Assembly: GCA_943704425.1 (NCBI GenBank)
Contig: CALSCP010000470.1
Coordinates: forward strand, 3,178 to 63,460
Direction of reading: 5' to 3'
Source: Ministeria vibrans ATCC 50519
Taxonomy: Eukaryota; Protista; Filasterea
Length of the DNA stretch: 60,283 nucleotides
Shown: piece after piece, positions 1-60,283 of the stretch
Numbering within the stretch: the first letter of the stretch is position 1
Layout: every line of letters begins with the position of its first letter
Notes under the pieces: model-generated
Databases searched by the model: none
What the model was told of the DNA's origin: nothing
The model's input: the letters and a program-made list of their open reading frames with translations, nothing else
Made by a program: the position numbers and the translations under genes

Positions 1-39
<39 letters not shown>

Positions 40-290
40 GGAGAAAGAAACAAAGTGATAGAGAGAGAGAGAGGAGGGAGAAAGAAACAAAATGATAGAG
101 AGAGAGAGAGAAACAAAGTGATAGAGAGAAAAAAAGTGATAGAGAGAGAAACAAAGTGATAGAGAGAGAGAGAAACAAAGTGATAGAGAGAGAGAGAAAC
201 AAAGTGATAGAGAGAAAAAAAAAGTGATAGAGAGAGAAACAAAGTGATAGAGAAACAAAGTGATAGAGAGAGAGAGAGAAACAATGTGAA
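1..290. repeat. (AG)n microsatellite interspersed with repeated AAACAAAGTGATAG units (intronic)
   Basis: About 10 copies or variants of the motif are visible between AG runs. Confidence 0.9.
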
Positions 291-374
291 AGAGAAGAAA
301 TGTGAAAGAGAAGAAATGAAACGACATTAGTCCAAATCGCACACAATCGCAGAAAAAAGCCATAATTATATTAC

Positions 375-2240
375 CATTGGAATATGGTTTAACTGGTTTC
401 CTTCAACATTGAGCTCCTTGAGCTTTGTACACTGGCCCAGACTGGTCGGGAGCGCAGTGAGTTTGTTGTAGCGCAGTCCAATGAGACGCAGTGAGCCCCC
501 CAATTGCCCAATGTTGTCGGGAATCGACAGCAGTTCATTGTAGTCCAGCGACAGAGTCTGCAGTTTTGCACACTTTGTAATCGCTACACACACCGACACA
601 CACGCACACAGAATGGTTAAGCCAAACCCCAATAAGATTAATTGCACCGTACTGTCCGGTAATTGAGTGATCTTGTTCTGGACTGCGTCAAACACGAGCA
701 GATTCGTCAGACCCCCAATGTCGTCCGGAATCACCTCAATCTTGTTGTTTCTCACTCCAATCAGCGTCAGTGTCTAGTAGAATGTGGATGCTTAATAGAA
801 CAATTAATTTAATTTGGTACCTTTTGTTTGGCAATGATGGGATCGATCTCTGTCAGTTTGTTGAAATGAAGATAGAGCTTGGAAAGGCTGCGCAGCTCAA
901 AGATCACCTCAGGCACTACAGCAGTTCGCAACAAAAGGCAAATCAAAAAAGCAAAGGCGCCAACGGAATGAGTCGTGCACTGGTTCGTACCTGTCTTGAA
1001 ACGATTGTGTCTGAGGTCAAGCACAGCCAAGTCGCGCAGGTTCTCCATCTCTTTGGGCAGCTCGGAGATCTGGTTCTCGCTCAATGACAGATTGGTCATG
1101 TGCGACAGGCTTCCAATCTCCGGAGGAATCACCACAATGCGATTCTGATGCGCATACAGCTCCTGAAAATCAAAAGGCACAAAACGTCTTGTCAGACACA
1201 AACACTCAAACAACAGCAACCCACAAATGCCGTAATTGACACCAACAGGACACACCTCCCACCCCACAGACACACATGCACCCGACACACGCCCTGAGGA
1301 GACCCAAAAAAGAGGATAACAACAGAGAGAGAGAGAGAGAGAATTTTGCGACAGGTGCAAAGTGCAAAAACGCCACCAGAGACCTCATTGGAGGCCAGGC
1401 TGGACGCCAGACACCCTCCACAGCCTGGCCGTAACCACGACCACGCGCCCCAGCACAACATACTCAAACTCTCTCTCTCTCAAACTCTCATTCGATTTTT
1501 GCTTTTTTTTCTTCTGCGCTCTCTCTTCTCCCACATAGAGCGTATTTTGCTCATGCGTCAGCCCACCAGGGTCGCCACATGTGTGCCGGTGGCGATCGCA
1601 GTGCGCCGATGGCAACTTGAAAAGAATTCGAGGCAAAATGGGAAAACAATTCGAAAAAAAAAAAAAAAAAAAAAAAAAAACGAAACAGTAAAAATGGCGA
1701 AAGGAAAATCAAACAAAACCAATAAATAGACATCGTATCAATGGCAAATAGTGCATCGGACGGGTCGAGTGGAGGGAAGGGGTGCCCCCGATCAGCGAGG
1801 AGGAGGGAAAACAAGCAGAAACAACACAAAGAAGGGAAAACAGAGAAAAAAAAAAAAGAGAAAAAGAGAATGAGTGAAAATGCAATGCAATACAGAATGG
1901 AGAGCACAGGGAGGGGCACAGGTGGGCAGTAGTGAAGGTAATCGTGGGGCTGGGCGGGGTGGGGGCGCGGGAGAGAGCGAGAGAGAGAGAGAGAGAGAGC
2001 GAAAAAACAAAACATCGCAACAAAAGGTTGTCACAATTTGGAGGAAAAGAAAAAACGGAAGAAGAACTCAAAACTCACTTTGAGCGACTGGAGCTGGCCG
2101 AGAACGCTGGGGAGGGCAATCATATCAAGGCCAGAGAGGTCTAGATGCTGTGCCTTGCGGCTGTGGGCGTCCTCAATGCGCGTGGCGACCTCCTGAGGCA
2201 GACCAACGACGTTGAGCTTCTTTTTGCCACTCTTCGACAT
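375..2240 (-). CDS. SHOC2: Leucine-rich repeat protein SHOC2/SUR-8-like (5' part; multi-exon, continues beyond the left edge of the window)
   Basis: ATG at 2240 (MSKSGKKKLN...HLDLSGLDMIALPSVLGQLQSLK), GT donor near 2078. Later exons read ELYAHQNRIVVIPPEIGSL..LSLSENQISELP..VLDLRHN, KLYLHFNKL, LSLDYNELLSIPDNIGQL..IGLRYNKLTALPTSLGQC..ELNVEGNQL. This order of LRR signatures follows SHOC2 as I recall it. Confidence 0.75.
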
Positions 2241-2494
2241 GTGAGGGGGAGATGGAGGGGGGAAGGGGCCTGGAGGGGGGGAGGGAGGCTGGTTGGAAGA
2301 GGTGGGGGAGAGAGAGAGGAGCGCGTTGGAGTGGGGGACACAGAAAAGGCTGAAGTATCAAATAATCCAAATTCCAAAGATGAATGATCAATGAATGAAC
2401 GATCAAAGAGTAATATTCTAATAGTTCCGTTGTAGACTTAAAGATTAGAGAGTCTTGATTTTAACTCGAGAATATCTTGACGCTGATATTACAC

Positions 2495-2541
<47 letters not shown>

Positions 2542-2552
2542 AACAAAGTGAT

Positions 2553-2641
<89 letters not shown>

Positions 2642-2732
2642 TTTGCACACTGATCCTTGTTCCTCCCGGCTCCCTGCAGTCCACCAGCATCCGACGCTCC
2701 CCATGTGTTCCCCAGGTAGACACGATCATGAT

Positions 2733-5700
2733 TTACACACATCGACAACAGTCGGCCTTGGCACCGGGATGCTCGCAGTAGCCAGCGCCATGTCCAGCCT
2801 GCACACACGCATCGACACAGCCATTGGGCGCACACGAGGCACACGACGGCGACGGTGGCACTGGTTCGCACACACAGCACTTGGCAGGATCTCGACTGCC
2901 TGGTTGAGCGCAGAAGCCGCGTTGAGGCGCGCAGGCAAAGTCACAAGAGTTGAGGGCGCATTGCGAACAGTCGCTGGCCTCGCCCACAGTCACGTTGGAC
3001 CGGTACAGTGACCACGCGCCCCACTTGGCCTCGTACGAACTTCCGTACAAGGCAAACGTGTCGCCGGCAAACGACCCATCAGCGAGTCCCACCAGCCCCG
3101 GATTGTTGTTGCTCACGCCCGCCACCGTCGCATTTACGAGTGGATTCGTGGCAATCGCATGCGACGCATTCCACGGCTGCCAGTGCGCTCCTTCGTCGCC
3201 CGAGACGCTCCAGGTGAGATCGGTTGAGCCCACATCACCTTGCACGAGAAACAGGTCGCCGGTGCGTCGGTTGCGTTTCACATCGACATCACGTTGACTC
3301 AGCACAAAGGTCGACGAAGAACTCGCGGAAAAGTGCACTCCATCGGCAGAGCGAGCAAGCAGCACGCGACCTGGATTGGGCGCAGAGCGGTCGGAAGGAA
3401 ACACGGAGGAGTAGAAGAGGAGCACTTGCGTGCCATCAACATTGGTGACGGCCGACGGCTGACCAAGACAGTAGGCGAGCGACGCATTGCTCGGGCACGA
3501 CAGGTCCTGCAGCACGGGCTTGTCCAGGTGGCGCCAGGGCCCGTACGGACTGTCGGCGAGCGCCAGACAAATGCGATTGTTGCGGTAGTCGTCAGGAGGT
3601 GAGTCGACATTAATGCAGGTGTGGTAGAGATAGTAGACGCCGCGGAAGAGCACGACAGACGGATCGCACACGGAGGACGTGTCGTATTTGGTACCGGGGG
3701 ACAAAGCAATGTCGGGTTGACTCCAAACAGAGCCGTCGGTGCTGGTGGCGTGGCGGATAACATCCCAGGCGCCGTGTGAGCCGGGCGAGCAATACCACAT
3801 GTGGTACGTGCGCGAGGGACTGTCAAGCACAATGGTCGGGCCATAGGCATACGGAGGAGGCGAGGTAAGATCCGTGAAGCCCACGGGAGCCGACAAGACG
3901 TTTGGAAGGTCAATTGACGACGGCGAGAGGTGCAGGGAGTGAGTGGAGGCACGCGGGACACGCGGCAAGTCAAGCGTACGATCAAGAGAATCGAGAGAAA
4001 GAGGGTGGAGAGTGCGCGCTTCTTCCGCACGCACTTCGACGGACAAGTTGCTCTGAGGCAGAGGTCCAATTTTCGATTGCAACTGACTGAGACTGACCGT
4101 ATAGCAAGTCGTATTCGTGATATTGGAGACAATCACACGATCATTGAGGCGAAGTGTGACAGGCGCACTCGCTGCCTGTGCACCAAACATGTTCCAGCGC
4201 ACAGTGAGCAGATAGGACGGAAGAGTGGCATTCACGAGAGGCTCTGTGAGCACGACAAGTGTTGAGGTGACGTCGGTGCCCCTGAGAATTTGAAGGGCCG
4301 CTGAGAAAAGATTGAGAGGGAAGAAGCCATAACCACCGCAGGAGCGACGTTGATTGGGCCGCAAGACAGCACATTCAGTGAGTGAAGTTGGCTCAAGATC
4401 ATTCGAGAGCGACATGTTATACGAGTCAGTGTAGATAGTGCCTGGAGGACCATTGGACTGTCCTTGAAACTCATTCCACTGACACACGATGAGAAAGTGC
4501 AATGTGGTGTTGGGTCCGGAGAACCACCGAGAGCGCATTTCAACAAAAGAGCGAGCCCATCGCATTTCCTCCACCAAAGTGCCCCCGCCATTGAACGCAC
4601 TCGCGCCCAATCCAGTCCAACCAGTGCCTTGAAAGAACGCCGGTGTGACCGTCACTGCCTCAATGGCCCCCGTCTGCGCATTCGTGGCGGGCACAGGCTG
4701 CAGTGTGCCGTCCATCCATGAGTAGTATGTGTCGTTGAGGGCCCATGACGGGTTGTTCTGCAGCTACATTTGCCAAAAAAAAATATAATTATAATAATAA
4801 TAATAATTATAATAATATTAGTAAAAATTTGACACAAACAATAAAATAATACTAATAATAATATTGTCTGTCTTGTTACTTGGGTGGACATGAAACGGAG
4901 AGTGAACTGCGGTGCGACAATAGGCGCAAACTTTGACTGCTCGTGGCCCGAGTCAAGCACAACAATGAGTGGTTTTTCGTGAAACACGACCCAACGCGCG
5001 TGGGAGAGTCGCTCAAGATAGTTTTGAACAATCCACTCAATCTGCTCGTTCATCGCCACAATGGGTGTCACGGGGCCATTGTCGAGGCCCAAAAGAAGCG
5101 CTACCTGAGGTGGTGTGGGTGTGCTGTTAGTGCCTTCGCGTGCCAATGCTTCGTATGTGTTGAGCAGGAACGTTGTGCCGTTGATGACTCCTTGAGACGT
5201 CGCGCCACTTGATGCAAAAGCGAACGATTAGTCGTCACACTCGACACTCGACACTCAACACACCACTTACCGATCGGCCCAGTGTGGAGTATCCCAAAGG
5301 TTGTTGGTCCAGTCGACCAGAAGAGCGTCAACTCCGGTGTCGTAGAACCAAATACTGTGTTGACGCACTATTTTCGCGTCGAACGAACAGTATCGACCGA
5401 GAATCGGAATGCCCTGTGCATTGTTCCAGCGGTCGTTGGGCACTTGAAACCACGGCTCAAATTCCATCAGGACCACGGGAGCGACGGGTTTGCGCGGAGG
5501 AAACGCGCGAGACGCCACAGTGAGGTGGAGCGCGTTGGAAAGGGCCACCGTCAAGTTCGCCTCCAGCGCTGCACCGACCGGATAGCCCGGTCCGCAGGGC
5601 CCACGGGGGTCGCTGGTAAGTAGAGCTACAACAATGCGGGCATCGCCAGACACGGGAAGCGGTAGGAGAAGCGTACAGCGCGCAGTGGTGGCGGCAAGCG

Positions 5701-5982
5701 AGCACGGCGACGCCCACTGCGTTTCGTTGACAAATGCCCATGCACGCGCACCTGCTTGCGCAACACTCCCCTGCACTGCAATACGGGCAGTGTCTCCAGT
5801 CTCGACACGCGACGGCGTTGTGTTTTCAATCACAAGGGAGTGTACACTGGCGATCGGAAGAAGAGCCACAACCGCAAATGTCAACAAAGCCCTATACGCG
5901 ACAACAAGAATACAAAGTGTCAAAAGAACCCCAACCCAAGGACCACACACAATTACGAAACATACATTCTCACAATCGTCAT
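2733..5982 (-). CDS. Secreted multi-domain glycoside hydrolase: GH99-like TIM-barrel + five-bladed beta-propeller (GH43-like) + Cys-rich C-terminus
   Basis: ATG 5982 with an intron at about 5965-5892 gives a signal peptide MTIVRMALLTFAVVALLPIASVHS. GH99-like motifs: PILGRYCSFD..IVRQHSIWFYDTGVDALLVDW and QWNEFQGQ..NDLEP. Propeller motifs: YAYGPTIV..YHMWYCS..DVIRHATSTDG..WS, VCDPSVVLFRGVYYLYHT, LALADSPYGPW. The C-terminus has CxxC repeats. Confidence 0.65.
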
Positions 5983-6178
5983 CTTGAGCAGAAAAGAATA
6001 ATTATTATTATCAATCAATTTCTTTTGTATTGTTTTGTATGTTACTCTTAACTCTTCATTGTACCTTTATAATGATAACTTTGTTGGTAAATAGATATGT
6101 CTTTGGGGCTGGCTTATATCAGGAGTTTATTATTTATTTTGAATAAAATTAGAATAGTATTATGTTATTGCTACAATT

Positions 6179-6276
<98 letters not shown>

Positions 6277-6297
6277 ATTATGCTATTTTCCGGATCA

Positions 6298-7628
6298 TCA
6301 CAGAACCGACTCGTGAGAAGGCACGTCGAGCATGAAAGAGGCAGGGCCACTGTCATTGACTGTACTGCTATCGTCGGTGGGTGCGCCCCCTGAGCTGTTG
6401 GCCGAATCTTCGCCATTGTGGACAATCACTGAGCCTGTGTCGGAGGCCATGCGATGCAGATTCGCCCTGGGCTCCTCAGTACTGCTCATTGACTCGCGCG
6501 ACAAAGGTCGTTCACTCTCAAGTGGCTGCAGCGGCTTCAAATCGACAGCGTCGTCCGTCGTCTCGTCGTCAATGTCGTCCATGGCCTTCTCGACAAGCTC
6601 ACGCGCGAGTATTTGCTCCTGATGCTGCTTTTCATACATGGACGCAGAAGAGGCGCGTCGTTCGCTCGTGCTCTTGCGCGACCCACCAAACGCTCGCACG
6701 CGACGGAAAAAGCCCCCGCCAGAGGAGCCCCCGGGACTCGACAGCTGAGGATCGTCGCGCGACGAATTGTCTGAGGAGCCCACGCCATCAAAACTTGTAC
6801 TGTTCGTCGACTGCTGCTGGTGCTGGTCCTTGTGCTTACCACCACCGCCACCACCACCGCTGCCAAACTTGCGTCGAATGCTGTTACGCCATCCACCTCC
6901 GCTACTGGCACGCCCAGGCGACTCACTACTACTGCTCATGTCAATCACCACAAGACCCCCTGCGTCGGTGGCGGCGCGAGCAGCAACCGGCGACGACCCA
7001 CTCGATGGATTGCTGCCTTCACTGCCGCGACGACGCGCCTTCTGCGTTTGCTTGCGCTCCGTTAGATTCTCCATTTCGAGCCGTTCCTTGTCCTCCTGCT
7101 CCTCTAGTTGTGCTGCAGTTGACAGGCGCTTCTGTAGTTCCTGTTGCTTGCGTGCTGCTTGCCGTTGTTGCATCGCCAGACGGCGCTTCTCAAGCGGGTT
7201 GTAGCGTTCGCCGTCCTGCGCATGGCCCACTGATCCTTGGCCAATGTACTTCTCTTCAATAAGCTCACGCACCGCCTGTGACTTCTCGTTGGCCACGTTA
7301 AGAACTTCCTCCGAGTTACACTTCTCCTCCTCCTTCTCAATGGTCGCCGACGAGAACGACACCATCATCTTCTTGCGTCGCTTTTTCTCCGCCAGCTTGT
7401 TCACCATGGCACTGCTCGCCGGTTGGGCCGTCAGCGGAGGTGGCGATCGCTTGGGATAGTTAGCAATGTCACGCTCGGCAGCCGCTGCAGCTGCCGAAGC
7501 TGCGGCCGCATCGATGGCTACAGCGACCGCCTCAGAAGGCACAGTAATAGGGTAGGCAGGTGGTGGTCCCACAACAGCGGCAGTGGGTACATCTTCAGCA
7601 TCACCCTGTTCCTGCTCCTGCACCTGCA

Positions 7629-7685
<57 letters not shown>

Positions 7686-10600
7686 CCGTCTCTTCCGTCG
7701 CCGCTGCCACCGCCGTCTCCTTCGCCTCCACACCACCACCATTTCGGCCATCTTCATCCCCTTTTGCATCCGTATCGTCGTGTGATGACGACTCCTTGTG
7801 CTTCACTTCAATCGAATTGGCGGACGTTGTGCGATGCTTTTGCACCACTTCTTGCAGTTGAGAATTGGCATGCTCCAGCTCGTGCACACGTTCTAGAAGC
7901 GCCTCGCGTTCCTTGCGCATCATGGCCGCTGACGAGTCGGGTTTGGCCGAGAGCTCCTCGAGACTACGCAGAATGCGACGCTCACGAGTGCCCTGCAAAC
8001 GACGCGCAAGCGCAGAGGCGTTGTGACGGCGAAACAGCTCAAAGTGTGTGCAGGTGGTGAGATCGTGAAGAGCGTGTACATGCGAGACGAGCAGAAAGCG
8101 CTGTAGCGCATGGAGGTCATCAAGACGGTCGCGCTGGAGGACAGGATTTGCCGCTTCGTCGAGCTCGTTGACCGTATCAAAGAGATCCGTCTCGTCGTTG
8201 TCGACCACGAGACACATGGGCATGGCGGGCGTCTCGACGAGATGGCGCGAAGACGGCGAGATGTCGCCCTGTGGGAAACGGTACGTGCGCAGCCCATTGG
8301 CAACAAGGTCACTTGAGACAAACTGTTTTAACACCTACAAGAGGATAGAAAGCATGTGTAATGTGAGTGTGTGTGTGTGTGTGAGTAAGTTGGAAAGGGA
8401 GAAAGAGGGCATTGGTCAAGGGAGGTGTACGTTAAGTTCAAGTTGCGGCATTGGACCGGCGCGCAAGAGAATTGGAATGATGTTCGAGTGCATCTGGAGA
8501 CGACCAATCATCTCAAGGTCGCGCTTGGTAACGCCCACAGCCATGTCGATAAGCACAAGGCACGCGTGAATGCAAGGGTCTTCGCGTTGGTGCGATGCGC
8601 GGTCGCGCGACTTGTCAAAAAGATCAACAAACTTGTGATTAAGGCGCTCGCCCATTTTGTGATTGATGTAGTTGACCAGCTCAATCCATTCGTGGGCGTT
8701 CTCGTCGCCATCGCTGTTTGTGTTGCTGTCGGTGTTACTATTGGGCGCGGTGTTTGTGCTGTTGGTGTTGACGTTGCTTGTTGGGAAGGCATCAAAGGAA
8801 GGTGTTTGGGGTGTCGACTGGGTCTTCTCGTTGGTTGTTGTTGTTGCTGCTGCTGTTGTTGTTGTTGTTGTTGTCGTCGTTGCTGTTGTTGCTGTTGCTG
8901 CCGATGTTGATGATGTTGTTGATGAAGAATGAGAAGGGGACCTAATGTCGGTAGCGGTGCGCCCTCCTTGGGAGTTGTAGCCCTTGGCATGGGCAATGTT
9001 GACGACAAGATTGAGAGCACCGGCGCTCGAGAGACGGTATGTTTCCGTCTTGGCAACGCCAGGAAAGTTGGGGCAGGGCAAGATGGAGGTAGGCTCGGTG
9101 CGGCCCATGAGACGGGCAACAACACGGTCAGTGTCAACGTGACGCGAGCCAACAATAAGCAGGTTGAGTTTAAAGCCGTCGCGCCACGCCTGCTCACAGA
9201 CGATGCCTGGGAGGTCTTGCAGGCCCAACTGCGATGCCATATTGCCGGCAATGTGGATTTCTTCGGCGCCGCGCGAGAACATGGCCTGGACTGAGCGGGC
9301 GTCGGTGCCAGTGGCAACGGCAGCAAGGAGTGCATCGTAGGCGGGGTCGTCAAGGCCAATGTCGTAGCCGGACGACGTTAAGAAGCTGCTGCCGGGCGAC
9401 AAGGTCAGGAGATGCTGGTCGCTTGAGGACGACTCCAGGGACGACTGGTGGCGCACGTAGACACGACCCGACGAGTCCGTACTGAAGCTGGTGCGTGTGC
9501 TGCGGCCCGGGTTGATCGGGCTGCTCGCAGAGAGAGCCACGACGCTGTTGCCGACGCCAGAAGTGACGGATGCAGCGGCATCGGCAGCGGCGAGACTGGA
9601 AATATTGGTGGCACTCGATGCCTTTACCTTGAGACTGCGTGATGGGGTTGAGGTGGACGCGGGGGAGGCGAGTGTAGCTGTTGAGACTGCAGTAGGGGCA
9701 ACGAGGATGGCGGGAGGAAGCGTGGTGTTTGAAGTGGTGTCTTTGAGAGTGTCGTCTGAGTTTGGGGCGCCAAAGCGGCCGATGCGTGTGGAGTTGCTGT
9801 CGACGCTGCGCTTGGAGACGGTCTTGAGGGAGGCGGTGATAGCGGCGGAGGAAGGGCGCATGGGCCGTGGGGAGCCAGAGGGCGAGCGAGGCACAACAGC
9901 ACCGTCGCCACTGCCACCGGAGGGCGGAAAGACCGAGTGAAGCTGCGCTGAGTTGGCACTGCGTCGTCGTGTGGGCGAATCGATGGGGAATGTGGCGCGA
10001 TGCGACGGAGGGGTGCTAGTGGTGGTGGACCCGGCGCGTTTGCGTGTCGAGACGGGCGACTTTGGTTCTCCCATTGAGTTCCCTGCCAAGACAGATGTCT
10101 CTGCTCCTTCCACCTTTGCCGTTTCCTTCTTCGTATCTGGTGCCTTCTTTTTTGCGTCTTCCACTTCCTTTTTCTTTGCCTCTTCCTTTCTCGCTTCTGC
10201 TTCTTCAGTCGCCTTCTTCTTCGCTTCTTCTTCAGTCGCCTTCTTCTTCGCTTCCTCTTCAGCTTGCTTCTTCTTCGCTTCCTCTTCAGCTTGCTTCTTC
10301 TTCGCTTCCTCTTCAGCTTGCTTCTTCTTCGCTTCCTCTTCAGCTTGCTTCTTCTTCGCTTCTTCTTCAGCTTGCTTCTTCTTCGCTTCTTCTTCAGTCG
10401 CCTTCTTCTTCGCTTCCTCTTCAGCTTGCTTCTTCTTCGCTTGTTCTTCAGTCGCCTTCTTCTTCGCTTCTTCTTCAGCTTGCTTCTTATTCGCTTCCTC
10501 TTCTTCAGTCGCCTTCTTCTTCGCTTCTTCTTCAGCCTGCTTCTTCTTATTCGCCTTCTCGTCATGCACGTCCTTTTTCACCTTGTCGGAGAGAGACTTG

Positions 10601-11244
10601 TCGGCAGGCGGCTGTTTGACCGGCTTCTTCTTGCGCATGGAGGCGGGCGAGGTGGTCTTTGGCGCAAGCATTTCGTTGGACGATCGTGTTTGCAGCGATC
10701 CGAGAGTCGACGGAAGAAGGTCTTCGGCACTAGCGGCGACGGGTACACGCGCCACGGGCGGGGCATAGAAGACGGTTTTCGTGCGAGTGGACGGCGAGCG
10801 CGCGAGGCCCGGGGCGCCTGAGGCGGCAGAGGCGGATGCCGCGCGAACAACGGCGGTTTTTGGAGTTAGAGCGGTCGCTGTTGTCGTCGTTGTCGTCGTC
10901 GTTGCGACTGAATCGGCAGCGGTGTCCGCCGGGAGCGGCGTGTCCGACGCCTCCGTGGTCCCGTTGGTGCTGGGTACTGCGGCGCTGGCGCTCTCTGAGG
11001 TTGTGGCAGTTTTTGAAGTCGTCACGGATTTTTCGTCAGCGTCATCGTCGCTGCTAGCGGCCTTTGACTCCTCGGTGACCTCCTGCGGCACATCCTGGGT
11101 GACTTTGCGAGAGGTGCTGACGAGTTTGCTGATGGCTTCGCGCGATTGGCGACGCGCGAGCAATCGCTGTTCGCGCGCCAACCTACGCGCTTCGGCGCGC
11201 GCTGCAATGCTCTGGTCCGCCGTGGATTCCGCCGTCCCGCTCAT
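6298..11244 (-). CDS. Large septin-like protein (~1,600 aa) with degenerate GTPase motifs and long low-complexity N- and C-terminal extensions
   Basis: Two exons (11244-8431, 8334-6298) join in frame across a GT-AG intron 8430-8335. Septin-like segments: GFKLNLLIVGS, REDPCIHACLVLI, RDLEMIGRLQMHSNIIPILLRAG, LQRFLLVSHVHALHDLT..THFELFR, followed by a coiled coil. Confidence 0.7.
10200..10560 (-). repeat. 27-bp coding tandem repeat (EEEAKKKQA / EEEAKKKAT)
   Basis: About 12 units visible in the DNA and in the translation. Confidence 0.9.
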
Positions 11245-11488
11245 GTCTCAAGAGTGGGCAGGCGTACAGCGTCAGAGAGAGAGAGAAAAAAAATTTAATA
11301 AAAATATTATTATTTTGGTATTATTACAAGTTTGTTTGTTTACGGCAGAAGGATTGAGCTGCTCTTTGGCCTTTGCTTTGTATATAGTCGTGTTTTGACA
11401 TTGAGTCCCACTCTTGATTCTTTATTTATTTTTCTTCTCATTTGGATATTTTTATTATTGTCTTAAGCCTCATATAAATGGAAATGTC

Positions 11489-11489
<1 letters not shown>

Positions 11490-11568
<79 letters not shown>
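11490..11568. repeat. (AAT)n microsatellite
   Basis: Perfect trinucleotide run. Confidence 0.95.
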
Positions 11569-11570
<2 letters not shown>

Positions 11571-11790
11571 TCATTTAAATGTCTACTAATGTTAATGATG
11601 AATGATGATTTCCAGAAAAAATAAATGCCTTTTTAGATTATTTATTAGTTTTGTTGCGAAAGGGAAAAGTAAACAATGTACACGGAAGAAAAACGTAGAA
11701 AACCAGAAGAGAGAAAGAGAGAGGGAGAGAACCACCACGCAAACACGCGCACCTCATTGAAGATCATGCCACATACGACTCTGGCCCAGC

Positions 11791-12546
11791 TTAGAGCGAA
11801 GCCCACCGAAGACGCTGAGTGAGCTCCTGCTCGAGCCACACGAGACGTTCAGAGGTCAGGTGTGCCTGAGCGAGGCGCTGTTTCAGGGCGTCTTTACGAC
11901 GCGATGCGAGAGTCTGGCGCTGCTTGAGAGACTGGACGGATGCCAGTTTCCGAGCACGAGACCGCTTTGTCGCATCTCTTCGGTCGGCCACACTGCTGTT
12001 GCTGTTGGTGGCACAAGACGCACGAGCAGTCACGACAGAGGCGGGGGCGAGGGTGGGGGCGGCAATGGACGGGACCACTCCGACGGTGGCTTCGGGGCCA
12101 CTCGACGTCGTGTCACTGCTGCCCGTGCTGCTTGCGCTGCTAATGCGGCGACTGGCAGCGGTAGTCGTCGTCGTGGGGACCGGGACGAGATCGAAGCCAT
12201 CGAAGAAACTGTCAAGGAAATCGTCGTCGTCGTCGTCGTCAGCCGACGGTGGACACGTGGACGCAGGGGCAGATGTGGGCGTCGCATCGTCAATGGGCAC
12301 AGCAGCAGTGAACCCTTCGAGGAGCGTGTCAATGTCGATGTCGGTCATTGCAACTATTGTCGTGTCGCAAACGGCAGCGGCAGCGGCAGCGGCAGCGGTG
12401 GTGGTGGTGGTGGCGGTGGTGGTGGTGGTCGCGCGGCAGTCGGACACACTAGCGATGGTGTTTGCTGTATCGTGTGTCGTCACGCTGGTGGCATCGTAGG
12501 CAAGGACAGCGTCAATGAAGTCGATGTCGTTCATCAAGAGCTCCAT
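11791..12546 (-). CDS. bZIP transcription factor, GCN4-like basic region (atypical)
   Basis: ATG 12546 (MELLMNDIDF). Acidic/hydrophobic activation-type patches (DDDDFLDSFFDGFDL). C-terminal RRDATKRSRARKL followed by leucine heptads. Confidence 0.6.
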   Translation of the reverse strand: MELLMNDIDFIDAVLAYDATSVTTHDTANTIASVSDCRATTTTTATTTTTAAAAAAAAVCDTTIVAMTDIDIDTLLEGFTAAVPIDDATPTSAPASTCPPSADDDDDDDFLDSFFDGFDLVPVPTTTTTAASRRISSASSTGSSDTTSSGPEATVGVVPSIAAPTLAPASVVTARASCATNSNSSVADRRDATKRSRARKLASVQSLKQRQTLASRRKDALKQRLAQAHLTSERLVWLEQELTQRLRWASL

Positions 12547-12829
12547 TTTGCAGGCGGAGCAAGTGTGTGGTGTGTGTGTGTGTCGGATCGGTCGACAAGA
12601 AATGTGCACACGAGACGGATTGGTCTGTGTGTGTTTGCGCACAAGTAGGTATGTCAGAGAAGAAGGAACAAACAGATTCCCCCAAATCCAACACACAAAT
12701 GCAAAAGGTTAGAAGTCGCAGAGAGAACGAGAAAGAGACAAGGAGGCAGAGAGAGAGAGCGTAAAAGGGTCCCCGAGTCGTTCGTTGAAGCAGCAGTAGT
12801 CGTAGTAAGGAGAAGGCCAATGTCACAAA

Positions 12830-12990
12830 AAGGCCCCCCTTGTAGTAGTCGCAGTAGAAGTAGTCGCAGAAAAGGGATGGTAAAGAAAGTCCCCCCCTTC
12901 AAGTCGCAGTAGTAGTCGTATTAGAAAAGGGATGGTAAAGAAAGTCCCCCCCCTTCAAGTCGCAGTAGTAGTCGTAGTAGTCGTAGCAGT
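12830..12990. repeat. ~56-bp direct repeat upstream of the bZIP gene
   Basis: AAAGGGATGGTAAAGAAAGTCCCCCCCTTCAAGTCGCAGTAGTAGTCGTA occurs at ~12871 and ~12927, with a degenerate copy before them. Confidence 0.85.
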
Positions 12991-13637
12991 GGATGAGAAA
13001 CAGAATGTACCCACCCCCCACTTGTCGTTGTTGTTGTTGTTGTTGTTGTTGCTGTTGTTTGTTGTCGCAGAGGGGACCTCTCTCTCTCTTGTCTCAGTTC
13101 TCTACTACGACTTCACCACCACACAAGGACACACACTCATATCCCGCCACCGCACACACACCAGAGCACACCAGAGCACACCAGTACTTCCACACGCATA
13201 CAAGTGTGTGAATAAGTCCCGCACTTGTTCTGAAGGCTTAACCAGCCAGGGTCAAACCCCACCTAAAAACAACTCAATAAGCGCTCTTTCTCTTTATCTC
13301 TCCCTCTGTTGCGTACCAAATGCGTGAGTTGAGGTGAATCCCACCTTCTCTTCAAATTGGCCGTCAATTTGACTTCCGTACACATAATAATAAAACACAT
13401 CTCGCAACAGAACAAAAAACAAACAAACAAAAAAGAACGAAGTTACGTTTTTTTTTTTTTNNNNNNNNNNNNNNNNNNNNNNNNNNNNNNNNNNNNNNNN
13501 NGGCATGGATCACAAATATTTCATCTCGATTGTGATAAACGAGAAGCACACTTCAACAAGTCGACAAAAAAAGAAGCAAACACACCGAATTAAAAACAAA
13601 GAAATAAATGAAAGAAAAAAGAAAAAAAAGGAGCAAC

Positions 13638-14211
13638 TTAGACTGGCACAGTGGCCAGAGGACTATTGGCAGCGGCCAAGAGCATCGCCACGGTCATGTC
13701 GGAGCCACTTCGAGGAACCTTGGGTATAGCACTGAAAGAGGACACCGACGCCGACTGGACGTCGCCGTTGCTGCTGTCGCTGCTTGCTGTGGTGCCGTGC
13801 CGCTGGCGCAGTTGTTGCACCATGAGATGTTCTTTGAGTTGCCCTGTCATGAGTAGCGAGTCGCGGTCGCGTGTCGCCATCTGGAGACGGTACTGGAGCA
13901 TTGCAAGTGTTTGCTTGACATCGTTTTGTTCCTGCTTGGCCACGCGCAACTGTTGGTCGGCGTCATCCCAACGCTTGAGCTTGCGGTTGCGACACTCAGC
14001 CGCCGCCATGCGGTTGCGTTCGCGCCGTCGCTGCTGCTTGCATTGCTTGATGTACTCTTCGCTGCATCCTTGAACCTGTGCCCGCTGGCAGAGTGTCTTG
14101 AACTGCAGTAGGTGTGCGAAAAGGCGAGATTGAGAAATGATGAGCAAAGCGTTGAAAGTAAGACGTATTACCAATGGCAAGTCACTCAGAACTATTTCGT
14201 CCCGACTCAGT

Positions 14212-14259
<48 letters not shown>

Positions 14260-14477
14260 GGCATGTCGTCTGAGAGTTGGTGCTGCTGCTGGTAGTGCAT
14301 CGGCGGGCGTCGCACGCGCGACGCCATGGTGGCCTGGTACGACGGAGGTCGAGCAAGTCGTGATAGGGTGAAGTCCTCATCATCGTCGTCGTCCTCCTCC
14401 TCGTCAGTCTGGCTCTCCTCCCCACTCGACACGGCGTAGTCTTGATCGTCGGCGTCCTCGTCGGCCGCCTGGTCCAT
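13638..14477 (-). CDS. bZIP transcription factor, Fos/Jun/ATF-like
   Basis: RRRERNRMAAAECRNRK basic region plus zipper, with poly-Q and acidic tracts. Start uncertain (ATG 14477 or 14635). Confidence 0.8.
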
Positions 14478-15049
14478 CGCAACCGCGTGCGAGGAAACCC
14501 TCACACCGCAATGCGGATGGTCGACCAAGTTGGTCGTTGACGTCCAGCGCGAAAACGAGTCGTCGCCGTCGCCGTCGTCGCTGGCCCGTGGGACAACGAC
14601 GTAGGAGGAGAGCACAGAAGCAATGGTCAACAGCATCAGCAGCGAGCGGGGTGCGGCACGCTGTGGTTTTCCTTTTTTTCTCTTTTTTCTTTTTTCTTTC
14701 TGTTGTTGCAAGTGGGGTGTGTGAGCCGTCGGCTGTTGGTGTGTGCTAACGCGTCACCACTATGGTACGAGTGCTATTTGTATACAAGAAATGAGTTGGA
14801 ATGAATGAATAAAAATGAAAATGATTTTGTGAATTGTTTCTTTGTTATGGATCACGGTCGAGCGTTTTCGTCATGCTACGTCACGAAAAGTATTTTTAAC
14901 TTTTTGACTAAATGACAAATTCACACACAAACTACTAGATATGATGGATCGCTAGTGCACCTAATCGCTTACCAGTGTAGACACCTCACACACTCTAGTG
15001 AGTGGCGCGTGACAGCTGTGTGGATCAGTAAGCTGATGGATAAAAAGAT

Positions 15050-16117
15050 AATTATCAAACCTCAAACCTCAATCTTTTCTCTTCCCTGGCGAACCCGGTG
15101 CCGGCCAGATGAATCTTGCCAACCGATGCGTCCCTGTGCTCAACAACGGCCATCCTGCCTATTGACGAACACGCTCAAGCACTCACAAAAGTCGTTCAAC
15201 CCAAAAGACAACAGCAAACAGAGCTCCCCCTGCCGCCCGTGGCGCGCCAGGCGGGCTCTGCGTTTATCAGTGATACGAGCCACCTGCGGGGTGCAGCGTC
15301 TACGGGGTTCGCGAAGGCCAAGGGTGCGGCCAGTGCCCATTGTGTACACCAGTGGCTGTTTTCACCCTAACCTCTGCCCTGCGCAGCTTGTGCACAGGCC
15401 AAGGCTATTTACAAGCAGTTTGTATCTCAGCGACTTACCTCTTTCTTCCGTTTTGGACGTGAGGGTGAGCGGTCCCTCAAAGGCACTCTCTCAAGAAATC
15501 TGAATCCTCACAGAGTCCCTCCAAGAGCCGCATGTGACCGCCACCCTTCCTGTAGCGCATCAGTCGCGGTGTGCCGTTCTACTTGCCGACTGCGCAAGTT
15601 GACATCTTCCTCGCACAACTCAGGTATACATACACCCTAATGGCCTGTGTCATAGTAGACTCGCCTCCTTCCTTTGCCTTCGCTGGATATGCGGAGCTCG
15701 CCGACAAGCGGTGCAGAGCATGTCACGACGACTGTGAAAGTCTGTCTGAGAGACACACAGCGGGAGGCGGGAGCGAGAGACAGAGAGAGAGACAGAGAGA
15801 GCGAGAGAAAGCATTCCTTCATCCCACCGACTTGGTCAGACGTACAAAATGGTCGCACTTGGAGAACTTGTTGCGCCAGTGCCACCCAAACCGCCGTCTC
15901 CAGCATCCGTTTTCAGCTGGATCTGACAATGCCCCTTCTTCCTGACACTTATATGTATGACACGCCAAGTTCATCTCCACCACCACCACCACTGCAGAGC
16001 CAGCAACATGCGAGCAAACTGTTCCTCCCTCAGAGGCCCTTATTTGTTCTTGTTTCCCTCCTTTTGAGAGTTGAGACCTCCACCTCTAACGCCATTGGGC
16101 ATTGCCCGGCTAATTGA
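15050..16117 (+). CDS. Hypothetical multi-exon protein (boundaries uncertain)
   Basis: GC-rich segments are separated by plausible short GT-AG introns (acceptors ~15386, ~15555; donors ~15464, ~15624) and end in ORF 15674-16117. No family recognised. Confidence 0.3.
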
Positions 16118-16341
16118 ATGAAAATGATAAATTTATGAAGAAGAAGACATTCAATTTATGATTTAAGAAATCGAGAATGAAGTGTGATCAGAATGATGAT
16201 ATAATTATTAGGAGTGGGTTTTAAACCTTTTAATATTTTTCAGTTCTAAACCACCGCTCACCTCACGCGACCTGGACCACACCCTCCCCCCAGCCCCCTT
16301 CCCTCCCCTCCTCCGCCAGTTAGTTCTGCTTGCTGGGGACC

Positions 16342-17081
16342 ATGTCGGATCCGGAAGACGACGAATTCGACGAGGAATGGACGGAAGAAGAGCTCGCCGC
16401 TCACCACTACAGCCGGAGTACGCCGCCCTCTGATCCCTTGGCCTTCCTGCGCCCCCGCTCCCGCCCCCCGCCTCTCCCCATCCACATTACAAGCATCTCA
16501 TGGCGTTCTGTTGGCTCTTTGTCGCTTGTCTCTCTCTTTCCATTGTGTTTTTGAAAAGGAGAAAAAACTTGCTTCAAGTTCTCTCTCTCTCTGTCGCTCT
16601 CTCGCTCCAGTCCGACGGCCTCAATCGCCCTCTCGCATACACTCATTTATTCTCTTGCCCCTCGCTCTCCCCGCCACTCTCTCCTTCCCGATTTCTCGTT
16701 GCTTGATGTCTTTTTTCCTTTTTTTTTTTTTTTTNNNNNNNNNNGCCCGTTGGTCCTCCTCACACGGACCTTTGAGCTCCAGTCCGCCGTTTCCACTCCA
16801 CTCCGCACGCCACACTCGTCGGTGGCGGGAGGAGGAGGGAGATCTTGGGGTTTTTATCGTCTCCCTCCCGCTTGATGTGTGGTCCGCGGCACAGCTGACC
16901 CCCCGTTTGAGTGTTTTGGTGAAGGTCCCACTGATGCTCTTCTTCTCTTGTAGTATCACAGCTTGTTTCCTACATCACCGGCGACAACGTCTACGAGAAC
17001 CCTGCCTTGCTGGACAGGTACCCGTTGATCTTTAGACCAAACTCCGTCTCTCAAACACTTTCTCTCTCTCTCTCTATCACT

Positions 17082-17178
<97 letters not shown>

Positions 17179-19045
17179 ACACACACTTAGTGGCTACTCC
17201 CTCTGCAAGATGGTCAACTCAGCATGCCCCGGCGCCATTCCTGAAGACGAAATGGGTGAACATCTCATGGAGGACACGGTCAACTATCCCATGCTCATTA
17301 CGTTCCTCGTAAGCACAACAACCATACGAATAGTACACCTTTCGCCCATCGAAACTAAACGTCTTCTTTTCCAAGATTGCGTGTGACACCGCGCTTGGCA
17401 TTGAGGAAGTCTTCACTCCAGCCGACCTATTACACCGCACCGGCCTGGAGCAGGTACCCAACTAAGAATACAATCCCAATCAATCGTGACTTTGGTATGG
17501 CACAGGTGGCACGCACACTCGAGACAGTCTACACTGCAATCCCCGCACGTGAAATTGCCAACGCCGACGACTTCGATGACAATGACCCCGTCGTTGCAGC
17601 AGCCGCAGCAGCAGACGCAGCAGTTGCTGCAATCACCGACAAGTCCACTCAGAGCACTATGGACGCACTCAGTTCTTCGTGTCTCTCAACAGCCGACGGT
17701 ACTTTCTTATCATATTTCTCTTTTGTGTGTGTGCGTGTTGCTTACTTTTCTTTTGCTCAGAGTATACACCAGAAGAACTTGAAAAACGACAGAAGAGAAG
17801 GTCAGAAACTCTCCCAAACACAAACCAGATGACAAAGTTGATATATCATGTTGTTTTCAATGGATAATAGGGAAATGTGTGTCAACGAACTGATGCAAAC
17901 AGAAAAGAAATACGTTCAGGATCTCAAGGCAGTTGTCGAAGTAATCAATTTTACGCGCTTACCCTTTTGAACACGTCACTCTTGCTCTTTAACTCTCTCA
18001 CTTTCTATTTTGCCGCTGTCTCTCTTTCACTTTGTTTCTTTTTGTTTCATTCTTCGGCACACACACACACACACACACTTTCTCTCTCTCTACATATAAT
18101 AATTTATAATAATTATTATAATTATACTATAATTATCACTTTGGGTTTTTCACTCAATCTGTCACTTATTCCTTGCTTTTACTCGGAGTCCCTTTCACTC
18201 ACTCCCTCTATTTTTTGTAGGGTTATCTTGGAAAGATTACTGAGACCGACCGACTTGAGCCGGAAGATTGTCGAATCATCTTTGGGAACATTGGCGAACT
18301 TTACTCGTGCAATTCGGCTTTTCTGGAGAGTCTAGAAAGTGCAATGGAATGTGCTCCGGAGACGATTGGAGACTGCTTTAGCATCAGAGTACGATAAAAA
18401 CATTGCGCGTCCTTGACCTCAAGTGAAACGTCGCACCCTTTGACTCACTTGTCGTTTTTTGTATAGGAAACGGAGTTCAAACGCTACACTGACTACTGCA
18501 CAAATCAATCGTCGTCAAGTCGTTTGCTTGATCTCATGCGCGAGACTGACTCGTCGTTTGGTGCGTTTCTCAAGGGCTGTCAGATGATTCTCAATCAGCC
18601 CTTGGGCCTGGAAGCCTACCTCTTGACTCCCCTCCAACGCATTCTCAAGTACCCTCTCCTCATCAAGGTAGGCGCCACACCACTCGATTTTTTTCTCTCT
18701 CTATCATGTTGTTTGTTTCCTCCTCCTCTCTCTTTCTCTATCACTTTGTTTTTTTCTCCCTCCCTGCCTCCTTTCTTTCTCCTCTCCCTCTCTCTCAAAC
18801 TCTCTCTTTCTTTCTTTCTCTCTCTCAAACTCTCCTTCACACACACGCATGCACTCACTTCTGTTTTCGCTCTTGCAGGAAATTATCAAGTACTCTGATG
18901 CAAACGATGCAGCTCTCGAGTCCCTGAAAAAAGCTCTGGCAGTCATGGAAGTAAGGCAACCCCCAGTACTATTTTAAAGAATATCTCTTTTATTCTCTCT
19001 CTCTATCACTTTGTTTTTTCTCTCTCTCACTTTGTTTCTTTCTCC

Positions 19046-19119
<74 letters not shown>

Positions 19120-22100
19120 CCTCCTCTCTCTCTCTCTCTCTGTTTTTCTAGTCTGTTGCGGGATTTATCAACGAAATGAAGCGCGAAACGGAGCATTTAG
19201 ACATGATTATGCGTCTGCAAACACAGATTACGGGCTATCCCGAGGACAATCCGGACGTTCCCGAACTGGTCTGTCTCGGCAAAATGCTCAGAAGGTATAC
19301 ACACACAATCAGCTACTCCATACTCTTCTCGCTCACTCCTTCATTCTCTTTGTAGGGCACTCGTCAAGGCAGTCGACAAGCGAAATGGACGATCATCGTC
19401 GGGCAACGAGCGGGCACTGTTTCTGTTCGAGCAGGCGCTGGTGATTTGCAAAGAGAAGGAAAAGGACGCCGTGTATACATTCAAGGAAATTGCGTTTGTG
19501 AGCAAGTCGCTCATGACAGTGAGTCCGCTCATGAACACCGAAGACAACTTGTTTCCCTGGGAGGTCTCGTATACGCAGCAGGTGGGCGCCTCAAAGCGCA
19601 AGATGGTCTATCTTATGTACAGCTACACCAGAGGAGATCGGTATGAACAATAATAATAATAAAATTAATAGATTAATAATAATAATAATACTAACAATAA
19701 TAATAATAAAATTGATAATAATAATAAATTGTTTATTATTTATTATTATTGTTATTGTTATTGTTGGTATTGTTGTTGTTTATCATTATTTTATTTTTCT
19801 CCTTTCGCTTTTTTCTCACTCCTCTCTCTGATACATTTTCTTAGTGTCTATTGGGTGGAGACCTTAAACCGTCTTGTGAAAAACGACCTGAACAACAAAT
19901 TCTTAACGTCCAAGGTGATGAACAAGGGCCAAGTGAGTGCCCCTTCGTCGCTGGCCATTGATTACACTGTGCTCGTGGACAAGGCACGTCGTGTCAATGC
20001 GCGCATTCAACGTCTCGATCAGATCCGCTCGCAGAACACGTCAACGTCGAAACGCAATCCGCTGGGGCTCCTCTCCAAGTTTGGTGGTGGAACCAGCACG
20101 TCGCCCGCCGTCTCACCCAGTGCCAGTGGCAGTGGCAACATTTCCATTGCTCGCTCTCCCGGTGCGGTCGCCGGCTCAGGCATGTCGGCTGTCGCAGCCG
20201 CTGCTGCTTCAGCCGCTGCCCTCCGTTCCCCGCGCTTCCCCGCCACCGCCGCGTCGGCACCCACCTCACCAAAGCAGGCGCGTACCACGTCCGCTGTCGT
20301 CGTCGACTCGTCCGACGACGACGACGACCAAGACATATTTGCCCTACCCGTCGAACTGCCCAACCGCTCGTCGTACACGGACGTGCGTTCTGCACCCACG
20401 TCGCCTCACATGCGCAACCGCAGCACCAGCTCCAGTCAGTATACCGGAAGTCCTCCTCCGCAGCGTGCACTCGCTGGCACTGGTGCTGTCTTTCGTCGCC
20501 AGATCCGTCCGGGTTCCAGCGCTTCCCCGGCTCCCAACGAGAGCAGAGGCAGCAATCGCTCAAGCATTTCCGACGACCTCGCACTCAGTCTCGACCAGCA
20601 CTTGGCGTCCAACACCGAACCTCCCAGCTCTGCATCACCTCTCTCCGCCTCCGACTTCTCCGCAGTGTCCACAACGCCCGCCGGTGACGGTGACACCCCC
20701 ATTCTCAAGCGAAAACTCCAACGTACCCGTGGCGGCGCCAACAACAAGATTGCCGCACGATGGATCGAATCGACCTCACGCTCCGTCGACGAATCTCTTG
20801 TTCTCAATTCGTCTGAACCAGCAGCAGCGCCCACAACACCCCAGCTTGACACTACCACCGTCGAAGGTCCCCCGCCACTCTCCACTCTCTCGCGCCAGGC
20901 TTCGCTTGCCGCCCCCCAGAGCAAACCGCCTATCAAGGCGTCCCCATCCAACATCAGTGTTCAGTCCACCAGCCCCCGCACTCTCGCCAGCGACTCGCCC
21001 CCTCAACTGCCGCCCAAATCCCCACGCTCCGGTGGAGCAGCGCGAGCTCAACTCGCCGCAGTCATTTCTAAACTGCAGAGTGTTGAAGCAACTTCAGCCA
21101 GCGCGCCCACTCCTCCCCCCACCACCACCACTACTACTCCAAGCACCACTCCCAGAACTTTTACTGCCCCAACCGCAACCGTCTCCTCACCTGAGCTTCC
21201 TCTGCGTCGCCCCACCCACGCACCACCTAAACCCCCTACACTCACTCCCGCACCATCGCTCTTGCGCGACGTCTCCTCCGAACGGCTTTTGCCCTCCGTT
21301 ACACGTAGCGTCAGCAGCAACCACGCTCCCGAATTGTCGTCGACATGTAACCCTGCGCTCGCCGGCAGCTCTTCTAATCATGTCGTGATCGACCAGACCT
21401 GTGTCTCTCGCAGCGCCTCAGCCCTCCTCAGTCATGACGCAAACAACTCTCCTCCTCCTCTCCCGCCGCGCTCACCCAACATCTCGCGTCGTCCTAGTGT
21501 CCAAAAACTACCATCAAACCTGTCGCCGCGAAAACCCGCTGTGCTTCCCAAACCCACCCTCTCCCCTCTCCCTTCTTCTTTGTCACCATCCTCCACCCCT
21601 GTCGCTCGCCAACACTCCGGCCAACGCCCCACTCTCGGCCCCAAACCTTCTCAGGAGGCCATCCAACGCCCCACCCTCAGCCCCAAGCCCTCTCAGGAGA
21701 CAATTCAACGCCGTCGCGAGGCCCTCAATCCGACAACCTCACCTAAGCACCGTCTCTCCATTGACGCCTCCAAAATCTCCCCTCGCATCCTTCCGCCGAC
21801 CCCTCTCTCCTCTCCTTCTTCCTCCTCCCAGCGCGACACCCTTCCCCATTCCCATCAACCCACCATGGAAGCCTGGGAGGTATGTGTGTTGTTGCAATCA
21901 CTTTACCTTCTAAATATATTGTGCTTAGGATGACGACCACGACCTCAAATCCGCACAAAACGATCTTAAGTTAGGCAAACTCCAATCTGGCAAAAATCTT
22001 CTTGAAACACTCACAAAGGTACCAATACTATATATTGGCTCAATTCCAAACATCATCCACAAAATAGCTCAATCTCTCTCTCTCTCTCTCACTTTCTCAC

Positions 22101-22285
22101 ACACACTTTGTTTCTCTTTCTCTTCCTCTTCTCTTTCTCCCGTCTTTCGTATTTCTTACTCTCTTCCTTTCTCTTTTTCCCTTCTTTCTTATTCTCTGTA
22201 TTGAAATTAGCTGCGTCCCAACTCCCGTCCTCCTCCTCCTATTCCCTCTCTCAAAAATTCTTCCAACACCGAATCCAATCTTTGA
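16342..22285 (+). CDS. Rho guanine-nucleotide exchange factor, CH-DH-PH with a long Pro/Ser-rich tail
   Basis: CH-like exons (YSLCKMVNSACPGAI; ACDTALGIEEVFTPADL). DH motifs ELMQTEKKYVQDL, IFGNIGELY, LEAYLLTPLQRILKYPLLIKE, VAGFINEMKR. PH motif ERALFLFEQALVICK. Last exon ends at TGA 22283-22285. An N gap lies near 16735-16743. Confidence 0.85.
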
Positions 22286-22485
22286 TTTCTTCTTTCCAAG
22301 TAATCTCATGGTTGCGTTTTTTTAACTTCATCTTGTTCTGTAATAAACTTTATACTTTCGATCGTAATTATTAAGATGTTTATTTACTTTTCGTTTTCTC
22401 ATTCACTCTCGATCAGAACGAAAAAAAAAATGGAATAGTATCGATTATTGTATAATTGTATTGTACAAAAAACGGAATGTATAAA

Positions 22486-25400
22486 TCAAATCTGCTCACA
22501 ACAATACGGACTCTCGAGCATCGAATCAATCATAGTCACTACACAGACACACACAAAAATCAGTGAGACTGATCTCGGCACATTCGGGTTTGATAATGAT
22601 TATACCAATCAACTTGAAATCGGGGCGTTCGTCCGGTTCCTGAGCCCAACACTCACTGATGAGCTGCGCCACATCGTCGTGGGTCTCGAGCGGCAGTGAG
22701 GGCCGTTCTCCGCGACACACTGCAGACTCGATGGCCCATACTGTGTCGTACTCGGAGAAGGGCAACTCTCGTGTGAAGATTTCCTAATCATAATTAAAGA
22801 CAGTTACGGGAAGAGACTCACTTAAAAATCATCTTACCCACAGGACAATGCCAAAGGAATAGACATCGCAGGGCGCAGAGTAATCTCGTCCCATTAGAAT
22901 TTCAGGTGCCTAAACACACAAACACAATTGCAACCAGTCAGATTTTGTCTCATTCGCACACAATTGAGTTCCACAGGAAGTACACTGCTCAACTTGTACA
23001 TGTCATATATAAAAATATAAAAATACATTAAAAACGATCATAATACGATCATAATGGTGATATAAAAACAGTATTACACATAGACACACACACACAAAAA
23101 TAATAAAAAAATAAAAAATATAAATCACCGAGTACAGTACTTCAATCTCCCTTCCCTCCTGTGCACTTTCACTATGTACCTGCCACAAAAGCGTACCCAC
23201 ACCGCGTGTCATGATGCTCGCAGCTACAGCGCCCGAGGACGTCTTGGCACTTGCACCCAGACCCAAGTCGCGCAAAAGCGGCTGATTGAGCCCACCATTC
23301 TCACGCGACTCAGGAATCTGCACCGTGAACCCAGTCAGAGCAGGTGTGTCCCGCATCGAATTGTTCTGAGTCGCATTCACACTGCTATTGCCAGTGACCG
23401 TTCCACTACTCGAAATAGCAATATTGCTCGTCACAGTCCGCCGTGTCATCGAATTCACTGTGCACTCATCCTCCGCCGACAGCCCACTGTCTTCAAGCAA
23501 CCCGTCTTGGTTCCCACGTCGCGCACTGTACTGGAGCGAATCAATCAGGGTCGCTGTCCCAAAGTCTACAAACCCGCTGTGAGTACGATAGTAAGAAATG
23601 CAGAAACCAACAACTTACCAGCCACTTTGACGCAAAACTGCTCGGACACGACAAAATTGGCTGATTTGACATCACGATGAATCACCGGTGGAGAGAGCCC
23701 ATGTAAAAAGCGCAATCCTACACATACACACACACACACACACACAAAAACACACACACACACAAACACACAGACACATAGGGTAAGACGACATTCAACA
23801 CAGGTCTTTGTAGTCTAGCTCTTTGTGTACCCTTTGCTGCGTCCAGGGCGAAACGCAACTTCTGCACATCTCCCAACAAAGTCTGTTTGTCATGCAAAAT
23901 GCTCCGCAAACTCCCACGCTCCAGATACTCCGTCACAAGAAACGGGCAGTGTGCATCGCCACGCAATCCACCGCCATACCCATAGAAAAACACCACATTG
24001 GGATGTCGAATTTTCCGCAGAAAACGCACTTCCTTTTCAAACTCTTCGCGCGCTGCAATGTCCGTGTCCATCACTGCTTGCTTGAGAATCTTCACACTCA
24101 CAACACGACCCGCCCAGTGAGCCTTCCACACCTAATAAAAGAGACAGAGACAGCAAGTGTGATTAAGTGAGAGAGATGAGAAAAAAAATATGTGAGATGA
24201 GAAAACGCGACTGGAAATAACGCGATTAAGAAAGTGTGTATATCCTCTGTGAGAGTATTAAAATGTGATTGGGTAAGAGAGACAAGAGAAACAGAACCAT
24301 AGAAACAGAGTAAAGAGAGTGAATTGATATGAGTGACAGTGGTGTGTTTAAGGAAGAAAGTGGGCTGTTTGCGAGTGAATGAAAATGATGTCGCTGATTG
24401 CGAGCAACATAATTATGTGTAAATTTATTAGAACATTGGACTCTTACCTCTCCAAACGAACCCGTGTCAATCTTTTCACGCAACTTGACAGCGGCAGGCT
24501 CAATCAAAAAGGTCTCTTCAAGATCACGCACTGCCCGTCGAGTCACCGCCAAATCTATCCCAACCAAAATACAATCATTAAATCACTTTCAAAATACAAT
24601 AATAATACACTATAGACGTGTTTCATATTCATTTACCGTTCTCGGCGTGATTAAGAAGTCGCTGATACTGCTTCTGCTTGCGACGGTACTTTCCAGCACG
24701 ACGAACCATCAGGACGAGACCCACCACCATCGCAATGACAAGAAGTGACCCAATCACTTGAATGGGAACCAGTGGAAGGTAACAGTCATCAATCGCTTCA
24801 TACCCCTACAAAATACAACAGAACAATCATGTTTATAACACATCCCCTCTACATGAACTGAATTGCTTTTTCGTACAAAATCGCAGGAGCACATGGAGAC
24901 TCCACTTGTGCCGGCGACAATGGTGCACTCGCCGTGGCCGTTGCATGTGTTGGGCACGCACTCCTTGCACGAGTTGATTTCGGTTGCGGCAAAGAGTGAG
25001 TTATACGAGCGACCGGGGCAGTTAAAGCAGGTTTTCTGGCCTGGTAGATTCTGGAACATGCCCGGCACGCACGGCGTGCACTGCATGTGGGCGTAGTCGG
25101 CCGAAGCAAAGCCAGGGTTGCAGCCCGGCTGAAGAAGAAGGGTGCGCGAGAAGAGCCCTTCACCACCGTAGATCATCATGCCCGCCGTGTCGTTGCTGTG
25201 CTGCAGCGCAGTCATGACGGCCGTCGAGCCACTGCACGGCTCGGGGGTGTTTGTTGTGAGAATGATGCGCCACTGGTTTTGGAGCAGATCGAGCTCCCAC
25301 ATGTCATTGAGGTTCTCGCCAAGTGCGTTAGTTCCTCCAAAAATAATAATCTTCTCGCCCACCGTGACACTCACATGGAACGAGCGTGCCATGGGTCCCG

Positions 25401-27923
25401 TCATCTCTGAGCCCCCCAGCACCGTCGTGGCCATCTGTGTCCACTCACGACGCGCCATACTGAACGACCAGGTGTCGTTGAACACGTTGACGAGATTGCG
25501 TTCGTTGGTGCACTCACCGCCGTAAATGATCATGGCGCCGCGCGACGCAATGTAGTTTGCAGAGTGGGCAAACCGACCGCGCGGGACCACAGTTGCATTG
25601 GGATTGAGCTGCACCCACTTGGTCGTGCGAATGTCAAAGAGCCACGTGTCATTGTAAATGTTAGTGCCTTCGCCCGCACCGCCAAACAGGACCATCTCCG
25701 AGTTGCTGATGGCAATGGCACGATGTGAGGCACGCGGCGCAGGCGCAATGGGTGGCTCAGGAAACTGCCACAGACGCGAGAATGCATTGTAATAGTACGT
25801 CTGGTCGCAGGGACCCGAATCGGTCCAGCCCCCAAACACAGTCATGAGCTCAAGCCCCGTCGTAGGGTCCAGCAGCACCACAGCTGAGTGTGAGCGACGT
25901 GCCGGTGGAATCGCATTGGGCATGTAGGCCATGCTGCGCCACGCCGACTGCTGCAGCACGAGTGCCCATCTAGCCAAGAGAAATATAAATTTTAGATATT
26001 TTTAGAGATTTAATATGATCGGGTCTGTTTCGTCTATATGTGGTGGGTGTATGTGTGACATACGTGTGGCATATGTGTAGCGTATGTGTGGCGTATGTGT
26101 AGCGTATGTGTAGCGTATGTGTGTAGCGTATGTGTGTAGCGTATGTGTAGCGTATGTGTAGCGTATGTGTAGCGTATGTGTAGCGTATGTGTAGCGTATG
26201 TGTAGCGTATGTGTAGCGTATGTGTGGTGTATGTCTATGCGTGTGTGTGTGTGTGGATATGGTGTGTGTTGATATGGTGTGTGTTGATATGGTGTGTGTG
26301 TGTTGATATGGTGTGTGTTGATGTGTGTATGTACGTGTCTGAGAGGGAGTTGAAGTACTGGATGCTACTTCCACCGTAGATGATCATTTCCCAACCGAGT
26401 GTGGGCGACTGAATGAGCACGGCCGACTGGTAGCGACGCTCTGGGGGCACGCGGGGCGGGTCGTTGGGCGACCAGGCAAGCGCATCAAAGGAGAACTCCC
26501 ACAGGTCATTGACAGCATTGACACGACCGCTCTGGAGCTGACCGCCAAAGATGAGAGCCGAATTGTTGGGGGTTGCACAGGCAGTGAAGAGAATGCGGTT
26601 CATGGGCGAGTACTCAAGAGGCACGGCGCTCCAAGAGTCGTTCTCCATGTTATACCAGTAGACAGCAAGTGTCATCTCCTCGAGACCCGATCCCATGGCG
26701 TACAGCTGATTTTCGCTGGTGGCCAAGAGCTGTTGGGGCACAAAGGAGCGGGCGGCGTACGACGCGAGTTTCGTAAACTTTAGCGTGGTGAGAACACCGT
26801 CGGTGATGTTGGCGGCGTACATGGCGGTGATCTTCTCGTCGTGGATACCTACCCCGCCGCACACGTAGAACATGGTACCAATGGAGGCTGAGGTGGCGCC
26901 AATGGCGGCGGGGGCGGGGATGGACACGGTGATGTTGAGCCAGTCGTTGGTGGTCGCGTCGTAGGCAATCACATCGTTGGTGGGCTCCTTCGAGTATTCG
27001 ATGATGCCACCGTAAATAAACATGGCATTTCCAATGCGCGTCGCCGTGTGGCCATAGCGTCCCGGGGGCCTCAGGGGCGAGTGCACTGCCAATTGTTCCC
27101 ACACGAGACCGCTTGTGTTGGAGCCCACCAGCCCCCAAATGTCCCCAAACACTTCACCAAAGGCACCTCGACCACCGTACACCGTGTAAATGTCGACGCT
27201 ACTCGAGAGGACAAGGGAGACAGCTACGGCACGCAAGAGAGAGAGAGACAGACAGAGAGAGACAGAGAGAGAGACAGAAAAAAGAGAGAGACAGAGACAG
27301 AGAGACAGAAAAAAGAGAGAGAAAGAAACAAAGTGATAGAGAGAGAATTCAAACATCGAAATATTATTATAATATACTGTACCGGTATGCCAGTAGCGTC
27401 CGGCGGGCATGGGGCCTGGGTTGGGGTCTACAAAGAACCACAGGAGGTTGATGTTGTCCCACAGCCTGCCGTAAAAACGAAAACAAGTGGAGGTTGAGAG
27501 ATGACATCCAGTGGGGAAAAGAAGGACAAGGCGAGGCGTAGGCGTGCTATAGTCGGCGGGGAGTGCCTTGCAGCAGAAACAGCAGACGCTGTGTGCGGCT
27601 GTGAGCGCGCAAGAGCAGCGTGGGAGTCTCTAGCGAGTGGTTTGTCTTCTTTTTTTTTTTTTTTCGCACCAGACATCGTCAAAAACCGTCCCACGGCGGG
27701 TAACGGTCGAGTTTGTGCCGCCATAGATGACCATATTGCCGGCCATGACGGCACACGCGCTGCGGTCGCGCGCCCAAGGCCCATACGCGTAAGTCGGGAG
27801 CACATTGAAATTATTCGACTGTGACTGGACGTTGGACTCTGACTGGACGCCGGCCACCAGCACGCTGCCAATGGCTACGGCAACGACGACGACGACGACG
27901 AGAGTGGTCGGTCGGATAACCAT
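22486..27923 (-). CDS. Receptor-like TKL protein kinase with extracellular kelch repeats, Cys-rich (GCC2/ephrin-receptor-like) and EGF domains
   Basis: Signal peptide at ATG 27923. Many kelch repeats (GRYGHTA..IYGG..W). Cys-rich CNPGF..CTPCVPGMFQNLPGQKTCFNCP and EGF CNGHGEC..CSC. TM segment near 24700-24770. Kinase motifs GSFGEV, VSVKILK, HPNVVFFYG, IHRDVKSAN, DFG, GVGTLLWQAPE, DVYSFGIVLW, CWAQEPDERP. Confidence 0.85.
26050..26330. repeat. Intronic 11-bp (GTATGTGTAGC) and GT-rich minisatellites
   Basis: Visible tandem units. Confidence 0.9.
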
Positions 27924-28033
27924 ACAAATCAAACAAAGTGATCATTTCAGTTCAGTCAATCTTTTGACTTTTCACTTTTTTGTCTCTTTCTCTTTGCTGC
28001 TCTCTGGGTCTAGAGAGAAGTAGACTGGCGACG

Positions 28034-30709
28034 ATGGACTCGTCAGCGTTCTCTGAGCAGGACTTCCATGAGCCGTTTATGCCCGACGATTTTGTTGAAA
28101 TGCTCGCTCGCCCGCTGCTTCAACAGCAGCCTGATCGCACCAAGCAGACGGGGGTGGATGCGGTTGTCAATGTCCAGCCGGGTCCTTTGGCCAACGTAAG
28201 CTTCAATGGCGTTTTGCATTGCTTACTTAGTTTTTCACATCTCCGGTTTGTGTGTTTGGCACTGTAGGCGTTCTCACAAGGCATTGCGGCGCTGGACGAG
28301 CTCAACACCAGGCTTGAGGCCATGGTGATCAACCTTGAGAGCAAGTGCGGCGAGGCGGAGCGGGCGCACAAGCTCAAACTGCGCGAACTGCACGAGTCGC
28401 AGGAGACGGCGGTTGTCGAGACGTTTCAGCATCTGGACGAGCGCATTCAGACGGTGGCGACCAAGGCGATGCACATTGGCGACCGGCTGGAGGCGGTGAA
28501 TCGACAGCGCGAGCGCACGATCGAGGCCAAGTCGATGATGGTGTATTTTGAGCAGTTTGAGGAGGGCACGCCGGACAAGGTGTTTACGGACCGCGCGCAG
28601 ATCCATCGAGGCGCCGAACTCATTCATAAGCTGAGCAACCTTGCGAGCGAGTTGGGTGCGTCGACGAAACTGGCACAGGCACGCACTGCGATCCAGCACA
28701 CGTACGCCGACATTGAGCAGCGCGTGATGGAAATGTTTGCCGAGGCGCGCGAACAACGCGACTACACTGCGATGAAAGAGTGCGCTGAGTCTCTGTATGC
28801 CTTCAAGGGCTACACCAAGTGCATGGAGACGTATGTGAATCTTCATCCCTTCTTCAGCAGCACCCAAGAGTACCAGCCAACCGCAAGGGGTGCGCAGCAG
28901 CTCTTTGACGACATTGTCTATGCGGTATAAATAAATAATTTAATTGATCACCGTGATCAAAGTGAATGACAAGTGTATCCCTAATCTCAACCCCCTAATG
29001 ACAAGTGTATCCCTAATCTCAACCCTAATGCAACATGTACAACCCTAATCTTAACCCTAATGCACAACATGTGAAACCCTAATGAAAACAACCCTGACCC
29101 TTCTGTCCCACCCCCTCTTGCAGGTGCGTGAGGAGTGCTCCAGCACCCGCGATGTCTTCCCCAACCCTCGTCCCGTCATGCTTCTCTTCATTCAGCGCAT
29201 CTTTGAACAGCGCTTCCAAATGTATCTTGAATCCTCTCTCAAAAAGGCAAAATCCGTCTCAGAACTCGAATACCTCAGAACTCTCTGTCGGTAAGAAAGA
29301 ACTTGTAAAATCATTCTTCCTTTTTTGACAATTTTTTTGTAATGTTTAGCCTGTTTGAGATGGGTCAACGACTTTCACAACAAATCACACAGCTGACAGC
29401 ACACACCCAAAACACCACAAGCAACACCAACACAAACAACACCAATAGCAATAGCAATAGCAATAGTGCGACTCAGGACCAGTCCGCTCCCGCCACAAAG
29501 CTCCTTGAAGAAGTGTTTTCGCTCGCCACGGGCGATGGTTATGCCCAGCGCGAGATTAATTGTCTCGAGCGACTGTGCGACTCCAAAATTGCAGAGTATT
29601 ATGCGCAATTGGGCCATTCAGTGACCAATGAGAGTGAATCAAATGGAGCAGAGCGGAGCATGGTGGTCTCGCCCGATCAGTTAGTGTCGCTGCAGCTCAT
29701 TCTGTCGCTCACACACGCGTCGAAGGAGTCCATTGAGCGCTGTGAACACATTGCACATCCGTCTGAACTCCCCCTTCACATCACGTCCATCTTCAGTGTG
29801 CTCCTGCGCAAGGTCTGCCTTGACTACATCTGCTATGCCTGTGACTTTGCCTTGAAGTTGCTTCCCCCTTCCGATCCAAAGTCTCCGCCAAACTGTGATT
29901 TCCTCAAGTTAGTCAAGTAAGACACACGAGAGAGAGCGCGCGCGCGTGACAGAGATTGAATGAGTGAGCAAGTGATTGTATTAAGAGAGTGACTATGTGA
30001 GAAATGAGTGCCTGAATTAGTGCCTATAGCGACTGATTTTGTCTTTCGCCTCTTTCTTTCTGTCTTATTCCTTTTTTCTTTCTTTCTCTCTCTCTGTATG
30101 TTTTAGGGTGATCAACCATGCATTTCATCTCGTCCAGAATCACTACCGGTCGAGTGTGGCTCCCATTGCGTCTTTGAGCACTCAGGCTCTTGCGCTCTGT
30201 GTCGCTGAGAAAAATTCCGCCATGGAGTTGCAGGAAACAAAGTCAGTCTCAAAAGAGTTTTCTCTCTTGCTCTCATTCTTCGCGCTTTAGACTGGAAATG
30301 GGTCTTGAAGGGTGTATGAACAGTTCGGTGCGGTGGTTGGAGCGCATCCTGGAAACAGAGCAAAAGAGAAACGATTTCAAGTACACAAAGAAAAAGAGAC
30401 AGAGAGAGAGAGAGAAAGAGGAGAAAGAAACAAAGTGATAGAGAGAGGAGAAAGAACAAAGTTATAGAAAGAGAGGAGAGAAAGAACAAAGTGATAGAGA
30501 GAGGGAGTCGTCACTCATACTTGTCACTCTATGCATGGTGTTTTCAGACCTGATGACGATGGAGCTGTGTCTCTGTCGCAGCAGTGCACTCCTGCGTGTC
30601 GTCATTGTGTGCGCTTCCTTCGTACTCAACGCGATCATGCCTTTGAGAATCTTGACGGTAATACAAACAGACACAAAGAGACTGAAGGAGACACCCCCGC
30701 ACAGAGAAA

Positions 30710-30756
<47 letters not shown>

Positions 30757-31089
30757 TGAGACTCACATTGAGACGTAAAGAGTCCGGCAGTGCACAAGAG
30801 AGAGACATACACATACACTGAACACTGCCAGAAACAGCGAGACTTATAATATGTTTATAATCATAATTAGGGCGCAATCTTGAGAACTACTTGTTTGAAA
30901 TTGGAATCCAGTTCCAACGGGCCTTCCTGGACCGCCTTCGCCATCTGACGGTGAACATGACCGGGAGTCTTTTGCTCGCCAAAGACATTGCCGAGTACCA
31001 GACGTGCATTCGCTCCTTTCGTCTGCCGGGTCTCACTGAGCCCTATGAGTTGCTTCAGGAGATTTCGCATATCTATCAGGTTTGCATTG

Positions 31090-31156
<67 letters not shown>

Positions 31157-31342
31157 GTGTGTGTGTGTTTTACAGACAGACTCACAATTTTATGATTGTG
31201 TGTTTAGGTCCGCCCAGAGAATGTCAAGCAGGTGTGTATGGGCGGTCGTCTTGCGCGTCTTGATGCCAATACGCAGTTGCTCTATGTGCAGGCCCGGGTT
31301 GACTTTAAGAGCGCCAAACTTGCCAAATATTTTGTACAGTAG
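28034..31342 (+). CDS. EXOC5: Exocyst complex component 5 (Sec10)
   Basis: F..DDFVEML; FQHLDERIQTVATKAMHIGDRLEAVNRQRER; VFPNPRPVMLLFIQRIFEQR; ILETEQKRNDF; GSLLLAKDIAEY; VRPENVKQVC. Multi-exon, stop TAG 31340-31342. Confidence 0.9.
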
Positions 31343-31455
31343 TGAAAATCTTATTGTTTACGTTTCAGAATTTACACACTCATCGAGTCTCAATGACTAA
31401 CTGACTAACGACTGTCTCTGTGTCTCGTCTCACTCCCGCTCAGACATTTTTCTTC

Positions 31456-33543
31456 ATGCCCCCACCGCGCGGTGGTGACAGAGCAGACACCGAGCCAGGT
31501 GTGGGCTGGTGGGCGCTGCTCCGTCGCCACAGCGGCAGCCAATCCTGCCCTGAACTTCCGGGCCGCACGTTCTTGTGCCAATGCGAACCCAACCGCATGA
31601 CCGCCGCACACTCACCCCTCCCATCATCGCACGGCAACCCCACGATCTTACCCACCGTCCTTCGCGGTCCTCTCGACGGCGTTTCCGCGACCAGCCTCTT
31701 CGCTCTTGCGGCCGCAGGTCTCGTTCCAAACACAGGAACAGTTGTGGCCCAATGCGGAGCTCTCCAGTTCCTGGCGCTTCTCGTGACACTCATGCTGACA
31801 TCGCTTCTTGTGATGAATGCCTTGTCGACACTGGTCACGCGCCTGAAAATGCGCTGGGATGGACTGTTGTCCATTCAACGGCGAACTCTGGGTTCGCGCT
31901 GGGGCGCCGCCTTTGCCGTCGTCTATCTCGTTGCGGTGGCGTCCTTTGCTGCGCTCCTGCTGGACACACTCGCCCTGCAGTGGATGCTTGCCGTGGGTTG
32001 GACCACGACCGGCTGGCTGCGCGTTGGAGCTGGTTGTGTGACGCTCCTTGTGCAGTGGACGCTGGAAACCCTTGGCGTCGTTGCAGTGATCCGCTCACGC
32101 CTCCTTCTCTTCGTGCTCGCTTGCGTGATGCTTGCCTGCGCGCTGCTGGGCCTGTACACACAGCATCGACCGGCGTACGGCATCACGCCGCTTGTACACA
32201 ACACAACCAATGGCACAGGCAACACGTTCCACAGCAACGTCCACTCTGCCTACACCAGCGGCGAGTCCTTTCTCAGCATGTGCGCTCTCTACCTTCCCTG
32301 CCTCCTCAGCGGCCTCCTTCTCATTGCGGCTCCCTCTGCAGCCACCTCGTGTCGCCATCCATCGTATGCAGTGCGCTCCGTCAGCGGACCTTTTACCCTC
32401 TTTGCTGCGTTTCTCTCGCTCCTCTTCGCTTGGTCTCTCGCCTCCACCGTCCAGCGTCCCTTTCTTCTGTCCACCCCAAACATCCTCTACCATGCATCCC
32501 TCTCCCCAGCACTCTTTTTAGCTCTCTTCACTACCACAGCTCTCGCCGCGTCCTCCATAGCCATCGCGCAGACCCGCCGAGCCCTCCTCTGGCTCTTCCT
32601 CGACACTTCCTTACACCCCCTGCTACCGTCTTCCCCTTCACGCACACTTGCTGCCTCTCTCTCTCTCGTACCCCTCACGCTTTTTATTGTGCTCTCCCCG
32701 TTTGTTTCACTGCCTCTCGTCTGTTCCCTCCTGACTCTCTTTGTGTCCATCTCCATCCAACTGCAATGTTATGTGTTCCTGCGTGGCTCTGCTGCAGAGC
32801 GCACTGCTCCCGTCTCAGTCGCTGAGCGCAGTCGACGCGCATCCCAATCGTCTGCTGTGTCGTCGAATAGCAGAAGAAGCAGTGGTAGTAGTGGCAGTGG
32901 TGAACTGGATCGTAAAAGTCCTAAACTTATTGGAATGGTCGTCAATTGGAACGACACGGAAGATCACGAAGAAGACGACTTCTTGTCGCTGAACGAAGAA
33001 AGTGACGATGACGGATACAACACACTGAAGAAGAGCACTGCGATGGATTCAGAGTCAGAGTCAGACTCAGACTCGGAGGGAGACACAGTTGTGTTTACCA
33101 CGGAGAGAGGAAAGACTGTGAATGGGAGTGGGAGTGGGAGTGTGGACAAGAAGGAAAGCATTGCCTGGCCTCCACGCTGGTGGCCCGTGCACGTCACACT
33201 GGCATGGCTGGGTGCACTGTGGTGCGTCGTGTTTATGTTTCTTTTAAATTGGTACGTCACATTGTTTCTCTTTGCGGTCTTTGCTGCGCTCCACGGTGTG
33301 CTCCACTGGACCCTCTCGCGTCGTCGCACGAGTGCCACCGCAAATCAATCGCTGCGCGAGGCAACCCGTCGCGTCCGTGGCTACCCCCTGGTGCTCCCGT
33401 GGGCCTCTATGTCTCATGCGCTTCTGCGTGCTCGTGCCCGAGACCAACTTGGGGCCCATCAGCTCACATTGGTGCGTCCCACTGTGCCCTTTCATCTTAC
33501 CAGTGTCACTGTAAACGAAACCAACAACGAAATTGTACACTAA
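31456..33543 (+). CDS. SLC12A8-like (cation-chloride cotransporter / APC fold) membrane protein, divergent
   Basis: About 12 hydrophobic segments. PTVLRGPLDGVSATS resembles the SLC12A8 N-terminal PVLFGTWDGVF motif. A large acidic loop precedes the last TM pair (LGALWCVVFMFLLNW), as in SLC12A8. Confidence 0.55.
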   Translation: MPPPRGGDRADTEPGVGWWALLRRHSGSQSCPELPGRTFLCQCEPNRMTAAHSPLPSSHGNPTILPTVLRGPLDGVSATSLFALAAAGLVPNTGTVVAQCGALQFLALLVTLMLTSLLVMNALSTLVTRLKMRWDGLLSIQRRTLGSRWGAAFAVVYLVAVASFAALLLDTLALQWMLAVGWTTTGWLRVGAGCVTLLVQWTLETLGVVAVIRSRLLLFVLACVMLACALLGLYTQHRPAYGITPLVHNTTNGTGNTFHSNVHSAYTSGESFLSMCALYLPCLLSGLLLIAAPSAATSCRHPSYAVRSVSGPFTLFAAFLSLLFAWSLASTVQRPFLLSTPNILYHASLSPALFLALFTTTALAASSIAIAQTRRALLWLFLDTSLHPLLPSSPSRTLAASLSLVPLTLFIVLSPFVSLPLVCSLLTLFVSISIQLQCYVFLRGSAAERTAPVSVAERSRRASQSSAVSSNSRRSSGSSGSGELDRKSPKLIGMVVNWNDTEDHEEDDFLSLNEESDDDGYNTLKKSTAMDSESESDSDSEGDTVVFTTERGKTVNGSGSGSVDKKESIAWPPRWWPVHVTLAWLGALWCVVFMFLLNWYVTLFLFAVFAALHGVLHWTLSRRRTSATANQSLREATRRVRGYPLVLPWASMSHALLRARARDQLGAHQLTLVRPTVPFHLTSVTVNETNNEIVH

Positions 33544-33731
33544 AATCGACTTATTTATTCTGTACTCTACGAGATTTATCGCCATGTAATCATCATGATA
33601 ATAATAAATTTATTATTATTAATAATTATTATGAATGTGTAAATAGAGTTATAATAATAATAATAATAAAGTTTTATGGTTTACGCAAGTTTAGTACCAC
33701 AGTGAAGTTTCAGTAAAGTGAATGTTCATTA

Positions 33732-34915
33732 TTAAGAACAACAGTCAGCACTGTCACCTTTCTGAGTCGCACTAGATAGGGGCGCACAGCCCTGAGCATA
33801 TCGCCCGTAGTGGACGGACGTGTCGCCCATGACGGTAAAGTGGGGGCGCAACCAGGACGACGCAAGAATGAGGGCGGTGTTGGCACAGACCGAGACCCAT
33901 CGACCCGTCTCAAAGACGTGTGCCGCATCGAGAGTAAACGCGTGCGGCGCGCCTGCCAGCGTACCCTTGTACGACGCCACCTGTCCGTATTCCTCGCACG
34001 ACGGCTCAAGTCCGTCCAGCTTGAATAGACGATGCGTCACCGAGAAGAACTTGGCGTTGCCCAGGGTCTCCGCCAGTCGTCCTTCGACAGTCAGCGGCGA
34101 GCGGCTCATCTCGCGCGGGTCTGCAAAGCCCACTTCACGACACAGACGCAAAAAGTCCGTCTCGTACATGGCACCTCCCAGACACTCGCCCAGCAGTACG
34201 GGATCCTGGCGCACACTCGACGGCAGACGCCGGTCGCAGTAGATATCGCTCTGGTAGAATTCGCCTCCGTTGCACAGCGCTTGAAAGACGCCACGCAAAA
34301 CAGCTCGCTTGTCCGCCGAGAGATTCACGACGCAGTTGGAGACGGCAACGTCAATGGAGTTGTCGGCGATGCCAGAGCCAGCCAGATCCTCAATAACGCC
34401 ATGGACAAAGTGCAAGGGTGGCGCAAAGCCAAGCGCTTTGCCGTACGTCTCGACGTGCGCTCTGGCGACCTCAAGCTGCGCCTCCGTCATATCAACGCCC
34501 GTCACCTTGCCTGTAGCTCCCACCAGCTTCGCCAGGACGTAGCAGTCGCGTCCGCTTCCGCACCCCAAGTCTGTGAGCATCCGGAGAGGTCAATGAGTGA
34601 CACGCAAAGTGCGCCGCATACCAAGAAGACGCATTCCCTCTCGAATGCCGTTTGGAAAGGGCGACCCGCACCCATAGTACTTGTCAGTGACTTCTCTGGG
34701 AACAAGCTTCAGCGCCTCGCGGATCGCTGGGGGCGGCGCACACGCTGTGGTGCACGCCGATGTCTTCAAGTCCGCCGAAGTTGCCAGAGTCTTCCTCAGA
34801 ATTCAGATATTCAGCGCGCTTTCGCTGACGCTTTCGCCACACATACCTCGCCATAGTACTCGCGGACCTGTTCCCGGACTTTGTCAGCGTTTTCAAGCTC
34901 AACTCCAGTAGACAT
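33732..34915 (-). CDS. AS3MT: Arsenite methyltransferase (AS3MT/ArsM family)
   Basis: Three exons: VREYYGE | TLATSADLKTSAC..KYYGCG | DLGCGSGRDCY..GVDMT..SNCVVNLS..GGEFYQSDIY..GECLGGAMY. Confidence 0.92.
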
Positions 34916-35592
34916 TTGAAAAACAAAACAAAATGTGAGATATCAGATAAGAGATAACTGTGTAACTGATAACTCAGATAAGTCATAAGAGTGAGATTTA
35001 TGAGATTAGAAATTTTAGAATAAGTGCGATGTGACAGTATTGTGACTGAGTGACAGGAAGTGTGAGACAGGAACTCTCTCGAAAATCAATCGAGCTGATA
35101 CTTACTCAGCTGAAAGATGCATCATGAATATTCATGATTAATTATGAGTATTGAATGTTATTCGTGGCAATGGGAAATTGGGAATGATCAATTATTACGG
35201 AATATGTTATCACTCTCTCTAAGTTCTTTCTTTTCTCCAGTGTAACTCACTGTGTAAGACTGTGACTCTGTGAGTCTAGTGCTAACACTTGAGTCGTGCC
35301 GACTTGGTCACTTGGCGGGAAGCCATCCATTGCAACCAACCGCAATGCCGTCAGCCGCCCATTCATCATCACAACATTGATCATCCGCTTGACAAAACCG
35401 CACAGGAATTTCAGTCGCGTAATGGGATGAAAGGCGTTTTTGAGTTAAAAACAGCTAGGAGTTGTCATAAATGTAAAATGTCATTGGCGTTAAGGGTCTT
35501 AGGGACTTGGGCTTGTCATTAGGGGAAGAAAAAAACGCAAAAAATTATTAAATACAAATTACAAAATCACACTTTTTTTTTTCAATGATTAC

Positions 35593-36822
35593 ATGACTCG
35601 ATTGCTCAACCTCCCCGACGAGCTGCTGGTACACCTGTTGAACTTTGTGGACGTGGGCACGGCGCTGGCCCTTCGGTGGTCGACTGCGGGTTTTTTGCGT
35701 GTCTCCGAGAGCGACGGCTACCTCTCCTGCCAAAACGACTCCTCGACGACGACACTGACGGTGCGGCTGCGCATGATGGAACTGCTCTTGCGAGTGTCAA
35801 ATTCGTGGCAGAAGCGCATCGAACATGGCGGGACGGTGGAGTTTTGCATCGCGGACGCACAGCGCCTCTTCTCAGGCACATTCTCCACCCCCTGTGCGAC
35901 TCCCCACCTCGTACGGCTGCTCCTCGCTCAACCCGGCATTGATCCCAATGCTGACAATGGTCAGGCGTTGCTGTACGCCTCTCAGCATGCGTTTTGCGAT
36001 GTGGTTGACGTACTGCTGACTCACTCGCAAACTCGTCTCACCGTCCTGCCCGCCCTCCAGTCCGCCTTTGATCACTTCAATTTGCCCATTGCAAAGGCCA
36101 TCATCAACTATATGGATGTCCCGCTTGATAGTCACGCGTGCTTAAACGCCATTTTTAAAGCCTGCGACGCAAGGCAGCCCGCCTTTCTGAAATGGCTTCT
36201 CACCATCGAGACGGTTGAGCCGCTGCCGTGGCAAGAGTGCATTGCGCTTCAGCACGCCGTTAACAGCAACGATCCAAATACCCTCAAAGTTCTCTTGGCC
36301 GACAAACGCGTCAAGCTGCTCACCTCTACGTACAACCCCTTGTTTGACGCGGCTCGTCTCAACCTAACCAAATCACTCCGCTTCCTACTTGCACACATTC
36401 CCCCCCACACCCAAAACGACTCTGCCTTTCGTGTTGCTTGCAGACTAGGTCACGCCGACGCCGCCCGGGTGCTTCTCTCCGATCCACGCGTCTACCCAGG
36501 GGCCTTTGGAAACGAACCAATCCGCGAGGCGGCAAGCTGCGGCTACCTCACAGTCGTCCAAATGTTGCTCGCACACCCACACGTAAACCCGTCCGCCATT
36601 GAAAACCGTGCGATTCGACACGCGAGCGAAAACGGCCACGCCGACGTAGTCCGGGCCCTCCTTGCCCACCCGCGCGTCAACCCCACCGCACGGCACAATG
36701 AAGCACTCACATCCGCACGCAAAAAGGGCCACACAAAAGTCATAGAGGCCCTTCTCAGTGACGCACGCGTCGCAGAACACGACCGCACACACCAACCACC
36801 CCCAACAGAGACCAAAGTGTAG
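35593..36822 (+). CDS. F-box-like + ankyrin-repeat protein (intronless)
   Basis: N-terminal LLNLPDELLVHLLNFVD. Repeats of the DPRVxPxAxxNxAIRxAxxxGHxDVVRxLL type. Confidence 0.85.
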   Translation: MTRLLNLPDELLVHLLNFVDVGTALALRWSTAGFLRVSESDGYLSCQNDSSTTTLTVRLRMMELLLRVSNSWQKRIEHGGTVEFCIADAQRLFSGTFSTPCATPHLVRLLLAQPGIDPNADNGQALLYASQHAFCDVVDVLLTHSQTRLTVLPALQSAFDHFNLPIAKAIINYMDVPLDSHACLNAIFKACDARQPAFLKWLLTIETVEPLPWQECIALQHAVNSNDPNTLKVLLADKRVKLLTSTYNPLFDAARLNLTKSLRFLLAHIPPHTQNDSAFRVACRLGHADAARVLLSDPRVYPGAFGNEPIREAASCGYLTVVQMLLAHPHVNPSAIENRAIRHASENGHADVVRALLAHPRVNPTARHNEALTSARKKGHTKVIEALLSDARVAEHDRTHQPPPTETKV

Positions 36823-36869
36823 AAATAAATAATCGTACCATTATGTGTAATAAAATATAAAAAAGACAA

Positions 36870-39749
36870 CTAGCAGGGCACACCCCAATTTGGCCTGGAA
36901 AGCATCCATGCGTCTGCTCCATCGTCAAAAATCCCCGGCTCAGTCGCAATCTTCTCCACACACCAGCTCGACAAATCCGAATTAAACCTATACACACAAA
37001 GACACACAGCACAAAAACACACCAACGCTTGAGAGGATAGACTTAATTTCATGTGCTTACAATCGCGCATCTCTGAACATCTGCGACATTCCCTCCACAT
37101 TGCTACAAAAAAAATTAATAGTGAATTATTATGAATAATTTTCATCGATATTAATTAATAATAATTACCTAACATCCCATCCACTCAAATCTTGGGCATA
37201 GACTGAACTTCGAAACATGTGATCCATCGCAGTGACCTGAAACAAAATGAAACAAAAAAGAGTTACAACGTTGCGGAGTATTGCTTTTTAGGGTACCTTT
37301 GAAGTGTCCCAAGAGAGGAGCGGCTGATTGAACTGCGCGGCAAAGCGAAACATTCCAAACATGCTGATGACACGAGATGTGTTCCACATGTCGAGGGGCT
37401 GATTGAAGGCGAGAGCCTTGTCAAACATCAAGTCCATGATTGTCACACGTGACATGTCAAAGTTAGAAAGGCTCGAATTAAAGCGGTCCGTCTCGGCAAA
37501 CATACCGCCGCTGCTGGCCAGAGATGGTGTGTGCCACTGTGAGAGGTCCGGATTGAAAAGGGCATTGTCGCGGAACATGCTACCGGCATTTTCAAGTTTG
37601 AGCGGTCGCCAGTTTTCAAGTCCGCTCCCATCCCACAGTGTCATGCCGGTAAAGGCATCATTTCCAGACACGAGCGAAGAGACATCCCAGTTCAATGGAT
37701 GCGTAAAAGAGGAACAACCGCCCATCATGAAGGCAACTGTGATCACCTTGGACACCGACCAGTTTGAAATGTTCCCATTGAACTTTTGGCAGGCACGAAA
37801 GGTCTGCGAGAGAGACACCACGTTCGACGTGTTCCACTGATTAAGATCTTGATTGAACTCGTACGCGCCCCAAAACGCCTTCTCCATTTCCGTGACGGCG
37901 CTCACGTCCCAGTGATTCAACGGCTGGTTAAAACTCTCAGCAAAGTTGAAGGTGTACGCAAGCGAAGTGATACGACCCAACTGCCAAGGCAGAGGCGAAT
38001 TAAACTTGGTAGCGCGTTCGAACATCCGTATAACCTCCGTCACGCGCGACGGTTGCCATGCACTAATGTTTCCATTGAAAGCACTCGCCTTGCAAAACAT
38101 ACCCCCCATCAGTTCCACTTGCGATACATTCCAGCGTGAGATGTCCCCCTCAAACAAAGGTGTGTCCGAAAAGACCTAAAAGAAAATTAATACCGAAAAA
38201 ATAAAAATATTTTTCCTTTCTTCTTTTTTCGCCACAATTTTGTTTTACATCTCGCATGTTAGTGACACTAGATGTATCCCAATTGGACAGGTCGGGCATA
38301 TGCAGACTGTGGCACGTCGAAAACATAGAGGAAATGTTCTCGACTTGACTGATGTTCCAACTGGTGAAAGACTCGTTGGTCAGTGCATGGCAATTCTTGA
38401 AGAAGAGTGTCAGTGACTTGGGGAGCACAGAGGGCGCATCAGTTGCGCTAATGCGCATATTGCCGCATCCCATAAAGTGTCCGCCGTCTTCGCCAAACTG
38501 GACGGGTCCCCACGATCCAATCTAAGTAACACAGTTTCATTGAGCTTCATTGTGCGGAAATAAAAGAACAAGAAAATATATAGTTTGCTGCCGTTCATTG
38601 CAGACCCAACGAGTGCGGGGTGAAAAGAGTATAGGGCAAGAGAAAGAAGAAAGTATCATGTATATGGACCAATAAAAGAGAGCTTAAAGAAACAAAATAA
38701 AATGAAAAGAAAAATGCATGAAGTAGTTTCATACTTCATAGTTTAGGCTATATGAGTGAACAAGGAATGGGACAAAAAAGAAGAGAATGCGAATGCAACA
38801 AGGGGTGATTCAGAATAATAAAGTTCTTTAAAACGAAGAAAAAACACATTCGCAAGCACAAATAACAAGTATGGCGTCAACTAATATAACGACACATATC
38901 TCAGAATAACAAAAAAAAACATCACAAGCAACACATCACATCACATCACATCACATCACATCACATCACATCACATCACATCACATCACATCACATCACA
39001 TCACGTCATATTACATCACATCACGTCATATCACATCACACCAAGTCATATCACATCACATCACATCACATCACATCACATCACACCACATCACAAAAAG
39101 AACAAAATAAACACAGGCAACTGCTTCTTACGTCTAAGAGCTTCTCTCGGTCCCCCGAGTTGAAGAATCGGAACCCCTTGATGGTACCCGTAATATATAC
39201 CGTGTAGGATCCACTCGCGGGGTACGTGTGCACCGTCTCAGGCTGGTTGTACGAGGTGATGGTACTTTTCTGTCCGTCGCCCCAGCTCACCTCGAAATCG
39301 TACTCGCCCTCGAAAACCAGCGGCAGCGCAATCTGCTGCGCACCACTCGTGCCGGCCAGGCTTGTGTCCCATGTCGTGACAAAGGCCGCCAGAGTGCAAC
39401 GCTCGCCGTAGAAGGCGTCAGGACACGTGCAGGTAAAGGCACTGAAACTCAAGCGATTGCACACTCCGCCATTTGCGCACGGTGACGAGCGGCAAGGCGA
39501 GCACGAAGGACAGGCGTTCAACTCTGCCTCTAACGCATCGATGGCCGATCGCATCTGGGCGAGGCGTGCCGCGTACGACGAACTGCGAACCGCAACCGCA
39601 GCCGCCCCAAGACGGAGGCCTTCGGCTTGAAACCGCACCGACCCATTCGCTGCCGGCGTCACCACCAGGTCACTGCCGTGGTTCGACACAGTCATACTTT
39701 GGGCCGTAGCCCAGGCCACCAAAGAAAGCAGCACGAGAAGAAGGCGCAT
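36870..39749 (-). CDS. Secreted EGF + PKD-like + BspA/DUF285 surface-repeat protein
   Basis: Signal peptide MRLLLVLLSLVAWATA, EGF CRSSPCANGGVC..CTCPDAFYGERC, then FVTTWDT..ALPL..YDFEVSWGDG..HTY..G.Y.V.ITG. More than 10 FNQxLxxWDVSxVTxMxxMF repeats. Terminal exon FNSDLSSWCV..EP..F..W..PNWG. Confidence 0.85.
38930..39095. repeat. (CACAT)n pentanucleotide microsatellite (intronic)
   Basis: Visible tandem units. Confidence 0.95.
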
Positions 39750-40141
39750 GCGGAAGTGAATCAAACTGTTGTAAGTTGTTATGGCATTTCGCAGACTGAT
39801 CAAGGAATTTAGCTAGTTTAGCGTAAATTACACAGCCAGCTCACTGTCTGCCCACACGGGCACGCTTAGCCTCTCGCGACTTAGTAGTGAGTTAGTACTT
39901 ATCAGATACCACAAAGAGAATATCTCGAAAGTCAATTTCTTTCTGATTACAAAAAACATCATTTTATTCACGCTCTGATCGCGTTTCAAAAATTGTCCCG
40001 TTGTCTCCGCTTTTGGCTCGACACTCTGCCAGCCTGTACAGCATCCCCAACAGGCGTGCTTCTTATCGGTCCCGACAGCCGCCGTGCCCCTGCTGATCCG
40101 CAACACCGCCTCGTAAATACCCTCGATACATTTTTCACATC

Positions 40142-43100
40142 ATGCTGCGCAGTCGCCGCGGCAAGCCACTGGCCTCCGCTGCTCCTCGTTCACGCTCCTC
40201 CGACAATGCCACCAATGCACTTGTAGGACGACACGAACCACCAAAGGTACGAGAGACGCGCAAAACGAAAACGAGACGAACATGTCATTTTCGCCCACAG
40301 AGCCTCTTTGCTTCTCTCTCTCTCTCCCTATCATATCACTCATTCTCTACTCGTCTTTTGCATCACGTATTTTTGTGTTTTTTCTCGTTGTCTTACAAAA
40401 AAAATCGTTTTCAAAAAAAATCATAGGAGAAGAAAGCGGACATTTCATTGTACTTCACAAAACCAGCCGAAGAGCCTAAGAGCAAGGCGGCCGCGCCGGC
40501 ACCAGCTCAATCGCCACTTTGGAGCAACGCACCCGCGCCCCCACGGTCTACCTCTACCGCACCTGCAAAGGGAACCAGTCCGTCGCGAAGTCGACCGCCA
40601 AATTCGAAATTCTGTTTACCGCCACCTCCCACTGTGACAACTACAGCCTCCATTGTCATTGTCGATGACGAAGATGAATCCGCTGCTGACGACAAATCTC
40701 GACAGAAACGTCCACCACCACCGCCCCTCGCAGCAGCAGCAACAGCAACAACGACAGCAACTGTACGTCGCTCACCTCGACGCAAACCAACGGTTCGCTC
40801 GCTTACATCAACTTCGACTTCAACCTCCACCTCAACATCAATGCCTTCAACACGATCCGAACTACCCACCTGGCCAGAACCGGTGCGCGAAGTGGCGCGC
40901 GTACGTCGCGAGCGCCCCATCGAAGACGAAGACTCCATGGAAGACATCGTCTGGGCTCCATCCCCTCCCGCCCTTATGCGTGTCAAATCCGCTGGTGACC
41001 CTGCCCTCGAACTGTCTACTTTCCTCAAACGCGTCTCTAGCTCACAAAAGCATCAAGACTCTGATGATGCACCCACAACCACCACTACGGCCACTACCAC
41101 TGCCACTGCCACGACAACGAAAGCCACCACAACGCCCTCAACCACTTCTGCTTCGACAACCCATTCCGCCTCTCGAAAAGCCCAAATCACACCCACTCCC
41201 ACGCCGACTCTTGTACAACATTGGCTCAGTCACGGCGACGTCGGCAACAGCAGCCAACGCCCCTCTTCGCCTGCCACCATGGCCGAACCCGTTGCCACCT
41301 CTGATCAAACACCTGACTCCACTGCCCATCGCCCTCGACAAAACCCTTTTATGCGCGCCACCTCAAAACCTCCAGCGTCCTCCACTGGTGCCACATCCTC
41401 AGTTGATCGCACTCCCTCCGCGTCGCTGCCCACGCCCTTGTCGAAACGTGTCGCAAAGACACCCAAACCCCCCAGTACGAGTCCGCGCAAACGACGCGCC
41501 TCCACCACTAAAAAGACACGAAACCCATCGACAACTCCCCTCAAGAACATCATGCAGGCCCTCCAAGCCTCAAAGGTGGCCAAAGAGGCCGCGCTTGTCT
41601 CACCCTCGGCCGATTTTGTCCTCAACTGTCCCAAAATGCCCCCACTTGACCCGACCAGCACACGCCCGTCTCTCTCACGCCGTCTCTCGTCCTCGTCCGA
41701 TCCGTCCTCGAGCGGCAATATGCCTTTTCCATCCTCTCTGGAAGCGGCCCCTGCCGGTCCTCCTCATCTTTCTTCCCCTCCTCTTTCTCCTGTTACGTCA
41801 CAGCAAGACGACACGAACTGTCAAGAGTGGTCGCCCCACTTGGCAGCCGCTATGTTTGCCGACATTGCCTTCTCTGACGACGACAATGACAACAACAACA
41901 ATAATAACGAGTCAATAAACCCTCCCGGGAACGTGTCGAGTCGCCACGCTAGTGCACTTGACTCAGTCACTCGCAGCGCCGTGGACATGGACTTGGCGGC
42001 GAAAGTCGAAGAAGTCGACGATGAAAACGAAGACGACGAAGACGACGAAGACTCTCAGGCACTCGATGCACTACTTGGTCAGGTAGACATGTCCAAAGTT
42101 GAGGCAAACTATGAGGCGGCTTCCCAAGAGCGCATCCGGTTGCGTCGTCGAGAAGCACACGGTAACGATGGAGGGGCGAACAATGCCAAGAAACGTCGCA
42201 CCGATGTCGATGTTGACGAGGATGCCGACAATTTTCCCGCGCCCACACCAAAGACAATGGTGCCACCGTTGGAACGCTATCAGCGTCTCATTGTGCTGGG
42301 AGTGGACCGGCGACAGACACTCACTGACACGGCTCGACTGCACTGTGTCGACGAGCGTCGTTCTCAGTGGGGCACCATTGAGCTGTTCGACGAGTGGATC
42401 AACATCACCGAACTCGTGTCGGTTGGCGATGTCATTCATCTGGTGGGCACCTCGTTGCATCAGCCGGCGCGTGCCGGCTCGGCACCGTCGAGTGTGCATT
42501 TGCAGGAACCCTCGGATGGCTGGCTTCTCGTGCACCCCGACACGCTCATTTCACCCACGCGTGTGGCCGAGCTGTCGTCGTGTCCACGCCGTGCTGTGCT
42601 CAATGAACGCTATCGTGGACCGCAAGACTCGTCGGGCCGACCACTGCTCTACGGCTCGGTGCTTCACGAGCTTTTTGAGGAGGCGCTCACAACAGGCCAG
42701 TTTGACACGGAATCGCTCGAGAAAATGCTTCATGGCGCGCTGCGACGCCACGTTGAGCAGCTGTACTGTCTGAAACTCGGTGAGGACACGGCACTGCAGG
42801 AGCTTCGTACCTCGTTTGACAACATTCAGGCGTGGGCACGCCGTTTTTTGGGCAGTGTGCCACGTGAGATGGTTGAGTTTGATGGGGGACGACGCGCGCG
42901 CGTGTGCATTACCGAGCTGGTGGGTGCCGAGGACAACTATTGGTCGCCAATGTTTGGACTCAAGGGAAAGGTGGATGCCACGGTGCGTGTTCGTATTGAG
43001 GAGCTCGACCGACGTGGCGAAAAGACCGTTGCGACAAGTGAGGCCATTTTGCCGTTAGAACTCAAGACGGGCGGTGTGAGTGGCGTGTCGCATCGTGCCC

Positions 43101-45601
43101 AGGTGGTAATGTACACTCTTATGATGACCGACCGCCAGGACACGAGCATTCGCGACGGTCTTATTTTCTACACCAAAACGGGCAAGGTCGAGGGCATTCC
43201 AGCGGTGCCTGGCGAAGTGCGCTCGCTCATCATGGCACGTAACCGTCTCGCAACCTACATGGCCCGCAACACCATTCCACCCATGTTGCGCCAAACTCAC
43301 ATGTGTCAGCGATGCTTTCAGGTGGACACATGCATGGCGTACCATCGGGCCGTTGAGGGTGGCACCACCGATACAAGTGGTGTTTCTGTCGAGCTGTTTG
43401 CCGACAAGACAGCGCATCTGAGTGACGCACACGCACGCTACTTCTCCGAGTGGGACACTATGATTACGCTCGAGGCCGAGGACGGCACGTGCGTGCGACA
43501 GGAAATCTGGGCCATGGACAGCGTGGTGCGTGAGCAATCGGGCCGTTGCTTTGCTCACATGATGCAAAAGGGCGCACCGGAGCGCACTGCCGCCTCTTAT
43601 TTGTACACATTTGTGCGCCACCCCGATGCACCCGAGTCGCTTACGTCGCACTTTGTTGCTGCTGACTATGAGATTCACGCAGGCGATCCTGTGGTACTTT
43701 CGACCGAAACGGGCCACTGCGGTGTTCTCATGGGCTTCCTGCGTGAGGTTGCGCCTCGCAAGGTCACCATTCTGGTGAACAAGGAACTGAGTGCGACACT
43801 TAGTGGTGCTCTCGAGGATCAACGTCACGACAACGTTGACGAGCTGGTGGGGGAGAACGCTTTTCCGACAACAGCATTTCGCATTGATCGTGACGACATC
43901 AAGGCGGGATTGTCGCTGGTGCGTCACAATCTGACGCGACTGTTTGTGCCCGAGAGTGCCAATGGCGACGCAAAACGTCTGCGTCTCGTGGTCGACTTGG
44001 AGGCGCCTCAGTTCTACTCGTCGCTGCCGTGTGCACCGCGCGTCTTGACAAGCGGTCTTAGTTGCAGTGGCAGTGCTGGTGCTGGTGCTGGTGCTGGTGC
44101 TGGTGATGAAGAGGCAAGGGAGCGACGGATACGCGAGGAAACCTCTCAGCTTGACCAGAGTGTCGCCGATCTGTTGGAGGGCGTGAACGAAGACCAGCGC
44201 CACGCAATTGAGATGGCACTTGCGGCACGCGACTACGCCCTGGTGCTAGGTATGCCGGGTACGGGCAAGACGACCACCGTTGCGCTGCTGGTACAGGCAC
44301 TGGTGATGCGCGGCTACCGGGTGCTGCTCACGTCGTACACGCACACGGGGGTGGACAGCATCTTGCTCAAGCTCAAGTCCAAGAATGTCGACTTTTTGCG
44401 TCTGGGATCCGCGCAGCGTGTGCATCCCGATTTGCGCGAGTTTACACGCTCCGCGGCCACGGCAGGCATTTCGACGGTGAAGGACCTTGAGGCGTTTTAC
44501 GCCACGAAGAAGGTGGTCGCCACGACATGTCTGGGCATTTCTGACGCCATGTTTTCACGGGAGAAGTTTGATTATTGCATTGTGGACGAGGCGAGTCAGG
44601 TGACCCAACCGGTGTGCCTGGGACCGTTGCGCTATGCCAACACTTTTGTGCTGGTGGGTGATCATTACCAACTGCCACCACTGGTGCGGAGTGTGGACGC
44701 ACGCGAGCGCGGCATGGACGTGTCGCTATTCCGTCGGCTGTGCGAGGCGCACCCACGAGCCATTGCCACCCTGCGCTACCAGTACCGCATGAACGAGGAC
44801 ATTGTGCGCGTTGCCAATGAACTGGTCTATGCACAGGCACTGCGCTGTGGCGATCAGGCGACTGCCTCAGCACGACTGTTGCTGCCACGCGGTGACAATG
44901 CGCTGCGAGCGCTCTCGCGTCGTGCTCACGCGCCCTGGCTCCACAACGTGTTGCAACCCGATCCCTCGGTGGTGTTTCTCAACACGGATAGTTGCCCAGC
45001 GCGCGAGACGCGTCAGGCGGACGCTGTGCGCAACGTAGGCGAGGCACAGCTTGTGCATTTGCTTGTGCGCACACTCGTGGGCTGTGACATGGATGCGCGT
45101 GACATTGGTGTTGTATCGCCATACCGTGCACAACTGGCGTGTATTAGCGAACTGTTGCGTGTCGACTTGGCACTGCGCGACGTCGAGGTGCAGACCATTG
45201 ACAAGTATCAAGGACGCGACAAGACGTGTATCATTGTGTCGCTCGTGCGCTCTAACGACGCCAACAACGTGGGCGATCTCTTGCGCGACTGGCGACGCGT
45301 AAATGTCGCTTTTACGCGCGCCAAAGTCAAGTTGATTGTCATTGGAAGTGCATCGACCCTGGCGCACGAGCCACTGTTTCGCGTGCTTCTCGAGCTCTCG
45401 CGCGACAACCAGTGGCTCGTGCGGCTGCCGGCAGGGGCCCACACCGCGACATTGACGCCCCTCGACGCCGCACCGCCTGCCAGTCAGGGCAGTCCCTGTG
45501 GAACGCCCGTGCGCGCTTCGCGTCGCGTCGTTCATGGTGCGTCCAGTGCCGCTGCACTGCGCTCAAAGCCCGTGAGTGCCAACATTGTAAAAGGATTGTA
45601 A
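40142..45601 (+). CDS. DNA2: DNA2 nuclease/helicase
   Basis: Exon 1 40142-40246 and intron 40247-40426 join in frame. Motifs: HPDTLISPT..SCPRRAVL, WSPMFGLKGKVDAT, PLELKTG, HRAQVVMYTL, CQRCFQVDTC, GMPGTGKTT, DEASQ, VGDHYQLPP, QYRM, TIDKYQGRDK, RRVNVAFTRAK. Confidence 0.97.
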
Positions 45602-46004
45602 AATAAATATTGTATTGAACATGTTTTTTGTATCAAACGACTGGGCATGTTTTTGTTTTTTTGTTCTGCTTCTCATGTACGGTACTTGCCAAGCGATTCA
45701 AAAGGGCAAGTATGTAAGATTTTGGAAGTCAAAAAAGAGACAAGGGCACGCAAACACACAAGCCATTTTAATATTATAACTATTCTGTGGATGCCTGGCG
45801 ACTTTTCTTTGATGATAGGAGAATGTTTAAATCGGTTTCTTTGAGCGTAGAAGACGAGGACCATGTCACTTAAAATGTGAGTCGTTGACATGTGACCAGA
45901 CAGCTCGTTAGTAGCAGTGGTCAAAGCATGTTCAGAATATTCAAGAGCACGAGTGGTGTCACTTTGTATTGAATGGTTTTTCAGAGATGACTGGGGAAAA
46001 GAGT

Positions 46005-46718
46005 CTACTCGAGAGCCGGGAGCATTTTCTTGAGCAGCTCGAGGCTCTACATAAAAAGAGAAGAACAGAAAGTGTGAGTGAAAGAAAAGGAAAGAATGTG
46101 AGTTGTGTGTTACCGCTTCGTGGTAGTCGATATGGGTATCGACGTAGTCACTGATGAGGAACTTGAGGTCCGTCACCTTGTTCTTGTGCCACAAATCAAA
46201 CTCTGCCAGAACTTCTTCGTTCTTCTTCTTCAGTTCCGTCTCCGTCTCCTGCACTTTCTCTTCGCCCTGTCAAAGGTTAAAAGAAGAGGAGAGTGTGTAA
46301 GTAAGAATAACCATGTGTATGTGATCGAATGGACGACGTGACAAATAATTGTGAGTGGGAGAGCAAGCGAGTGCATCCGAGAATGGGCATCTCGTGTGCT
46401 TCCCCTTCTGTCCGAGCTTGCATACCTCGGATATTTGCTTGGCGAGGACGTCGAGTTTCTCCTGCTTGATGACCTCCGGGGCCTTCTTGCTGAACATGGA
46501 CGAGAAGCCCTTCCCTTCGCCCGCCTGCACCTTCTGTCGTTCGCTCTCCTTCTTCGACAGATAGTCCTGCGCCGACTCAAACTTCTGCTCCACCATGTCT
46601 CGCTTCTTCAGCAGTTCCTACGGACGAGGGGACGGGAATGAGTGGAACAAAGTGAAAGGAACAACAGAAGTGTAAATTGAGCGAGAATGAAAATGGAACA
46701 AGACACAGACGCACACGC

Positions 46719-46771
<53 letters not shown>

Positions 46772-46780
46772 NNNNNNNNN

Positions 46781-46838
<58 letters not shown>

Positions 46839-47055
46839 TTGTACCGTCGCTGAGTCGGCATAGCGGATGTACTCGTCGAGGGGATCAACATACTTGACGT
46901 CCAGGTTGGTCGCAAACAAGTCTGCAATGTTGTGCAGCTGCTCGACTTCCCCCGCAATGTTTGTCAGCATGTCCGACATTTCATTCTCGCTGTTCGCCAA
47001 CAATGTAAACAGAGGGTACCTAGCACCAAGAACACACATATTTCAGTCACACAAT

Positions 47056-47091
<36 letters not shown>

Positions 47092-48699
47092 AAAACACCC
47101 ACACACCATCATTTTGTTTCTTTCTCTCCCCTTTCTTTCTTTCTCTCATACTTGATTTCCAGGTCCTCCACCACCTCGGTCTGGTGCTTCTTCAGCCGTC
47201 CTCCCGTCTTCTCCAGCGCAGACAGATGCTCACTCAGTGACTTGACGTGACTCCGCAGATTCACAAAGCGCTCATCCGCATTCTTCATCTGCAAAAGAAA
47301 AGCACATGAGAAATCCAACAAAAGCAGATACTATTATATTTTCAGCGATTGGCTACCTTGAGACCAGCGTACGTCTTTGCGACGCTCTCCTTCAAGTTCG
47401 AAATGGTCTGTCCCTTCTCCTTCTTTCCCGACTCCAACGCCCACTTTTTGGCCTCAAGAAACTTGTGCAGGTCCTTGTCGTGGCACAACTACAGGTTCCA
47501 CCTCGAGTGTCAAAAGGGCAAATAATTATTAGAGTTTTTTTTTCTACAATACCTGAGGGTGAGTGGTGCAACGACGAAGAAATCGCTCGAGGTAAATGCG
47601 ACGCTTCTCAAGGAAGTGTGCGTTGAAGCGTGAGAACTGCTTCTGTCGGTCCTTGCTCGGCATGGGCGGAATGATGCATGACGGGTAGTTCTACGGGCGA
47701 ATTTGAAGAAGTTGTGAGTGTCAAGTGCTTGTTTACACATTCGCACCTTGATGAGTTGCTTTCGCAGCCATGTAAAGTCACTGAAGCGACGACGCACAAA
47801 GAACTCGCTGCTCTCAAAGCTGGGCATGGTGGTGCAAGTCGTGACACAGTAGCTGGCATACGCATCCATGCCGTCGCCGTGCTTCTCCGGGTCCGACACA
47901 AACACCTCCATGAAAAAAAAAATGCCAATGAGTTTTGGATGGACGGGTTGGGTTCGGTTGAAAGAGATAGCCACGCGTGGTATCGAGAGCAAGCGGACGC
48001 GGCGAGTGGGAGCGAGAGAAGATCAGTGGGAGAGAAGTTGACACGACAAATTGCCAACGATGAATCGATGAGGCGGCACGCGCGCATGGCTGCTTGGGCT
48101 GCTGCTGTGCTGGGGGGTGGGTGAAGGTAAAGGGGCGCTAGACAAACGTTTGGACCGGCTGACAAGGAGAAAAAAAAAAAAACAAAAGGAACGCAGAACA
48201 AGCGACAGGGGCATCTGCGAGGTGTTCTGGACGGAGGAGGGTGTTGTGGCAGGCAGGTGGACCGCAGAGGGGGGGCGGTGCGTGCGCTACGGCGGCGGCG
48301 GGGGCGGCGGACGACGCGACTGCCTGACGCGCAGCCAGAACGCCCCTATGCACCCCCACACAGGCCAATTGGGTCCGCAAGAGGTCACAGGACCTGTCGT
48401 GTGCGAGTGTGGTACATGGCTGTTTGGATTTTGTTGGATAACGAAGATTTTTTTTTGGGATTGACTGTTGGCAGTTTGAAGAGAACAGAGACAAAACTGG
48501 GAGAGGAGCAAGGGCAAAGGAAGGGGGGTACCTGTAAGTCCTTGTTGACGTCGAGGCCGCGGGCGTCCATGCGGACGACTTCGGCAGGGGCCTTCTCGGA
48601 CGCGCTGGGCGCAACGGCGTCGTCGTTGCTGGTGGCGGGCGCAGGCGCATCGTCGTCGACGAGCGGGTCCGAGGTGTTGAGGTCGTCGCCTTCCATCAT
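46005..48699 (-). CDS. PX-BAR sorting nexin (SNX4/7/30-like)
   Basis: PX motif VSDPEKHGDGMDAYASYCVTT..FVRRRFSDFTWLR, followed by helical BAR exons (YVDPLDEYIRY; AEFDLWHKNKVTDLK). Multi-exon. Confidence 0.85.
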
Positions 48700-49322
48700 G
48701 GTGCACAGGTCAGATCTATTTCAATCAATAAGAGTGATTTTTCATTTTTGTAATAATTTGTTATTGTACAATTTACATTAAAATAACAACAACATAATTT
48801 TCGTTTAAGCCGATTCACACACAGATTTCAATTTCATTGCTGGAAACGTCTGCCGTACAAGGTCCTTCTTTGCAATGATCATACTTGGAGACATCAGACA
48901 CACTGGGTCGTGTCTTCTTGTAGCAGTTTGAACAGTTTGCGCTTAACATTTATGATTTATTCACCTCTACTACAACAAAAACACAAGTGTAATCGCGATC
49001 GAGTGAGGTAATCGCAATGGTACGCCATACCCCCAGTGGGGGGGCTTCGGGCTCTAACAAGCTGCAACAGCTGTCTGACGAGTAAACTCGGGGGCGAATC
49101 GATGAGGAGACGCGGATCAGAACTCACTAACCTCGAGAGTGTGTCTTGACTGACTGAATATTATAATAATATTATTTTCTTAAAGTCTACGGCGAAAGTA
49201 TTGTGCTGCTCTTTGTTTTGTATATAGTTTTTTGTTTTGACATGGAGTACAGCTCTCGATTCTCTATTTATTTTCTTATTTTCTTTAATATTATTATTAC
49301 ACACATGATCTTAGTACAAACT

Positions 49323-50404
49323 CTACTCAATCTTCTCGGTCTTGGACGGCACTTCGTCACCAAAAAAGTACCAAAAGACGGCGAGAAGACCCCAGAGAAG
49401 AGCAGCGATATAGAGCGGCAGGGGCTCCCACAGTTGCATCAAAAGACCGCCAATGGTGGGCGATAGAACGCGCAAAAGAGACTCAAAGGCGCCAATAGAG
49501 CCAAGGTAGGTGCCACGAGCGTCTTCTGGAGCCACTTCGGTAATGCGCGCCATCACTGTGGTGCGCATGACACTGTAGCCGAATGTCATGAGGCCCGTGC
49601 CGCTTACAAAAATGGCGACGCTCATTGAAGAGGCCCGCACGAGACAGCCCAACGACGCACAAGCCAGGGCGAGCGCGGTCGTGTGTGGGCGCGACATCAG
49701 CGTCACCGAGGGCTTTACGAGCGCCTGTGCGACCACTCCAGACACCCCTGAGAAGGACATCAGCAGACCCATTTGGCGCGAGTCAAACTCAAACTTGTTG
49801 AGAACATAGAGCATCATCACGGAGTGCGTCATGAGCTGCGCCCACGCACTCGCCAGCAACACAAACACTGGTGCACGTAACTTTTGTTGGCGTGCAATAT
49901 CGCGCGCCTGTCCAAGCAGCTGAGCCCATGAGAGTGACTGCTTGCTCCGCAGTGCATGACGACTCGGTTCGCGCAGAACGAGTGCGCCGCCCACAAGAAG
50001 ACCAACAAAGAGCAGCGAAGACGCATAGAATGGGTGTGACAGCGACTGCTGTGAGAGTACCCCGCCAATGGCCGGCCCAATGATGAAGCCGGCGCCCGAC
50101 ACCAGGGCCAGTTTAGCAATGGCATCGGTGCGCTGATCGCCCTCCGTCTCGTCCGCAACGAACGCTTGGGATACGGTCATCGTTTGCTACAACCACACAG
50201 CAGGGTCAGCGTTGTCAAGGAGGAGCTGGTTTTTTACCTTGCCAAGGCCAACAAGAACGCGAGCGAGCACCAAGACCTGGACGGGAAGCAGACTTGGCGT
50301 GTGAGCGAACGGAGTGTGTGTCTTTGTGTGAGTGTCTTTGTGTGTGTGTCTTTGTGTGTGTGTCTTTGTGTATAATATGTCTTTTTGGTGTCAGTGTGTG
50401 TGTA

Positions 50405-50435
<31 letters not shown>

Positions 50436-50801
50436 CTTTGTGTCTTTGTGTGTCTTTGTGTCTTTGTGTGTCTTTGTGTCTTTGTGTGTCTTTGTGTCTT
50501 CGTGTGTGAGTGTCTTTGTCCGTGCCTGCACCGACGTGGCAGATCCGATCAGACCGTAGGCAATGGCACACACCGTGAAGGAGGTAAGCAGCACAACCTT
50601 GCGCCCCTTCCGGTCCGAGAGGGCCCCCATGAAGGGCGATCCAATGACTTGTCCGGCCCCGTAAAACGTCGACATCAACCCGACGAGCCATGGCTCGATC
50701 CCGAGCTCTTTGCTCACGGCCGGCAGGACCGGAAGGATAAGACCCACCCCGAGGATGTCCAGGAACACAAATAGGTGGATGAGAGAGAGGCCGAGCGGCA
50801 T
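49323..50801 (-). CDS. MFS transporter, DHA1/TetA-like (MFSD9/SLC22A18-like)
   Basis: FLDILGVGLILPVLP; motif A GALSDRKGRK; motif C GAGFIIGPAIGG; about 12 TM segments; two introns. Confidence 0.88.
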
Positions 50802-50947
50802 GGCGGCTGGCGAAAAAAATATTGATTTTGAATGATTATTAATTTGATCGCATTCACATTTCACAACTACTATATAACCACTTGATGCTATTGATGCGTA
50901 AGCCAAAGTCCGATCTTTGATCGGTTGGCTCAGCAGTCAGCAGTCAG

Positions 50948-51176
50948 CACGCCTACGCGGTAGTTTGGGGGATACACCGTAGCCTGGAACCGTGGCCAAC
51001 GGTTTGAGTGGACACTCGTTTGTTTCTGGTTCAGGTTTCAGTTTGATGATCTTCGTTCNNNNNNNNCACGCCTACGCGGTAGTTTGGGGGATACACCGTA
51101 GCCTGGAACCGTGGCCAACGGTTTGAGTGGACACTCGTTTGTTTCTGGTTCAGGTTTCAGTTTGATGATCTTCGTT
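50948..51176. other. 110-bp exact duplication across an N gap (50948-51057 = 51067-51176); probably a contig overlap at the insertion junction
   Basis: Identical sequence on both sides of an 8-N gap. Copy 1 is followed by C and copy 2 by the element TIR. Confidence 0.85.
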
Positions 51177-51304
51177 AAAAACAGTGTGAAAGGGCATTTT
51201 TGGAACTTCGGACTCTTATGAACTGTACTTTATAATGTAGGGCAAAAATATAGGCAGAAAAATTGGTGGTTAGCAGGCCTGTAAAATCAAGTCTGTTATC
51301 CAGT
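51177..51304 (+). repeat. Left terminal inverted repeat
   Basis: First 74 bp match the right TIR perfectly, then imperfectly to about 128 bp. A ~31-bp subterminal unit (GGTTAgCAGGCCTG..AAAxxCAAGTCTGTTA) is repeated at ~51268 and ~51316. Confidence 0.95.
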
Positions 51305-51432
51305 AAAAAGGAGTAGGTTAACAGGCCTGAAAACCCAAGTCTGTTAGTCGAGGCGAAAGCCGAGTGAAAAGTAACGTAATAGTAGGTAAAGAAGGCGGTA
51401 ATAAAAGAGTGTAGCAAGCCACTGAAACCCTG

Positions 51433-51669
51433 CTACTCTTCCTCTGAGTCGGAGTCTGAGTCAGGTACAATGCAGTTGATACAAATGTTATCCCCGCGAT
51501 CGTAGTACAGTGGGTGTTCTTCACAAGTAGTCATATGCAAAACATGTTTGTCTGAGTCATTCTTGTCATTCAGTTTCCAGGTTGATGCCACTGCCCCGGA
51601 TTCATTCCAGAATGCAACAAGAATCGACTCATCTAACTTGGAAGTCACTCTTACGCATTCTGCGGGCAT
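51433..51669 (-). CDS. Small hypothetical protein with a possible CxxH..CxxC motif and acidic tail
   Basis: 78-aa ATG ORF ending CEEHPLYYDRGDNICINCIVPDSDSDSEEE. May be a fragment. Confidence 0.35.
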   Translation of the reverse strand: MPAECVRVTSKLDESILVAFWNESGAVASTWKLNDKNDSDKHVLHMTTCEEHPLYYDRGDNICINCIVPDSDSDSEEE

Positions 51670-51765
51670 TCAGACACTAACTCCAGTGGTGTATATGTGG
51701 ATAATCGCTCAAAAGATGTTACAAATTGATGTTGCAAGTGGGCATGTTAACTTAGTGGAGTCACT

Positions 51766-51792
51766 CTAATTATTATCTAACATGAGAGTATA
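51766..51792 (+). promoter_or_regulatory. Conserved AT-rich upstream motif with TCTA core (copy 1)
   Basis: CTAATTATTATCTAACATGAGAGTATA-ATG; nearly identical to 52708-52737. Confidence 0.65.
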
Positions 51793-52138
51793 ATGGGGTT
51801 TTTCGATTCCGTCAAGAATTTTGCTGGATCAACACCAAGGAACACTGAGATCCTTCGTAAACCAGCAGCTTAACAACGGTCTTCACATGGCTATTGATAA
51901 AGTCTCTGCCGGGAAAGCATCAGACAACAAATTCAAACAATTTCTGCGCAAACAGGTTGCTGATAACAAGAAGCAAATTCTTTCAGCATCTCACACACAG
52001 CTCAACAAGGGACTGAACAAAGGCATTGGTAAGGCTAAGGCAAAGTTGGCCCCGATGCCTGGTGCTAACGGAGGTGGTGTACGTGGTGGAAAGAAGAAGA
52101 AGAAAGGAAAGAAAGGCAAGAAGGGAAACAAGAAGTAA
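51793..52138 (+). pseudogene. Small basic protein (putative viral core/DNA-condensing protein) with a 1-nt frameshift after codon ~10
   Basis: ATG 51793 reads MGFFDSVKNF and is 1 nt out of frame with the ORF LDQHQG..NGGGVRGGKKKKKGKKGKKGNKK*. Could be a true frameshift or an assembly error. Confidence 0.55.
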
Positions 52139-52207
52139 ATAAGCGTCTAATATATGACTATTAAGCGGTACTCAAGGTATTAAGAATATCTTAAGTATAG
52201 TTATACA

Positions 52208-52711
52208 ATGCCAGAATACTTTGATTGCGACTGTGGAAAACAGTACTCTAAGAAGAACAAGAAACAGCATGAAAGATCACTGTTTCACAAGGAAAACACA
52301 CAACAAGTGAAAAATCCTGATATGGTAGAAACAGAACGGTTACAGAACGAGATTTCCGATGCTATTAACTCTGAAAAACCTAAGCATGAAGTAGATACCC
52401 TAATGAGGCAGTATGTAGAACATGCAAGAAGAACTGGTTGTGGAGACAATGAAGAGCTTTCATTTATTGAAACACTCTTAACTAAAGCGGTTAAACCTGT
52501 CAGACATGAAGTAGACACAAACATTGAGCGAATGGTAGGAAATGAGAAACATCTCATTGCAACTGGCACATTAGTCAAGGTTAAGGGAGATGATAAGGGT
52601 CTGTATAAGGTTGTGAGAGAGCGCAAGGGACTGCACTCATTAAAGGATTTCAGAACAGGAAACCCGATCCGGTCACAGCAATATCTAGGTACCGACCTAA
52701 TTCGCTGCTAA
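52208..52711 (+). CDS. C2H2-type zinc-finger protein with C-terminal SH3-like domain (virus-type)
   Basis: N-terminal CDCGKQYSKKNKKQHERSLFH. C-terminal GTLVKVKG..LYKVV..HSLKD..G.PI..Y..DL pattern. Confidence 0.6.
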   Translation: MPEYFDCDCGKQYSKKNKKQHERSLFHKENTQQVKNPDMVETERLQNEISDAINSEKPKHEVDTLMRQYVEHARRTGCGDNEELSFIETLLTKAVKPVRHEVDTNIERMVGNEKHLIATGTLVKVKGDDKGLYKVVRERKGLHSLKDFRTGNPIRSQQYLGTDLIRC

Positions 52712-52737
52712 TTAATATCTAACTAAGAGTATAATAA
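52708..52737 (+). promoter_or_regulatory. Conserved AT-rich upstream motif with TCTA core (copy 2)
   Basis: CTAATTAATATCTAACTAAGAGTATAATAA-ATG. Confidence 0.65.
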
Positions 52738-53475
52738 ATGACTTCCAAAACAGGTGGAATATCCGAGATTATGTTTGGCGATGACTACCGCCGAGAACTG
52801 CAAGTTACGCGTGGGTTCACAGAAGATGGAGGAACTTCGTATGGAGATATCTCTAATGATGCGATCGTGTTCCCTGGCACTGCATTAACTATGTTGTTAG
52901 CGAGCACGGACGCAAATGATACCAGTGCTGGAACAGGATGTGAAGAGGTGCTTGTTAAGGGGCTCAATAGTAACTGGGACAGAGTTGAAGAAACAGTCGT
53001 ACTTAATGGTCTAACAGGCGTAAATATGGTGTCTTCTTTGATCCGTGTTAACTCTGTGGAAGCTGCTGTAGTAGGCTCTAATGGTGGAAATTCTGGACTT
53101 GTTAGAGTGGGTTCTGGTGTTGTGACAGCTGGTGTTCCAGCTATTGTGTACCGAACTATCCCCGTTATTGACTCATCTTTTGTTAACCGTGACATGGACT
53201 GCTTCTTTTCAGTACCTAAATCCTATCATGCTTATGTCCTAAGAGCGCGTGTAAATGGCTCTGATAGTGGTCAAATACAGATCTGGGCACAGACTGATGG
53301 TGCGCCTGCTAAGCTCATGTTTAGCTCAATGTTTGAGAATGATATGGACATGAAATTCGATCACTTCAAAGTTCCTGAGAAAACAGATGTCTGGGTGCTT
53401 GCTAAGTGTCTTTCTAGTGGAGTAACATTACATGCTCAAATGGAGTATTGTCTGAGTTACAGTCCTGGGCAATAA
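52738..53475 (+). CDS. Beta-rich phage/virus-type hypothetical protein (possible virion structural protein)
   Basis: Intact 245-aa intronless ORF with STDANDTSAGTG..VLVKGL..NW..VEETVVLNG..V, FSVP and VPEKTDV motifs. I recognise these from uncharacterised proteins of aquatic dsDNA viruses (from memory, not searched). Confidence 0.6.
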   Translation: MTSKTGGISEIMFGDDYRRELQVTRGFTEDGGTSYGDISNDAIVFPGTALTMLLASTDANDTSAGTGCEEVLVKGLNSNWDRVEETVVLNGLTGVNMVSSLIRVNSVEAAVVGSNGGNSGLVRVGSGVVTAGVPAIVYRTIPVIDSSFVNRDMDCFFSVPKSYHAYVLRARVNGSDSGQIQIWAQTDGAPAKLMFSSMFENDMDMKFDHFKVPEKTDVWVLAKCLSSGVTLHAQMEYCLSYSPGQ

Positions 53476-53560
53476 TTGGTTACATATATTTTATTATGAG
53501 TCTATTTGACTCGTAACAGATCGCCGCTAGTCGCTATCTTAGACTTATATCAGACACGTT

Positions 53561-54429
53561 TTAGTCTGTATCACTGCTTTCGCCATCGTCCGAATTGCCT
53601 TCGGCAACAAGTTCCTCGCCGAAGATTGCGCAGATTTGCTCTTCGGTCATTTTGCCCATCTTGCGGAGGGCTTCCTTAGCAGCTGCGTTCGTCGCCTTCG
53701 AGTTCTTCAGTTCTTCGTTAACAGCCTTATTCGCCTTCTTGTTATCCTTCTCGATACTATCACGCGAATGAGTAACAAAGTGTTTTCCCAACCAAAAAGG
53801 ACCATCATTGAGACCCTAACATAAAGCTATTAGTTATCTATTAGATGTACTTTAGGTGCTTACCTGCATTGTGAGCAGCTTATCGTCACTTCCATCCTGA
53901 TCAACTCGCTCTTGCAATGTTGAATACGCAATGCAACCTCCAATGATGTGTGGGATAACATTTTGCTTGAAGTTATCTCGTGCGCCCTCTTTGAAAGACC
54001 TTCATCATAGTACGTCGTAGTGCGAGTAATCCAAATGTTTCACGTCATCGTATGTCTTCTTGATCTGAAACAGACAGGGTTAATCAGAGTCTATCAGAGT
54101 GTCACTTGTCAGCAACTTACGCGCGTTTTCTTGGCACTTGCAACGCCTTTATCAGTCTTTTGCTTTTTCGTTTTTTTCGGTGTGACAGAGGTATCGCCCC
54201 CTTCTTCTTCTTCTTCGTCTTCGTCTTCATCTCCGTCTACATCAGCTTGCTTGATATCAGCCTTAGTAGGTGGCGTGAAAGTCGGATCTTCCTCGCTCTC
54301 GCGTTTGCGCTTCGCGCTCGTCTTCTTCTTCTTCTGCGACTTCTGTTCTGCTGGGTCGCTCATTACGCTGTCTATGGGTTGATGTAAGGAGGCACTGGGG
54401 TTGTGGATAACTGTTGGGCTTGATGGCAT
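53561..54429 (-). pseudogene. Three-exon gene for a charged, NLS-bearing protein with two adjacent in-frame TGA codons in exon 2
   Basis: Exons 54429-54121, 54064-53864, 53815-53561. Introns GTAAGT..CAG (56 nt) and GTAAGC..TAG (48 nt) are both phase 0 and keep one frame: ..AKKTR|IKKTYDDVKHLDYSHYDVL**RSFKEGARDNFK..LLTMQ|GLNDGPFWLGKHF..DTD*. Confidence 0.65.
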
Positions 54430-54619
54430 GAATAATAATGATTTTTAAGAGTGCAAAAACTGCAAAACTATTGATCAACAACCTATTTGGCGAATGACTG
54501 TTCGCGAACATTCAGATTTTTTTTTATCTTTTTTCTTCGCGAAGAATCGGAAAAATCGTCTTTCTCGTCACCTGACAAAAACACACGCTCTTCATCACTC
54601 AAAGTAAGCCACATACGTA

Positions 54620-55125
54620 TCCAGGTGTTGTGTGTGTCTGTTTGCGGGGGTTGGTGATGGCTGGCGTGCACGGGATCTATGTCCTCGTTTGGTGTCATCA
54701 AAATAAGCGAGAACGCAAACAATTGCGCTTACGTGAAATTGCCGTGGAATTTCTGCCTGCTGTATGGCACATTGGCATGCAGGGGCTGTGTGGGTGCGTT
54801 TGCGGGTGTCGGCGAGGGCTGGCGTGGGCGGGATTGGTGAGAATCTACGGTCTCATGACCTCAAACAAACCATCGAAAAATCGCCCTGCTGTAAAATTGC
54901 ACGCTTGTCAACAGTCACATATGTGTACAGGGGTTGTCTGTGTCCATTTGCGGGGGTCGGCGGGGGTTGGCGGGCGCGGGATCTAAAGTTATAGCGTTTA
55001 GAGAAATACACGAGCGCAATCGCCGGCGAATTTCTACGTGCTTTGACTGCTTTCGAGCACATGGGTGTCTGGGGGTTGGGTGGGTCCGTTTGCGGGGGCC
55101 GGCATGATGGTGTAGGGTGGTATTG
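54620..55125. repeat. Four degenerate ~140-160-bp G-rich tandem units
   Basis: Core TTTGCGGG[G/T]G at 54641, 54799, 54947 and 55089, with shared flanks (GGGG(T/C)TG..TG upstream; GGCG..GG(C/T)TGGCG..CGGGAT downstream). Confidence 0.7.
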
Positions 55126-55223
55126 AATTTTCTCCTTCATTCCCCCTTAGGGATCTTAGGATCTCTCTCCTTGCTTGTTTGAGTCAACGAGAAGGTTCGC
55201 AATCATTAAAAACTTCCACTGTT

Positions 55224-56510
55224 ATGGCACTGAACGTGACGAAGTATATGGCGGGTTTGAATGTCGTTGCTAAAATTTGTCAAACACGCGACAATCACTG
55301 CCACATCGAAGACCAAGACAAAGCACCATTGTATTTAGCGGAGTTGGAAAAGGAAAGCAACTCTTATGCGGTCGTGTTGAATAGCCTGGCGGTATATTTG
55401 GACCAAATTGGTGTTTGCTCTGCAATGGCATTGGAACCGGCGAATGGCAAGCTGAGACTCACCTACACCTCAAACAAATCTAAACAAGCACCACCACAGT
55501 TTCTTGTGGGGATCTGTAACGTGAGCAATGTAGAAATGACCGTCAGGGATGCTGCCCAATGCATATTAGACTCTGTTGAATTGACTCAGCGGCAACGCGA
55601 TTTTGTGGAGATGGTCGCAGACCGTCACATAAATACGGATAGTGGAGAGGACACACGTACTCTGGACTCTGTTTCGGAGATGCTTCTAGATGCTATCTTG
55701 ACCTATTCGACTCTCAACGCAACAAATGAGTTGCTAAAGGGCGATTTTTGTGAATTGTATGTTGAAATCGTGTCACTTTGCCGGGCTACACTTCGTCTCG
55801 GCCTCGAAACTTCGGAACAAGTATTCAACACCATCGGATATGAAATGGCTGTAAACACTGAACATGTGCGCAAGTGCGTATCTGCTCAGCGTACAATGAA
55901 AGGCATCTCCCGTCACCTTGAAACCCTTCATGAGAAGTCTGCATCTCAAAATTCACGCGAACACACCAGTAAATATCGCCGGCATAAAGAGTTATCGGAG
56001 GACTGTTGTCCCGTGCTTCAGCACGCGATGAATCTCAACAAGGAGCTGAGTATCACCGGAATGCGTAAAGTGCGGGACTTGCTCGTAGGTGAAATAGAGT
56101 CTCATCAGAATTTCGTGAACCTGGATCTGTTGAAAGGCCTCATAAACGACGTTGCAGCTGCCGTCAAGAAACTTCAGTATCCTGAGTTTGAAGTCTGCTA
56201 CGTAGACACGGACAACCCGGTCCATTGCGAAATTAAGCTGTTTCAGCACTTTCAGGCAAAATTCAATACGGATCTTTTTAAGAATTGGCCATTGTGTATC
56301 GCACGTTTTGGTGTGTCGAAGCCGTGCTGTCTGAGCTGTACGTTCTGGATGTTCAAAAAAAACTCATTGGACCTCTTCTCGTGTACGTGCAACGAAGTCT
56401 TTCCCAAGTGGTGCTTCCCTGACTCGAAGCTGTCTCTCAGAGCAAGTTACACGCTCCCCTCCTTGGTGTCTGAAGCTAGCGTTTATCCCACCATCAAAGT
56501 TATGGCGTAA
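55224..56510 (+). CDS. OTT_1508-like Zn-dependent nucleic acid/nucleotide deaminase
   Basis: Intronless 428-aa ORF from ATG 55224. N-terminal LNSLAVYL..VCSAMAL..LTYTSN, helical middle, then VHCEIKL (HxE), FGVSKPCCLSC (SKxCCxxC) and VFPKWCFP. This is the motif set of the OTT_1508 deaminase clade. Confidence 0.85.
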   Translation: MALNVTKYMAGLNVVAKICQTRDNHCHIEDQDKAPLYLAELEKESNSYAVVLNSLAVYLDQIGVCSAMALEPANGKLRLTYTSNKSKQAPPQFLVGICNVSNVEMTVRDAAQCILDSVELTQRQRDFVEMVADRHINTDSGEDTRTLDSVSEMLLDAILTYSTLNATNELLKGDFCELYVEIVSLCRATLRLGLETSEQVFNTIGYEMAVNTEHVRKCVSAQRTMKGISRHLETLHEKSASQNSREHTSKYRRHKELSEDCCPVLQHAMNLNKELSITGMRKVRDLLVGEIESHQNFVNLDLLKGLINDVAAAVKKLQYPEFEVCYVDTDNPVHCEIKLFQHFQAKFNTDLFKNWPLCIARFGVSKPCCLSCTFWMFKKNSLDLFSCTCNEVFPKWCFPDSKLSLRASYTLPSLVSEASVYPTIKVMA

Positions 56511-56881
56511 AATTTGGGTGCTAATTGAGAGCAACCACACATACACAAAAAAAATATTAATAAACTCGAAAATAATAATAATAGCATTGTTTAGTATCTG
56601 CCAATATTTCTTCTTGCTCTACTTCGGGCCTTGCATATTCTCTATTATGATCTTTATTCAGCTAACGATTCTGTTTTACCAGGCATTAACATGTCTTTGG
56701 AATTTACTCGATGAGATATCACGAGCCGCGCACTTGTGCTCTTACCCTCCTTACTCGTTTGACCTATTCTCTCGGGCCATCCCCCTGCTCGTGGCTTATC
56801 AGTGAGAGTTATCACTACGTTCTAACCCTACTGCGCTGCCGCCCGATAGGGTCATATATCTGCTCCGCATGATTCCCAATC

Positions 56882-57006
56882 ACTGGCTAACACACTTGAT
56901 TTTACAGGCCCGCTAACTACATTTTTTCTGCCTATTTTTGCCCTACATTATAAAGTACAGTTCATAAGAGTCCGAAGTTCCAAAAATGCCCTTTCACACT
57001 GTTTTT
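56882..57006 (-). repeat. Right terminal inverted repeat
   Basis: Reverse complement of 51177-51304. Confidence 0.95.
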
Positions 57007-57379
57007 TTCGTTCACAACAGGTGGGATCCGCTTAGTGGAAGGGCGCGTTGGAATTGCTTACGATCACGCGCCGGTTGCATCGCGCAAACTCCAAAACGAA
57101 TAAAAGAACGTTTTGTAGATCAGACAACTGAATAGAGTAATATTTAACCTAACACCTCTCGGTTGGCCCTTCCGCTCCCTATTTTTGGGTACTATGCTGT
57201 GGGATGTCGATCGATGAATTGGCAACTGCTCGAATGGAGGGAGGGCTATGACGCAGTAGAACATCGCCTCTCTGATTGTGTACTAAACGTGTACTAAACT
57301 TCTCACAGACGGAAAGGGAAGACGGAAAAGGAGGAAAAGAGAAATCAAAAAGGACATATGGATGCACGAGGGTGAAGCA

Positions 57380-60283
57380 ACTACTTTGGATGGTTAGATG
57401 ATCTTGTACAATGAAGCTTTTATCCCAGCCTACGCTCGAAAAGATGCAGTGGCGGCTGCGAGACAGTGCCTGGAGGCGGCGTATGAGCATTACAGGGAGT
57501 GGCAGCGGCGTCAGTAGGCTGCTGCCTGATCCTGGTGTTTGTTTTTATTTTATTTTTCCCATGTTACCTTTTTCTTTCTTTTCTTTCTTTCTCTCCTTTT
57601 CCCCTTTTTGCATTTTCCTTCTTCCCTTTTTCTTCTCCTTTTTCATGCGAGATGCTTAGTTTAAAATCAGGAGGCGTTTTCAGCTGCTGAGCGGTTTACT
57701 TGCTTGGGTGAATGCTTTGCATGCAAGTCTCTCGGAATGTCCGCTTCGGCCCATGCGGGGGTGAAGCAGCCGCTTCGGATGGCTAGATTGTCTTGTACAA
57801 TGAAGCTTTTGCCCTAGGACTTCCAAAAAAAAACAATGAAGCTTTTGCCCGAGAGGGACTTCCAAAAAAACAAGAGACTGGCGGCTCGCGCGTGTCACTC
57901 GGCGGGAAATCCCTCTTAAGCGCCCTTCACCGCCTCTTTAATCGTCTTCTTCAGCCTCTTTCGCAGACCTCTCGGGCAAAACTGCGTGACTTCCGTCCCA
58001 CGGTAGCCCGCGGTCAGTCGCACTGCCGATTGAGCACTGATTGTCCTCACCAGTTCGTCTCTGTCCATCTCGTCCATGCGCCAACTTTCAATTTCCCCTA
58101 CTACCCGCTTCAAGACTCTTTCAGCACAGGATTCATCCTCACCGTCAAGTCCCTTACAGCTAAGTAGGTACCCTGTCGTCTCCACCCAGGTCCTCATCGC
58201 ATCTCGTGCACAATTTGCCGGTGTCGTCCTCTGCATCTGTCGTCGAGCCATAGCCCCTCCTCATGTTCACTTCCTTGCCCTTGAGTAGTCCCGAAAACGT
58301 GGGACCACGCCTCTTTTTTTTTTTTGGAAGTCCTGGGGCAAAAGCTTCACTTTTCAACTAGGGGGTGCGCAGAGTAGGTGACCTGATAGATCATGCCAGG
58401 ATTTACAGGAAGGTGAAATCTCTCTCTCTCTCTCTCTTACACTCTCACACCCCTCACACTCTCTCAGTTGTTGTCGTTGGTCGGAGCATCATTGCCCGCC
58501 TTCCCATTCTTTTTGACATGGTTCTGGAATGTCCGGAATGTCCACTTCGGCTCATACGGGAGTAAAGCAGCCGCTTCGGATGGCTAGATTGTCTTGTGCA
58601 ATGAAGCTTTTGCCCTAGAACTTCCAAAAAAAAAAGGTTCTAGTACCACTCTTGAGCGTCCTTTACCGCCTCCTTCGCCGTTTTCTTCAGCCTATTTTGC
58701 AGACCCCTCCCTCGGACACAGCGTTTTGACTCCCAGCCGGTGGTCAGTCTCACTGCCGATTGAGCACTGATTGCCATCACCAGTTCGTCTCTGTCCATCT
58801 CGTCCATATTTTATTCTCTCTATTTGTCTTTCTCTACTGTCTTCTCTCACTCGTTGGACACATTCCAAAAAAGAGCAGTCCGCCATTCCCAAGAAAAAAA
58901 TGCAGTTAAGCTGTTCACGTACATCAAATTTGTCCGTTTTCGCGCTACATTGATTAAATTAAAATAATGATTGTGGTATTTCGCCTGATGTTGTGTACTG
59001 TGTACATACTACCCCTGTAATTGTACATATCGCGAAATCAATTACACAGAATAAGTGTGACGTATAATTAAGCTGTGTTTAGTTATCGACATGATGTCGA
59101 CAGATTCAGCCCCCCTCCCTGGCCTCACTGTGACGGGCCCGACCCCACATTCTTCTGTTGCATCGGCATACTTTATAAAACGTCCGGTTTTTAATAAAAA
59201 TATTTAAAAATATTGTTGGCTTGTGTCACCTTATTACAAAAGCCGTCTCAAAAACTTAATCGTCCCGCTTTTGATTCCTGATTTTTATTTTTATTTCGAT
59301 TTTTTTTTGGGGACTTAGAAAGCTGCTACGCTTCCCCCCGATTGCTGACGCGCAAAAGATTGCAAGGAATGCGTTTGCAAGACGTGCGCTCTCCTTTTTA
59401 CCTGGAATCTCTATAAACTTCACCCAGAGGGAATCTCTATAAACTTCACCAGAGGGAATCTCCTTTTTACCGTGCGGCGATGCATGAGTATGCTCCTACT
59501 TCCAGTTAGCAGTCCTTTTCATTCTTTCGAGCCCTGAGAGCGGGGTTTCGAGGCTTGAAGTTGAGGGGCTCCCGCCGGCGTGCGGTAGTGCAGGGAGAGC
59601 GAGGCGGGGGTACCGACCCTCTTCTTTCGGGAAGAAAAACGACATCGTGTACGTCGGGGCGGCGAGTCCCTGCCGAAAGGACCCCAGTAGGGTATGTCTG
59701 TCGCTGGACGGATTGCCCTAGTTGCGATGAAGGGAGTGGACACCGTCGCAGCTTTGGGGGCGACTTGGAGAGACTTCTTGAGAGGTTTTTCTGATAAGGG
59801 TTTTACGACCCGAGGAAGTGCGAACGAGATGGGCGGCAGGAATGTCGCCGATGACAGTGTCGATGGGCACGTCGTGAGCGAAGAGACGGGGCTCCTAGAG
59901 CTCCGGAAAAGCGATCTGCGTTTTTTCACGAAGAAAATTCGCGAAGAGTCCGTGAAGAGTCCGTGAGAAAGTTGCGGAGCTCGTCGTCTGCGGGCGGCGG
60001 GAAGAGTGGCGAGTGGCGTACTACTAGTGTGCTAGTGATGGAGATGAGACTTGCGAAGGAGAGAAGGGGGACGGAGACGTTCCGAAAGGAGAGAAGGAAG
60101 ATCCAGTTCGCACTTACTCCATTTACCACCTGTTCTTTCCCATATTTATCTTCCCTCCGCCAATTACCTGTCCCACTTTATCCTTTCCTTTTCACGTGCG
60201 TGAATTTTTAGTTAAAATCAGGAGGCGTCTCCAGCTGCGGCTGTTCACTTGCTTGGGTGAACGGCTCTGTATGCAAGTCTCTC
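57380..60283. repeat. Degenerate interspersed repeat region (direct and inverted copies)
   Basis: GGATGG(C/T)TAGAT..TCTTGT(A/G)CAATGAAGCTTTT at ~57388, ~57777 and ~58578. 57915-58078 resembles 58655-58808. 57661-57733 resembles 60212-60283. An inverted copy of TGAAGCTTTTGCCC.AGGACTTCCAAAAA lies at ~58315-58349. A 25-26-bp tandem lies at 59404-59461. Confidence 0.8.

Follow-up and report, generated by a model that had tools for sequence, protein, structure and literature searches.

A 5.83-kb inverted-repeat insertion in Ministeria vibrans carries an expressed deaminase gene beside a spliced gene with two adjacent in-frame stops

The window (the whole 60,283-nt stretch of Ministeria vibrans ATCC 50519 DNA that was analysed) contains an element of 5.83 kb, spanning 51177-57006, with terminal inverted repeats (TIRs) at both ends. 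It has six genes: four in a left module, one of them frameshifted, a spliced three-exon gene and a deaminase gene. The features are listed below by position and strand.

51171..51176, no strand: left copy of the target-site duplication (TSD), TTCGTT, directly outside the TIR; single copy at the empty site
51177..51304, +: left TIR, first 74 bp perfect
51306..51441, +: left inner terminal segment, also present in other elements from the culture runs and from two metagenomes; the inner end of the TIR recurs within it as a 31-nt repeat
51433..51669, -: ORF0, 78 aa, contains Cys/His and ends in an acidic tail; assigned to no family and not covered by an RNA contig
51774..51792, +: AT-rich TATCTWA...AGTATA motif before ORF1, from a pattern search
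51793..52138, +: ORF1, with a frameshift close to the 5' end; the first 25 aa are amphipathic, and a second frame then runs open into a tail rich in Gly and Lys
52187-52199, +: TATCTWA...AGTATA motif before ORF2, from the pattern search
52208..52711, +: ORF2, 167 aa, N-terminal C2H2-type zinc finger
52716-52733, +: TATCTWA...AGTATA motif before ORF3, from the pattern search
52738..53475, +: ORF3, 245 aa, phrog_8198, single jelly-roll with an insertion
53463..54481, -: three-exon gene (exons 54481-54121, 54064-53863 and 53814-53463), spliced and polyadenylated
54002..54007, -: two adjacent in-frame TGA, codons 123-124, the sole lesion of the three-exon gene
54596..55103, +: four G-rich units spaced 142-158 bp apart, between the two divergent genes and mostly in the deaminase leader
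55224..56510, +: OTT_1508-like deaminase (PF14441), 428 aa, with HCE (334), GVSKP (363) and CLSC (369)
56712..56853, +: right inner terminal segment, common to other elements in the culture runs
56882..57006, -: right TIR, pairing with the left TIR
57007..57012, no strand: right copy of the TSD, TTCGTT, directly outside the TIR

The two TIRs (51177-51304 and 56882-57006) align over 128 columns at 93.75% identity and their first 74 bp are perfect. This bears out the long repeats (about 125 bp, 74 of them perfect) and the exact TTCGTT duplication noticed in an earlier reading made from the sequence only. In three of the four runs examined (X1, X13 and X14; one culture run and two marine metagenomes), a loose end showed the empty site, a single TTCGTT followed by the right-flank sequence. 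Because the empty site has a single copy, TTCGTT is a real target duplication, and the empty site in contigs identifies the element as a genuine insertion that probably occupies one allele. The site thus occurs in both filled and empty form. A duplication of 4-5 bp is conceivable only if unequal T-runs are permitted at the element ends. Rve-INT typically produces 6-bp TSDs (PMC12220804). The depth of the element interior was 0.53-0.57 of that of both flanks in X1 and X2, contig depth not being copy number. The interior (51394-56797) was recovered as a single contig of 5404 nt with no differences in both DNA runs examined (X1 and X2), which rules out the misassembly that the sequence-only reading had raised against itself.

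The left module contains ORF0 to ORF3. The TATCTWA...AGTATA motif occurs upstream of ORF1, ORF2 and ORF3 and nowhere else in the window, the pattern having been picked after viewing those three sites. Its letters resemble giant-virus late promoters, and an AT-rich TCTA motif upstream of genes is described for type 4 EMALEs in the available text of PMC8547959. The ORF1 product is possibly a DNA-binding core protein; none of 600 candidates was a relative. The ORF1 start may resemble adenovirus protein VI, and a literature search on this likeness returned adenovirus papers only. The ORF1 break was found in both DNA runs (X1 and X2), and the frameshift means that some decay has occurred. None of five candidate stretches in viral contigs was confirmed for ORF2, which had no phage match and whose ESM matches reached only 0.78, to short hypothetical proteins. 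Relatives of ORF3 sit among phage virion genes; those found are phage-type and not PLV genes, and none of four candidates in viral contigs held for ORF3 alone. The remaining element proteins had no match to the 80 ORF3 loci.

Scans of the element translations against Pfam, PHROG and NCBIfam gave no match above cut-off for rve, tyrosine recombinase, pPolB or A32 ATPase, and none for a double jelly-roll or major capsid protein. The sole capsid match (Capsid_NCLDV, E 0.03, far below cut-off) fell in an opposite-strand frame over ORF0. Six other genes fill the coding space, and only the deaminase and the interrupted spliced gene have products longer than 245 aa. Foldseek searches against the PDB gave only TM-scores of at most 0.25, and Rfam gave no matches at E≤1 and thus no SECIS or ribozyme family. 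The six ORFs or pseudo-ORFs lacking mobility and capsid genes in the sequence-only reading correspond to six genes with the same lack. What has the look of pseudo-ORFs at the DNA level is one spliced, polyadenylated three-exon gene.

The two modules differ in composition. The CpG observed/expected ratio is 0.60 in the left module and 1.05 in the right, compared with 0.95-1.15 in four host stretches. Transcripts were found for the right module, whereas the left module had no RNA contigs, which is a weak hint only. Together with the virion-module family of ORF3, these data support a virus-type left module and a host-type right module, as had been proposed from the sequence.

The right module encodes a full-length deaminase of the predicted OTT_1508-like type, with a Pfam match of 29.1 bits against a cut-off of 27 (E 9.9e-07). 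Its HxE, GxxK and CxxC motifs are intact as HCE, GVSKP and CLSC, the GxxK motif being one of OTT_1508-like deaminases (PMC3239186). ESM similarity was 0.92-0.93 to fungal-dominated OTT_1508 clusters. Closer comparison yielded little: none of 3542 candidates was a relative, none was found among 1.84 billion representatives, the PDB held no relative, and PADLOC gave no match below E 0.029. One viral-contig stretch passed tblastn, without a returned locus. The single-sequence structure model was unusable (pLDDT 35.7). A polyadenylated RNA contig covers the deaminase (54623-56583). Its leader contains nine upstream ATGs, and the G-rich units there are related to units found elsewhere in the genome.

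The strongest feature of the locus is one on which the sequence-only reading was silent: next to the deaminase lies a gene that is spliced and expressed and has two consecutive stop codons in frame. Its frame (54429-53561) comprises 254 codons, and past the stops it stays open for 130 codons across intron 2, as in one of 20,000 shuffles. The tandem TGA was identical in the contigs of all four runs. An assembly error at the stops or at the ORF1 break was rejected, since contigs were identical in all covering runs. The data do not support TGA recoding by the host, as a host frame of 1724 codons has 15 Trp and no TGA. Since the 254 codons carry no other lesion and both introns are intact, decay is an unlikely explanation for the stops. 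The product is basic/acidic and likely nuclear. It belongs to no known family, with no Pfam match and no zinc-finger pattern across the three exons. A search with exons 2-3, with X at the stops, confirmed none of 20 candidate homologues, leaving none to show Trp-Trp at the stops.

Both cargo genes were transcribed in runs of 2011 and 2025. In both RNA runs the contigs were unedited at the tandem TGA while the deaminase was transcribed; contigs drop rare variants, and the infection status of the runs is unstated. An edited A would have G at -1. The first A of the stops is predicted to be mostly paired in four of five folding windows, and no stable hairpin loop is predicted.

A longer relative of the left module was found in the same organism. 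A 19,927-nt contig in X2 has ORF2-ORF3 within its terminal 1.2 kb, where ORF2 is about 89% identical (in part) and ORF3 80-85% identical to the genes described here. Changes in ORF3 are mostly silent (9 of 12 changed codons among the listed differences), whereas 15 of 21 changed codons in ORF2 are replacements. The contigs with the inner terminal segments had depths of 359-384 in X2 and 34-35 in X1, compared with 216 and 14-18 for the 19.9-kb contig, depth not being copy number. This is about twice the depth, as two identical ends would give, and from it we infer that the inner terminal segments belong to the 19.9-kb contig.

The outer TIR gave a different result. At ≥88% identity in the X1 and X2 culture contigs, and among the ends listed, only the two flanks of this element join it; the same search found no second copy of the 5.8-kb element, no autonomous partner with identical ends and none of the further TIR copies with other TSDs that the sequence-only reading had anticipated. 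A diverged outer TIR was joined to another flank in metagenome X13. Viral contigs contained no match to a TIR 20-mer or to an inner-terminal 22-mer. The 20-mer had 11 matches in metagenome contigs, all of which end with the 20-mer and are attributed to chance. Thus, the longer partner expected by the sequence-only reading exists as a relative with ORF2-ORF3 at 80-89% but does not share the outer TIR at ≥88%. Likewise, its miniature element mobilised in trans is upheld as an insertion without mobility genes and with a longer relative, but mobilisation in trans is something we infer, because neither a second copy nor another element with the same outer TIR was found at this threshold among the ends listed.

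We consider it probable that the 5.83-kb TIR insertion is a reduced member of a 20-kb Polinton-like/virophage-like family, and that the two transcribed genes next to its right end are its cargo. The assignment to this family draws on size, TIRs, TSD and motifs. Of the features of a complete Polinton/Maverick, PLV or rve-type virophage, TIRs of at least 100 bp and a 5-6 bp TSD are present, but none of the hallmark genes was recognised in these scans. A retroviral-type integrase acting in trans would have made the 6-bp duplication, the left genes would be late genes awaiting a helper virus, and the cargo would work in virus-host conflict.

Alternatively, a full-length cargo-bearing element may have inserted and lost roughly 15-18 kb internally, leaving a dead remnant whose stops are ordinary decay, with no mobilisation in trans. 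The single copy, the lack of another element with the same outer TIR (≥88%, among the ends listed), the ORF1 frameshift and the unedited RNA all fit such a history, and the available part of PMC8547959 presents truncated EMALEs that keep flanking TIRs as products of decay. Nevertheless, we regard it as rather unlikely: the 74-bp perfect TIR, the exact TSD and the persistence of an empty allele suggest that the insertion is recent, and transcription of the cargo continues. It is improbable that decay would leave a pair of adjacent stops and no other lesion in 254 codons with intact introns, the right module lacks the CpG loss that would favour CGA-to-TGA changes, and a related outer TIR lies at a different flank in metagenome X13.

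Two other origins appear much less probable. That the element is a non-autonomous cut-and-paste (Pack-MULE-like) transposon that took up two host genes and part of a virus agrees with TIRs without a transposase, two modules of unlike composition and G-rich units common to other genomic loci. We nonetheless consider this very unlikely, since both inner terminal segments come from one element family and the 19.9-kb contig has ORF2-ORF3 at its end, which suggests a common origin of the ends and the viral genes. Moreover, no host paralogue of either cargo gene was found at ≥80% in the runs examined (flat depth), and 6 bp is not the usual TSD length of MULEs. Slightly more improbable still is the accidental integration of a linear, transpoviron-like giant-virus satellite with no PLV or virophage ancestry. 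The late-promoter-like motifs would suit it, and in size, six genes, zinc-finger gene and short TIRs the element matches one transpoviron (6365 bp, six ORFs, 77-nt TIRs) in the part of PMC8877843 describing it, transpovirons being 6-7 kb long. However, the helicase that this account gives for all transpovirons was not found in the element, which is also chromosomally integrated with a 6-bp TSD, and the spliced, polyadenylated cargo and the 19.9-kb relative fit an integrating element better.

For the cargo of the reduced Polinton-like/virophage-like element, we tentatively favour an OLD-type switch as the mechanism. Infection would lead the deaminase to convert both UGA codons in its neighbour's mRNA to UGG, and this editing would release a full-length nuclear effector; given editing, the cargo layout would work like the fungal antiviral RNA-editing switch. 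The full scenario, in which a virus-derived protist satellite spreads a self-contained editing switch that frees a nuclear effector during giant-virus infection, is conjectural. If true, it would place an OLD-type antiviral circuit with a new codon specificity outside fungi, carried as cargo in the way that defence systems ride on phage satellites. Editing of the stops would mean that OLD-type mRNA editing extends beyond fungi and is carried by mobile elements. By parasitising giant viruses, endogenous virophages and PLVs are believed to protect protists. This element is a concrete example whose viral core is missing and whose expressed part is a small cargo. Within one species, its filled and empty alleles provide a natural control. 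Defence cargo on such endogenous elements has been proposed from gene content in the available text of 10.64898/2026.10.13.758929, and OLD-type mRNA editing is treated as fungal among eukaryotes (PMC13327615).

The sequence-only reading named no described eukaryotic element of this organisation. Precedents exist in the sources as excerpted, both for short virophage remnants that keep flanking TIRs and for Maverick cargo next to a TIR. The EMALEs of Cafeteria burkhardae (PMC8547959) are likewise flanked by TIRs, have GC below that of the host and are as short as 5.5 kb. Three of 33 are truncated yet keep TIRs, EMALE08 has no morphogenesis genes, and type 4 shares the upstream AT-rich motif. Unlike the present element, in which no mavirus-type gene was detected, all types encode an integrase or recombinase; none has introns, and the excerpted text mentions no deaminase cargo. 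The excerpted account of nematode Mavericks (10.1101/2022.07.12.499685) includes a TIR-adjacent 2-5 kb region with higher GC and intron-containing genes, the viral genes being untranscribed. In contrast to the present element, these Mavericks are largely complete with integrase and pPolB, live in animal hosts and carry protease/kinase cargo, with no editing enzyme in that account. An editing cassette of a deaminase and a stop-bearing gene on such a TIR-flanked vehicle was not found in the literature searched.

The cargo itself is closest to fungal OLD-ZAO as set out in the available part of PMC12754623, where an OTT_1508-like deaminase with intact catalytic HxE...CxxC also adjoins a gene whose frame is broken by a premature stop and is intact beyond it. 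In fungi the stop is UAG, located in a hairpin loop and with U in the -1 position, while those described here are UGA-UGA with G at -1 and no stable loop. The fungal target is a zinc-finger transcription factor, whereas the present neighbour is an orphan without a zinc-finger pattern. The fungal module is virus-induced; the present pair, for which editing is putative, is expressed in culture and lies within a mobile element. The tandem arrangement recalls PUK1 of Fusarium graminearum, edited by Tad2-Tad3-Ame1 according to the same source. PUK1 differs in having UAG-UAG, in being edited during sexual development and in having no neighbouring deaminase reported in the excerpt of PMC4817773, but it too has two tandem premature stops in an intact frame, and both are edited to Trp codons.

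The 5.8-kb element (51177-57006) is an insertion flanked by a 6-bp target-site duplication. The sequence-only reading had described terminal inverted repeats (TIRs) with an exact TTCGTT duplication, and both were confirmed: the TIRs align over 128 columns at 93.75%, their outer 74 bp are perfect, and TTCGTT abuts each repeat. Misassembly is ruled out, since one 5404-nt contig covers the interior with 0 differences in the DNA runs X1 (possibly the source of the window) and X2 (a separate study). As that reading also held, the element contains no recognisable mobility genes. It comprises the following parts.

Parts of the element (window positions)
51177-51304 and 56882-57006: left and right TIRs
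51433-53482: left module, virus-like ORF0-ORF3; GC 0.42, CpG o/e 0.60
53483-56711: right module, an OTT_1508-like deaminase and a divergent three-exon gene (the cargo); GC 0.46, CpG o/e 1.05

Parts of the element occur in 15 of the 17 public runs listed, six of which (6/17) were compared in detail. The contig comparison revealed the empty site, seen as a loose end, in X1, X13 and X14, the last two being marine metagenomes, and from leftover depth we infer one in X2 too. In X1 and X2 the interior contigs reach 0.53-0.57 of the depth of the flank on either side, and the filled-to-empty junction depths of the two runs are about 21:31 and 176:141, respectively. These ratios, which are contig depths and not copy numbers, fit two alleles, one of them filled and the other empty, or else a mixed culture. 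Immediately to the left of the element, the scaffold has an exact 110-bp duplication spanning an 8-N gap (50948-51066), whose first copy ends as the empty insertion site does; it is probably an assembly trace of both alleles. The bases after the target hexamer (57013-57020) match the element start (51177-51184) at 6/8 positions, by chance or through target preference.

Around the element lie typical eukaryotic genes that have introns and microsatellites (Dna2, kelch, ankyrin, DUF285, MFS). Occurrence in marine metagenomes, together with compact contig sets, suggests that the host is a marine protist. The insertion sits upstream of a minus-strand gene for a host MFS transporter (49323-50801), at a distance of a few hundred bases, and could affect its expression. 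Another host gene (37288-38175) contains four stretches of DUF285, a family of repeats known chiefly from Mycoplasma. From 57367 to the window end at 60283, the right flank is a patchwork of direct and inverted 55-166 bp repeats (80-93%). Pfam returned no match for three ORFs there, and the region is possibly another repeat element.

In the left module, a TATCTWA...AGTATA motif precedes each of ORF1-3. It occurs three times in the window versus 0 in 100 shuffles, a generous control because the pattern was picked after the sites were seen. The motif contains or approaches the TCTA motif reported for mavirus and CroV late genes (PMC8547959). ORF3 belongs to phrog_8198 (PHROG profile search, E 4.9e-08) and matches 51 of 638 candidate proteins (26-48%). 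Its predicted structure (pLDDT 88) resembles uncharacterised phage proteins at TM 0.76-0.83, and the core of the model is a single jelly-roll (best Z 9.9, rmsd 2.9, 102 residues). Two of the 80 related viral loci were annotated, and in both the family sits close to genes of the phage head, tail or virion. ORF3 likely has a role at the virion surface. ORF2 begins with a C2H2-type finger, and ORF1 carries a frameshift close to its start in both DNA runs. Among the 40 of 80 differences from the longer relative (below) that are listed, 37 fall in ORF2 or ORF3; 9/12 changed codons are silent in ORF3 and 6/21 in ORF2. The two RNA runs yielded no left-module contigs, except that X6 has one match of 25 letters, of low complexity; this is a weak hint that the module is silent.

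A 19,927-nt contig in X2 matches ORF2 at 236/265 letters and ORF3 at 232/274 and 105/132 letters, all within its terminal 1.2 kb. Segments just inside the TIRs (51306-51425 and 56736-56853) are matched, joined together, by other contigs at about twice the depth of the 19,927-nt contig. The same organism thus probably harbours an element of 20-21 kb whose identical ends are longer. An inner terminal segment (51338-51441) recurs in at least two further contig families in X1 and X2, with several variants in X13 and X14. These further contigs point to more than one such element family and suggest that several related long-TIR elements are present. A diverged outer TIR beside a different flank in X13, and the longer relative's inner segment in X14, indicate that the element family occurs in the wild.

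The first interpretation, a miniature element mobilised in trans, was partly upheld. Kinship to longer elements stands on the shared ORF2-ORF3 and inner ends, but an autonomous partner with the same extreme ends was not found at 88% or more among the contig ends and pieces listed (a further 5 loose ends and 12 pieces lie outside this listing). The outer TIR forms a 74-nt contig whose depth is 1.9-2.0 times that of the interior and whose flanks are only those of this element. Since 6-bp duplications are typical of rve integrases (PMC12220804), an rve integrase supplied in trans may have inserted the element. The main rival is deletion of a longer element after insertion, for which EMALEs (endogenous mavirus-like elements) provide a reported precedent (PMC8547959).

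The cargo is expressed, as two divergent polyadenylated transcripts in both RNA runs. The 428-aa deaminase scores above the PF14441 cut-off, with HCE, GVSKP and CLSC intact. Two large searches recovered no sequence relatives; 24/30 of its ESM matches lie in OTT_1508 clusters, and the top three are mostly fungal and of similar length. Four G-rich units (54596-55103) containing three quadruplex-like runs lie mostly in its leader, which also has nine upstream ATGs; they could, judging from the sequence, impose stress-dependent translation. G-rich units of related sequence recur elsewhere in X1 and X2.

The divergent gene is spliced in RNA, with GT-AG introns 56 nt and 48 nt long. Counted from the first Met, its frame runs open for 122 codons up to TGA-TGA (54007-54002), and beyond it for 130 more across intron 2. 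This later openness was matched in 1/20,000 shuffles, codon-position bias is equal before and after the stops, and TGA-TGA is present in all four runs compared at this site. Profile and sequence searches assigned the product to no family and found no homologue; its basic runs and one acidic run make it likely nuclear. At its polyadenylated 3' end (53463), the spliced transcript overlaps the final codons of ORF3, a convergent gene (53440-53475).

Fungal OLD deaminases are reported to edit a neighbour's premature stop upon infection (PMC12754623), and the tandem stops of PUK1 are edited together (PMC4817773). A-to-I editing at the third base turns UGA into a Trp codon. We consider an editing switch of this kind in the cargo possible yet rather unlikely. 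Against it, the RNA contigs are unedited though the deaminase is transcribed, the base at -1 is G, which occupies that position in about 5% of the editing sites of Fusarium (PMC4817773), folding prediction gave no stable loop at the stops, and the adjacent gene does not encode a zinc-finger factor. The stops may instead reflect plain decay, or damage by a cytidine deaminase to its own neighbour gene; cytosine deamination has been proposed for this deaminase clade (PMC3239186). The editing reading offers a sharp and cheap test.

The element is not a complete EMALE-type or Maverick member. As a vehicle it works like truncated EMALEs, which keep their TIRs at 5.5 kb (PMC8547959), and like Mavericks reported with 2-5 kb of intron-bearing cargo adjoining a TIR (10.1101/2022.07.12.499685). 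The helicase described for transpovirons (PMC8877843) is absent. None of the literature matches listed ties OTT_1508 deaminases to Polinton-like viruses (PLVs), virophages or protist transposons, and gene tables of PLV surveys could hold such cargo. The cargo layout resembles that of OLD-ZAO but departs from it in two defining features. The vehicle is of a known kind, and its expressed cargo is unusual.
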